Positions 1 to 64,000 of a DNA stretch of 64,000 nt are shown here, piece by piece. Positions within the stretch are counted from its first letter, which is position 1. The number at the start of each line of letters is the position of its first letter. This stretch comes from Candidatus Binatia bacterium (GTDB lineage Bacteria > Desulfobacterota > Binatia > UBA9968 > CAXXLF01): positions 1,376,001-1,440,000 of the forward strand of contig CAXXLF010000002.1 of assembly GCA_963664015.2 (NCBI GenBank), in the 5' to 3' direction. The notes under the pieces are model-generated. The model had not been told where the DNA came from. It saw only the letters and a list, made by a program, of their open reading frames with translations, and did no database searches. The position numbers and the translations under genes were made by a program.

Positions 1-105
1 TAGGCCCCTATAGGCATCCGATCCAGATATGCCCAAGGGCAAAATTAACAAAAACGGAGCCGAACCCGGTTTTTGATGTGGGGTGATCGATCCGGATGAA
101 CCGCG

Positions 106-2370
106 CTACTTGGTTGAACCCAGGCCCAGCAGGCCGATATCGAAGTTGAAGCTGGTCTTGTCCGGGTTCGTTGTATGGTTGACGCTAATACCGACCGTCC
201 AGCACTCACACGGGGATAGCAGCTTGATACCCCCGCGGTTGCCGGTAAATCGACTGTCACGCGCGTCGTAGCTCCCATCGTAGAGGATCAGGATGTTATC
301 GGTCACGTGCAGGATGGAATGTAATCCCACCTCTTCGAGCACGTTACGGGTGATCGTGTCCTCGGGCGGCAGGACGGTGAGGTTTGCGTTTTCTGCCAAG
401 GGGGCCAACTGGTTCCTGCGGATGAATCGATAACTGAGACTCAGCGAATTGGACTTCATGAAGTCCTGGTCGAGGACGCGATGAAGTATCGGCCTGGGGC
501 CGGTCAACGACACCTGAGTCCAGGCCTGACTGAACTGCCATGGCCCTGGATTGAGCCCGGTAAACACTTCCAAAGAGACAAAATCCGCCGGCGTCCACTT
601 GAAATCGATTTCCAGGTCGGAAAGGGTATCTCCGCCGTTCCGCTCCTTATCGATATCGTAGTTCAAGGCCAAGCCTAGATGTCCTATCTCGCGCACGTCA
701 CTCTTATCCGAGGGAGTGAGCAGGTCCACTCCTCGGTCCGAACCACCCTCCGAAGGCGGTGGAACAAATTTGCCCAGGAAGCGATTGACCAACGAGAAGT
801 TCAGTATGTTCCTCCGGTTGACCCTATCGACCCCATCCATAATGGGGATATCCGACTGGTTGGTACCAGGTATGAAAAGGTAGTTCACTCGGGGTTCTAC
901 CATATGCTTGATCTTTTGAAGCGCAGAGCCGTTCCAGGCAAAGTGATTGGAAACCGAGGTCCCCACATTGCCCTTCAGTTCCACGAGCGAGCGAATCTTG
1001 TTTTTATCGTAGATCCCCTCGGTTCGGTGCAGGTAGTAGACGGTTCCCCTCGGGGCGGCATCCAAGGAGCCGTCCAGATACGGAAAGAGTCGAAAGGGAA
1101 GGGAGACTTCCGGTCGCAGGTCCAACCGGAATCCGTCGGCCCCTTTTTTCCTCATGTAGTTCACACTCTCCGCCCGCCAGCTGAACTCGACGGGGAGTCC
1201 AAAATTCTTCTCGCCCCAAAAGGACAGATTTGGGAGCCGGAAAAACGTATCATCGTCGTCTTGAATAAAATCCTGGACGGCGTCCCACTCACCCCGCAGG
1301 AACATATCGCTTTCATGATTGAAGAATCCTACCCGTGACCGTGCGTAACGACTGGTCTGAATATCCCTTACTCGAACGTTGTCCACGTCAAACTGGTCCA
1401 CCAGTTCCCGGGTAAACAGGTCGTCGCTAAGGACAAAGATATCGCTGTAGGTGATCCATCCCAAGCGATGTTGGTAGCGGTGCCTACCGACTGCACTCCA
1501 ACGGCCCTGAGGGATGCTTGGATCGTCGATGGTCGTATCTTCGATATCGTCCTCTGCGTCGTTTCTCCAAGTTTCATTGAAGTAGGAGCCGTTGACGTAT
1601 AGGTTCGAATCCCGGTTGAAGACCTTGCGAAACTTTCCTATGGCGCCCAACCGGGTGCGGGTCTCTACATTGCCCTGAAGGGTAAGGTCGGTACTCTTGT
1701 TGATGGCCCAGAAGTAGGGCTGTTGATAGCGGAATCCATCCCTGCTCGAATAGCCCATCTTGGGGAAGAGGAAACCGCTCTGTCTCTCTGTCCTCATGGG
1801 GAAAAAGGCGTAGGGCAGGTAGAGGACGGGCACCTCCAGGAGATGAAAGGTTCCCCCTTTGATAAACCCTTTCCCTTCACGGGTCAGTCCGATCTCGCGA
1901 GCCTTGATTTGCCAGGTCGGGGTACCCGATTCGCACAGACAGGTGGTAAAAGATCCATCATCGATATGGTACGCCTGCCCGTCGAACTTCTTGAGGCTTC
2001 TACCGGACAAGCTAATGTGGCTTTCCTCGATGAAGACCTCCCCCTGTTCGATCTCCCATTTCTCTTCCCGCATGTCCATGCGAATAGATTCGGCCTTTAA
2101 CTTCCAATCGGGATTCACTACCGAGACCTGGCCCTTGGCCTCCACTTCCTGTTTCTCTCGGTTGACCCGCACGGACTCGGCCTTCAGGACCGCGTCCTCA
2201 CGCTTGATCTTCACATTGCCCTTGGCCCGAATCACGTTACCGGCTTCCTCGACGGTAAGCTGCTCCGCGGTCACGTCGATCTCACCTTTCCTGGGCTGGG
2301 TCTGAGCCAGTCCGATTTGAGCGGACCACAAGAGCAGGGCCATCAAAAGGCCTGAGGCAGCGCGGATCAT
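106..2370 (-). CDS. lptD: LPS assembly outer-membrane protein LptD
   Basis: 754 aa; signal peptide; OstA-like N-terminus (AKGNVKIKR, FTTC); PVLYLPY..P..TERQSGFLFP motif; beta-barrel-like C-terminus with CECW. Confidence 0.88.
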   Translation of the reverse strand: MIRAASGLLMALLLWSAQIGLAQTQPRKGEIDVTAEQLTVEEAGNVIRAKGNVKIKREDAVLKAESVRVNREKQEVEAKGQVSVVNPDWKLKAESIRMDMREEKWEIEQGEVFIEESHISLSGRSLKKFDGQAYHIDDGSFTTCLCESGTPTWQIKAREIGLTREGKGFIKGGTFHLLEVPVLYLPYAFFPMRTERQSGFLFPKMGYSSRDGFRYQQPYFWAINKSTDLTLQGNVETRTRLGAIGKFRKVFNRDSNLYVNGSYFNETWRNDAEDDIEDTTIDDPSIPQGRWSAVGRHRYQHRLGWITYSDIFVLSDDLFTRELVDQFDVDNVRVRDIQTSRYARSRVGFFNHESDMFLRGEWDAVQDFIQDDDDTFFRLPNLSFWGEKNFGLPVEFSWRAESVNYMRKKGADGFRLDLRPEVSLPFRLFPYLDGSLDAAPRGTVYYLHRTEGIYDKNKIRSLVELKGNVGTSVSNHFAWNGSALQKIKHMVEPRVNYLFIPGTNQSDIPIMDGVDRVNRRNILNFSLVNRFLGKFVPPPSEGGSDRGVDLLTPSDKSDVREIGHLGLALNYDIDKERNGGDTLSDLEIDFKWTPADFVSLEVFTGLNPGPWQFSQAWTQVSLTGPRPILHRVLDQDFMKSNSLSLSYRFIRRNQLAPLAENANLTVLPPEDTITRNVLEEVGLHSILHVTDNILILYDGSYDARDSRFTGNRGGIKLLSPCECWTVGISVNHTTNPDKTSFNFDIGLLGLGSTK

Positions 2371-3671
2371 ACGGCCCCTAACACCCCAGACACTATGTGG
2401 AGTTTTTTTGTTTGAACGAGAAACGGTCGTACCTGACCCAAGAGGTAAAGGGAGCCGGTAACCAGCAGGACTTCATCTCGACCGGCACTGCCCAGTAAGG
2501 TACCGACGGCCTCCATGGGATCGTCGATCGTCTTCACCGGCAGCCCGGGAGGAAGCAGACGATGCAAGAGTTCAGGCTCCCCGCTGCGTTCCATAGGCAC
2601 GCGGGTCAAGACAATTTCATCGGCAACGCGGGTGAGCTCTGTTAACATACCCGACCAATCCTTATCCTTCATCACCCCGAAAAGCAGCTTGACCTTCCTA
2701 CCGCCCACCAAAATACGCACCTCGTGGACCAGAGCCTTGACCCCCTGCATGTTGTGCGCCCCGTCAAGGATGACCACAGGCGTGTGTCCGATAATCTCTA
2801 ATCGCCCGGGCCAGTAGACCCTTTCCAGCCCTTGGCGGATCGCAGCTTCGTCCACGGGGAACCGATCCTGCATAAGTTCTAGCGCGGCCAATGCGGAGGC
2901 CGCGTTGCGCCTTTGGTGGACTCCACGTAAGCCAAGGGAAAGCCCCTTCAAATGCCAACGAATACCGTCGTACGAGAACTGGTCATTCTCCCCTAAATCG
3001 ACAGAAAAGTCCCGACCGAAGAAATAGGTGGGGCACCCCTTAATCCGGGCAATATCCTCAATAACGACCCGGGCCTGTGTTTCCAAGGGTCCCCCCACAA
3101 CCGGGACCCCTTCCTTGATGATCCCCCCCTTCTCCCGCGCGATGGAATCCAGGTCGGAGCCCAAATACGCCTCATGGTCTTTTGCCACGGTGGTAATGAT
3201 GGACACCCCGGGTACAACAAGGTTGGTGGCATCCAGCCTGCCCCCCATTCCGACCTCCAATACGGCTACGTCCACGTCATGATGAGCGAAATAGATCATG
3301 GCCATGACGGTCACGAATTCGAAAAAGGTAAGGAAGATTTTTGCCTCTTCCAAGCGTTGCGTCAAGGATTCGGCTATTTCGACTACCTCGTCGGGCAAAA
3401 TCTCGCCTTGGCCCACTCGAATCCGTTCCGTGAAGGAGGTGAGATGAGGCGAGGTGTACAGGGCGGCTCGATAACCCTGAGCGCACAGGATGCTGTGCAG
3501 CATGGCTGCCGTAGACCCCTTCCCATTGGTGCCGGCGATATGAAAGACCGGGCAACAACGCTCCGGATGGTCGAACAGAGACAGAGCTTGCTCAACACGA
3601 TGCAAACGCAAATCGACCTCACCGCCGCGCAGGTTGTAAATCGTGTTGAGAGTCTCTGAGTAGGATGGCAT
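2367..3671 (-). CDS. folC: Bifunctional folylpolyglutamate synthase/dihydrofolate synthase
   Basis: HIAGTNGKGS, YTSPHL, EVGMGGRLDATN, LDGAHN, TGSLYL motifs; likely ATG at 3671 (MPSYSE). Confidence 0.93.
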   Translation of the reverse strand: MPSYSETLNTIYNLRGGEVDLRLHRVEQALSLFDHPERCCPVFHIAGTNGKGSTAAMLHSILCAQGYRAALYTSPHLTSFTERIRVGQGEILPDEVVEIAESLTQRLEEAKIFLTFFEFVTVMAMIYFAHHDVDVAVLEVGMGGRLDATNLVVPGVSIITTVAKDHEAYLGSDLDSIAREKGGIIKEGVPVVGGPLETQARVVIEDIARIKGCPTYFFGRDFSVDLGENDQFSYDGIRWHLKGLSLGLRGVHQRRNAASALAALELMQDRFPVDEAAIRQGLERVYWPGRLEIIGHTPVVILDGAHNMQGVKALVHEVRILVGGRKVKLLFGVMKDKDWSGMLTELTRVADEIVLTRVPMERSGEPELLHRLLPPGLPVKTIDDPMEAVGTLLGSAGRDEVLLVTGSLYLLGQVRPFLVQTKKLHIVSGVLGAV

Positions 3672-3707
3672 CAAGGAACCTAACAGCTGCTTTCTCAAAT
3701 AAGGGCA

Positions 3708-4523
3708 CTAACGGTGCTTCTTAGAAACACTGTTTACGGCCCGCTTGAGGCTGGCCACGAATGCGGCCGCTCGTTTGACCTTGTCTTCCCGACGGCGGGC
3801 CTTCTCCATGATATTGATCAAGGCGCTTCCCACCACTACCGCATCGGCAAAGGAAGCAACCCAAGCCGCTTGCTTAGGGGTAGAGATACCAAAACCGACG
3901 CCGATGGGCAAAGAGGTACTGCGTCGAACCCGGGCCACCAGGGCGCCGAGTCCCTTCTCGAAACTACTCCTCGTTCCCGTCACCCCGGTCACCGACACAT
4001 AATAGATAAAGCCTCCAGCCTCCCGGGTAACCAGACGAACACGGTGCGAGTCACTGGTAGGGGCCAGTAGGTAGATCATATGGAGGCCTCGGGCTGTGGC
4101 CCAGCTCTTGAGCTCCCCGCTCTCCTCCGGGGGAAGATCCACGCACAGAATTCCATCGGCCCCCGCATTCCTGGCCTCCTGGGTAAGCCGCTTGAGCCCG
4201 AAATGAAAGAATGGGTTGTAGTAACCAAAAAGGATCAGTGGAACTTCCGAGCGCCGGCGAAACTGGCGAACCACCTCCAAGATGCTGGAAAGCGACAGCC
4301 CCTTATGGAGGGCGCGTTCGGAGGCCCGTTGGATCGTCGGGCCGTCGGCCATCGGATCCGAAAAAGGGATGCCCAGTTCGATCAGGTCAGCCCCGCTTTG
4401 TGCCACCGCCAGCAGCGTTTCCAACGTGGTCCGAAGATCCGGGTCCCCCGCCTCGATGAATGGGATCAAGGCGGTCTTTCCCCGGCTTTTCAACTCGGCA
4501 AATTTTTGATCAATACGATTCAC
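3708..4523 (-). CDS. trpA: Tryptophan synthase alpha chain
   Basis: ELGIPFSDPMADGPTIQ, GVTG, VGFGIS motifs. Confidence 0.97.
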   Translation of the reverse strand: MNRIDQKFAELKSRGKTALIPFIEAGDPDLRTTLETLLAVAQSGADLIELGIPFSDPMADGPTIQRASERALHKGLSLSSILEVVRQFRRRSEVPLILFGYYNPFFHFGLKRLTQEARNAGADGILCVDLPPEESGELKSWATARGLHMIYLLAPTSDSHRVRLVTREAGGFIYYVSVTGVTGTRSSFEKGLGALVARVRRSTSLPIGVGFGISTPKQAAWVASFADAVVVGSALINIMEKARRREDKVKRAAAFVASLKRAVNSVSKKHR

Positions 4524-4581
4524 TCTTCGTTAACCCGTTGGTTGGTCATCAAGTTGCTTACGGTTATCGATCACGCACCCT

Positions 4582-5802
4582 CTAAAGTTTATCTCCCAAA
4601 TATTTTGTCACCGCATCGATATCTTTGTCCCCTCTTCCCGACAAGTTCAGGACAATCAACTCACGCTTGGACCGCCGGGGGGCAAGACGAATGACTTCGG
4701 CCACCGCATGGGCACTCTCCAATGCGGGAATGATCCCCTCCACCTCAGAGAGCACCCTCATGGAATTGACAGCCTCCGTATCGGTGGCCGAGACAAACGC
4801 GATACGACCGGATTCGTAGAGGTAACTGTGTTCCGGACCCACTCCGGGATAATCCAGACCCGGGGCGATGGAGTGGGCATGGCGGATCTGACCGGTCTTT
4901 TCCTGGAGCAGGTAAGTCTTGTTCCCATGGAGCACTCCGATCGTACCGCCAAGGATCGATGCCGAGTGGTGCCCACTACGCAGTCCCAAACCCGCTGCTT
5001 CCACACCGATCATCTTCACCCGTCGATCTTTCAGAAAGGGATAGAACAACCCCATGGCGTTGCTCCCACCACCGACACAGGCGACCAGGTAGTGGGGCAA
5101 TCGACCTTCCTTTGCGAGGATTTGCCGCCGCGCCTCCTTACCGACGACCGACTGAAAATCGCGTACCATCATGGGATAGGGATGGGGACCGGCCACCGAG
5201 CCGATGAGGTAATAAGTGGAGCGGACATGGGTCACCCAGTTTCTGAGGGCCTCGTTCATAGCGTCCTTCAGTGTACAGGTACCCGAGTCTACTACTATGA
5301 CCTTGGCTCCGAGCAGTTTCATTCGCGAGACATTCAAGGATTGACGCTGTACATCCTCTTTGCCCATGAAGATCTCACACTCCATACCAAAAAGCGCCGC
5401 CACTGTCGCCGTAGCGACCCCATGCTGCCCGGCACCCGTCTCCGCTATGACCCGCTGTTTGCCCATCCTGCGGGCAAGGAGGATCTGTCCCACCGTGTTA
5501 TTGATCTTGTGAGCTCCCGTATGACAGAGGTCTTCGCGTTTGATATAGACCTTGGCGCCGCCGAGCCGGCGGGTGAGACGCTCGGCAAAGTAAAGGGGCG
5601 TTTCCCTACCGACGTATTCACGTAGATAGGTATGGACCTCACGCTGGAAGGCTCGGTCACGCCGCGCCTTGGTGTAGGCCTCCTGCAAAGCGACCAGGGC
5701 CGGCATGAGGGTCTCGGATACGTAGCGACCCCCGAAGACGCCATAGTGCCCCTGTCGATCAGGAAGCCTTGGCAGCGAGGATGAATTCTTTGAGTTTCCC
5801 AT
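4582..5802 (-). CDS. trpB: Tryptophan synthase beta chain
   Basis: HTGAHKINN (PLP lysine), [24 protein letters not shown]; ATG at 5802 chosen. Confidence 0.97.
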
Positions 5803-6385
5803 AATCCTTAATACCCGGACGGGCCTCAACGCCGGAACAAACGTCTACCCCGATGGGCCGTACCTCAGTGACGGCACGGACTACATTGTTCAGATTCAAC
5901 CCACCGGAAAGAATAACCCGGGTCGGATCCAATCCCTCAATCCACTCCCACTGGAACGGATAGCCCGAGCCGCCGTACCCATCGCTCCAGGAATCCAAAA
6001 GATAAAAATCTGCAGGGTATTCACCAACCGTGGCCAGGGATCCCTGGTTCCGGACTCGAAAGGCCTTGATGACCTTGACCTCCCACGCTTCGCAGTATTT
6101 GGGATCCTCCTCCCCATGGAACTGGACGCCGCTAAAGGCGGGACCGTCTGCGCCGCTCGGTACCGGACCAATAATCTCTTTTACCCTGGCCCGAGGCTCG
6201 TTGACCACAACGGCGATCCGGCAAACCTCCCGTGGCACCTCGCTCACAATGGCCCACGCCTGCTCTGGCGTTAAATAGCGCGGGCTCGGTGGATAGAAAT
6301 TGAACCCTAGGGCATCGGCACCGAACTCTACCGATTTGAGAGCATCCTCGACGCTGGTTATTCCACAGACCTTAACCTTAACCAT
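5759..6385 (-). CDS. trpF: Phosphoribosylanthranilate isomerase
   Basis: [31 protein letters not shown] motifs. Confidence 0.95.
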
Positions 6386-6401
6386 AACAATCTGTTAACC
6401 G

Positions 6402-6468
6402 CGAATAGGCCCCGTCCCGTAAATGACAATTTGCCATTCGCTATTTACAATTGGCTATTTGCTAATTA
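6402..6468. repeat. Degenerate heptamer tandem array (CTATTTG-like x6, plus one inverted CGAATAG)
   Basis: CAATTTG CCATTCG CTATTTA CAATTGG CTATTTG CTAATTA at 6427-6468. Confidence 0.6.
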
Positions 6469-7237
6469 GCAGTTCCCTCAGCTTGGCTCCCGGGTCGCGG
6501 GCCCGCATGAGCGTCTCGCCAATAAGAAACACATGGGCCCCCAAGGCTTCGAGCCTCACCATTTGACCGGAACCTTCTATGCCACTTTCACAGACCACGG
6601 TTTTGTCTCTGGGAACCATCGGGAGCAGCTTCTCTACGACGTCCAGATTGACCTCGAACGTTTTCAAGTCCCGGCTATTGATGCCGATAAGCGTTGCCCC
6701 GGCTACCAGTGCGCATTCTAACTCGCCTTCCGTGTGTACCTCGACCAGGGCCTGTAGGGACAGCGAACGAGCCTGACCCATTAGGTCCAGAAGCAAGGAG
6801 ATGTCGAGCAATGCCACGATGAACAGCACCGCGTCGGCCCCAAATCCCCGCGCCTCAACCAGTTGATAAGGGTCAACAATAAAATCCTTCCGCAGCAGGG
6901 GGAGAGTAACTTCCCCTTTGACCTTCTCCAGAGAGGAGAGACTTCCCAGGAAGAACCGTTCCTCAGTGAGGACCGAAAGGGCACTGGCACCATTGGCCGC
7001 TAGGGACCTGGCGATTTCCACAGCGTCGAAGTCCTCACGAATAACCCCTTTGGAAGGTGAAGCGCGCTTGACTTCGGCGATGACATGCCGCGACGTCCCC
7101 CGCAGACTGCCTTCAAAATCCCGCGGCGGCAGGTGAAACAGGGGACGATCCTCAAGCTGCGAGGTCGGACTTCTACGCTGTCTTTGCTCGACCTCCTCGC
7201 GTACATGGTTGACGATGGTTTCAAGAAAGATACTCAT
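6455..7237 (-). CDS. trpC: Indole-3-glycerol phosphate synthase
   Basis: IAEVKRASPSKG, SVLTE, LRKDF, LVEVH, GINSRDL motifs. Confidence 0.96.
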   Translation of the reverse strand: MSIFLETIVNHVREEVEQRQRRSPTSQLEDRPLFHLPPRDFEGSLRGTSRHVIAEVKRASPSKGVIREDFDAVEIARSLAANGASALSVLTEERFFLGSLSSLEKVKGEVTLPLLRKDFIVDPYQLVEARGFGADAVLFIVALLDISLLLDLMGQARSLSLQALVEVHTEGELECALVAGATLIGINSRDLKTFEVNLDVVEKLLPMVPRDKTVVCESGIEGSGQMVRLEALGAHVFLIGETLMRARDPGAKLRELLISK

Positions 7238-7271
7238 CTACCCCCGACTCCGCACCCTCTGCTATTCGCAC

Positions 7272-8288
7272 CTAACTGGAGTTGCTAACGCGGACCAGCA
7301 AGTCGAGCTTTTCCTGCGCCCTGCCTGAATCAATGGCTTCATGAGCCCGCTTGATTCCATCGGCGATGGATTCCACTGTACCGCTAGCATACAGAGCGGC
7401 ACCGCTATTCAGGAGAGTCACGTCCCGTCTCGGCCCTTTTGCCCCTTTGAGGATCTCCTGCAAGATCTCGGCACATTTCTCCGGATCACCCCCTCGAAGT
7501 TCTTCCAAGAGACAGCGTTGCAGGCCGAAATCCTCCGGCGATACGACGTAGCTTTTCACCGCTCCGTCGCGCAGCTCGGCAACCTGAGTCGGCCCGCATA
7601 GGGACACCTCATCCAGTCCCTCATCTCCGTGTACGACCAGGGCCTGTCGGGTCCCTAGATTCTTTAAAACTTGGGCAATAGGTTCGGTCAGGGCACCGTC
7701 GTATATGCCGATGAGCTGGTGGGTCGCCATGGCAGGATTGGTCAGTGGCCCGAGGATATTAAAGATCGTCCGGATCCCTATTTCCCGACGGGGCCCCCCT
7801 GCGAATTTCATGGCCTGATGCAACAGCGGGGCGAAGAGAAAACCGATCCCCACCTGCTCCAGGCATTCTTCCACTTTTTTCTTTGGCACCTCAATATTGA
7901 CTCCCAGTGCAGCCAATACATCGGCACTTCCCGAATGACTGGATACGGACCGGTTCCCATGCTTGGCTACGGTCACGCCGCAGGCTGCAACAACGAACGC
8001 TGCGGTTGTAGAGATGTTGAACGTTCCCATTTGATCGCCACCGGTCCCACAGGTATCCAGAACGCATTGGGAGTGAACCGAAACCCGGTCCGCCTTTTCC
8101 CTCATGACCCTCGCGGCACCCGTTATCTCCCCAACGGTCTCTCCTTTCATCCTCAAGGCAGTGAGAAAAGAAGCGACCTGAGCGGGAGTGGTCTCTCCGG
8201 TCATAATCTCGTTCATCACCGAAACGGTTTCGCTCTCCGTAAGGTCCGTGTGGCGCGTCAGATTGGCTATAGCTTCACGAATATTCAT
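7272..8288 (-). CDS. trpD: Anthranilate phosphoribosyltransferase
   Basis: DTCGTGGD..GTFNIST, KHGNRS, GPLTNP, GLDE motifs. Confidence 0.97.
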   Translation of the reverse strand: MNIREAIANLTRHTDLTESETVSVMNEIMTGETTPAQVASFLTALRMKGETVGEITGAARVMREKADRVSVHSQCVLDTCGTGGDQMGTFNISTTAAFVVAACGVTVAKHGNRSVSSHSGSADVLAALGVNIEVPKKKVEECLEQVGIGFLFAPLLHQAMKFAGGPRREIGIRTIFNILGPLTNPAMATHQLIGIYDGALTEPIAQVLKNLGTRQALVVHGDEGLDEVSLCGPTQVAELRDGAVKSYVVSPEDFGLQRCLLEELRGGDPEKCAEILQEILKGAKGPRRDVTLLNSGAALYASGTVESIADGIKRAHEAIDSGRAQEKLDLLVRVSNSS

Positions 8289-8962
8289 AGAGTCACCTTG
8301 GCAATGATGGCCTGGGTAAATCTTTCCCGCTTTTCGAGTCTCTCCAGCAAGGCCTTGGCTTCCTTCTGGGTCGCCAGACGCCCTACACGTACGCGGTACC
8401 AGGTCCGGCCCTTGATGACGATTGAAACAAGGTAGGCTTTGTACCCTTTATCCTTGAGCCTGTTGGTGAGGACCTGTGCGTCTCCACGACGGGTCAAGGC
8501 CTTGACCTGTACGGACCAGATCGTGGTCCCTCTCTTCGCCGAAACGCTTGCCCGTTTTGCCGGTGTTTTCACCGGCGCCCGTTGGCTCGGTTTGGCAGGG
8601 GCCGGAGTCACTTTGGCCTTGGCAACCTTTTTCTTCGGAACCCCTTGTTCTTTCTTCTTGCTCGCCTTTTCCGGAGCCGGTGTTGGACTTTTAGTCAGGA
8701 TATCGTAAAAGGTCATCTCCTGGTCCGGCGAGGTTCCCTTAGTTGTACTCGGCCCACCGGGAAACGCTGTTAATGGAATCTTCGTAATCGGTTCATCACC
8801 GCCTCTTTGCAGGAGCTTTTTCTCCTCGATCCCTTGCCCTACCAACATGCCAAGGAAAAATACGATCGAACAGGTAACGGTAAATCCCACGGCCAGTATG
8901 CCCAGTTGGCCGCGACTTAAATAATAGGAACCCGAATCTGTAGCTTTACGAAAATCTGCCAT
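8285..8962 (-). CDS. Bitopic SPOR-domain protein (FtsN/DedD-like)
   Basis: Single TM segment, TFYDIL motif, Pro/Lys linker, C-terminal SPOR domain (WSVQV...WYRVRVG); follows argS. Confidence 0.8.
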   Translation of the reverse strand: MADFRKATDSGSYYLSRGQLGILAVGFTVTCSIVFFLGMLVGQGIEEKKLLQRGGDEPITKIPLTAFPGGPSTTKGTSPDQEMTFYDILTKSPTPAPEKASKKKEQGVPKKKVAKAKVTPAPAKPSQRAPVKTPAKRASVSAKRGTTIWSVQVKALTRRGDAQVLTNRLKDKGYKAYLVSIVIKGRTWYRVRVGRLATQKEAKALLERLEKRERFTQAIIAKVTL

Positions 8963-9007
8963 AAGGATTAATCAGCCGTTTTTCGCTCCCGAGTTCCCTA
9001 GATCCGT

Positions 9008-10696
9008 TTAACCCTCTTCGTCCAAAGACCGGGCCATTCGTAAGGGGGCCTCCACTCCTAAAATATGCAGACCCATACGAATTACAGTCTGGACTTCTTT
9101 GACCAGTACAAGGCGTGCCCGGCTCAAAGCCGCATCATCGGACAGGACCCGGTTGCGGTTATAATAACGGTGAAACAGCCCCGCCAGTTCGTACAGGTAA
9201 AAGACCAACCGATGGGGCTCTAATTCCTGGGTGGTTTCCTTCACGACCTCAGCATACTCGATTACCTTCTTGATCAATTCAAGCTCTTCGAGCAAGGTGA
9301 GCTTTTCCAAATCAACGTCCGAGCTATTCAGCGCTTCGCCATTCAACCCATGGGAACCTGCCTGATCAATGATACTGGCCACCCGCGCATGGGCATATTG
9401 TACATAGAAGACCGGGTTCTCGGAAGATTCCTTTTTAGCCAGATCCAAATCGAATTCCAGATGGCTGTCGGACCTGCGCATCAAAAAGAAAAACCGCGCT
9501 GCGTCCGTGCCGACCTCTTCCAACACCTCCCGAAGCAAAACAAATTCTCCCAGCCGCTTGCCCATGCGGACGGGGGTTCCGCCGCGGGTCAGTTGTACCA
9601 TCTGGACAAGGACCACTTGGAGTACTCCGGGATCGTAGCCCAAGGCTTGGATGGCGGCCTTGAGTCTGCCCACATAACCATGGTGATCCGCACCCCAAAC
9701 ATTGATTAGCTTTTTGTATCCCCTTTTGAACTTATTCCGATGGTAGGCAATATCGCTGGCAAAGTAGGTGAGGTCGCCATCGCTTTTGATAACAGTCCGG
9801 TCCTTATCGTCTCCGTAGGACTGGGCTTTGAACCACAGGGCTCCGTCCTGTTGATAAAGGTCTCCACGAGCGCGCAAGGTTTCTATGGATTGCTCGACTT
9901 CACCACGCTCCCTCATGCTTTTTTCACTGAAGAAGGAGTCAAAGCTGATACCGAATCCCTCCAAATCATCGCGTATAACCGAAAGCATCGATTCGGCTCC
10001 AAAGCGACTAAGAGAGGCCACCGCTTCCTCTCGACTATTGGAAGCGTACTGCTCTCCCCATCGTTCCTTGACCGTCATGGCCAGTTCCTTGACATAATCC
10101 CCCGGATATCCGTTCTCCGGAAAGGGTTCCTTGACGCCCTCAAGTTCATGGTAGCGGTGGTAAATAGAAAGGCCCAAATTCTCTATTTGCCTTCCCGAGT
10201 CATTGACATAGTACTCCCGCTCCACACGATAACCAACCTCCGCAAATAGGCGGGCCAGGACGTCACCAATCACGGCAACGCGCCCATGGCCTACGTGAAG
10301 AGGGCCCGTGGGATTCACGCTGGCAAATTCCACCTGTACGGTCTCTCCCCGGCCAAGGTCAAGGGTCCGGGTACGATCCGCGTCGACCTGGCGCAGGCAG
10401 CGGTAACAGAAACTGGGAGAGAAAGAAAAGTTGATGAAACCGGGGCCCGCCACCTGGACCTTGTCGAGAATCCCATCTGGATCTTCCAGGTTCTTTATCA
10501 GCAGCTCGGCTATGACCCGGGGGGATTTACGCTGCCTCTTAGCCCAGATCATGGCTAGATTGGTGCTCAGATCACCAAATTCTTTCTGCTTTGGCGTCTC
10601 CAGAAGTAAAGGGGGGAGCTCTGTCAAATCCAGCTCTCCCCCCTTCGCGATTTTCTCAATGGTTCGGGTCAGGAGATCTCTAAGGTGATCTTTCAT
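9008..10696 (-). CDS. argS: Arginine--tRNA ligase
   Basis: VEFASVNPTGPLHVGH (HIGH-like), WGADHHGY, YVQYAHAR. Confidence 0.97.
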   Translation of the reverse strand: MKDHLRDLLTRTIEKIAKGGELDLTELPPLLLETPKQKEFGDLSTNLAMIWAKRQRKSPRVIAELLIKNLEDPDGILDKVQVAGPGFINFSFSPSFCYRCLRQVDADRTRTLDLGRGETVQVEFASVNPTGPLHVGHGRVAVIGDVLARLFAEVGYRVEREYYVNDSGRQIENLGLSIYHRYHELEGVKEPFPENGYPGDYVKELAMTVKERWGEQYASNSREEAVASLSRFGAESMLSVIRDDLEGFGISFDSFFSEKSMRERGEVEQSIETLRARGDLYQQDGALWFKAQSYGDDKDRTVIKSDGDLTYFASDIAYHRNKFKRGYKKLINVWGADHHGYVGRLKAAIQALGYDPGVLQVVLVQMVQLTRGGTPVRMGKRLGEFVLLREVLEEVGTDAARFFFLMRRSDSHLEFDLDLAKKESSENPVFYVQYAHARVASIIDQAGSHGLNGEALNSSDVDLEKLTLLEELELIKKVIEYAEVVKETTQELEPHRLVFYLYELAGLFHRYYNRNRVLSDDAALSRARLVLVKEVQTVIRMGLHILGVEAPLRMARSLDEEG

Positions 10697-10799
10697 CGCG
10701 ATCTTTGACCATTCCCACGGTCCCCTTCCGGCTTTAGTCGGTAATGAAGTAGCTTCTTATTTGGCAAGAATGTGCACCTAGAATTGGGCCCCAACGCCG

Positions 10800-11378
10800 C
10801 TATTTATAACGTTTTTCTATCGCTAAATCAAGTGCGGTTTGTTCCCATAAGGAAAGATATCGAGCTGGGATTTCGGAAGATAAAAATAAAGGTGCCGACT
10901 GGTAGAAGTGGACTCCTTCGGCCCCAGCTGCCTCAGCCTCGATAACCAACACGGCGGGATCATGATCTCGTCTCCTTCCCACGGAAAGGGCGTCTTCCAC
11001 GGAATCGCTAAGGTGGACAAAGTGGCTTCCCGACGGCTTAAGACCGGTCTCCAATAGATATTAAGCCAGGTCTCGGGTGGTTCCATTATAGAGGTATAAA
11101 GGAGGGGGAGTTCTTTTATGTTCCAGATTAACGGGGAAGGAGTGACCATCGGTCGCGCGGACCAGACCATCGAGCAGCTCGAAGCGCATCTTATCCACGT
11201 CTTCGACCACGTTGAGGAGATCCGCCACTTGGGCATCGGGGAAACGGCCTTGAACCACCTCCAGCAATTGTGCCAGGGGGACAAATCCTCTTTCATCAAA
11301 GCTCAGGGGATAGTCCTGCGGCCGATGGCGGAGCAGAAAACTTAAAAAACGTAAAAGTCGTTCCGTGGGTACCATCAT
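10800..11378 (-). pseudogene. kptA: RNA 2'-phosphotransferase (KptA/Tpt1), in-frame TAA at 11061-11063
   Basis: LSFLLRH, KMRF, GHS, VHLS motifs; two ORF pieces in one frame separated by TAA; HGT motif reads NGT. Confidence 0.85.
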
Positions 11379-11440
11379 CGTAGATCTCGGGAATATGAAT
11401 TCGCCCTTGGCGAATCATCTTGATATCAGTTTGACTCCAG

Positions 11441-11815
11441 TTACTTCAAAATCCGCACTCCCGCAGGCCAAAGGACCAAGATGATGGCCTCACCCATAGC
11501 CCGGGGTGTATGAATCGACCCTGGGTCAAGATAGACAATATCCCCTTCGCTGTAAACCCCCGTTTCATCCTCGATCCCACCTTTGATGACGAGATAGAAT
11601 TCTCCACCCACGTGTTCATGGGTCAGAAAGGCGCTTGGATCGGCGTTGTCCGAAACGCGGTACAAGACGAGTTCGCTCTGACCTTCACGGGCCAGCCTGG
11701 CCATGGAAAGACCCATACCAAAATCCTTCCACGGGAGGGACTGGAGGGAATCCGGGTTAATTTCGAAATCAAGCAATCCCTTAAGCGAATGGTGCAACAA
11801 GGTCATGGAAGTCAA
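11441..11815 (-). CDS. Cupin-domain protein (ChrR-like cupin)
   Basis: HEHVGGE.YLV..G...D..G.Y..GD.....PGS.H.P cupin pattern. Confidence 0.75.
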   Translation of the reverse strand: MTSMTLLHHSLKGLLDFEINPDSLQSLPWKDFGMGLSMARLAREGQSELVLYRVSDNADPSAFLTHEHVGGEFYLVIKGGIEDETGVYSEGDIVYLDPGSIHTPRAMGEAIILVLWPAGVRILK

Positions 11816-11932
11816 CCGGACCCCTTCTTATCACAGCTTAGCTCGTGAAAGGAAGCAGTCCGGATCGTTGGTCAACCATCGGGCTATTGATATTTCTAAA
11901 GAACGCGGCGCTGGGCCACTGATGAAAGACGA

Positions 11933-12397
11933 CTAAGCCGTCGTTTTCGCTTCGGTTTGCTTCTTGGGTTGGGTTTTCTTTGCCGCCGAACGCCTTCTAC
12001 GTCTGCCGCCGCCGGAAGGCGTCTCTTCCTTTGCCCCCTCGCCCTCGGGAAGGATCTCCACTACGGAAACGGGAGCATTGTCGCCCTTGCGCATTCCGAT
12101 CTTGACGGCGCGGGTATAGCCGCCAGGACGGTCTTTAAACCGGGGACCTAAGGAATCGAAGAGTTTGGCGACCACCGCCTTGTCCTGAATCACCGCCAGG
12201 GCCTGGCGCCGCGCATGCAGCCCTCCCCGCTTGCCAAGTCCAATCATCCAATCGACCCAGCCTCTGAGCTCCTTGGCCTTGGCATCGGTGGTCTCAATGC
12301 GGTCATGGCGCAGAAGCGACGTTACCAGGTTTCGCATCAGGGCCCGGCGATGGCTGGAGTTTCGGCTAAGCTGTCTTCCCTTTTTTAAATGACGCAT
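11933..12397 (-). CDS. rplQ: 50S ribosomal protein L17
   Basis: [19 protein letters not shown]; basic C-terminal tail. Confidence 0.98.
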
Positions 12398-12400
12398 GAC

Positions 12401-13423
12401 CTATGCACTTTCTTTATGCTTGGTTTGGCGGCTGCTGTCTAGTTCCTCGCGGGTCGGGAAACTGTCCAGTTTCATTCCGATCTCAAGGCCCATGTCACGC
12501 AAGATCTCTTTGATCTCGTTTAAGGATTTCCGTCCGAAGTTTTTCGTTTTCAACATCTCCTGCTCGGTCTTTTGGACCAGCTCGCCGATATACCTGATAT
12601 CCGCGCTTTGCAGGCAGTTTTGAGAACGTACAGAAAACTCCAATTCATCGACGCTACGGAACAAGTTCTCGTTCAATGCGGTTGCTGCCGTCTCCTTGCG
12701 TGTTTCTGCCTCCTGCAGGTCTTCTTCAAAATTGATAAAGACGTTAACCTGATCCTGCAGGATCTTGGCGCCATAGGCCAGTGCATCCTCAGGCTTTACG
12801 CTTCCGTCGGTCCAGATTTCCAGGACCAAACGGTCGAAATCCGTTCTCTGCCCGACTCGAGCGTTGGTCACGTGAAAATTAGCCTTTCGGACTGGTGAAA
12901 AGACGGCATCCATAAAAATAGTTTCGACCGGGGCTTCTTCCTCTTTATTCCTCTCGCTGGGTACATAGCCCCGTCCCAATCGGGCTGTCATCTCCATCTC
13001 CAAGATGCCGCCCTTGGACAGAGTCGCAATAAACTGACCCGGATTGATCACCTCAACATTGGGTCCCGATTGGAGGTCCCCGGCTAGAATGGTCTTGGGG
13101 CCCGTGAGCTTCAACTTGAGGGTTTCCCGCTCTCCTTCGTGAAGTTTTAAACGCACTTGCTTGAGATTGAGAATGATATCGGTCACATCCTCGGTCACCC
13201 CGGGAATGGTGGAAAACTCGTGCAATGTGTTTTTAATGCGCACTGCCGTGATGGCCGCCCCCATGAGTGATGACAAGAGGATACGGCGCAGTGAGCTACC
13301 GATGGTCTCGCCATACCCCCTTTCAAAAGGCTCCCCGTAAAACTTGCCGTAGGTGGGAGTCAGGGTCTTATCGTCCGCCTCAAGTTTGGTGGGTTTGATC
13401 AGTTCAGTCCAATTTTTATTCAT
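12401..13423 (-). CDS. rpoA: RNA polymerase alpha subunit
   Basis: [25 protein letters not shown]. Confidence 0.98.
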
Positions 13424-13444
13424 ATCGTCTCCATTTTGTGAAGA

Positions 13445-14071
13445 TCACTTTGAGTACAATTCGACAATCAGTTTTTCGTTGATGGGCGTAGTAATATCAT
13501 TGCGTGTGGGCAACACTTTCACCTTCCCAGCAAACGCTTCCGAATCCAAATCTGCCCACTCGGGCACACCCCGTCGCTGGGCTCCTTCGATAGCGGAAAG
13601 GACTCGCGTCATCTTCCGACTGTCTTCTCGGACCGAAACAACATCGCCAGCACGGACAAAATACGACGGAATTGTCACGCGCTTTCCGTTCACCTGAATA
13701 TGTCCGTGCCGAACCAGCATGCGGGCATCGGCGCGTGAGCTGGCAAAACTCATACGATAGGTCACGTTGTCCAAGCGTCTCTCTAAAAAACCCAGCAACG
13801 CCTCTCCGGTAATCGCCCTTGACCTTTCGGCCTTGGCAAAAGTGCTCCGGAACTGTTTTTCCAAAAGGCCATACATGCGCTTGACCTTTTGCTTCTCACG
13901 CAACTGGATCTTGTATTCTGAATACTTTTGCCTGGATTGACCATGCTGCCCGGGGGGATAGTTTCGGCGCTCGATAGCGCACTTATCCGTGTAGCACCTT
14001 TCCCCCTTCAAATAGAGCTTGAGGTTTTCACGGCGGCAAAGCCGACATACGGATCCTGTGTATCTAGCCAA
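13445..14071 (-). CDS. rpsD: 30S ribosomal protein S4
   Basis: [24 protein letters not shown]. Confidence 0.98.
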
Positions 14072-14117
14072 TAGGTTCTCCTTTATCTTCTATCCTCGGT
14101 TTTCTAACTCCGATTTC

Positions 14118-14561
14118 TCACACTCTTCTCCGCTTGGGAGGCCGACACCCGTTATGGGGGATTGGGGTTACGTCTTTGATCATACTGATGTGCAAGCCCC
14201 CCAGTTGCAATGACCGAAGCGCTGAGTCCCTACCGGCTCCGGGGCCCCGAACATAGACCTGTAACGCATGCATCCCATTGTTCATGGCCTTTTTTGCAGC
14301 GCTGTCGGCGGCGCGCTGGGCCGCGAAAGGCGTTCCCTTCCTAGATCCCTTGAACCCCATTGCACCGGCGCTGGACCAGGCAACGACGTTTCCCTGACCA
14401 TCGGTAATGGTCACAATTGTATTATTGAAGGTAGAGTGGATATGGGCTATCCCATCCCGGATGTTCTTCCTTCCTTTCTTCTTCTTGGCACTCTTGTCCC
14501 CGGTTTTCTCCGCCTCTGCCGGGGCAGTGCTTGTCTCGGCCTGTTTTTCTTCCTCTACCAT
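14118..14561 (-). CDS. rpsK: 30S ribosomal protein S11
   Basis: [35 protein letters not shown]. Confidence 0.98.
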
Positions 14562-14625
14562 GTCTTCTCCTTAACAAAAACTTTCAGCTCAAAGCTTCAA
14601 CTCGATACGGGCTAGCTGGAGGCTC

Positions 14626-15009
14626 CTAACGTTTCGTCGGTGCTTGCTTCTTACCTGCCACCGTCTTGCGAGGCCCCCTACGGGTCCGCCCATTGGTATG
14701 GGTCCGCTGCCCTCGTACGGGCAAGCCTTTCCTGTGCCTCACACCGCGGTAAGAACGCATCTCCATGTGACGCTTGATGTCCCCTGCCACTTCGCGCCTC
14801 AAGTCCCCTTCAACCCTGATCCCTTGGTCAATCACTTTACGGATCTTGACCACATCATCGTCCGTTAAGTGATCGCTCTTAACATCGAGCCCGATGCCTG
14901 CTTGATGGAGAATCGAGCGCGACTGGCTTTTCCCTATGCCATAGATGTAGGTCAACGCGATCTCCATCCGTTTTGCCTTGGGTAAGTCTACCCCTACTAT
15001 ACGTGCCAT
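14626..15009 (-). CDS. rpsM: 30S ribosomal protein S13
   Basis: [24 protein letters not shown]; ATG at 15009 with GGAGG RBS. Confidence 0.97.
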
Positions 15010-15020
15010 AAATCCTCCCG

Positions 15021-15098
15021 CGAATAGCAAATAGCCAATAGCGAATGGCTCCCCTCTTCTCCGCTATCCACTATTTGCTGTTTACTATTTGCCATTCA
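15021..15098. repeat. Heptamer inverted-repeat hairpin (CAAATAG-like x4 / CTATTTG-like x5)
   Basis: CGAATAG CAAATAG CCAATAG CGAATGG ... CTATCCA CTATTTG CTGTTTA CTATTTG CCATTCA. Confidence 0.75.
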
Positions 15099-15209
15099 GC
15101 CTTGTCTCTGCTTGTGCCTGGGGTTGACACACTGAACTCGGACCACTCCCCGTCGGAGAATGACCTTACATTTGCTGCATATCTTTTTTACCGATGCTCT
15201 GACTTTCAT
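15096..15209 (-). CDS. rpmJ: 50S ribosomal protein L36 (zinc-binding form; below ORF-track cutoff)
   Basis: Manual translation [37 protein letters not shown]. Confidence 0.97.
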
Positions 15210-15287
15210 AATGAACTCGATTTTTCTGGTAACGCCTGGTACCCATCGCAATGACAACCCGTTACCGATTATTATTCTTTTGTTTTC

Positions 15288-15506
15288 CTATCGCTCCCTG
15301 TAAACAATTCTTCCCCGGGCCAGATCATAAGGTGACAATTCGATCTTCACCTTATCTCCCGGCAGTATTTTGATATAGTGCATCCGCATCTTGCCGGAGA
15401 TATGGGCCAGGACTTTATGTCCGTTTTCCAATTCTACCCGGAACATGGCGTTGGGAAGCGTCTCCAACACCGTACCGGTAACTTCAATAGCGTCTTGTTT
15501 GGGCAT
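15288..15506 (-). CDS. infA: Translation initiation factor IF-1
   Basis: [26 protein letters not shown]. Confidence 0.98.
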
Positions 15507-15509
15507 AAC

Positions 15510-15593
15510 TAGTTAGCAAATAGCGAACAGCCGATAGTGGGAAGGTTGCTCCTTACGCCTATCAACTACTCGCCGTATGCCATTCACCATTCC
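15510..15593. repeat. Heptamer inverted-repeat hairpin (same family as 15021-15098)
   Basis: TAGTTAG CAAATAG CGAACAG CCGATAG ... CTATCAA CTACTCG CCGTATG CCATTCA CCATTCC. Confidence 0.65.
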
Positions 15594-16351
15594 TAAATCC
15601 GGCTCAATATCTCCGGTCCGTTCTTTGTTATAGCCACCGAATGTTCAAAATGGGCAGCTAGGCTGCCATCCTTTGTGACCGCGGTCCAACCGTCTTCCTT
15701 GAGCTCGACCGCAGCGGCTCCCGCATTGACCATGGGCTCGATGGCCAAGACCATACCCTCCATCAACCGGGGGCCCCTTCCCGATTCACCGTAATTGGGG
15801 ATCGGGGGCTCTTCGTGGAGCTTTTTACCAATTCCATGACCGACAAATTCCCGTACCACCGAGAATCCCGCATCCTCAACTAACTTTTGAATTGCCGACG
15901 AGAGATCGCCCAACCTGTTACCCTCCCGTAACTCTTCAATGCCTCGGTAAAGGGAATCCCGCGTAACGTCCATGAGCCGCTGGGTACTATCGCTGATCTT
16001 TCCTACGGCAACGGTAACAGCCGAATCGCCATAGAAGCCCTCGTGAATCACTCCAAAGTCAAGTCCAACAATGTCCCCTTCTTCCAACACCCTGTCCGAA
16101 GGCATTCCGTGGACGACCTCCTCGTTCACCGAGGCGCAAAGCGTGTAGGGGTAGACCCGCCCTGCCACCGCGTACCCCTTAAATGCGGGCTTAGCCTTTT
16201 TCTTATACGTCAACTCCTCCGACAGGGCATCCAGTTCCAACGTCGTTATCCCTGGAGCAACTTTAGCCTTAAGCTCTGCTAGAATCTCGGCGACAATCCT
16301 GTTGGCTTGCCGCATAATTGCGATTTCTCTGGCCGACTTTATGAAGATCAT
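15593..16351 (-). CDS. map: Type I methionine aminopeptidase
   Basis: SVNEEVVHG.P, GHGIG..LHEEP, AIEPM, AHFEH; ATGA overlap with adk stop. Confidence 0.97.
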   Translation of the reverse strand: MIFIKSAREIAIMRQANRIVAEILAELKAKVAPGITTLELDALSEELTYKKKAKPAFKGYAVAGRVYPYTLCASVNEEVVHGMPSDRVLEEGDIVGLDFGVIHEGFYGDSAVTVAVGKISDSTQRLMDVTRDSLYRGIEELREGNRLGDLSSAIQKLVEDAGFSVVREFVGHGIGKKLHEEPPIPNYGESGRGPRLMEGMVLAIEPMVNAGAAAVELKEDGWTAVTKDGSLAAHFEHSVAITKNGPEILSRI

Positions 16352-17013
16352 CTCCCCTCGAGTTCGAGCGCTTGAAAGACGCAATTTCTAATCGCTTCGA
16401 CCCCCCCCACACCGTCGATTTCCCGCAACAGTCCCTGCGATCGGTAATATTCGATCAACGGGGAGGTCTGTCTTTCGTACACTTTCAACCTGGCGGCAAT
16501 GGTCTCTTCCCGATCATCGTCCCGTTGAAAGAGCTCTGCCTTACAGCGATCACAGACACTGGGATGGACCGGAGGACTCAATACCCGGTGATACAGGGCA
16601 CCACACTTCGTGCAGGTCCGTCGACCGGCCAACCTTTGGATGGTTGTTTCGCGGGGAACATTGACGTACAGAACGTGGTCCAGCGGGCGATCGATCTTTT
16701 CCAAGTTCTCCCTCAACCCCTCTGCTTGAGGCGTTGTACGAGGAAATCCATCCAGGATGAATCCGTTGGTACAGTACTTGTCGGACAATCGTTGGGCAAT
16801 CATATTTAACACGAGAGTATCGGGAACCAATTCACCTTTTGTAATATACTGGCCTGCCTCTTGACCCAACGGGGTCTGGTCCGCCACGGACTTTCTCAGG
16901 ATGTCTCCCGTGGAGACGTGGGGGATCTTGGCTCGCTCGCAAACAAACTTGGCCTGAGTTCCCTTGCCCGCCCCGGGAGGTCCCAACAGGACCAAACGTA
17001 GACTTTCCCCCAA
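16348..17013 (-). CDS. adk: Adenylate kinase (Zn LID)
   Basis: GPPGAGKGTQA, GFILDGFPRT, CxxC...CxxC. Confidence 0.97.
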   Translation of the reverse strand: MGESLRLVLLGPPGAGKGTQAKFVCERAKIPHVSTGDILRKSVADQTPLGQEAGQYITKGELVPDTLVLNMIAQRLSDKYCTNGFILDGFPRTTPQAEGLRENLEKIDRPLDHVLYVNVPRETTIQRLAGRRTCTKCGALYHRVLSPPVHPSVCDRCKAELFQRDDDREETIAARLKVYERQTSPLIEYYRSQGLLREIDGVGGVEAIRNCVFQALELEGR

Positions 17014-17022
17014 TCAAGCCTC

Positions 17023-18333
17023 CTACCCCTTCCTTCCTCGGAGACGACCTCGCTTCATAAACCCTTCATAGTTCCGAGAGATCAAATGGGTTTCGGCCTG
17101 AGCTACCGTATCCAAGGCAACACCCACGACTATGAGAAGTGCTGTACCCCCAAAGAAAAATGGGACGTTGAATTGGCTTATAAGCAGAGTCGGCAACAGC
17201 GCAACCGCCGAGAGATAAATGGCGCCGCTTAACGTAATCTTGGAAAGCACCCGATCGATAAAGTCGGCGGTTTTCTGTCCTGGTCGAATGCCTGGGATAT
17301 ACCCCCCGGCCTTTCGCATGTTCTCAGCCACATCCACCGGATTAAAAACTACAGCCGTATAAAAATAACAGAAGAAAATGATCAGGACGACGTATAGAAC
17401 ATTGTTGAGCCATTCCCCGGGAGCCAAATAGACGGCCGCAGACTGAGCCCAGGGGTGTTGGATAAACTGGGCAATCGTGGCCGGGAAAATCAGTACCGAT
17501 GAGGCGAAGATAACGGGAATGACGCCCGCCGTATTGATTTTGAGCGGCAGATGGGAGGTCTGCCCGCCATACATCTTGCGTCCTACGACACGCTTGGCGT
17601 ACTGAACCGGGATTCGTCTCTGACCGCGTTCAACGAAAATGATAAATCCGACCACAGCCACTACGATCACTACGATAAAGAGAACCATCAAAGGCATGAG
17701 CTCTCCCTCTCGAACGAACTGAATCGTGGAGGTGATCCCTGAAGGCAACCGTGCTACGATACCCGCAAAGATAATGAGAGAGATACCGTTGCCGATGCCT
17801 CGCTCTGTTATTTGCTCTCCCAACCACATGATAAATGCCGTTCCCGACGTAAGCGTAATGACCGTCATCAGACGAAATGGCCAACCGGGATCCAAGACGA
17901 TGGCTTCACCGCCCGGCCCCCGGCTACTTTCCAGTCCGATACTCATCATCAGCCCCTGAATAACCGCAAGAACGATGGTTCCGTAGCGGGTATACTGGGT
18001 AATCTTCCTTCGACCAACCTCCCCTTCTTTGGATAGCCGTTCCAGATAAGGAAAAACAACGGTCAGCAGCTGCAAGATGATCGACGCACTGATGTAGGGC
18101 ATAATGCCCAGCGCAAAAACCGAAAACTGCTCAAAGGCCCCGCCAGAAAAGAGATTGACGAGCCCAAAGATCGTATTTTCAACCGAGGCAAAAAATGCGG
18201 CCAGCGCCTGGCGGTCAATGCCCGGCGTCGGAACGGCCACCCCCAACCGGTAAACGGCTAGCATGGCCAGAGTAAAGAAGATCCGCCGCCGCAGCTCCGG
18301 TACTCTGCTGGCGTTTCGAAAACCTTCAATCAT
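17023..18333 (-). CDS. secY: Preprotein translocase SecY
   Basis: [38 protein letters not shown]. Confidence 0.98.
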
Positions 18334-18772
18334 TGGGAAGCGCTTCTACCCGTCCGCCCGCGGCTTCGATCTTTTCTTTAGCCTTGCTGGAAAAATGATG
18401 GGCTTTAACCGTCAGAGCCTTGCCCAAGCTTCCCTCGCCCAAAATTTTGAGTGCGGTCTTCTTCTTCACCCAACCCCGGGAATACAACATTTCGGGTGAG
18501 ACTTCCGTTCCCGCCTCAAGACTCTCCAACTGGCCCACATTCACCAATGCGAATTTTTTCTTAAAGGGATTGTGAAACCCCCTCTTTGGGAGACGCCGCT
18601 GGAGGGGCATCTGGCCCCCTTCGAAACCGGGCCTGGGCCCTCCACCGGCCCGGGCCCCCTGGCCTTTGTGCCCACGGCCCGAGGTTTTCCCGTGTCCGGA
18701 ACTTTCTCCGCGCCCCACGATCTTCTTCGGCCTGCGTGACTTGGGATGAGGCGACATATCACTCAAATCCAT
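18326..18772 (-). CDS. rplO: 50S ribosomal protein L15
   Basis: [27 protein letters not shown]. Confidence 0.97.
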
Positions 18773-18785
18773 ATGCACACTTCCT

Positions 18786-19283
18786 TTAGCGGATCTCCGA
18801 TAGTACCTTGCCCCTCAAGCTGGCGATCTCGTCCGGTGACTTGAGCTCCTTGAGGGCTTCAAGGGTTGCCTTGACCATGTTATGGGGGTTGCGGGATCCG
18901 ATGCACTTGGTCAGAGCATTCTGAATTCCCGCTGCCTCGACCACCGCCCGGACACCACCGCCGGCGATTACGCCAGTCCCCTCGGAAGCCGGTTTGAGCA
19001 TGACGTAACCTGCGCCGAACCGACCGGAAACCTCAAAAGGTATAGTTCCATCGATAATAGGGACCCGGATGAGACTCTTCTTGGCCTGGTCCACACCTTT
19101 TCGAATGGCCTCTGGAACCTCACCGGCCTTGCCCATACCGAACCCCACATGCGCTTGACCGTCGCCCACTACCACCAGTGCGCTAAAACTAAATCGTCTT
19201 CCACCTTTGACCACTTTGGCCACGCGGTTGATGTGGACGACCTTCTCTCTTAAATCCATGCCTTGCGGATCAATGCGTTCCAA
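18786..19283 (-). CDS. rpsE: 30S ribosomal protein S5
   Basis: [24 protein letters not shown]; TTG start with AGGAGG RBS. Confidence 0.98.
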
Positions 19284-19294
19284 AGGTCCTCCTG

Positions 19295-19660
19295 TTAGAA
19301 TTGTAACCCGCCCTCTCGGGCGGCATCGGCCAGAGCCTTGACACGACCGTGATAGAGAAATCCGTTACGGTCAAACACGACCTTGCTAATTCCCTGCTCC
19401 TTACAGATCTGTGCCAGTAGAGCACCGACCTGCTTGGCCGCCTCCAAGCCCTTGACGCTTTTCGGAGCGGCCTTGAATTCTTTCGATAGGGTCGACGTGG
19501 CTACCAAGGTAGCCCCCTTCTCGTCGGAAATAACCTGAACGTAGATCTGCTTTTGGCTTCGGAAGACACACACCCGGGGGCAGCTGTCTGTTCCCACGAC
19601 CTTTCGGCGGATCTTTTTTTGCCTTCGTCGGCGACCCAAATCTCTCTGATAGCTCAACAT
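19295..19660 (-). CDS. rplR: 50S ribosomal protein L18
   Basis: [26 protein letters not shown]. Confidence 0.98.
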
Positions 19661-19706
19661 GACAGTTCTCTCTTAACCTCGCGCCATTACAAACAGGGCC
19701 GATCGG

Positions 19707-20252
19707 TTAACCCGAAGACCCCACGGCTTTGCCTGCCTTTCGGCGGATGACTTCTTCCTGATACTTGATGCCTTTGCCCTTGTAGGGTTCCGGGGACCTG
19801 AGCTGGCGAATCCGGGCCGCCGTCTCGCCCAGTAGCTGTTTATCGCAGGAATCCAGCGTGACGACCGTCTGCCGATCGACCTTCGCACCAACTCCCTTGG
19901 GCAACGGAAATTCGATCGGGTGTGAATAGCCAAGGGTGAGATTCAGGTTCCCCCCTTTCACTTCCGCTCGATATCCAACACCGTTGATCTCCAGAATCCG
20001 CGTGAAACCCTCGCTGACCCCGGTGACCATGTTACCGATGAGTTTACGGGTTAGTCCATGCATAGCCCGGTTATCCGGCGTATCCGATTCGCGACCGACT
20101 TTGAGTTCCTTCCCTTCCATCTTGACCCAAATATTTGACGGGATACTGCCGCTCAAATTACCCTTGGGACCCTCCACACTGATAGCTCCCGGATCTACCT
20201 TGATCCGGACACTGTCGGGAATTGATAATGGAACTTTTCCTACGCGAGACAT
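19707..20252 (-). CDS. rplF: 50S ribosomal protein L6
   Basis: MSRVGK.P, GVGYRA, PEPYKGKGI. Confidence 0.98.
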   Translation of the reverse strand: MSRVGKVPLSIPDSVRIKVDPGAISVEGPKGNLSGSIPSNIWVKMEGKELKVGRESDTPDNRAMHGLTRKLIGNMVTGVSEGFTRILEINGVGYRAEVKGGNLNLTLGYSHPIEFPLPKGVGAKVDRQTVVTLDSCDKQLLGETAARIRQLRSPEPYKGKGIKYQEEVIRRKAGKAVGSSG

Positions 20253-20270
20253 AATAACGGTCCCTCAATT

Positions 20271-20675
20271 CTACCAGACGGAACAGATCACCTCTCCGCC
20301 TACGCCTTCCTTCTGCGCTTTGCGATCCACGAGCAGTCCCTTAGGAGTCGAAATTACATTTATCCCGAGCCCTCTACGTACAGGTGGAATCTTCTTGCTC
20401 CTCACGTATACCCTGCGTCCGGGGCGGCTGACACGTTGAATTCCCAAAATCACGGGATTGTCGCTTTTGTCAAACTTGAGCTGGATCCGTAATACCTCTC
20501 CCACCTTATCTTGGGACTTGCCCTTTTTGACTTCTTGCAGGTATCCCTCTTCCGTAAGTACCCGGCTGAGATTTTCCTTGAGCCGTGACCAGGGCACTTC
20601 GACTTCCCGGTGGTGCGCTCGGCCCCCGTTACGGATCCGGGTTAGCATGTCAGCAATTGGATCTGTCATCGACAT
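20271..20675 (-). CDS. rpsH: 30S ribosomal protein S8
   Basis: MSMTDPIADMLTRIRN, SRPGRRVY, GGEVIC. Confidence 0.98.
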   Translation of the reverse strand: MSMTDPIADMLTRIRNGGRAHHREVEVPWSRLKENLSRVLTEEGYLQEVKKGKSQDKVGEVLRIQLKFDKSDNPVILGIQRVSRPGRRVYVRSKKIPPVRRGLGINVISTPKGLLVDRKAQKEGVGGEVICSVW

Positions 20676-20691
20676 AATTTTCCCTCTACAG

Positions 20692-20877
20692 TTACCAGCT
20701 CGCCTTGATGAGCCCTGGGATCTCTCCTTTGCGCGCTCGATCTCTAAGGCAGATACGGCACATCCGAAAGCGGCGGTAAAATGCCCGCGGGCGACCACAA
20801 AGGGGGCATCGGTTATACCCCCTGACCTTAAACTTGGGTGTTGCCTCGGCTTTGATCCGAAGACACTTCTTAGCCAT
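20692..20877 (-). CDS. rpsN: 30S ribosomal protein S14 (short Zn-binding type)
   Basis: RCPLCGRP...CRICLR, 61 aa. Confidence 0.97.
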
Positions 20878-21433
20878 GATTTTCCTTTATCTCCTCTTTA
20901 GCAAAGGGCAAACCCAAATGGGTCAAGAGCGCCTGCACTTCGTTCTCTGTTTTAGCCGTCGTCACGATAGAAACCGTCATCCCATGAACTTTATCGACCG
21001 TGTCCACTCCGATCTCGGGAAACATGACTTGCTCCCGGATCCCCAATGAAAAGCTACCCTTACCACCGAGGGAGCGCTTCGAGAGCCCCCGGAAGTCACG
21101 CACCTGAGGTAGAGCTACATGGATCAGGCGATCTAAAAACTCGTACATTCGCTCTCTTCTCAGCGTGACCATGCAGCCGATGGGACTCCCCTTGCGCAGC
21201 TTGAAGTTGGAGATATCTTTTTTGGCCCGGGTCACCACCGGTTTCTGTCCACTGATGGCACGCATTTCGGCCACCGCCGTATCCAGGAGCTTGCTGTTCT
21301 GAAGGGCCTCCCCCATGCTTACATTCAGGCTAATTTTCTCGAGTCTCGGCACCTGGTGAAAATTCTTGTAGCCGAACTCTTTCATCATGGCTGGAACCAC
21401 TTCATCCTGATACTTTTGTTTTAAATCTGCCAT
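20870..21433 (-). CDS. rplE: 50S ribosomal protein L5
   Basis: GQKPVVT.AKK.ISNFKLR, LP.VRDFRG. Confidence 0.97.
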
Positions 21434-21508
21434 TACGAACCCTTGTTAAACCAGTTTAAGCAGCGAACCCGGTCCATGGACCGTCCAGAACTCCCTGTTC
21501 ACCACACC

Positions 21509-21826
21509 CTAATCGAGGGACTCATTGCAGCGGCGACAGATCCGAGTTTTTTTACCATCAGCCAGTGTCTTGTGACCCATACGCACCGGGGCGTTGCACT
21601 TGTCACACATCATCATCAGGTTCGAGAGATGAATGGAGGCTTCCTTCTCTACGATTCCTCCCGGCTGCTGCGGCCCCCGCGGCCGCGTGTGCCGCTTGAC
21701 CATATTAAGCCTCTCGATGATAGCCCTATGCTTTTCCGGAACAACCTTCAAGACCTTTCCCGTGGACCCCCGCTCCTTACCAGCAATGACCATGACACTG
21801 TCATTTTTACGTATATGCAAAGCCAT
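21509..21826 (-). CDS. rplX: 50S ribosomal protein L24
   Basis: D.V.VIAGKE.G..G.V (KOW), GGIVEKEA.IH.SN. Confidence 0.97.
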   Translation of the reverse strand: MALHIRKNDSVMVIAGKERGSTGKVLKVVPEKHRAIIERLNMVKRHTRPRGPQQPGGIVEKEASIHLSNLMMMCDKCNAPVRMGHKTLADGKKTRICRRCNESLD

Positions 21827-21827
21827 G

Positions 21828-22199
21828 TTAAATCACCTCAGGCGCCAGGGATATAATCTTCATAAACTTCTTTGCTCGAAGCTCACGTGCCACGGGCCCA
21901 AAGATACGCGTTCCCACGGGCTCCCGCTGGTTGTCTATGAGCACCGCCGAGTTGTTGTCGAACCGAATGTAGCTTCCTTCGGGACGACCCACCTCCTTGG
22001 CAGTCCGAACAACCACGGCTTTCATAACAGCCCCCTTCTTAACCTTTGAATTAGGAATGGCCTCCTTGATGGAAACCACGATGATGTCACCGATGGAAGC
22101 ATACCTACGTTTGCTCCCACCCAGCACTCGAATGCATTGGACCCGTCGGGCTCCCGAATTGTCAGCAACGTCCAGTACTGTGCTCACTTGAACCATCAT
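21828..22199 (-). CDS. rplN: 50S ribosomal protein L14
   Basis: [25 protein letters not shown]. Confidence 0.98.
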
Positions 22200-22219
22200 T
22201 CCACCTCATCACAAATAGC

Positions 22220-22513
22220 TTAAACGGTAGGAGTAGCCACCGGCTCTGCCTCTACGGCAACAGCCCGCTCCAGGACCCGACGGACGCGCCAACGCTTGTC
22301 ACGGCTCATGGGTCGACATTCCACAATCAATACGCGGTCCCCGATATGACATTCGTTTTTCTCGTCGTGTGCCTTAACGGTGGTCCGGCGTTTGAGGTAT
22401 TTTTTGTATTTCGGGTGAATGACGATCCGACCAATGGTTACCACCACGGTCTTATGCATACGATTGCTCGCCACCACACCTTCACGTTCTTTTTTCAATC
22501 CTGCCTGATTCAT
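22220..22513 (-). CDS. rpsQ: 30S ribosomal protein S17
   Basis: M.KTVVV, HPKYKK, AHDE, ECRP.S..KRW. Confidence 0.97.
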   Translation of the reverse strand: MNQAGLKKEREGVVASNRMHKTVVVTIGRIVIHPKYKKYLKRRTTVKAHDEKNECHIGDRVLIVECRPMSRDKRWRVRRVLERAVAVEAEPVATPTV

Positions 22514-22728
22514 TTCGAATTCGCCTCGACACCGGATATTGTTTTTTCTCTCAAGATAGTTTCCAAACGCGCAAGGTCGCGTCTGGCCTGCCTCATCTTC
22601 ATGGAGTTTTCCAGCCTTCCCGCAGCCCGGTTCAGCCGCAGATGGAATTTTTGCTCCTTGAGTTCACGCCGCTTCGCCGCCAACTCATCCACATTCATCT
22701 CACGAAATTCCTTGGCATCCATGATCAT
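22510..22728 (-). CDS. rpmC: 50S ribosomal protein L29
   Basis: FHLRL...[13 protein letters not shown]; position in S10 cluster. Confidence 0.95.
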
Positions 22729-23135
22729 ACTCCCCGGTGCACGAAATGCGTGATTACAGAAATCTTGTGCGAGGCCAGGCGAAAAGCTTCACGGGCCACC
22801 TCCGCCTGCACACCTTCCATTTCAAATAGGATCTTCCCCGGCTTGATCACGGCAACCCAAAGCTCCAGAGCACCCTTCCCTTTACCCATACGGGTCTCGG
22901 CGGGCTTCTTTGTCAGCGGTTTGTCAGGGAACACGCGACACCAGACTTTACCGCCGCGTTTAAGAAAACGGGTCAACGCCACACGAGCCGCCTCGATCTC
23001 CCGGGCACTGATCCAACCCCGCTCCATGGCCTTTAAACCAAAATCGCCAAAAGAGAGAGAAGAGCCCCTCATGGCCATCCCGGCTCTGCGACCCTTTTGC
23101 ATTTTACGGTATTTAACTTTCTTTGGTTCTAACAT
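22725..23135 (-). CDS. rplP: 50S ribosomal protein L16
   Basis: [27 protein letters not shown]. Confidence 0.98.
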
Positions 23136-23145
23136 ATTAAAAGCT

Positions 23146-23219
23146 CCGAGTACCGAACCCTGAGGACTGGGTCTCCGCTCTCATGACTCATCGCTCAGCA
23201 CTTGTAACTCAGTACTGGG
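23146..23219. repeat. Heptamer inverted-repeat hairpin (CTGAGTA/TACTCAG type)
   Basis: CCGAGTA CCGAACC CTGAGGA CTGGGTC ... GACTCAT CGCTCAG CACTTGT AACTCAG TACTGGG. Confidence 0.6.
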
Positions 23220-23222
23220 TGG

Positions 23223-23885
23223 CTATGTTCCCAATGCAGCCTTCTGCTGCTCTTCCTCCTCCGTAAGCACCTCGCCACGGAAGATCCATACCTTGACCCC
23301 AATGACACCGTAGGTGGTCTGGGACTCGGCCAAACCGTAGCTTATGTCGGCACGCAGAGTATGCAGGGGGACTCGTCCTTCGCGATACCAATTGGTACGA
23401 GCAATTTCTGCCCCACCCAATCTCCCCGAGCATTGAACCCGTATCCCCTGCGCGCCCATGCGCAACGCACGGGATACGCTTTCCTTCATGGCTCGACGAA
23501 AAGCCACACGCCTCTGCAACTGCAAGGCGACGTTTTCCGCCACAAGTTGGGCATCCAGATCGGGCCGGCGCACCTCGTGAATATTGATATAGATCTCTCC
23601 ACCCACCAACTGACCGAGCTCTTCCTTCAGTTTTTCAATCTCGGCGCCCTTCTTCCCGATAACAATCCCCGGACGCGCCGTATGGATGTTGACCTTTGCC
23701 TTATTGGTAGCCCTTTCGATCTCGATTTTGGAAATTCCAGCGTGATAGAGCCGTTGCTTCAAAAACTTCTTGATCTTTAAATCCTCATGCAACAGACGCG
23801 CATAATCTCGGCCTGCGTACCACTTGGAATCCCACGTATCGATCACCCCGATACGAAAAAGCTTTGGATGTGTTTTTTGGCCCAT
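23223..23885 (-). CDS. rpsC: 30S ribosomal protein S3
   Basis: [37 protein letters not shown]. Confidence 0.98.
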
Positions 23886-23890
23886 ACCCG

Positions 23891-24226
23891 TTATATCCTC
23901 TCGTCAATAACCACCGTTACGTGGCTGAGGCGCTTCCTCACACGCGTGGCTCTTCCCTGAGCCCGTGGCATAAAGCGCTTCCACATGCCGCCCTCGTCTA
24001 CTTTGACCTGCTTTACGTAGAGACGGTCCACATCCACGCTTTGCGTGTTCTCCGCATTGGCAATCGCCGATCGGAGCAGCTTGGCCACAAGGGCCGCCGA
24101 ACGCTTGGGAGTAAATTTAAGGATGTTGAGCGCTACTTCAACTTCCTTACCACGGATCTGGTCCACCACGAGCCGCACCTTCTGGGGCGAAATCCGCTGG
24201 AACCTGGTCTTTGCTCGTGTCTCCAT
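23891..24226 (-). CDS. rplV: 50S ribosomal protein L22
   Basis: [27 protein letters not shown]. Confidence 0.98.
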
Positions 24227-24237
24227 AACCGGGCTCC

Positions 24238-24525
24238 CTACCCCATCCCCTTTGATTTCCCCTTGCGGTCTCCCGCATGCCCGTAATGCACTCGCGTCGG
24301 GGAGAACTCACCTAGTTTATGCCCGACCATATTCTCGGTAATATATACGGGCACAAACTTCTTACCATTATGCACAGCGATGGTGTGGCCAATCATGTCC
24401 GGCGTCACCGTCGACCGCCGCGACCAGGTCTTGAGCACCTTTCGGTTTCCACTGTTATTCATGGACTCGATCCGCTTGCTCAAGTGGTCGTCAACGAAGG
24501 GTCCTTTTTTAACTGAACGTGGCAT
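24238..24525 (-). CDS. rpsS: 30S ribosomal protein S19
   Basis: [23 protein letters not shown]. Confidence 0.98.
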
Positions 24526-24528
24526 GGA

Positions 24529-25353
24529 TCAGGCCTTTCCCCGTCTTCTAACAATATATTTGTCCGATGCGTGGGACTTCCGCGTCTTAAAACCCTTGGT
24601 CGGTTTACCCCAAGGGGTCATCGGATGGTTTCCCTTTGAACGCCCCTCGCCTCCGCCGTGTGGGTGGTCGACCGGATTCATAGCCACACCGCGGGTCACC
24701 GGCCGCCGTTGCATCCAACGGACCCTTCCGGCTTTACCTATGGTGACATTTTCGTGTTCCAGGTTGCCCACCTGTCCGATAGTGGCTCGGCATTCCACCC
24801 GAACTTTTCGAAGTTCACCGGAGGGCAGCTTCAGCAATGCATAGAACCCTTCTTTGGCCATCAACTGGGCACCGCCGCCGGCACTTCGTACCAGTTGGCC
24901 CCCCTTGCCGATCTTCAGCTCGATATTGTGGATCACCGTACCCACAGGGATAAATTTCAACGGCAAGGAATTCCCCGGTTTGATATCGACTCCCTCGTTC
25001 CCGGTAATAATCGAATCTCCACGTTGAAGTTTATCCGGCGCCAGGATGTAGCGTTTCTCACCATCAGCGTAGCAGAGCAGCGCGATCCGCGCCGAACGGT
25101 TGGGATCGTACTCGACGGCCTCGACCCGTGCTGGGATGAACTTGTCACGCCTGAAATCGATGACCCGGTATAGGCGCCTGTGCCCACCTCCTCGATGGGC
25201 GGTGGTCATCCTCCCCCTGTTATTCCGACCCCCACTTCGCCCCAGTGACTCGATCAGCGCTTTCTCCGGTTTCGTCTTCGTGATTTCTTCGAAGGTGAAT
25301 CCGGTCGCGAGACGTCTGCCGGGAGTTGTCGGCTTGTATCTTTTAATTCCCAT
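24529..25353 (-). CDS. rplB: 50S ribosomal protein L2
   Basis: [25 protein letters not shown]. Confidence 0.98.
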
Positions 25354-25396
25354 TATTCTTCATCCTTAGACATTCGGGGTCACTCCTTGAAACGCT

Positions 25397-25687
25397 CTAG
25401 GCACCTCCAAAGAAGTCTATTTTGTCTCCCTCTTTGAGGGTGACATAGGCCTTTTTCCACTGGGGTAAGCGTCCCATGCTCTTGCCCACACGTCGGATTT
25501 TACCCAGATACCGGTTGACTCGTACTTTAAGAACCGTAACTTTGAATAGCTCCTCTACGGCCTTTTTAATTTCGATCTTGTTGGCGTCAGGGCGCACCTT
25601 GAACAGCACCTGATTGGATGACTCGGCGAGCTGAGAGCCTTTCTCCGTAATCAGAGGCGCTTGGATGATGTCGACTGACTCCCTCAT
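25397..25687 (-). CDS. rplW: 50S ribosomal protein L23
   Basis: PLITEK, ANKIEIK.AVE.LF.V, WKKAYVTL; ATG at 25687. Confidence 0.96.
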   Translation of the reverse strand: MRESVDIIQAPLITEKGSQLAESSNQVLFKVRPDANKIEIKKAVEELFKVTVLKVRVNRYLGKIRRVGKSMGRLPQWKKAYVTLKEGDKIDFFGGA

Positions 25688-25761
25688 TGGGTCACCTTCA
25701 AACCTGAATCTACTCGCAGGGCCAAACCCAGCACTATAGAACACACATCTAGCGCCATCGT

Positions 25762-26385
25762 TTACTCCTTGACCTCAGCCTTTCCCTGGCTCGGGGCCAG
25801 CCTTTCCCCAATGGCTTTCAGCGCCCCTTCCGTCAGGATCAAATGCTTGTATCGAAGGATATCGTAGACATTCAACCCTGCAACGCGGAGCACCTTGACT
25901 GCCGGCAGGTTACGCGCCGAGCGCTCGATTTTTTCGTTTGCCGCTTCAATGACGATAAGAGCGCTGGCCACCCCAAGATCCTGGAGGGCCTTGTGCATAA
26001 TCTTAGTTTTGATTTCCTCGGGTTCCAGTTTGGCAACAACAATACAATGCCCCTCGTGGACTCGGAGACTCAAAGCCGTCATCAAGGCTTCTCTACGTGC
26101 CTTCTTGGGCAGTCGATAGCTGTAATCCCGGGGCAGCGGGCCAAACGTGATTCCCCCACCGGTCCAGATTGGAGAACGAACGCTTCCAACTCGGGCCCGG
26201 CCGGTTCCTTTTTGACGCCAGGGTTTTCTTCCGCTGCCTTGGACCATCCCTCGTGTTTTGGTCGACGCAGTCCCTGCTCGGCGGCTGTTACGCTGCATGA
26301 GCACGGCCTGATGCAAGAGAAACGGTCTGATCTTGACACCGAAGATACTCTCCTGCAGCTGGGGCTGTACCACCGTGACTTCCAT
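25762..26385 (-). CDS. rplD: 50S ribosomal protein L4
   Basis: KPWRQKGTGRAR.GS.RSP.W.GGG..FGP.PR. Confidence 0.97.
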   Translation of the reverse strand: MEVTVVQPQLQESIFGVKIRPFLLHQAVLMQRNSRRAGTASTKTRGMVQGSGRKPWRQKGTGRARVGSVRSPIWTGGGITFGPLPRDYSYRLPKKARREALMTALSLRVHEGHCIVVAKLEPEEIKTKIMHKALQDLGVASALIVIEAANEKIERSARNLPAVKVLRVAGLNVYDILRYKHLILTEGALKAIGERLAPSQGKAEVKE

Positions 26386-26387
26386 CT

Positions 26388-27023
26388 CTACTTTCCTTTC
26401 ACTGCCCGGCGAATCAGAACGATGCCCCTCTTTGCGCCAGGGACCGCGCCCCTGACCAACAAAAGATTGTTGTCCACACGGATGTCAATGACTTCAAGGT
26501 TTTGAACCGATACTCTTTCATTGCCGTATTGGCCTGCCATCTTTTTCCCTTTAAATACCTTTCCCGGATAAGAGCGATTTCCGATGGAACCCCCGTGGCG
26601 AAAATACTCGTGGGTCCCGTGGGAGCCCGGGAATCCAGCGAAGTTCCAACGCTTCATCACCCCGGAAAAGCCCCTACCCTTAGAGGTCCCGGTCACATCA
26701 ATGAGGTCTCCGGTCTGGAAGAGGTCAGAGACCTTAATCTCCTGACCGACCTCGTAAGATGCGGAATCCTCGAAGCGAAACTCGCGCAAAATCCCAAAAG
26801 CGCCTTTACCCGCTTTGCCCACATGGCCCTGCTCGGGCTTGTTAACCCGCTGGGGCTTTTTGGGGCCGTAACCCAGTTGCAAGGCCTCATAGCCGTCTGT
26901 ATCGGCGGCCTTTTTCTGAATGACAACGCAGGGACCAGCTTCAATGACAGTCACGGGAACAAGACTGCCATCGGCTCTGAAGATTTGGGTCATCCCAATT
27001 TTTTTTCCGATTAAACCGGTCAT
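26388..27023 (-). CDS. rplC: 50S ribosomal protein L3
   Basis: [23 protein letters not shown]. Confidence 0.98.
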
Positions 27024-27057
27024 ATAAGCATCTTTGATTTTAGATTTTAGGTTTCTC

Positions 27058-27366
27058 TCACTGTAATTTTATTTCCACATCCACACCCGCAGCCAAGTCC
27101 AGCTTTCCTAGCGCATCGATGGTCTGCTGAGTCGGCTCCAGGATGTCCAGGAGTCGCTTATGGGTGCGAATCTCGAACTGTTCCCTGGACTTCTTGTCTA
27201 CGTGGGGAGACCGGTTAACCGTGAAGCGTTCGATCCGTGTGGGCAGGGGGATAGGACCCGCAACCCTCCCACCGGTTCGTCTCACGGTCTCAACAATCTC
27301 TCCAACGGACTGGTCTAGGACCCGATAGTCGTAAGCTTTGAGTCGAATTCGTATCTTTTCGTTCAC
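27058..27366 (-). CDS. rpsJ: 30S ribosomal protein S10
   Basis: [28 protein letters not shown]. Confidence 0.98.
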
Positions 27367-27392
27367 TGCAAATCCTCAATCGTAACCCGCCG

Positions 27393-29474
27393 TTAAGCTC
27401 CGGCGGCTTTGGCACTAATTTCCTCAGAGATGGCCGCAGGCACCTGATCATAATGGACGAACTGCATCGTGTAGTTCGCCCGCCCCTGGGTCATGGACCG
27501 TAAATCCGTAGCGTAACCAAACATTTCCGACAAGGGCACTTGAGATTGGATCACCTGGGCCGAGGAACGAGGCTCCATCCCCAGGACCTTGCCCCGGCGT
27601 GAGTTGATGTCACCAATCACGTCCCCCATAAACTCCTGCGGAACCACCACCTCCACTGCCATAACAGGCTCCAACAAAACGGGTCGCGCCCTGTGCGTCG
27701 CCGCCTTAAAGGCCATCGAACCGGCGATCTTAAAGGCGATTTCGGAAGAGTCAACCTCATGATAGCTGCCGTCGATCAGCTTGACGCCCACATCAACCAT
27801 GGGATAGCCCGCCATGGTACCGACCTCCATGGCCTCGCGGATACCCTTCTCCACAGCCGGGATATATTCCCTGGGAATGTTCCCTCCCTTGACGGCATCC
27901 ACAAACAGGAAACCTTCCCCCGGAGCTCTCGGCTCAACTATGATCACCACATGCCCATACTGACCTCGGCCGCCAGTCTGGCGTATAAACTTGTGCTCCT
28001 GCTCCACCGACTTGCGGATGGTCTCTTTATAAGCAACCTGAGGCCGCCCGACGTTGGCACCGACACTAAACTCCCTAAGTAGCCGGTCCACAATTATCTC
28101 GAGGTGCAGCTCTCCCATTCCGGAGATAATGGTCTGTCCGGTCTCCTCGTCGGTACGGACCCTGAAGGAGGGATCCTCCTTAGCGAGTTTCTGCAATGAG
28201 CCCCCCAGCCTTTCCTGATCCATTTTACTCTTGGGCTCAATAGCAATGGAGATGACGGGATCGGGGAACTCTATGGCTTCGAGAATAATAGGGGAGGATT
28301 CGTCACAGAGGGTATCCCCCGTGGTTGCGGTCTTGAGACCTACCGCAGCGGCGATATCGCCGGCGTAGACTTCCTTGATCTCCTCCCGCTTGTTCGCGTG
28401 CATCTTCAGGATACGCCCGACCCTCTCTGTTCGGTCCTTGCCCGAATTGTAAACATAGGAGCCTGCAGCCAGGACGCCCGAGTAAACCCGGAAAAAGGCC
28501 AGGGTCCCCACAAATGGATCGGTCATTATCTTAAATGCCAAAGCCGAAAAGGGCGCATCGTCACTAGCCGGACGTTGCTCGGTCTCACGAGAGACAGTAT
28601 GAATTCCCTCCACCGGCGGCACGTCCAAAGGAGAGGGCAGATAGTCGACCACGGCATCCAACAAGGGCTGCACCCCCTTGTTGCGAAAGGCCGCACCGCA
28701 TACGACCGGGACAAGCTCCAGCTTGAGACCGGACTTACGAATGGCCCGGCGCAGATCATCCTCGCCAATCTCCTCACCCGCAAGATATCGTTCCATGATG
28801 GGCTCATCGAAGTCGGCCACCGACTCTAACAGCTTTTCGCGGTATTCCTCCGCCTGGGCTTTAGCGTCATCGGGGATCTCGGTGGTCGTAAAATTAGCTC
28901 CCAATTCAGCCTCGTCCCATACAAGGGCTTTCATCCGCACCAGATCAATAACCCCCACAAATGCATCTTCGGCGCCTATAGGGATCTGCAGCGCCAGCGG
29001 CTTGGCTCCCAGGCGATCTTTCATCATCTGGAGCACCCTGTAGTAATCGGCGCCGACGCGATCCATTTTGTTGACAAAGGCGATCCGGGGAACCTTATAC
29101 TTATCCGCCTGGCGCCACACGGTTTCCGACTGGGGCTCAACCCCTGCCACCGAATCAAAGACGGCCACGGCACCATCCAGGACCCTGAGCGATCTCTCCA
29201 CCTCAATAGTAAAATCCACATGGCCTGGGGTATCGATGATGTTAACTCGATGTTCGTTCCACATGCAGGTCGTTGCAGCGGAGGTGATTGTAATGCCGCG
29301 CTCCTGTTCCTGCTGCATCCAGTCCATGGTGGCCGTACCGTCGTGGACCTCACCGATTTTGTACGTGATCCCCGTATAATAGAGGATCCGCTCCGTCGTC
29401 GTGGTTTTACCAGCGTCGATGTGGGCCATAATCCCGATATTACGGGTTTTATCTAATGCGACCTGCCTAGCCAT
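27393..29474 (-). CDS. fusA: Elongation factor G
   Basis: [31 protein letters not shown]. Confidence 0.98.
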
Positions 29475-29489
29475 AACACTTTATCGAGG

Positions 29490-29520
29490 AAAAAAAGGAG
29501 GCGGTTCGACCGCCTCCTTT
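29490..29520 (-). terminator. Intrinsic terminator-like hairpin between rpsG and fusA
   Basis: Minus strand GGAGGCGGT-CGA-ACCGCCTCC followed by T7. Confidence 0.75.
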
Positions 29521-29556
29521 GTCTTCCCCTGTCTTTCGCAAAATCCTTAGAGTCTC

Positions 29557-30404
<848 letters not shown>

Positions 30405-30452
30405 AGCAAAATTACAACCAGTCTAGCTGTCTCCCTTTCTAGGCAATCCCGC

Positions 30453-30482
30453 AATGTACAGGGAAAACCTATGGAATGTCAA
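30453..30482 (-). promoter_or_regulatory. Putative sigma70 promoter for rpsL
   Basis: Minus strand TTGACA-18 nt-TACATT upstream of rpsL. Confidence 0.5.
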
Positions 30483-30487
30483 CAAAG

Positions 30488-33400
30488 TCAGGCCACCTCA
30501 GAATCAGTAATTAACGTTTCTTCTAATTCGGGTTCCTCTACCTCGAGTTCTGTGCTGGCATATTCGGCCAAGCCGGTTCCCACCGGAATCAATTTCCCCA
30601 TGATAACGTTCTCTTTTAGACCGATTAGGGGATCGACTTTTCCCTGGATGGCTGCCTCGGTCAGAACCTTGGTAGTTTCCTGGAAGGAAGCCGCCGAGAT
30701 AAAGCTACCGGTGGAAAGCGAGGCTTTGGTGATACCGAGGAGGAGAGGCTCAGCCACAGCGGGCTTTCCCTGCTTTGCCATGACCCTTTGGTTTTCCTCT
30801 TCAAAAAACCACTTCTCCGCCTGTTCTTCGATGAGAAAGTCCGTGTCACCGACCTCCTTGATACGCACCCGGCGCAGCATCTGCCGAACGATCACCTCGA
30901 TATGTTTATCGTTGATTCTTACGCCCTGAAGCCGGTAAATCTCCTGCACCTCATCGACGAGGTACTTGGCCAGGGCCTTTTCGCCCAGGATATTCAGAAT
31001 GTCATGGGGATTGGACGATCCCTGCATGAGGGCTTCCCCAGCCCGCACCCGGTCCGCCTCGTGAACACTGATATGCTTACCTTTTTGGATCAGGTATTCT
31101 CTGGGCTCGCCCACATCGGGGGTAACCACAACCTTTCGCTTGCCCTTGGTATCCTTTCCGAACGAAACCACCCCATCGATCTCGCTGATAACGGCAAACT
31201 CTTTCGGTTTGCGGGCCTCAAAGAGCTCTGCCACCCGGGGCAAGCCACCGGTGATATCCTTGGTCTTGGTGGTCTCCCGCGGGATCTTGGCCACCACGTC
31301 TCCTGCTGCAATTTCCTGCCCGTCATGGGCATGGAGATGGGCACCCACGGGTAAAAGGTACCGGGCCTCGGTGCTCTGGGACAGACGGCCGGTCTTTCCT
31401 TGTTTGTCCTTGATGGAGATCCGGGGACGCTTGTCCACGTCCTTGAAGTCGATGACGACCTTGGTAGATAACCCGGTGCGTTCATCCACCCGTTCCTCCA
31501 TGGTGGCACCTTCGATAATATCTCCGAACTTCACCACTCCGCTTATCTCGGTGATGATGGGAACCGAAAAAGGATCCCATTCGGCGAGCAACTCACCGAC
31601 CTTCACTTTACCGCCGTCCTTTTTCTTCAATTTGGCACCATAGACCACCGGGTAGCGCTCGCGCTCACGCTCTCTCCCCTTATCCTTACCCTCCGGATAG
31701 TCCACGATCGCCACTTCACCGTTCCGGGTCATGACTACAAAATCACCCGCCTTGTCGGCAACTACGTTGAGGTTGATATACTTAATGAAGCCATCATTAC
31801 GAGAATCAAGGGTCGTCTGCTCCGCCCTGCGGCTCGCAGTGCCACCGATGTGAAAGGTCCGCATGGTGAGCTGGGTCCCGGGTTCTCCGATGGACTGGGC
31901 CGCAACCACACCGATGGCTTCCCCGTGGTTGACCATGTGGCCACGGGCAAGGTCACGGCCGTAGCACATCACGCACACACCCCGCCTCGACTGACAAGTT
32001 AATACCGACCGGATCTTGATGCGCTCCATGCCCGCCTCTTCGATCTTCCGTACCAGGTCCTCATCGATCTCTTGGTTGGCTTTGACGATGACATCGCCAC
32101 TGAACGGATCCTTCACGTCCTCCAGGGCCACCCTGCCCAGGACACGATCCCCCAGGGGCTCTATGATCTCGCCGCCTTCCATCAATGGGGTGATTTCGAT
32201 CCCATCGAAAGTCCCGCAGTTATCCTCGGTGATTATTGAGTCTTGCGCCACATCCACGAGCCGCCGGGTAAGGTAGCCCGAGTTGGCGGTCTTCAACGCG
32301 GTGTCGGCCAACCCCTTACGGGCACCGTGGGTAGAAATAAAGTACTGCAATACGGTCAGGCCTTCACGAAAGTTTGCCGTAATAGGGGTCTCGATAATCT
32401 CCCCCGAGGGTTTTGCCATCAGACCCCTCATGCCCGCGAGCTGACGGATCTGCTGGGCACTGCCCCTCGCCCCCGAGTCGGCCATCATGAAGATGGAATT
32501 GAAACTGGGGATGGTGATCTTCTTGTTGTTTTCGTCGGTCACGACCTCGGTGCCTAGATCGTGCAGCATCTCGTCGGCAATTCGATCGGTTACCTCCGCC
32601 CAGATATCCACCACCTTGTTGTAACGCTCACCATCGGTGATGAGACCGTTCTTGTACTGATCTTCGATCTCCTTCACATCCGTATAAGCGCTCTTCAGCA
32701 GCTCTGGCTTGCTCTCGGGGATCATCATGTCCTTGAGCGCAATGGAAATGCCCGCCTTGGTCGCGTGCTCGTAGCCGATGTCCTTCAGCTTGTCGGCCAA
32801 AATGACCGTGGCCTTGCTGCCCGCCAAGCGGAAGCTCAAGTCAATGAGATTTCCGAGTTCCTTCTTTTTCAATACCCGGTTGACCTCACTGAAGGGGATC
32901 TCGGAAGGAACGACCTCGGAGACAATGACCCGACCAACCGTGGTGCTGATTCTTTCCCCCTTGATTCGGACCGTGATGGGCGCCTGGAGTGAAACCTCGT
33001 CGTGGTCGTAGGCGATACGAACCTCTTCAGGACCGAAAAAGACCGAACCCGACCCTTTGGCCTTCAGCAGCTCCCGGGTCATGTAATACAAGCCCAGGAC
33101 GGTGTCCTGAGTGGGAACGATGATTGGTTTTCCATTGGCAGGTGACAGAATGTTGTTGGTGGACATCATCAGTGCCCGCGCTTCCACCTGTGCCTCTACG
33201 GAAAGGGGGACGTGGACGGCCATCTGATCGCCGTCAAAATCCGCGTTGAACGCAGCACAAACCAGCGGATGGAGCTGGATTGCTTTACCTTCAATCAAGA
33301 TGGGCTCGAAAGCCTGGATGCCCAGACGGTGCAGGGTCGGAGCACGATTGAGCAGGATCGGATGCTCACGAATAACTTCCTCCAGTATGTCCCAGACCTC

Positions 33401-34618
33401 CGGACGCTCCTTCTCCACCACCTTTTTGGCGCTCTTGATGGTCGTGACGAGCCCCCGCTCTTCGAGCTTGTTGTAGATGAACGGCTTGAAGAGCTCCAGT
33501 GCCATTTTCTTGGGCAGTCCACATTGGTGTAACCGCAGTTCGGGACCGACAACGATAACCGAACGACCGGAGTAGTCGACCCGCTTGCCCAAAAGGTTTT
33601 GCCGGAAACGGCCGGTCTTCCCCTTGAGCATGTCGCTCAACGACTTTAATGGCCTGCGATTGGGGCCGGTGATCGCCCGACCTCTGCGACCATTATCGAA
33701 CATGGCGTCCACGGCCTCCTGCAGCATCCTCTTCTCATTTCGGACGATGATGTCTGGGGCGCTCAGCTCCATCAGCCGCTTCAAGCGATTGTTACGGTTA
33801 ATCACCCTGCGGTAGAGGTCGTTCAAGTCAGAGGTGGCGAATCGTCCGCCGTCCAACGGTACCAGGGGACGCAAATCAGGTGGGATGACAGGCACGGCCT
33901 CCAGGATCATCCACTCGGGACGATTGCTGGAGTTTTTAAAAGCGTTGACAACTTTCAGCCGTTTGGCCACTTTCTTACGGCGAACCTCCGAATTGGCATC
34001 ACGCATTTCGAGCCGAAGCTCTTCTGACAGCTTGTCGATATCGATGGCCGACAGCAGCTTACGAATGGCACCGGCTCCCATCTCGGCAGTAAAGTTGGCG
34101 CCGTACTCTTCAATGGCCTTTCGGTAGCGCGCCTCGGTGAGCAACTCCTGGTTCTGTAATGGGGTAGAACCGGGATCAGTTACCACATAGGACTCGAAAT
34201 AGAGAACCTTCTCCAGGTCCTTGAGCGTCATATCCATTAGGTTCCCGATACGACTTGGCAGGCTTTTCAGAAACCAGATATGGGCTACCGGCGTGGCCAG
34301 TTCAATGTGGCCCATTCGCTCGCGCCTGACCTTGGATTGAATCACTTCGACACCGCACTTCTCACAAACCACACCCCGGTGCCTCATTCTCTTGTACTTG
34401 CCACAATTGCACTCGTAGTCTTTAGTTGGGCCAAAGATCTTGGCGCAAAAAAGACCGTCGCGCTCTGGCTTGAAGGTCCGGTAGTTAATTGTTTCCGACT
34501 TTTTTACCTCCCCATGGGACCAGGAGCGTATTTTCTCGGGTGAGGCCAGACCAACCTTGATAGCGTTAAAGTTCAGCGGATTCTTTGGCTTTTCAAAAAG
34601 ATTAAAGAGTTCTTCCAT
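30488..34618 (-). CDS. rpoC: RNA polymerase beta' subunit
   Basis: [12 protein letters not shown], Zn-finger cysteines, ASFQETT. Confidence 0.99.
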
Positions 34619-34634
34619 CGATCAACCTCCTACC

Positions 34635-37600
34635 TTAACCCTGATCATTTTCCACCAGATCAACGTCTAAACACAGGCTCTGGAGTTCTTTGACCATAAC
34701 ATTAAACGATTCGGGCAGACCCGGCTCCAGGAGATTCTCCCCCTTGAATATACCCTCGTACATTCGCGTGCGGCCGGCCACGTCGTCGGACTTCACCGTT
34801 AACATCTCTTGTAGCGTGTAGGCAGCACCATAGGCCTCCAAGGCCCACACCTCCATCTCTCCGAGGCGCTGCCCACCAAACTGGGCCTTGCCGCCAAGGG
34901 GCTGCTGGGTGACCAACGAATAAGGTCCCGTAGACCTGGCATGGATCTTATCGTCGACCAGGTGGTGCAGCTTCATAATGTACATCATGCCCACGGTCAC
35001 CTGCCGATCGAATGCTTGCCCGTTACGCCCGTCATAGAGCGTCGTTTGTCCGGTCTCGGGAAGCCCGGCCTTTTTCAGGAGCTCAAATATTTCGGGTTCC
35101 GTGGCGCCATCGAATACGGGTGAAGCCAACGGAATCCCAAAACGGTACTTTTCTGCCAGGCGAAGCATGTCTTGATCACTCAGTTTGTCGATAAACTCAC
35201 CCACCTCGCGGCTTGGCAAGTAATCTTTCAGCCGCCGGCGCATAGTTCCCACTTCTGCTATTCCATGGTTGTCCAGCCACTCACCGATCTGCTTGCCCAG
35301 CTGATGGCTAGCCCACCCCAAATGGGCCTCCAGGATCTGGCCCACGTTCATTCGGGAAGGTACGCCCAAGGGATTGAGCACGATATCCACCGGCGTCCCA
35401 TCCTCCAGGTAGGGCATGTCGGCTTCGGGCATAATACGAGAAATGACACCTTTATTGCCGTGCCGTCCGGCCATCTTGTCGCCGACCTGGAGCTTGCGCT
35501 TAATGGCCACCAGCACCGTGACCATCTTGATCACCCCGGGCGGAAGCTCGTCACCGCTCTTCAACCGATTGATCTTGTCTTGAAACCCCACCCGGATGAG
35601 CTCGACCTGCTCTATCGTACTGTCCACGATCCGCTTGATCTCATTGTCCGTCGACTCATGAGCCACGCGAAGCTCGCCCCAGTAGGATCTGGGCAGGCTG
35701 TCCAAGTTTTCCTCGGTCAGTTCCTTGCCTTTATTGAGCAGAACCTTCCCATCGTCGTCGGAGATCCGCCCAGCGAGGCTCTTCCCGATGAGGAGCTTTT
35801 TCAGGCGCTTCAGGGCGCCATCCTGGAGGATTAGGATCTCGTCCTGCTGATCCTTCTTGAGCCGCCCAACCTCCTCGTCCTCAATGACCCGGCTGCGCTC
35901 ATCCTTGTCCATCCCTTTGCGGGAAAATATGCGCACACTAGTTACAGTTCCTTCCACTCCCGGGGGAACCCGGAGCGCGGTGTCTCTGACCTCACCGGCC
36001 TTTTCTCCGAAGATCGCCCGCAAGAGCTTTTCCTCCGGCGATAGCTGGCTCTCACCTTTGGGCGTGATCTTGCCAACCAGAATGTCTCCCGGCCCGACCT
36101 CCCCACCAATGCGGATAATCCCGCTTTCGTCGAGGTCCTTGAGGACCTCATCGCCCACATTGGGGATGTCCCGCGTAATCTCTTCCGGCCCGAGCTTGGT
36201 GTCCCTGGAGACACACTCGAACTCCTCGATATGTATCGAGGTGAAGATATCCTCCTTGACGACCCTCTCGCTGATCAAAATCGAATCCTCAAAGTTGTAC
36301 CCACCCCACGGCATCAAGGCGACCATGATATTGCGTCCGAGGGCCAACTCCCCCATCTCCGTAGAGGGGCCGTCAGCGATAACCTCATCGGCCTTCACGT
36401 GGTCTCCCACCTCAACGATGGGCCTCTGGTTGATGCAGGTATTCTGGTTGGAACGTTGAAACTTCACCAGATCATACATATCCACGCCCGTGTCTCGATG
36501 GGAACTATTGGGGCGATCGGCCTTGACGACAATCCGGGTGGAGTCCACACTCTCGACAATACCGTCCCGCTTGGCAATCACCGTAGCCCCAGAGTCCCGC
36601 GCCACAACACTCTCCATCCCCGTACCGACCAGGGGGGCCTCGGTGCGCATCAGAGGAACCGCTTGGCGCTGCATATTGGATCCCATCAGGGCCCGGTTGG
36701 CGTCGTCATTTTCAAGGAAGGGAATCAACGACGCTGCGACGCTCACCAGCTGGTTGGGGGACACGTCCATGTAGTCCACACCTTCAGGTTGTGACATGAC
36801 GAACTCTCCCCCATTTCGTGCGGATACGAGTTCCGAGGTGAAGCTCCCTCGGTTGTCGATGGGGGCATTGGCCTGGGCGATCACGTGATCTTCCTCGTCT
36901 AGGGCCGATAGATAACGGATGCGGTCACTCACGCGCCCCTTTTCTACTTCCCGGTATGGCGTTTCGATGAATCCGAATTCATTGACTCTGGCGTAAGTGG
37001 AAAGCGACGCGATCAAGCCGATGTTCGGTCCCTCCGGCGTCTCAATGGGACACACCCGGCCATAGTGGGTCGGATGAACGTCGCGGACTTCGAACCCGGC
37101 CCGTTCCCGGGTCAATCCCCCAGGACCTAGAGCCGACAACCGCCGTTTGTGAGTGATCTCGGAAAGGGGATTGGTCTGATCCAGAAACTGAGAGAGCTGA
37201 CTGGAGCCGAAAAATTCTTTCAAGGCGGCAGAGACCGGCTTGTAATTGATTATCTCTTGGGGCATGAGGGCGTCGATATCCTGCAGACTCATTTTTTCTT
37301 TGATCGCCCGCTCCATGCGAACCAGCCCCATACGGAAGTGATTCTCGACCAACTCTCCCACCGGGCGGACCCGGCGATTGCCTAGATGGTCGATGTCGTC
37401 CACGTAACCGTTACCGTTCCTGAGCTCGATCAGGTAGCGCACCACTTCTAAAATGTCCTCTTTGCGCAGGGTCCCCTGTTCCAGAGGTACGTTCAGCTTG
37501 AATCGATGGTTCAGTTTGAGGCGTCCCACCTTCGAAAGATCGTAGCGGTCGGCATTGAAAAAGAGATTATTGAAAAAGGTCGTCGCGGTTTCCGCCGTGG

Positions 37601-38750
37601 GCGGGTCGCCGGGCCGCATCCTTCGGTAGATCTCCAGAATCGCTTCCTGAGGTGTATGGAGCTTGTCTTGCGCCAAGGTGTCCCGCAGGTAAGGACCCGT
37701 ATGAGAGTCTTCCATGTAGAGGACTTCGATTTCCGAGATGCCCCGTTCCCGGAGTTGGTCCAACTTTTCCTCGGTTATCTCCTCATTGCACGCCACCAGG
37801 ATCTCTTTGGAATCGGGTGCTACGATATCGTGGGCGGCCACACGTCCGATCACGTCTTCAATGGCAATGGGAAAGTGTTTGATCTTCGCGCTTCCCATTT
37901 GGCGAATCAGAGCACGGGTGAGCTTCTTTCCCTCTTTTACGATCAATTCGTTGGTCTTGGGATCGCGAACCTCACGCCCGGGCTTGACTCCCATGAGATG
38001 GTCCGGCTGAAACACCAACGCGGACTTGCGTCCATCGAGAACGATGGTATCGGTCTTGTAATAATAATTGAGAAGATCTTCAGTCGTCATTCCCAAGGCA
38101 CGGAGCAACACGGTCACGGGGAATTTACGCCTGCGGTCGATGCGCACGTAGAGGATGTCACGGGGATCAAATTCAAAATCCAACCACGATCCACGGTAAG
38201 GAATAATGCGCGCCGAGTAGAGCAGCTTGCCGCTTGAATGGGTTTTTCCCTTATCGTGTTCAAAAAAGACACCGGGAGAACGATGGAGCTGACTGACAAT
38301 AACCCGCTCTGTCCCATTGACCATAAACGTGCCGTTTTTGGTCATCAATGGGATTTCGCCGAAATAAACTTCCTGCTCTTTGATGTTCCGAATGCTGCAG
38401 TCACCGGACTGGGGGTCCACGTCCCACAGAACCATCTGCACGGTCACCTTGAGCGGGGCAGCAAAGGTCATTCCTCGCTGGTGGCATTCCTCGACGTCGT
38501 ATTTGGGCTCGCCCAGGTTGTAGTGAACAAACTCCAAGGAAGCTGTATCGTTAAAATCCTTAATCGGGAATACGGACTTGAAGACGCCGTGAAGCCCTAG
38601 ATTTTGACGGTGATCGAGCTCAGTATCTTTCTGCAGAAAAAGGTCATAGGAATTCTTCTGGATTTCAATCAAGTACGGAAGATCGATAATTTTCTTTATT
38701 CTTCCAAAATTGCGGCGGAATCTTAAATTATTAGCCACATGGCTAGCCAT
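34635..38750 (-). CDS. rpoB: RNA polymerase beta subunit
   Basis: [35 protein letters not shown]; ATG at 38750 with GGAG RBS. Confidence 0.99.
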
Positions 38751-38830
38751 AGGCACTCCTCTCAAAAGGGTTGAATCAAATTGTTAGACCAAACGGATAT
38801 ATTCCGTCACTACAAAGTGATCGGTCTAGG

Positions 38831-39208
38831 CTATTTGATTTCCGCCTTACCGCCCGCCTCTTCGACCTTCTTCTTAACGGCTTCGGCCTCATCTTTGGGA
38901 ACACCTTCCTTGAGAGCCTTGGGCGCACCATCAACGAGATCCTTGGCCTCTTTCAATCCCAGGCTAGTCAACTCACGGACAACCTTGATCACCTGGATCT
39001 TTTTCTCACCGCTGTCAGTTAACATGACGGTGAATTCGGTCTGCTCCTCAGCAGCCACCGCGGCGTCTACCGGCGCTGCCGCCATGGCCATGGGAGCGGC
39101 CGCACTGACACCCAACTCATCTTCCAGCTCCTTGACTAATGCCGCAGCCTCCAACAGGCTCATATTCTTGATGTAGTCCTTGACCTGGTCACGACTCATT
39201 GCTTCCAT
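38831..39208 (-). CDS. rplL: 50S ribosomal protein L7/L12
   Basis: Ala-rich hinge, KI.VIKVVRE.T.LGLKEAK. Confidence 0.98.
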
Positions 39209-39251
39209 AAACGCGTACCCCCTTTAACCGATATAAAGACAAACTATAGAC

Positions 39252-39773
39252 TTACTGTTCCGGTTTACTCTTGCGCACCGTATCCAGAAGACGCACCACC
39301 CTTGCGCCCGGCTCCTGGATCAACCGCACGAGTTGAGTTGCTGGTGCCTGCATAAGCGCTAGAAGCTTGGCCTGGAGTTGCTCACGACTCGGCATCTTGG
39401 CCAAGTCTTTCACTTTCTCCGGTTCCAAGAACTCGCCTTCCAAGACACCGCCCTTGATTTTGAGCATCCCGTGGTGTTCGGAGAACTTGACCAGGGCCTT
39501 GGAAAGACTCACTGGATCCTGATAGGAAAAGACCCACCCATTGGGGCCCTTGAGAAGAGGCTCCAACACGGCAAACTCACCATCCTTCATCGCGATCCGC
39601 ACCAGGGTGTTCTTGATGACCTTGTACTCCCCGTCGGCACCATACATTTCACGGCGCAGTTCGGCCATTTGCCCTACGGTTAAACCCCGGTACTCGGTCA
39701 AGATCGCCATCTTGGCAGCGTCGAACTTACCCTTAACAGCGGCGACGTTTTCACTTTTTTGCTCTCGATTCAA
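39252..39773 (-). CDS. rplJ: 50S ribosomal protein L10
   Basis: EYRGLTV, KVIKNTL, LAKMPSRE; TTG start with AGGAGG RBS. Confidence 0.97.
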   Translation of the reverse strand: MNREQKSENVAAVKGKFDAAKMAILTEYRGLTVGQMAELRREMYGADGEYKVIKNTLVRIAMKDGEFAVLEPLLKGPNGWVFSYQDPVSLSKALVKFSEHHGMLKIKGGVLEGEFLEPEKVKDLAKMPSREQLQAKLLALMQAPATQLVRLIQEPGARVVRLLDTVRKSKPEQ

Positions 39774-39800
39774 AAGCGTATCCTCCTGAACTCAACAGGG

Positions 39801-40505
39801 CTATGCGGACATTCCCTGAACCAATGCTGGATCAACCTTAATGCCCGGCCCCATGGTCGCTGAAAGAGCAACCCCGCGTATGTAGCTACCTTTTGACGAC
39901 GCCGGCTTAGCCCGCACCAGGGATGCAAGCACTGTCTTGACGTTTTCAAGGAGCTGTTCCTCCGAAAAAGAGACCTTTCCCAAAGGTAGGTGAACGTTGC
40001 CCGCCTTGTCGACTCTGAACTCCAGCTTACCGGCCTTGAGCTCCTGTACGGCCTTGCCTATTTCTATGGATACGGTGCCAGCCTTGGGATTGGGCATAAG
40101 GCCTCGAGGGCCCAGAATTTTTCCAATCCTTCCAACCGCTGCCATCATGTCGGGCGTGGCTACTGTCTTATCAAAGTCCAACCAACCCTCACCGATCTTT
40201 TTGACCAGGTCCTCCCCGCCTACAAAATCCGCACCAGCCTCCTGGGCTTCTTTCTCCTTGTCACCCTTGGCAAAGGCCAGAACCCGCACCGGCTTGCCCA
40301 TTCCATGGGGCAGCATCACCGTCCCACGAATGTTCTGATCCGCCTGCCGGGGATCTACGCCGAGTCTCACGGCCAACTCCACCGTCTCATCAAACTTGAC
40401 CCGCGCCGTGTCCCGGACCAGATGAAGGGCTTCCTCTAATGTATACTTTCGAGTTCGATCGACCTTGGCCACTGCTGCACGATATGATTTTGCTCCAGCT
40501 TTCAC
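39801..40505 (-). CDS. rplA: 50S ribosomal protein L1
   Basis: [23 protein letters not shown]; GTG at 40505 follows GAGGAG. Confidence 0.97.
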
Positions 40506-40516
40506 AGTACTCCTCA

Positions 40517-40942
40517 CTAATCGACGATTTCTAAACCCAAACTCTTTGCCGTCCCCTCCACCGACTTCTCAGCCCCATCCAGATCCCGAGCGGTAAGATC
40601 GGCCAATTTGAGTTGTCCAATTTCTCGGATCTGGGCTCGGGTGACCTTTCCCACCGTTTGCTTCCCTGGCTCCTTCGATCCCTTTTCGATTCCCGCGGCC
40701 TTCTTCAGCAGCACCGACGCCGGGGGAGTCTTAGTGATAAAGGTAAAGGATTTGTCCGCATAAACCGTGATCACCACGGGGGTAACCATTTCCTGCTGCG
40801 ATTGGGTGGCGGCATTGAACGCCTTGCAGAAATCCATGATGTTGACCCCTCGCTGGCCCAGGGCAGGGCCCACCGGGGGGCTCGGATTGGCCTGACCCGC
40901 AGGGATCTGTAACTTTATTTCTCCAATAACTTTCTTAGCCAT
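40517..40942 (-). CDS. rplK: 50S ribosomal protein L11
   Basis: [25 protein letters not shown]. Confidence 0.98.
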
Positions 40943-41003
40943 AATTCAAATCAACCCTGTATAACGTTAAGTCCTTGTAAAGGGTTCAAGCTCTGGGACG
41001 TCT

Positions 41004-41534
41004 TCAACTTCGTTCCACTTGAACAAAATCCAACTCCACCGGCGTAGCCCGTCCGAAGATGCTGATGAGAACCCTAAGCTTGCCCTTTTCCGGTCGTACG
41101 TCCTCTACCACTCCGTTGAAGTCCGAAAACGGGCCGTCGACCACTTTGACATTCTCCCCTACCGAATAGATCACCCGAGGTCGGGGCTTCGCTGCCCCCT
41201 CTTCCATCTGCTGGGTGATTTCTAGAATCCCCTCATCGCTTACCGACGGCGGGTTCGTCCCCCCGCCTACGAACCCGGTGACCTTGGGGGTTCCCTTGAC
41301 CACGTGCCACGTCTCGTCGGTGAGCTCCATTTGCACAAGGATGTAACCAGGAAAGAACTTTCTCGATGAGGTTTTCTTCTTTCCCTTGACGAGTTCGACG
41401 ACCGTCTCTACTGGCACCAGTATTTCACCGAACTGATCCTGTTGGCCCAGGGCCTTGATTCGTTCCGTCAAGGCCGCCTTGGCCTTGTGCTCGAAGCCGG
41501 AAAACGTATGCACCACGTACCATTTCTTCGCCAT
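41004..41534 (-). CDS. nusG: Transcription factor NusG
   Basis: WYVVHT.SG.E, FPGY, GPF.DF.G, IFGRATPVEL. Confidence 0.98.
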   Translation of the reverse strand: MAKKWYVVHTFSGFEHKAKAALTERIKALGQQDQFGEILVPVETVVELVKGKKKTSSRKFFPGYILVQMELTDETWHVVKGTPKVTGFVGGGTNPPSVSDEGILEITQQMEEGAAKPRPRVIYSVGENVKVVDGPFSDFNGVVEDVRPEKGKLRVLISIFGRATPVELDFVQVERS

Positions 41535-41564
41535 TTTAGGGGACCTATTCGTCGTTAAGTAAGG

Positions 41565-41783
41565 TTAACTTCTGAGCAGCGCCTGCACCGCCTGAGTCAG
41601 GCCGTAATCCACCACGGCTAGATACAGAGCAACCAGTAAAACAAAGACCACCACCACCGATGTTGCTGCATAGGTTTCCTTGCGCGTCGGCCAGTGGACC
41701 CGTTTGAGCTCCTGCCAAGCCTCCTTAAAAAAAGTAACGGCTGGCTGAATACTAGCCTGGACCTTCCCCATCCCTTCTCCCAT
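41565..41783 (-). CDS. secE: Preprotein translocase SecE
   Basis: ELKRVHWPTRKE followed by a single TM segment; ATG at 41783 downstream of tRNA-Trp. Confidence 0.93.
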   Translation of the reverse strand: MGEGMGKVQASIQPAVTFFKEAWQELKRVHWPTRKETYAATSVVVVFVLLVALYLAVVDYGLTQAVQALLRS

Positions 41784-41805
41784 CAACCTACCTAACGCGA
41801 CAATA

Positions 41806-41883
41806 TGGCGGGTCAGGCAGGACTCGAACCTGCAACAACCGGATTTGGAGTCCGGCGCTCTAACCAATTGGAGCTACTGACCC
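41806..41883 (-). tRNA. tRNA-Trp (CCA)
   Basis: Cloverleaf GGGTCAG...CCGGA-CT-CCA-AA-TCCGG...TTCGAGT...CCA. Confidence 0.95.
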
Positions 41884-41898
41884 GGAATCTCCTCACTG

Positions 41899-42051
41899 CT
41901 ACACTTTAATTTCTTTGTGCACCGTATGGGCGCGACAGGAAGGACAGAATTTTTTAAAGGCCAACTTGTCTGTAGTCTTCTTCTTGTTTTTCGATCCAGT
42001 GTAATTTTTCCCCTTGCACTGGTCACAAGCAAAGCCAATGAGATCCCGCAT
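41899..42051 (-). CDS. rpmG: 50S ribosomal protein L33 (Zn-binding; below ORF-track cutoff)
   Basis: Manual translation MRDLIGFACDQCKGKNYTGSKNKKKTTDKLAFKKFCPSCRAHTVHKEIKV. Confidence 0.96.
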   Translation of the reverse strand: MRDLIGFACDQCKGKNYTGSKNKKKTTDKLAFKKFCPSCRAHTVHKEIKV

Positions 42052-42074
42052 AATCCCCTCTCTACTCCGTAAAC

Positions 42075-43265
42075 TTACGCTATAATCTTAGTCACGACTC
42101 CGGCCCCAACGGTCCGACCGCCCTCGCGGATAGCGAAGCGGAGCCCTTCTTCCATGGCGACGGGGTTAATCAAACTGATCTCCATGGTCACATTGTCTCC
42201 GGGCATAATCATCTCGGTCCCTTCGGGAAGTTTCACGACACCCGTAACGTCGGTGGTTCGGATGTAGAACTGGGGCCGGTATCCGTTAAAAAACGGGGTG
42301 TGCCGCCCTCCCTCTTCCTTGGTCAGGACGTAGGACTCCGCATTGAACTGGGTGTGCGGGGTAATACTACCGGGTTTGGACAGGACCTGGCCGCGTTCCA
42401 CATCCTCGCGCTTCAAACCGCGGAGCAGGACTCCGACGTTGTCTCCGGCGCGGCCTTCGTCGAGAAGCTTGCGAAACATCTCAACACCTGTCGCTATCGT
42501 CTTTACGGTGTCCTTGAATCCGACGATTTCCACCTCATCGCCGACTTTGACAACGCCCCTTTCGATTCTTCCCGTTACCACTGTCCCACGCCCGCTGATG
42601 GTAAAGACATCTTCCACGGGCATTATGAACGGCTTGTCAATAACGCGCACGGGCTCGGGGATGTAACTGTCCACAGCGTCCATCAACTTCATGACGGCGG
42701 CTTCTCCCATGTCGCTTCCATCCCCTTCAGAGGCTTTCAGTGCGCTGCCGACTACAATAGGGATATCATCGCCGGGGAATTTGTATTTGGACAGGAGCTC
42801 TCTAACTTCCAACTCGACGAGCTCGAGCAGCTCCGAATCGTCGACCATATCGGCCTTGTTGAGAAAGACCACGATGGAGGGAACGCCAACCTGGCGCGCC
42901 AATAGGATATGTTCACGTGTCTGGGGCATAGGTCCGTCAGCTGCCGAGACAACCAAAATGGCACCATCCATCTGGGCCGCACCGGTGATCATGTTTTTAA
43001 CGTAGTCTGCGTGACCGGGACAGTCCACGTGGGCGTAGTGTCTCTTTTCGGTCTCGTACTCCACGTGGGAGATGTTGATGGTCAGCCCTCTTTCCTTTTC
43101 CTCTGGAGCCTTGTCGATCTGATCGTAGGCCAAACCTTGGGCCCATCCTTTTTTCTCAAGGACTTTGGTAATCGCCATGGTGAGCGTTGTCTTTCCATGG
43201 TCCACGTGACCGATGGTCCCAATATTGAGGTGAGGCTTCTTCCTCTCAAACTTCTGTTTACTCAT
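42075..43265 (-). CDS. tuf: Elongation factor Tu
   Basis: [31 protein letters not shown]. Confidence 0.99.
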
Positions 43266-43383
43266 CCTTTTCTCCTAATCCTCCTAAAGGTAATCGTCCC
43301 ATTTCAAAAATCCCTCACGTCAGTTCTAAAAGTTTCACTTCTTATCAACTCGGCACTCGTGTCAAAAGGGTCCTTCAAGTCAA

Positions 43384-43456
43384 AGCCCAGGAGCGGGCTT
43401 GAACCGCCGACCTCGTCCTTACCAAGGACGTGCTCTACCAACTGAGCTACCTGGGC
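43384..43456 (-). tRNA. tRNA-Thr (GGT), no encoded CCA
   Basis: GCCCAGG...CGTCC-TT-GGT-AA-GGACG...CCTGGGCT. Confidence 0.93.
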
Positions 43457-43480
43457 ACAACGAACGATCCAAGGTAAGAC

Positions 43481-43557
43481 TGGAGCGGGAAACGGGATTC
43501 GAACCCGCGACCCCGAGCTTGGAAGGCTCGTGCTCTAGCCAGCTGAGCTATTCCCGC
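43481..43557 (-). tRNA. tRNA-Gly (TCC)
   Basis: GCGGGAA...CGAGC-CT-TCC-AA-GCTCG...TCCA. Confidence 0.95.
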
Positions 43558-43627
43558 CAGACTCACCAAACCAACCAAATGATATAAAAAGCCCTGTCCG
43601 AACGGCTCGTATCCTACGCCCTTTAAA

Positions 43628-43713
<86 letters not shown>

Positions 43714-43769
43714 GCGTTAGCCAATTACCTCAATCTGCCAAACGTCGACCCAACATTTTAAAAACAATC

Positions 43770-43844
43770 TGGAGCTGGCGATAGGAATTGAACCTACAAC
43801 CTGCTGATTACAAATCAGCTGCTCTCCCATTGAGCTACGCCAGC
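43770..43844 (-). tRNA. tRNA-Thr (TGT)
   Basis: GCTGGCG...GCTGA-TT-TGT-AA-TCAGC...TCCA. Confidence 0.95.
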
Positions 43845-44002
43845 TTCGGAGGAAAAAATACACCCGCACAATTTCCCCACCATGCCTAGAAAATGGCCAC
43901 GGCGAAGCTAAACACAACTATACAATGATGTATCCTTAGTCGCTATGACGAAAGATCAAGTATAAAGAGTACTTACCCCTTGTGCCACCTTTGCAATCTT
44001 TT

Positions 44003-44032
44003 ATAATAGTCATTAATTCCAAAAAATGTCAA
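44003..44032 (-). promoter_or_regulatory. Putative sigma70 promoter for the tRNA-tuf operon
   Basis: Minus strand TTGACA-18 nt-TATTAT, overlapping the rlmB stop. Confidence 0.5.
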
Positions 44033-44814
44033 CTGTTTGCACCACTTTTTTTCTGCCGCACCAATTCGTAGATGAACATCCCCCCGGAAACGGAGACATT
44101 TAGAGATGCGATTTTACCACTCATGGGGATGGTAACTATAAAATCGCACTCGGTACGGACCAGGGGGCGAATACCTTCCCCTTCACTTCCCAGGACAACG
44201 ACCAATTTTTCAGGATAGATTCTGCGTCCGATCTCTTCCCCCTCCTCTGCGGCCAGTCCCACAACCCAGTAGTCGCGCTCCTTGAGATCGGCCAGAGCGC
44301 GCCTCAGGTTGGTTACCCGATAGATCCGCACATAGGCTACCGCCCCTGCCGAAGCTTTGATAACCGTCGGGGTCACACCGACGGAGCGGTCCTTAAGAAT
44401 AATAATGTCCCGCACCCCCATGCCCTCTGCGGTTCGAATCAGGCTACCAAAGTTCTGCGGATCCGTAATCCCATCCAGGGCCAAGATCCATTGGGGATCA
44501 GGGGTCTGGGATAATCCCGATAAGAGTTTGGCAAAATCCGTATAGTCGGCCTGGGCGACCTTGGCGACAACTCCCTGGTGCCTCTCGCCCCCGGCCAAAC
44601 GGTTCAAGACCCTGACGTCGACGGTGTCCACCCTGACGCCCCAACGCCGGGCGGTTTCCTGAACGGCCTTGAGGGCCTTCCCCCTGGCACCTCGAGCCAT
44701 TAGGATCTCAGATACATCCTCATGAGACTCGTTGAGCCGTTCCAGAACGGGATGAATCCCGAACAGGATGGAAGTTTTTTCATCTTTTTGTGTCAATGAC
44801 TCGCCAGAACTCAT
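44029..44814 (-). CDS. rlmB: 23S rRNA (G2251-2'-O)-methyltransferase, SPOUT family
   Basis: HQGVVA, LDGITDPQNFGSLIR, GSEGEG, IPM.G...SLNVS. Confidence 0.92.
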   Translation of the reverse strand: MSSGESLTQKDEKTSILFGIHPVLERLNESHEDVSEILMARGARGKALKAVQETARRWGVRVDTVDVRVLNRLAGGERHQGVVAKVAQADYTDFAKLLSGLSQTPDPQWILALDGITDPQNFGSLIRTAEGMGVRDIIILKDRSVGVTPTVIKASAGAVAYVRIYRVTNLRRALADLKERDYWVVGLAAEEGEEIGRRIYPEKLVVVLGSEGEGIRPLVRTECDFIVTIPMSGKIASLNVSVSGGMFIYELVRQKKSGANS

Positions 44815-44870
44815 TCCAAGTATATTACAAACTTTTTTTCACCAGATAAACCAGATAACATGGGTTCACA

Positions 44871-46049
44871 GTGAAACGCACCCTCAGCCTTTACGTGATC
44901 TCCGAGATCCTGACCCCCTTCTTGCTGGGTCTCATGGCCTTCACCTTTGTTCTACTCACGGCTCGGATCCTCAAACTCGTCGAGCTCTTGATCACCCGGG
45001 GAGTTCCGTTTTTACAGATCGGCAAGCTCTTCACCCTCATCCTGCCCACCTTCCTGGAGATGACGTTGCCCATGGCGCTCTTGCTCGGTATCCTCATGGG
45101 ATTGTCTACATTGTCCAGTGATCAGGAAATTCTCGCCTTCAAGGCATGCGGCGTCAGCCCGCTTCAAATCCTGCTACCCATCGGGACCGTGGCCCTGTTC
45201 GTTTCCCTGTTTACCTTAATGATCAGCACACACGTGGGCCCCGCCGCCAATCTTGCCCTCAAGAAGGAACTCTACAACATAGCCAAGACCCGTGTGGGAG
45301 CAGCACTCAAAGAAAAGGTCTTTAACGATGACTTCCCCAAGGTGCTGATCTACGTGGAGGAGGTGATTCCTCCCGGCAACACGTCTCAAGGAGTCCTCAT
45401 TGTAGACCGTCGCGATCCCGTGCGGGAAAATATCATATTCGGCAAAATGGCGATTTTCTTGTCTGATGATAATTCGGAGGCACTGAGCTTGAAGATTTTT
45501 GACGGCGTCCTGCACGAAAGAGAAAAAAACCAGCCGGACTTTAGCCAGACCCATTTCAGCACCTATCACTTCAAGCTCGAACTCGATCAAGCTTTCAATC
45601 TGGTACGGAAAAAGGGAGAAAAGCCCAAAGAGATGTCCCTTCGTCAACTGGGACGTTCCATCCGGAGCAAGGAGGCTCAGGGGCTCAAACCCACTGCCGA
45701 ACTCATTGAACTGCATCAGAGATTCTCTTTTCCTTTTGCCCCCCTGGTTTTCTGTATTCTTGGAGTCGCTTTGGTTATGATCCCAACGGGATCCCGTGGG
45801 GGGCGTTTCTGGGGTCTTGTTTCCTGCCTATTCTGGTTGCTTCTCTATTATACTTTATTTTCCGCTGGGCGCGCCCTGGCGGAGAAAGAGATACTGGCTC
45901 CATCCCTTGCCATGTGGCTCCCCAACATCGTCATCGGCCTGATCGCCATTTATATTTTTCAAAAGGCAATGAGGGAATCTCCTCCCCTGTTAGAGGTAAT
46001 TTGGCAAAAGGGTTCAGCCTTTTGGAGTCGGAGATTCACCTCCCAGTAA
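44871..46049 (+). CDS. lptF: LPS export ABC transporter permease LptF
   Basis: TLSLYV..EI..PF, LSSDQE..A..ACGVS, 3 TM + soluble domain + 3 TM, WLPN. Confidence 0.9.
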   Translation: MKRTLSLYVISEILTPFLLGLMAFTFVLLTARILKLVELLITRGVPFLQIGKLFTLILPTFLEMTLPMALLLGILMGLSTLSSDQEILAFKACGVSPLQILLPIGTVALFVSLFTLMISTHVGPAANLALKKELYNIAKTRVGAALKEKVFNDDFPKVLIYVEEVIPPGNTSQGVLIVDRRDPVRENIIFGKMAIFLSDDNSEALSLKIFDGVLHEREKNQPDFSQTHFSTYHFKLELDQAFNLVRKKGEKPKEMSLRQLGRSIRSKEAQGLKPTAELIELHQRFSFPFAPLVFCILGVALVMIPTGSRGGRFWGLVSCLFWLLLYYTLFSAGRALAEKEILAPSLAMWLPNIVIGLIAIYIFQKAMRESPPLLEVIWQKGSAFWSRRFTSQ

Positions 46050-46073
46050 AGGAGGCGTTTTTAAAATGGCCCA

Positions 46074-46375
46074 TGGACTCCATAATATGGAGAGGGACCG
46101 TTCATGACCAAAGCTGATCTAATTGAATCTGCAACCAACAAATCGGGACTCCCCAGGCAGAGTGTTGAGAATATCATTAATGATGTTTTCAACGGCATAA
46201 CAGCTGCATTAAAAAGCGGAGATAAGGTGAATATCTCCGGATTTGGAACGTTTTCGATTTCCCAACGTAAGGCAAGGACTGGGAGAAATCCCAAAACTGG
46301 AGAATCGATTCAGATTACTGCTTCTCGTGCTGCAAAATTTAAGGCTGGTAAGGGTTTAAAAGAATCCCTCGCCTG
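46074..46375 (+). repeat. Copy of hup (30-nt leader plus CDS), inverted relative to 49791-50092
   Basis: Manual alignment: 8 mismatches in 270 coding nt, 3 in the 30-nt leader; stop TGA reads TGG. Confidence 0.95.
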
Positions 46376-47486
46376 GGAAGCCCCCGATCGTAACGTCTCA
46401 CTCCCCTTCGGAAGCATCCTGGATCGTTACCTGGTGCGCAGCTTTAACCGGGTCTTCGTCCCCACATTGATGGCAATAGGTTTTGTGTACTTCACCGTGG
46501 AGTTCTTTGATCGCATTGATAATCTGATGAGGGCAGGAGCCTCCGCCGGGGCTGCCACGAGATACTTCCTGTATAAGATTCCCCTGCTGATTTCACGGGT
46601 GTTTGGTTTTGCCACCCTCTTTTCCACCCTTTTAACGATCGGGATGCTATCACGAACCTATGAAATCACCGCAATGCGCGCATCGGGCCTGAGTCTACAC
46701 CGCCTTGCTGCACCCTTGCTCTTCGTTTCCATGCTCATTGGAATGCTATCCTTCATGTGGAACGAGAGCCTGGTACCGCTGTTCACCCGTAAGTCCCAAT
46801 ACATCTACAAGGTCGAAGTTAAAAACCAGACCCCCAAGAGCCTCATTGGGACCCAGGGGATATGGATCCGTGGCAAAGAGGCCTTTATCAGTGTGGACTA
46901 CTTCGACGCCAAGAAAAATATACTCCAGGGGGTCACCATTTACCTCATCAACTCCGAATTTACCCTTCAAGGACTCATCGAGTCCCCTGAGGCCCGTTGG
47001 GACGGGTCACGCTGGCGCACCGGCGAGAGTACCGGATGGACCTTGCTGTCCGACGGCCGGCTTAGCCAGCAGCAGGCAACCGTAAGGGTTCTCCCCATCT
47101 CCGAGAAACCGGAAGACTTCAAGATCCTGGCCCGCAAGGCAGAAGAGTTCAACTTCTTCGAGCTCAAGCGGCAAATCAAAGATCTAACCGATAAGGGGAT
47201 TGATACCACCGAGTACGCAGTCGATCTGCAGGTCAAGCTTGCGTTTCCAATGATCCCTTCCCTCATGGTCCTACTGGCTATCCCCTTTGCCCTCAAACAG
47301 GGGACCCGAGCGGGAGTTGCGATCTCCTTTGGATTTACCATGCTCATCGGGCTCGCCCACCTGACCCTCATGGCCTTTTGCGTTTCTCTCGGCCATAGCG
47401 GTGCCATGCAGCCATGGATGGCCGCATGGTTACCCAATTTCGTATTGGCATTAGTTGGGATCTATTACATGACCGGTGAGGAGTAA
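46104..47486 (+). CDS. lptG: HU-LptG fusion: N-terminal HU DNA-binding domain (aa 1-90) fused to LPS export permease LptG
   Basis: MTKADLI...GFGTF...GRNPKTG...FKAGKGLK, then ILDRYL, EITAMRASGLS, AAWLPN in one open frame directly after lptF. Confidence 0.9.
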   Translation: MTKADLIESATNKSGLPRQSVENIINDVFNGITAALKSGDKVNISGFGTFSISQRKARTGRNPKTGESIQITASRAAKFKAGKGLKESLAWEAPDRNVSLPFGSILDRYLVRSFNRVFVPTLMAIGFVYFTVEFFDRIDNLMRAGASAGAATRYFLYKIPLLISRVFGFATLFSTLLTIGMLSRTYEITAMRASGLSLHRLAAPLLFVSMLIGMLSFMWNESLVPLFTRKSQYIYKVEVKNQTPKSLIGTQGIWIRGKEAFISVDYFDAKKNILQGVTIYLINSEFTLQGLIESPEARWDGSRWRTGESTGWTLLSDGRLSQQQATVRVLPISEKPEDFKILARKAEEFNFFELKRQIKDLTDKGIDTTEYAVDLQVKLAFPMIPSLMVLLAIPFALKQGTRAGVAISFGFTMLIGLAHLTLMAFCVSLGHSGAMQPWMAAWLPNFVLALVGIYYMTGEE

Positions 47487-47504
47487 CCGGTCCCCGACAG
47501 GCCG

Positions 47505-48587
47505 CTAAGGGACCAGGGCCGATCCCTGAAGCGCCTCTGTCTCCGGGAATCCGCACATCAGGTTCATATTTTGCACGGCCTGGCCTGCGGCCCCCTTGAC
47601 GAGGTTGTCAATGGCGGTGATTACCACCAAACGCTTCAAGCGAGGTTCGATACGCAGTCCGATGGCACAATCGTTGGAGCCCCGGACATCCTTGGTCTCG
47701 GGAAAACAGCCGGGAGGAAGTAGACGGACGAAGGGTTCACCCCGATAATAGTTCCGGTAGACCTCGGTGATTCTTTCCTCCTCTAGCGGCTTCACCAGCT
47801 CAAAATACAGTGTGGACAATATACCTCGATTCATGGGGACCAAATGAGGCACGAATATTACGGGAACTGTCTTTTTGGCAATCCAACTAAGTTCCTGTTC
47901 AATCTCCGGTGCGTGGCGATGGGTGCCCACCTGATAGGCCTTGAAATTCTCGTTGACCTCGCTATAGGAAAGCTCAACTGAACCGGCTCTGCCGGCTCCG
48001 GTTACACCGGATTTGGAATCGACCAGGACCGGACCACGAACGAGCTTTGCGGCAACCAGGGGAACCGCCCCTAGCAGGGCACCTGTTGGGTAACAGCCCG
48101 GATTTGCCACGAGCCCCGCTCGGACGATCCGCTTTCGATTGAGCTCAGACAAGCCGTAAATGGCCCGGGACAGGAGATGGGGGGCCTTGTGAGGCCGGTA
48201 CCACTTAGCATAGACTTTGGGGTCGTGAAGTCGAAAATCGGCGCTCAGATCGATAACCCGTCTTCCTGCTTTGAACAGGGCGGGGACCAGATCCATCGAG
48301 GTCTCATGGGGCAGGGCTGTAAAAACCAGGTCGCACCGGGGGAGAATTGTTTCAAGGTTGATCTCCTCCAAAACCATGTCACACCGACCCGCCAACGACG
48401 GGTAGATCTCACAGATGTTCTTTCCGGTATATTGCTGGGAGGTCAGCACCGACAACTGGACGCGCGGATGCTGGACTAGGAGGCGCAACAGCTCAACCCC
48501 CGCATAACCCGTGGCACCCAACACGGCCACACGGAGTTGGGCCGTGTTCTTGAGGGGACCGCTTGCAGTCCTAGCCAACGATTTCAA
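47505..48587 (-). CDS. argC: N-acetyl-gamma-glutamyl-phosphate reductase
   Basis: [43 protein letters not shown]. Confidence 0.96.
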
Positions 48588-48976
48588 CGTTTAGAGTATT
48601 GGGGACGCTTGCGCGCTTTGTGGAGACCGTATTTCTTTCGTTCTACCGCGCGCGGGTCTCGGGTGACAAAACCCGCCTTTTTTAGCGGTGCACGAAATTC
48701 CGGATTGAGTCGCATAAGGGCACGGGTGATCCCATGGCGAATAGCCCCCGCCTGACCCGATATCCCCCCCCCACAGACATTGACCTGGATATCGTAACTG
48801 CCTTCGCCGTGAATTAAGTCCAGAGGCTGTTGTACAATACGGCGGGCCGTTTCACGACCGAAATAGTCGTTCAGGGAACGATGGTTGACTCGGATCTCCC
48901 CTTTGCCGTGTTTTAGAAAAACTCTGGCGACTGAGGTCTTCCGCCGTCCGGTTGCGTAATAACTTTCTTCTGCCAT
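48584..48976 (-). CDS. rpsI: 30S ribosomal protein S9
   Basis: [33 protein letters not shown]. Confidence 0.98.
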
Positions 48977-48986
48977 GAATTTAGCC

Positions 48987-49427
48987 TTAGCCGCCGATTA
49001 CCAGCGGTTGTGGGTTTTGGGCCTCATGAGGATGCTCTGGACCCGGGTAGATTTTTAATTTCCGCAGTAGTTCCCTGCTTAAACGATTCCTTGGCAACAT
49101 CCCTTTGACAGCCAATTGCACAATCGCAGTGGGCTTTTTCTCACGCATTTTGGCGGCTGTAGTCTCACGAATTCCGCCGGGATACTCGGAATGGCGGTAG
49201 TAGGTTTTCTGTTCCCACTTCCTTCCTGTCAGGGCTATTTGCTTGGCATTCACCACGATGACGAAGTCGCCAACGTCCACGTGGGGGGAGAAAATGGGTT
49301 TGTGCTTACCTCTGAGTACCCTCGCTACTGCCGTTGCCAATCTGCCGAGAACCTTCCCTTGCGCGTCCACGATATACCACTGGCGTTGGGCCAAGGCGTC
49401 TTTTTTATTCATCTGAAAGGTTCCCAT
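48987..49427 (-). CDS. rplM: 50S ribosomal protein L13
   Basis: [34 protein letters not shown]. Confidence 0.97.
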
Positions 49428-49503
49428 GTCAGGAATCAATCCATTCGGCCAGAAGGCCAGATATCTTCCAGCCTCCTGGCGAATCAGCTCTCTTAATTAA
49501 TAA

Positions 49504-49580
<77 letters not shown>

Positions 49581-49622
49581 ATCACTTATCAATTGAGCTC
49601 AGTCTATTTATGTCACTCAGTA

Positions 49623-49694
49623 TGGGCGGTACAGGATTTGAACCTGTGACCCTCGGCTTGTAAGGCCGATGCTCTCCCACTGAGCTAACCGCCC
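49623..49694 (-). tRNA. tRNA-Val (TAC), no encoded CCA
   Basis: GGGCGGT...TCGGC-CT-TAC-AA-GCCGA...ACCGCCCA. Confidence 0.93.
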
Positions 49695-49789
49695 CCTCGC
49701 GGTTCCGGATTCGACCCGTGAGTACCAACTCAGATCCGGTACCGACTCTCATTTACCCCGGTTATCCGTATCCAGTCGATAAGAGTGAA

Positions 49790-50062
49790 TCAGGCGAGGG
49801 ATTCTTTTAAACCCTTACCAGCCTTAAATTTTGCAGCACGAGAAGCAGTAATCTGAATCGATTCTCCAGTTTTTGGATTTCTCCCAGTCCTTGCCTTACG
49901 TTGGGAAATCGCAAATGTTCCAAATCCGGAGATATTCACCTTCTCTCCGCTTTTTAATGCAGCTGTTATGCCGTTGAAAACCTCATTAATGATATCCTCA
50001 ACACTCTGCTTGGGGAGTCCCGCTTTGTTGGTTGCAGATTCAATTAGATCAGCTTTGGTCAT
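49790..50062 (-). CDS. hup: Histone-like DNA-binding protein HU
   Basis: 90 aa, GFGTF...R.GRNPKTG.....FKAGK.LK; usual position after lon. Confidence 0.97.
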   Translation of the reverse strand: MTKADLIESATNKAGLPKQSVEDIINEVFNGITAALKSGEKVNISGFGTFAISQRKARTGRNPKTGESIQITASRAAKFKAGKGLKESLA

Positions 50063-50107
50063 GAACGGTCCCTCTCTATATTAGGAAGTCCAACGGTATA
50101 ATGTTGG

Positions 50108-50137
50108 CTTATAGCAGCACATCCGTAGCTATGTCAA
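50108..50137 (-). promoter_or_regulatory. Putative sigma70 promoter for hup
   Basis: Minus strand TTGACA-18 nt-TATAAG, with TGn extended -10. Confidence 0.55.
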
Positions 50138-50172
50138 CCAAAACCCCATTCAGCCTGAACCGGAGGCGTGGA

Positions 50173-52629
<2,457 letters not shown>

Positions 52630-52642
52630 AAAAGCTTTCTCC

Positions 52643-53896
52643 CTATGCGCTTTCTGCCGCCTTACTATATACAACGATCGGCGGGCCGTTGCGAGTCACC
52701 ACCTCATCGGAAATGATGACCTCTTTAATGTCCGGTTGGGAGGGCATTTCATACATCACATCCAGCATTGAGTTTTCCATGATTGCCCGAAGTCCACGGG
52801 CACCGGATTTCCGTTTCATGCCCTCTGCGGCAATAGCCCAGAGGGCCTCTTCGGTAAATTTGAGATGAACCCCTTCCATCTCGAAGAGCTTCACGTACTG
52901 CTTGGTCAACGCATTTTTGGGTTCCTTCAAGATCCGCACCAGGGCAGCCTCATCGAGCTCCTCCAGAGTTGCTATGACCGGCAACCGGCCGATAAATTCC
53001 GGAATCAAGCCAAATTTCAAAAGGTCTTCCGGTTGCACCTCGTGCAACAGTTCAATATCCTGTCGCCCATCCTGCCGTTCGATCTCTCCTCCGAAACCCA
53101 TTCTCTTGCGTCCCGTCCTGCGCCGGATAATATCTTCCAACCCCACAAAGGCCCCACCACAGACAAAGAGGATATTGGTCGTATCCACCTGCAAAAACTC
53201 CTGCTGTGGATGCTTCCGGCCCCCCTTGGGAGGCACACTGGCCATGGTCCCCTCGATAATCTTTAGCAGCGCCTGTTGCACCCCTTCGCCGGAAACGTCC
53301 CGCGTAATGGAAGGGTTTTCCGATTTGCGCGATATCTTATCGATCTCATCAATGTAGACGATCCCGCGCTGGGCCTTTTCAACATCATAATCGGCCGCCT
53401 GCAAAAGGTTTAAGATGATATTCTCGACGTCCTCACCTACGTATCCGGCCTCTGTCAGGCTCGTGGCATCGGCGATGGTAAAAGGGACATGAAGAAAACG
53501 CGCCAGAGTCTGGGCCAGCAACGTCTTGCCTGAGCCCGTGGGTCCAAGCAAAAGAATGTTGCTCTTTTGTAGTTCTGCATCGCCCGATGCCAGCTGGGTA
53601 TCGATGCGTTTGTAGTGGTTGTGGACGGCCACGGAAAGGATTTTTTTGGCCCGCTCTTGCCCCACCACGTATTGATCCAATACCCGCTTGACCTCTATCG
53701 GCTTCGGTACACCCGAGGAGGACGAAAGGGTCTCTTCGTGATCGCACTCCTCTGCAATAATATCGTTACATAGGTCGATGCATTCATCGCAGATGTAAAC
53801 CGTTGGTCCGGCAATGAGCTTGCGGACCTCATCCTGGCTCTTGCCGCAGAAAGAGCAAACCAGATTCCCTGATCGGTCGTCACCGTGCTTTGGCAT
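52643..53896 (-). CDS. clpX: ATP-dependent Clp protease ATP-binding subunit ClpX
   Basis: CSFCGK...[22 protein letters not shown]. Confidence 0.98.
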
Positions 53897-53923
53897 AGCA
53901 GAGTTCCTCTAAATGCTTTTAGC

Positions 53924-54526
53924 TTACTTCTTTGGATCGACTTCCCAACGGTTGGCGATCACTTCATCCACCAGACCGTATTCCAACGCCTGTTTGCCGG
54001 ACATAAAAAAATCACGGTCCGTGTCTTTCTCGATCTTTTTGATACTTTGGCCCGTGTGCTTCACCAGAATATTGTTTAACTCCTCGCGCATTCTGAGGAT
54101 CTCCCGCGCATGTATATCGATATCAGCCGCAACCCCCTCGAAGCCGCCCAAGGGCTGATGAATCATAATGCGTGAATGGGGCAAGGCGTTTCGTTTTCCA
54201 CTGGATCCGGCAGCCAAAAGGATCGCTCCCATACTCGCCGCCTGTCCCATACATACGGTCGAGACCTGGGGCTTGATGTATTCCATGGTATCGTAGATGG
54301 CTAATCCGGAGGTGACCGATCCTCCGGGCGAATTGATATAGAAAAAAATATCCCGCTCGGGGTCCTCCGACTCCAGAAAGAGCAACTGGGCCGTGATCAC
54401 ATTGGCCACATCGTCATTGATCGGGCTCCCCAAAAATACGATCCGGTCCTTTAGTAAACGGGAATAGATGTCGTAAGCTCGCTCACCGCGCCCGGTTTGT
54501 TCAACTACCATTGGAATAAAATTCAT
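53924..54526 (-). CDS. clpP: Clp protease proteolytic subunit
   Basis: [32 protein letters not shown]. Confidence 0.98.
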
Positions 54527-54558
54527 CTTTGGCCTATTCCTTGTCCCGCTATAATATT

Positions 54559-55905
54559 TTATCTCTTTTCCTTGCGCTCATCAACCTTTGATTTTGATAA
54601 TGGGTTAGATGTATTCAACGATTCCATTTCTTCTACCTTAGCGTGTTCTAACAAGAAGTCCAAAGTCCGCTCAAAAACAAGCTGCGACCGAAGATCCTGC
54701 CGGGCATCTTCTCTTTTATAATAATCGCGCAAGGCGATGGCCTGATCTTTGACCGAACGCACCAGTTCATCGATTCGCTTCTGCAAATCATCGTCGCTAA
54801 CCTTGATCTTTTCCTTATCCGCAATGGTTTCCACCAGGAGCGTACCCTGGACCTGTCGACGAGCCTGGGGCTCGAGCTCCTTTCGCAGCTCTTCGAGGGA
54901 GCGGCCTTGAGTTCCGTCGGGGGAGCCGGCGGGATCGGGACTCCGTTGCTGGCGTTCCATGAGATAACGAAGTTGCTGATCCAGCATGGCGCTGGGCACT
55001 TCAAAGTCATGGGATTCAATCAAATGGCTGAGAAGCTGCTCTTTTAATTCCCGAGTTTGGATCTCCCCAAGTTCCGACTCCAAGCGTCCCCGCACCTTTT
55101 CCCTCAACTCCTTCACCGAATCGCATTCACCGTAGTCCTTGGCAAATTCGTCGTCCAAGGAAGGCACGACCTTGGTCTTGATCTCCTTGACATGGATACT
55201 GAAGACGGCTTCTTTCCCCGCCAGTTGCTTATTGGGAGCCTCGTTGGGAAAGGTCAAAGTAATCGAATGGTCAATCCCCGTCTTCAATCCCACGAGGGCC
55301 TCTTCAAACTGGGGCAACGCCCTCCCCCCATTTACCTGTAGAAGGTAGTTCTCCCCTTTATTTTCAGGGAAGGGTTTGCCGTCAACGGTACCGACAAAAT
55401 CGAGTTGTACAAAGTCTTCCGTCTGCACGACATCCCGATCCTCCACCGGCTGTAGCTGAGCATGGGCGTCCTGGAGGCCCTTCAACGCGTCGTCGATCTG
55501 GCTGTCTTCAACCTTCAGCTTGAGCCTTTCCATTTCCAGGCCCAAGTAATTTTTGATATCAATTTCCGGCTTAACTTCGATTACGGCGGAGAAGGTAAAT
55601 GGGCTTCCATCGGCCAGATCCCCAGGTTCCACTTCCGGACGGGAAACCACGTGCAAACCCTTTTCCTGGACAACCTGCCGTAGAGACTGCTCCACCAAGT
55701 TGGCCAGCGTTCGACTCTTCACCTCGTCACCATAGATCCCTTGAAGAACCTGGCGCGGGACCTTCCCGGCTCGGAATCCCTTGACGCGGGACCGCTGGCT
55801 CACACTGCCATAGGCACGGGTGAACTCCTCCTTGACAGTGTCACCGGGGACCTGGACTCGGATTTTGCGCTGGACCGGGCTCAAGACATCGATATCGAAT
55901 TTCAT
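54559..55905 (-). CDS. tig: Trigger factor
   Basis: GFRAGKVP ribosome-binding motif, FKBP domain, LDDEFAK. Confidence 0.96.
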
Positions 55906-55962
55906 ATTTCGCTTCCCAATTCAGAACTGTGAAAGATTCTTAATATACAATTTAATTAACAA

Positions 55963-56045
55963 TGGTGCGAGAGGGGGGATTCGAACCCCCACGGTTACCC
56001 GCTAGATCCTAAGTCTAGTGCGTCTGCCAATTCCGCCACTCTCGC
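55963..56045 (-). tRNA. tRNA-Leu (TAG)
   Basis: GCGAGAG...CTAGA-CT-TAG-GA-TCTAG, variable arm, ACCA. Confidence 0.95.
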
Positions 56046-56286
56046 ACCCCCACTTTCGCAAGATGCGTAGCCACGCCCCACTGCAACTCCCGGCCTCGCC
56101 CCACAGGGCCAAGGCCTCCCTTATAACTATTGGAAAGAACAGTATGAAACAACAGGAAGTTATGTCAAGCACCGACCGGGGGCATTATTGAGGGGTCGTA
56201 TCCCCAATATAGATTCTCCGTGACGGACTGAGTCCGAATTATTGTCCACATTGTTGAGTGCACCGGTTAGACGAAGAGGCAAACGT

Positions 56287-56385
56287 GAGCAGTCGAACAA
56301 TAGAGGATTAGAACGCATCTATGCATTTTTCATTGTTCCAATGTCTAGTGCTCCAATGCTCTAAAATTTTGCACCGCAAAATTTT
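56287..56385. repeat. 10-bp hairpin plus octamer inverted repeats, 3' of tRNA-Lys
   Basis: AAAATTTTGC-ACC-GCAAAATTTT at 56363-56385; GAGCAGTC GAACAATA GAGGATTA ... CATTGTTC CAATGTCT AGTGCTC CAATGCTC. Confidence 0.6.
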
Positions 56386-56388
56386 TGA

Positions 56389-56461
56389 TGGGCCGCCGGA
56401 GGCTCGAACTCCGGACCCGCTGATTAAGAATCAGCTGCTCTACCAACTGAGCTAGCGGCCC
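56389..56461 (-). tRNA. tRNA-Lys (CTT), no encoded CCA
   Basis: GGGCCGC...GCTGA-TT-CTT-AA-TCAGC...GCGGCCCA. Confidence 0.93.
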
Positions 56462-56879
56462 ATCACATCATTCAGTAACCTAACCTAACATAATATTACA
56501 AGGGCCTAATGAGGGCTCGGTGCAAGGGATATATGGGAGCGAAGATTTTTTTAGGGTAGCATGCCGCCGGCTATTTGCAAAGTCTGAAGACGGTTCCAAG
56601 CCAATTGGAAGAAAGGACAAGAGAGGGGGGGGCCGGGGACCAAGTGATACAGCGCCTGGTGGTCACCTCCTTCTTAGATGGTACCATCATATATATAAGG
56701 GAACGGGTTGATCCAACTGCACGGCTCCCGGCCCCACTTAGGCCGTTCCAAACAAGGCCACCTCGTGGTGAAAAATGCAAGGGAAAAGCATCAGACAGAG
56801 GTCTTTGACCGGGCTGAAAAACACACGCGCATTGCTACGCAAATTCCAGCTCACACGTCGGGTCTCCAAGCCCGGTCGA

Positions 56880-56995
56880 AAGCCCCACCGTTGGGAGGCT
56901 TCCTATCCGCAGGGAATTAATTGGTCTCTGGATTTAGAGCCTAGACTATTATTTGCCGTTCTCGATGACGCCATTGCCAAATATCCGCGAAGGCG
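56880..56995 (+). pseudogene. Possible N-terminal remnant of a long-chain acyl-CoA ligase (FadD-like)
   Basis: HRWEASYPQGINWSLDLEPRLLFAVLDDAIAKYP resembles the W..SYP.G.....L...LD.A...YP start of FadD/PimA proteins; no AMP-binding core follows. Confidence 0.4.
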
Positions 56996-57077
56996 GCAAA
57001 GGGGCTTCAAGACCTCGGCGTCGGCCAAGGGAAAGTCAGGGGGGGAAGGAATAAACTATCTGTCAATTTTGCAAATT

Positions 57078-57155
57078 TGGGGTGAGTGAAGGGACTTGAA
57101 CCCTCAACCCCTGGTGCCACAGACCAGTGCTCTAACCATTTGAGCTACACTCACC
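57078..57155 (-). tRNA. tRNA-His (GTG)
   Basis: G-1 GTGAGTG...CTGGT-CT-GTG-GC-ACCAG...CCCA. Confidence 0.94.
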
Positions 57156-57171
57156 ACATCCCAGGCCCGAT

Positions 57172-57248
57172 TGGTGCGCCAGAAGGGATTTGAACCCCTG
57201 ACCTACGGCTTAGAAGGCCGTTGCTCTATCCACCTGAGCTACTGGCGC
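57172..57248 (-). tRNA. tRNA-Arg (TCT)
   Basis: GCGCCAG...ACGGC-CT-TCT-AA-GCCGT...ACCA. Confidence 0.95.
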
Positions 57249-57365
57249 CGGTAGTTAGAATTTAGTTAATGGTCAATAGTCCTACCATCCCGCCTCCATT
57301 TAGAACAGAGCCGATGACTACTGACTGTTGGCAATTGGCCGCGATGGAGCCAGTTTGGCCAGCTT

Positions 57366-57427
57366 TATTGCGCTATTGCTCAATCACTCCATTGCTCTAA
57401 AGCAAACGCACGATTGCGTTTGCTTTA
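57366..57427. repeat. 13-bp hairpin plus octamer array, 3' of tRNA-Pro
   Basis: TAAAGCAAACGCA-CGAT-TGCGTTTGCTTTA at 57398-57427; TATTGCGC TATTGCTC AATCACTC CATTGCTC at 57366-57397. Confidence 0.65.
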
Positions 57428-57428
57428 C

Positions 57429-57509
<81 letters not shown>

Positions 57510-57547
57510 TACCAAGCAGGGTCATTGTACACTCGGCGCAGATGATT

Positions 57548-58165
57548 TCAAGGTTTGACCCGGAGCGAGGAGTGCAACGGCAGTTCCTCTTTGAGCTTTC
57601 TCAAGGCCCCACCCCGGTGGCTCACCCCTCCTTTGGTCTCCCGGTCCAGTTGGGCAAAGGTTTTTCCCAACGGAGGATAAAAAAAAAGTGGATCGTAGCC
57701 AAACCCCTGATCTCCTGCCAGTGCAAAGGCAATAGACCCTTCGCATTCCCCCCTAAACAACCATTGTCGTCCGCCCGAGTCCGAAGGTTCACAGAGGGCT
57801 ATCACGCAAACAAAACGCGCGCCTCGCTCAGACCAAGAGAGACCAGCCATGGCATGTAGCAAACGCTCATTGTTTTTTTTGTCGTTTCCCTGTCCCCCAC
57901 CGTACCGTGCGGAACGGATACCGGGGGCGCCACCCAAGGCGTAGACCTCGAGCCCAGAGTCGTCCGCTAGAGTTACCTTACCCGAGTATTCGGCCATCGT
58001 TCGGGCCTTTTTTAGCGCATTTTCCTCGAAGGTTTTTCCGTCCTCCGTAACCTTGGGAGGGGCAATGAGCTCTTCCAGGGAAATGAGCTGGAGGGGAAGC
58101 TCTCCAAGGGCGCCCTTGAATTCGGCGAGCTTGCCCCTATGGGTGGTTGCCACTAGGAGCTGCAC
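57548..58165 (-). CDS. rdgB: XTP/dITP diphosphatase (HAM1 family)
   Basis: TFEENALKKA, ADDSGL, PGIRSARY, GFGYDPLF, SHRG. Confidence 0.95.
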   Translation of the reverse strand: MQLLVATTHRGKLAEFKGALGELPLQLISLEELIAPPKVTEDGKTFEENALKKARTMAEYSGKVTLADDSGLEVYALGGAPGIRSARYGGGQGNDKKNNERLLHAMAGLSWSERGARFVCVIALCEPSDSGGRQWLFRGECEGSIAFALAGDQGFGYDPLFFYPPLGKTFAQLDRETKGGVSHRGGALRKLKEELPLHSSLRVKP

Positions 58166-58174
58166 GGGCGAGGC

Positions 58175-58897
58175 TTAGGCAAAGCTTGCGATTGCCTTCT
58201 TTTGCATCTCGAGGAGCTCACGAATCCCTTTTTGCGCCACTTCGACCATTCGGTCCATCCGTGCCTTGCTGAAAGGTGTTTGCTCCGCGGTCCCTTGGAT
58301 TTCGACGAAGTGTCCTGACCCTGTCATGACAAAGTTCATATCCACCTCGGCGTGACTGTCTTCCGGCGCATTGAGATCCAGGAGGATCTTTCGACCCACG
58401 ATCCCCACGCTCACGGCCGCCACGGCATCTTTCACCAGATCCTTTTCCGTTATTCCCTTGTGCGAGGCGCTGCGTATGGCCTCGACTAACGCAACATACG
58501 CCCCCGTAATAGAAGCCGTACGGGTACCGCCATCGGCCTGGATTACATCACAGTCCATCCAGAAAGTGCGCTCGCCTAGGGCTTCCAAATTCACCACGGC
58601 CCGAAGGCTGCGGCCAATGAGCCTCTGAATCTCATGGGTCCGACCTCCGACCTTGCCTCTGGTCGCTTCCCGGGGAATACGGATCTGCGACGAAGAGGGT
58701 AGCATCCCATATTCCGCTGTGATCCAACCCTTGCCGCTGTTGCGCAGGAACGGAGGGACCCTGTCTTCCAGTTTGGCCGTGCAGATCACCCGCGTGCCGC
58801 CCATTTCGATAAATGCCGAACCGTCGGCGTGCTTGATATAGCTCGGCGTAATAGTAATCCCTCTCAGTTCTCTCTCTCTCCTACCGTCTTCCCGCAT
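58175..58897 (-). CDS. rph: Ribonuclease PH
   Basis: [37 protein letters not shown]; ATG at 58897. Confidence 0.97.
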
Positions 58898-59021
58898 GTG
58901 TTGCCTTTCAGCCTGTAGTGCAGCTTGAAAATTGCTATTGAATTGGACGCGATCCCGCCAGCGACTTTCTTTCTGATCCGACAACTCTTTGTGGCGGTCT
59001 CTTGGATAAACCTTACTTCAC

Positions 59022-60434
59022 CTAAAGGTGCAGAACAACCATCTTGAGTTCGGTCATCTCCTCAACGGCGTAACGGGGCCCTCCTTACCAAAACCAGATT
59101 CTTTCAAACCGCCGTATGGCATAAGGTCGGCGCGCCATTGAGGTCCCCAATTGATATGAAGGTTGCCCGAATCCACTTCCCGTGCAAACCGCCTGGCCCA
59201 TTCCAGATTCTTCGTGAAAATCCCAGCCGCAAGTCCGATAGATGGATTGGTTGGCAAGCGCTATGGCTTCATCAATGTTCTTAAAGGGGGTAACCGCTAC
59301 CGCGGGGCCGAATAATTCCTCACATGAGATGCGCATCTCTGGTTTGACATCGGCCACCACCGAGGGGATGTAGACTGCCCCGTGACGCTCTCCCCCCGGT
59401 CACAAGGCGAGCCCCGCCGTCTATGGCCTCATTCACCCATTTTCAACACGAATGGCGTCGTCCTCCCGTATCATGGGCCCAACCTGAGTTGTTGCCTCGA
59501 GCTGATCGCCAGTGACCATGCCGGCAATCTTGGGATTGAGGACACTAAGAAAGTCGCTGTAGACCTCTCCTGCAGTGAGGCTCCTCTGAGCCGATATGCA
59601 CACTTGTCCGGCATTGGCATAACCGGTCGCGGCTACGGCCTCCGCTACCCTTTCAATATCGGCGTCGGGCATGACGATAAGGGGAGAATTGGAACCCAGT
59701 TCCATAGTCACCCTCTTGATCCCTGCAAGGCGGCAAATCCGCTCCCCGATGTCCCGGCTGCCGGTAAAGGTTATCTTTCTGACCCGTCGATCCGCGACCA
59801 ATGGATCACCAATCTCACTCCCTGATCCGGTGATGCACTGGATCCCCTATGCCGGGAGACCGGACTCAAGAAGGACCCGGGTGAGATGGAGAGCCGACAG
59901 GGGCGTATCCGTCGCCGGCTTGATGATGACCGAATTGCCGGCGGCAAGCGCGGGGCCCACCTTATGGCAAACCAGGTTCAGAGGAAAGTTGAACGGACTG
60001 ATGGCGGCCACGACACCACAGGGTACTCGCAGGGTAAAGCCCAGCTTGCCGCCCCCGCCGGGATCTCCATCCAGAGGTACGGTCTCGCCATGGATTCGCT
60101 TTGCCTCCTCCGCCGATCCCAGCAGGGTTTCCACTGCACGGCCGGCTTCACTGCGTCCTTCGGAAATAATTTTGCCCTCTTCCGACGAGATCAGGCGGCC
60201 TAGTTTTTCCGTCTCTTTCCCCATCAAGTCGGCTGCCTTGCTAAGGATCTTCCACCGTTCGTAGCCGGAAAGCTTGGCCATCACCTTCGCTCCGCGTTCG
60301 GCAAAGGCCAATGCGCGTTCCACATCGCCCACTTCCCCCCTTGGGACCGTATCGATGACCGAACCATCGAAGGGATTGAGAACCTCGATACCTTTAGGCT
60401 TGTCGACCCATTCGCCTGCTATGAACATCTTCAT
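59022..60434 (-). pseudogene. NAD(P)-dependent aldehyde dehydrogenase, one nonsense codon and three frameshifts
   Basis: PFNFP, KPA, FTGS, MELGSN, GQVCIS, EELFGP, YGGLKESG motifs spread over several frames; TAG at 59847; shifts near 59441, 59236 and 59077. Confidence 0.9.
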
Positions 60435-60611
60435 GGTCGTCCTCCTGCTTCTCTTACTTCTCTTACATAACCTGGCCTGAAAGTTACCCGCTCGTTCCGG
60501 CAAGTGTCAACAAGTTGTCCTGTGATGCATCAGTCATTTTGCCCGGCCCGCCCACATGGGGTTTTGGCGGGATTACACTCGGCAATTTCTGTATGGTAGG
60601 AATGTTACGAA

Positions 60612-61487
60612 GTGATCCGATTTACGAACCGACAGATTTCCAGGCTCGTAACCGCCCTGGTGGGCCTGTTACCTGACCTGGCCGCCCAACGCCTCGGCTG
60701 GAGTCTCGGCACTTACGCCTCGTATATATGCCGCCGGCGAACCCATAAAGCCCAACGTCACATGGGTCGGGTGTTGGGCCCGGATGAGGACCTGCGAAGG
60801 GCGGGACGAGAGGTGTTTGGTTACTACGGTCAGTATTGGGGGGAACTGCTGTGGTTGCAGGCCCACGGCCTCAAAGTCAATTCCATCCCTACGATCGTGG
60901 ACGGGATCGAAGAGCTCCGTAAGGCCAAGGCCGCCAGCCGGGGAATGATCCTGGCCATGCCCCACCTGGGGAGTTGGGACGTGTTGGGATTCCTGGCACG
61001 TCAAGAACAGATTGAGATCACTGTTGTCGCCGAATGTCTTCCTGAACACAGGATGCGAGATTGGTTTTTGAAGTTACGAAGGGGACTGGGGATGGAGGTT
61101 CTGGACGCTGGGCGCGATGGTGTCTCGGCATCGGCGCTCGCCAAAAGGCTAAGGACCGGAGGCGCGATTGTATTGATTACCGATCGTGATCTCAGGGGGA
61201 CCGGTGTGCCGGTGGTCTTCTTTGGCGAACAAACGACATTGCCCGGTGGGCCGGCGACACTGGCGGAACTGACGGGAGCACCCATCTTTCCGGTGGCGGA
61301 CTATTTCCTCCCCGGCGGAGGGCACCGTATAGTGATTCAAAAACCCCTCGCGTCAACGACGACCGGCAGCCTAGAGCAACGCTTACGCCTGCGTACCCAG
61401 CGACTGGCCCAATCCCTCGAGATTCTTATACGCCAAGCGCCCACCCAGTGGCACTTGGTACGCCCCAACTGGCCATCAGACCGCTGA
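60612..61487 (+). CDS. Lipid acyltransferase (LpxL/PatA family)
   Basis: PHLGSWD (HxxxxD), DRDL.G.GV.V.FFG....P.GPA.LA..TGA, P.QW motifs. Confidence 0.85.
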   Translation: MIRFTNRQISRLVTALVGLLPDLAAQRLGWSLGTYASYICRRRTHKAQRHMGRVLGPDEDLRRAGREVFGYYGQYWGELLWLQAHGLKVNSIPTIVDGIEELRKAKAASRGMILAMPHLGSWDVLGFLARQEQIEITVVAECLPEHRMRDWFLKLRRGLGMEVLDAGRDGVSASALAKRLRTGGAIVLITDRDLRGTGVPVVFFGEQTTLPGGPATLAELTGAPIFPVADYFLPGGGHRIVIQKPLASTTTGSLEQRLRLRTQRLAQSLEILIRQAPTQWHLVRPNWPSDR

Positions 61488-61492
61488 CCCGA

Positions 61493-61979
61493 TTACCCGC
61501 CGTAATTCAGGCCGTGGTCCCGCATCAGGATGGTCTGATCCTCCCGCCGAATACCCGCCTCCAGGACCTCGCCCACAAACAGGGTGTGATCCCCTTTGGC
61601 TACCTCGCCGACGACCTTACATTCCCACCATGCGGGCAGATTGAGAAAGAGGGGACAACCCGTGTTCTTGCCCAATTCAAAACTCTCCCCCCCCAAGGGT
61701 ATTGCTTTGAGGTTGCTGGGGTTTGAAAAAAGTGAAGGCAATGTCTTTTTGATCCTTACCGATCACATTGATGGCAAAGACCCCGGTGTCCTTGATTTGC
61801 TGATGCACCCCCGAATCCGCCTTGACGCCCACGGCGATAAGAGGGGGCTGGAAAGAGGTCTGAGTCGCCCAGTTGATCGTAGCCGCATTGGCACCCTGGC
61901 CGCCGCTCTCCTTAGTACTGAGCACAAACATTCCGTAAGGAATCATTCTCAACGCTGTTTTTTTCGCCGCTTCGTCCAT
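61493..61979 (-). pseudogene. Flavin reductase-like protein, frameshifted at a G8 tract (61687-61694)
   Basis: IPYG.FVL, Q.SF.PP, F.INV in one frame; G.P, ECKV, GDHTLFVGEV in another; G7 would restore a single ORF. Confidence 0.8.
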
Positions 61980-62021
61980 CCAGTGCCTCCTTGGTTATTT
62001 TCGTTTATTTGGTCTGATCTT

Positions 62022-62225
62022 TCATCGGATCTTTAAATCCAATGCCACCGGCCCCTTTTCCCCCTTGCGAACCTGGAACTGCACCGTGTCTCCCTCGTTG
62101 AAATCCTCCAATTGCCCCCTCGGGGCCATACTGCTCCGATGAAAAAAAACATCCTCGCTACCATCATCGGGTGTGATGAATCCGAATCTTCGTTCACGAA
62201 CTATCTTTTTAATTGCCCCCGTCAT
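62022..62225 (-). CDS. Cold-shock domain protein
   Basis: RNP-1 RFGFI, RNP-2 VFFH, G.KGP.A. Confidence 0.92.
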   Translation of the reverse strand: MTGAIKKIVRERRFGFITPDDGSEDVFFHRSSMAPRGQLEDFNEGDTVQFQVRKGEKGPVALDLKIR

Positions 62226-62327
62226 TAGTCGATTCTCTCTCCATCAAAACTTGTTTCAAATCTCATAATCCCAAGAAATTTCGAAGTCAAGCCTGCACAG
62301 GGCAAAGCCAGCAAGGGGCAAGACGCA

Positions 62328-62577
62328 TAGCCCCATGGGTCAGAGTGAAGCCTCCACAGGCTTACGCCGGTGGATCCCTCCTTATCTGTGGCGGATTCCG
62401 CCGACGCACCCTCCTTACCTACTCCGCCGAAGCGGCCGCCTCGGCTGCGAAGGCCGGGCGCTCTTCGAGATACGGCCAGTCGCCCGAAGGCTTTGGGCCG
62501 CAGGGCGGAGGGTCCGTCCATCGCATTTATCCATGAGGTCACGGAGCTCACACCCATGGTCTGATGCGAAGGCGGAT
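62328..62577. mobile_element. Hairpin-rich non-coding element (possible non-autonomous IS200/IS605-type or REP-like unit)
   Basis: At least five stem-loops in ~250 nt, including TCCACCGGC-GTAA-GCCTGTGGA (minus strand) and a TCGCAT..CCATG/CATGG..ATGCGA stem. Confidence 0.4.
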
Positions 62578-62932
62578 GAAAATGGAACAAGGATCAGGGT
62601 CGCCTTCCACCGTAAACGCTGCACCGAGCCGAATCAAGGAGAGCACGCCCCGATCGGAGCCTTGTTCACCGAGGAGTTCCCTTGCAGCGAAATCACTTGT
62701 CTCTGTCACTGGGAATCTATCAAAAACATTTGGGTTACTGTGAATGTGTGAAAAGGCGCGCTTGCCCTTGCAAATGATTCGGATGAGGTCTAAACATAGG
62801 AAAAGGCGCTTGATTATGCGCTTTTCAATAGCAGGCGAAAAATGCAATGGGATACTGGGATTAGTATCCTTCCTGCAGCGCATCTCGTATTTAGCATAAT
62901 TTAGTTTTTGATTTAATCATTAAGGATAAATC

Positions 62933-64000
62933 ATGAATAAAATTGATCTTGCCATAGCGATTGGCGGTGCCGCCGGCCAGGGGATTGCGACACCGGGAGA
63001 CATCCTGGCCCGTATCTTCGTGCGCCGGGGTCTCCATTTGAATGCTTACAACGCGTACCAGTCCATCATTCGTGGTGGCCATATCTTCTTGACGCTGCGC
63101 ACCAGTGAACAAGTCGTGCACACCTACGGTGATAAGCTCGACGTCTTGATACCCTTGAATCAAGATACCATGAACCGGCATCTCAAGTTGATGAAGTCCG
63201 GCTCCGTCGTGCTGTTCAACAGTGATAAAATCCATCCTGGCACGGCGGCCAAGGGAGTCCAGCTCTGTCCCTTCTCGGTTAAGGAACTTGCCCCCAAGGT
63301 CAGGGGAGATCTGGTTCAAAATACCGTTGCCTTGGCGGCGGTGCTTCGTTTGATCGGTGTCGAGTTCAACACCCTGAAAGGCATTTTGACCTTGCAGTTC
63401 AAGCGAAAAAGCGACGCCGTTGTTGCAGAAAACGTGGGAGTGGCCCGTGCTGGATACGATTATGCGGGCGAGCATTTCAGACCGTTCCCCTTTACCCTGC
63501 CCGACACGGGTAAGAAACTGGCATTTTTAGAAGGCAACCAGGCCCTGGCCATGGGAGGAGCGGCGGCGGGAGTTCGCTTTTACTGCGCCTATCCCATGAG
63601 TCCCGCCACCGGTGTCCTCCATTGGATGGCTCGCCACGCACGTCAGATGGGAATTATGGTGCGTCAGGTCGAAGACGAGCTGGCCGTGATCAACATGGCC
63701 ATCGGCGCCGCCCATACGGGGTGCCGGGCCATGTGCGCCACCTCGGGAGGCGGCTTTGCACTCATGACGGAGGCCCTCGGTGCAGCGTCCATGATGGAGA
63801 TACCCGTAGTTTGCATCGACGTCCAACGGGCGGGACCGGCCACCGGCGTACCCACCAAGACCGAGCAGGGGGACCTCTGGCAAGCCCTGGGAGCAGGGCA
63901 AGGAGACTATCCGAGAGTGATTGTTGCGCCCACCACCATTACGGACTGCTTCAAGACGGTTCCCGAGCTGTTTAATTTAGCGGATAAATTCCAATGTCCC
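62933..64000 (+). CDS. 2-oxoacid:ferredoxin oxidoreductase alpha subunit (runs off window)
   Basis: Manual translation MNKIDLAIAIGGAAGQGI...YQSIIRGGH...GNQALAMG...YPMSPA...QVEDELA...ATSGGG...DVQRAGPATG.PTKTEQGD. Confidence 0.93.
   Translation, partial: MNKIDLAIAIGGAAGQGIATPGDILARIFVRRGLHLNAYNAYQSIIRGGHIFLTLRTSEQVVHTYGDKLDVLIPLNQDTMNRHLKLMKSGSVVLFNSDKIHPGTAAKGVQLCPFSVKELAPKVRGDLVQNTVALAAVLRLIGVEFNTLKGILTLQFKRKSDAVVAENVGVARAGYDYAGEHFRPFPFTLPDTGKKLAFLEGNQALAMGGAAAGVRFYCAYPMSPATGVLHWMARHARQMGIMVRQVEDELAVINMAIGAAHTGCRAMCATSGGGFALMTEALGAASMMEIPVVCIDVQRAGPATGVPTKTEQGDLWQALGAGQGDYPRVIVAPTTITDCFKTVPELFNLADKFQCP

Follow-up and report, generated by a model that had tools for sequence, protein, structure and literature searches.

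LptG is an essential permease subunit of the lipopolysaccharide exporter LptB2FG, and its N-terminus is cytoplasmic according to the established topology of this complex. HU, a histone-like bacterial protein that packages DNA, is an obligate, intertwined dimer. Proteins in which HU is joined to other modules include the HU-HIG family (PF18291) and mycobacterial HupB with its C-terminal tail, as well as seven long HU proteins recovered during this work (P0121-P0127). To our knowledge, known HU-domain fusions are soluble DNA-binding proteins and not transporter subunits. At the DNA level, replication template switching is a general mechanism that creates segmental inverted duplications and usually leaves microhomology. 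Here, we analyzed a DNA stretch of 64,000 nucleotides, referred to as the window, from a Candidatus Binatia bacterium, a marine bacterium in which a copy of the nearby hup gene has been placed into the beginning of lptG and forms a single reading frame with it. The features discussed below are as follows (positions are those of the window):

44871-46049, plus strand: lptF, 392 aa, the upstream gene of the operon (PF03739, E=1e-88)
46039-46055, plus strand: 5-bp stem CCTCC/GGAGG across the lptF stop (stem scan); its 3' arm is part of the AGGAGG Shine-Dalgarno sequence of the old lptG start
46066-46107, plus strand: orphaned lptG start, in which an ATG and the next 5 nt of the former coding sequence (46066-46073) open a 13-codon ORF (translation; homology of the start region)
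46074-46375, plus strand: inserted inverted hup copy of 302 nt (DNA alignment and repeat finder, pair I1, 96%)
46104-47486, plus strand: fused HU-LptG ORF with HU at residues 1-90, a linker at residues 91 to about 104, and the LptG body from about residue 105 to 460
49791-50092, minus strand: donor segment matching the insert (repeat finder)
49793-50062, minus strand: native hup, which served as the donor and encodes 90 aa with a stop of its own; its synteny with lptG is conserved in relatives

The ORF list and profile searches identified HU and LptG in frame within one ORF of 460 aa. Residues 1-89 matched PF00216 (Bac_DNA_binding) over profile positions 1-89 of 90 (104.8 bits at a cut-off of 22.4, E=3e-30), and residues 108-456 matched PF03739 (LptF_LptG) over positions 1-351 of 353 (246.2 bits at a cut-off of 27.9, E=6.5e-73). 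According to the profile search, the genome holds exactly two PF03739 genes, lptF and the fusion, so that the fusion is the sole lptG; LptD and LpxC are encoded as well. The lptF gene ends with TAA at 46047-46049, and 16 nt separate its end from the old lptG ATG. The interval between HU and the LptG motif LDRYL (46377 to the GTG following LDRYL) contained no stop, no in-frame ATG, GTG or TTG, and no Shine-Dalgarno-like box.

An AlphaFold2 model of the fusion (mean pLDDT 77.7, pTM 0.60) displayed residues 1-91 in an HU fold, followed by a linker with pLDDT <50 at residues 91-102 and the first transmembrane helix from residue 105. LptG is characterized by six transmembrane helices with a periplasmic beta-jellyroll between the third and the fourth; this arrangement was found in the model as helices at 105-242, a beta domain at 253-325, and further helices at 336-459, a topology taken from the model only. 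In six out of seven distinct solved LptG sequences, residue 3-7 aligned to residues 101-106 of the fusion, the exception being 8frl_G, whose alignment begins only at fusion residue 125. Taken together with the known topology of LptG, the model would place the HU domain in the cytoplasm, about 13 residues off the membrane. As each exporter would carry a single HU chain, a partner chain would be needed for the dimer, either free HU or a second fusion protein.

The origin of the HU part could be traced within the window. DNA alignment and repeat finder agreed on the boundaries of a 302-nt inverted repeat (46074-46375 and 49791-50092) with 96% identity, the arms of which are 3415 nt apart; this repeat is far above chance expectation. 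The copy comprises 30 nt of the hup leader including the Shine-Dalgarno sequence GGAGAGGGA (46089-46097), the ATG at 46104, and all 90 codons. Its 3' end is formed by the TG of the hup stop codon: GCC TGA of the native gene corresponds to GCC TGG in the copy, which continues into lptG. At either junction, 46073/46074 and 46375/46376, similarity to hup ends abruptly, and the insertion point lies between the second and the third base of lptG codon 3. At these donor-defined junctions, alignment to the donor revealed neither a duplicated base nor microhomology of at least 2 nt. A first-pass annotation of this DNA had proposed that hup was inserted at codons 2-3 of lptG. The copy indeed lies in frame inside codon 3; the 311-nt boundaries that were proposed along with it were replaced by the 302 nt obtained from the donor alignment.

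In total, five HU/IHF-type matches were obtained in the genome. The product of native hup is 93% identical at the amino acid level to the HU part of the fusion, and the three remaining genes (genome G000, C2:1445888-1446154, C2:1047631-1047897, and C1:881044-881304) are 38-40% identical, the first of them being located just outside the window. Upstream of native hup, a promoter-like element TTGACA-18-TATAAG was read by eye at 50137-50108; its distance from the copied piece is 16 nt. Because this element falls outside the copied piece, the hup promoter is presumably not part of the copy. A sigma-70 scan did not flag the element at 50137-50108, and promoter-like matches in the region occurred at the level of shuffled sequence (4 vs 4.1 expected).

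Several further observations were made around the repeat. Both hup copies contain an imperfect 30-nt palindrome, GTTGAGAATATCATTAATGATGTTTTCAAC, at 46164-46193 and 49973-50002 (I5 and I7), which is probably merely coding sequence. The inverted arms at 46074-46375 and 49791-50092 flank lptG, argC, rpsI, rplM, tRNA-Asp, and tRNA-Val, and recombination between them would flip 3.4 kb and put HU-lptG behind the native hup promoter. Logan contigs end within the shared hup sequence and are therefore silent on the linkage of arms to flanks. On the other side of lptF, a cluster of four tRNAs (Thr, Gly, Tyr, Thr; 43384-43844) adjoins tuf (42075-43265, minus strand), an ordinary conserved arrangement.

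The former beginning of lptG is still readable. Directly 3' of the lptF stop, AGGAGG is present at 46050-46055, followed by an ATG at 46066, and GCCC occurs at 46069-46072 and again at 46380-46383; all of these had been located correctly by the first-pass annotation. The 13-codon ORF opened by the orphan ATG, also described there, translates into MAHGLHNMERDRS; it terminates with a TGA (46105-46107) that forms an ATGA overlap with the HU ATG at 46104. When 46074-46375 was excised from the sequence, ATG GCC CA was joined to G GAA GCC CCC GAT, which restored an in-frame LptG of 372 aa (MAQEAPDRNV...SILDRYL). The three nearest LptG proteins in a collection of 5.8 billion proteins (P0001-P0003) are 76-77% identical and likewise comprise 372 aa. 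The same length was found for P0004 and P0006, which are 63-64% identical, and all five proteins are collinear with the reconstructed LptG. Their N-termini, MNGENPGRYVTLPLGCILDRYL and similar, each comprise 22 residues as far as the L or V that follows DRY, equal to the reconstruction, which has E4, P6, R8, V10, L12, P13, and G15 in common with P0001. Two genomes of the same family, G001 and G003, also encode LptG N-termini of 22 residues, and upstream of their lptG genes we found the box GG..GTTTTTAA[AG][AG]TG along with TTTTTAA, homologous to the AGGAGG/ATG region of the window. Based on the match in length, N-terminus, and upstream box of these relatives, we concluded that AGGAGG/ATG at 46050-46068 is the true former lptG start, which bears out the earlier proposal of an orphaned start. 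The suggested alignment with the LptG starts of relatives thus confirmed the homology of the start region, and the 22-residue N-termini agree with an excision of 302 nt, not 311 nt.

The stem CCTCC/GGAGG at 46039-46055 is followed by CGTTTTTAAA, and this stem may formerly have coupled lptG translation to that of lptF. At position 46089 the copy carries a G and the native leader an A, which changes AGAGAGGGA into GGAGAGGGA and results in a better Shine-Dalgarno sequence (GGAG). The same change from A to G also creates the internal ATG of the 13-codon ORF.

The two hup copies differ at 11 of 302 nt, three in the leader and eight in the coding part, and six of the eight coding changes alter a residue. 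The changes were polarized using six outgroup hup genes and two closer stand-alone HU proteins of 90 aa, P0129 and P0130. Three replacements (A14S, D23N, and E27D) and one synonymous change were assigned to the insert lineage, and three replacements (R18K, D40E, and S51A) and one synonymous change to the native lineage. All six residue differences are located within positions 14-51, and the DNA-binding beta-arm (residues 53-75) is identical in copy and native HU. With three conservative replacements in each lineage, the insert has changed at no faster pace than the native gene, a pattern that would also fit a retained HU function.

The exact protein of 460 aa is recorded in NCBI and ENA on two contigs, and at least part of the stretch was present in 20 public runs from 12 studies. 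Contigs were aligned from four of these runs (X1, X2, X6, and X7), which belong to four studies and are of DNA or unknown type. X1 and X2 each yielded two contigs without any difference, over 45600-46119 and 46090-47000. In both runs, a further contig joins 46074 from the sequence upstream of native hup, as is expected since the two copies share 31-mers. From X6, a seawater metagenome, contigs over 45861-46108 (3 differences) and 46318-46944 (9 differences) bridged both junctions. The X6 piece covering 46074-46315 runs into sequence upstream of native hup, and the interior of the insert has no insert-specific contig in this run. In X7, a second seawater metagenome, a contig over 45607-46132 with 3 differences bridged the left junction. 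The source sample may be among X1 and X2; X6 and X7 stem from other studies and show SNPs, indicating that the insertion predates the divergence of the strains. Among RNA runs, only a fraction of 0.04-0.08 of the sampled words was present. The first-pass annotation had also suggested a search for a form of the locus with the insert precisely deleted. No contig joint skipping the insert was seen in the four runs, bearing in mind that contigs can miss rare forms.

In both seawater runs, the lptF stop TAA is changed to CAA (T>C at 46047), which would extend lptF by five codons up to a TAA at 46062-46064, immediately ahead of the orphan ATG. X6 further displays 46055 G>C within the AGGAGG box, and 46381 C>A, which changes Ala to Asp in the linker.

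The fusion was present in every strain sampled by the contigs of the four runs, and we surveyed other genomes and collections for it. The 40 closest genomes (4 of the same family and 36 of the same order) yielded no HU-LptG fusion, and their LptG matches begin at query residue 75 or later; in many of these relatives a separate hup is located at a distance of 2-7 kb from lptG, with synteny as in the window. Among 400 genomes sampled across the phylum, 107 had an LptG match with E<=1e-60, none of which begins before query residue 73. The best 120 of 682 LptG protein matches contained PF03739 only, and when proteins of 253-805 aa were searched with the HU part, the seven long HU proteins P0121-P0127 were recovered, none of them with PF03739. 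Neither the exact junction pattern (allowing one N) nor a codon-degenerate pattern had a match in JGI metagenome contigs, and the degenerate pattern had none in genome_contigs; the window's own genome records were possibly excluded from these pattern searches. As these surveys have limited sensitivity, the fusion is to be regarded as not found in them rather than absent. Judged from search listings, no report of an HU-LptG fusion was found in the literature. Taken together, this HU-LptG architecture seems to be novel and restricted to the lineage studied here.

Two explanations would question the insertion or its boundaries. Two copies that are 3.4 kb apart and 96% alike are able to confuse assemblers, and the locus might thus be an artefact of assembly or sequencing, either a chimeric join or a collapsed repeat. 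We consider this extremely unlikely: the copy and the native gene differ at 11 sites, contigs from four studies bridge both junctions (X1, X2, and X6) or the left junction (X7), and at residues 18, 40, and 51 the copy has kept the outgroup states where the native gene has changed. A copy with ancestral states that were lost by the native gene is no product of assembly, and the view of the first-pass annotation that the locus is not a simple misassembly stands. That annotation had further proposed a 311-nt insertion (46073-46383) with GCCC on either side as a 4-bp target-site duplication or microhomology. GCCC is present on both sides, and a 311-nt excision keeps the frame and, as had been computed, yields an LptG beginning MAPDRNVSLPFGSILDRYL. 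However, similarity to the donor stops at 46375, so that the 8 nt at 46376-46383 are not derived from hup, and the GCCC pair falls outside the donor-defined junctions. Excision of 311 nt also results in an LptG of 369 aa, three residues short of the five nearest homologues fetched, all of 372 aa, and loses the E that aligns to E4 of P0001-P0003. Within the same window, a shared 4-mer within 8 nt on either side was found for 46% of random pairs of sites 302 nt apart, and for 17% if the spacing of the shared 4-mer was also required to keep the frame; the window contains GCCC 389 times (6.1 per kb). The proposed duplication is thus at chance level and very improbable, and we read the GCCC pair as a coincidence.

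With the insertion accepted, its consequences for the protein may be explained in different ways. HU and LptG could be two proteins if LptG were made separately by non-canonical internal initiation or were released by proteolysis, for which the linker at residues 91-102, predicted to be disordered, would offer a cleavable site. However, no stop separates HU from LptG, and ahead of LDRYL there is neither an in-frame ATG, GTG or TTG nor a Shine-Dalgarno-like box, which makes separate production highly unlikely. Alternatively, the HU domain may have been co-opted and kept by selection, with the membrane-anchored HU and free HU tethering chromosomal DNA to the inner membrane at the LPS exporter, or with the anchored HU joining two LptB2FG complexes. 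This would fit the three conservative replacements in the insert lineage, equal in number to those of the native gene, with beta-arm residues 53-75 unchanged, the occurrence of the fusion in diverged strains from four studies, and the HU fold on a flexible linker that is retained in the AlphaFold2 model. However, the essential LptG downstream enforces frame and length, so the intact ORF is uninformative on HU function, and three replacements against one synonymous change correspond to the neutral expectation. Moreover, the fusion was found neither in the 40 relatives, the 400 phylum genomes, the best 120 of 682 LptG matches, and the seven long HU proteins, nor, as a junction pattern, in JGI metagenome contigs and genome_contigs. 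We therefore regard co-option as unlikely. A specific version, in which HU-LptG together with free HU links the chromosome to the inner-membrane Lpt machine and thereby serves as a tether or positions export, with the inverted hup copies as a possible recombination switch, is somewhat less likely still. The preferred reading is that of a tolerated passenger within a real and expressed fusion that arose in one event, which we consider likely from the sequence evidence. Because an essential gene would permit only insertions that keep a start signal, lack a stop, and match the frame, the tidy in-frame outcome is explained without a selected function of HU. The fusion is real but probably accidental and tolerated.

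How such a passenger may have been acquired, we infer from the anatomy of the junctions alone. One illegitimate intrachromosomal event would have copied 302 nt of hup, located 3.4 kb downstream on the other strand, in inverted orientation into codon 3 of lptG, possibly by a template switch during replication or as a templated patch at a break. The copied piece would have brought along the hup ribosome-binding site, the ATG, and 90 codons, without the promoter and without the last base of the stop, so that HU reads into LptG. With lptG in single copy and LPS genes present, only an insert free of stops, in frame, and with its own start would have been able to survive. The earlier assertion that the allele could persist only by in-frame read-through is therefore plausible, given the sole lptG and the presence of LptD and LpxC. 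As the hup promoter was not copied, transcription would occur from the lptFG operon. Translation most likely begins at the copied hup start, possibly helped by ribosomes that start at the orphan lptG ATG, read 13 codons, halt at ATGA, and re-initiate. The product would be a working LptG to whose cytoplasmic N-terminus an HU domain is attached via a disordered linker of about 13 residues. This domain would most likely pair with free HU, and we regard it as a tolerated passenger, not as a new function.

Other routes were also considered. A transposable element (IS or MITE) does not fit, as no target-site duplication exists at the true junctions, neither a transposase nor terminal inverted repeats are present, and the insert consists wholly of hup and is flanked by no repeat except the hup arms. 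A retro-copy of hup mRNA was dismissed on account of the ends of the copy: it begins 16 nt after the TATAAG box read by eye, and its 3' end falls within the stop codon instead of reaching a terminator. A search of the genome, 97% complete, yielded no Ku (PF02735), and classical capture by end joining is therefore without support.

The locus represents a natural case of one-step domain accretion from a local duplication of 302 nt, in which the donor, the recipient, and the two junctions can still be recognized and the former lptG start signals persist as a fossil. LptG is an antibiotic target of current interest, and it can apparently persist in nature with a folded cytoplasmic N-terminal domain of 90 residues. 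The case also holds a lesson on survivorship: an essential downstream gene keeps an insert open and in frame, and an intact ORF is thus no proof of function. If the HU domain were active, it would constitute a previously unreported covalent link between the nucleoid and the envelope machinery.

In comparison to inverted duplications attributed to template switching, the copy is likewise short, nearby, and inverted and lacks transposase, terminal repeats, and target duplication; in contrast to the microhomology that is usual there, neither junction shows any of 2 nt or more. Compared to LptG of the LptB2FG permease (6mit_G, 6mhu_G, 5l75_G, and 5x5y_G), residues of about 105-460 align with the family over its full length, the gene lies behind lptF, as it does in relatives, and the model contains the transmembrane helix bundle along with the beta domain at residues 253-325. 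In addition, the fusion carries an HU domain of 90 aa at the cytoplasmic N-terminus, unseen in the LptG proteins examined here. Compared to HU itself (1hue_A and 3rhi_A), the HU part is full-length and adopts the HU fold in the model; in contrast to HU, it lacks both a stop codon and its own promoter and is covalently joined to a membrane protein.
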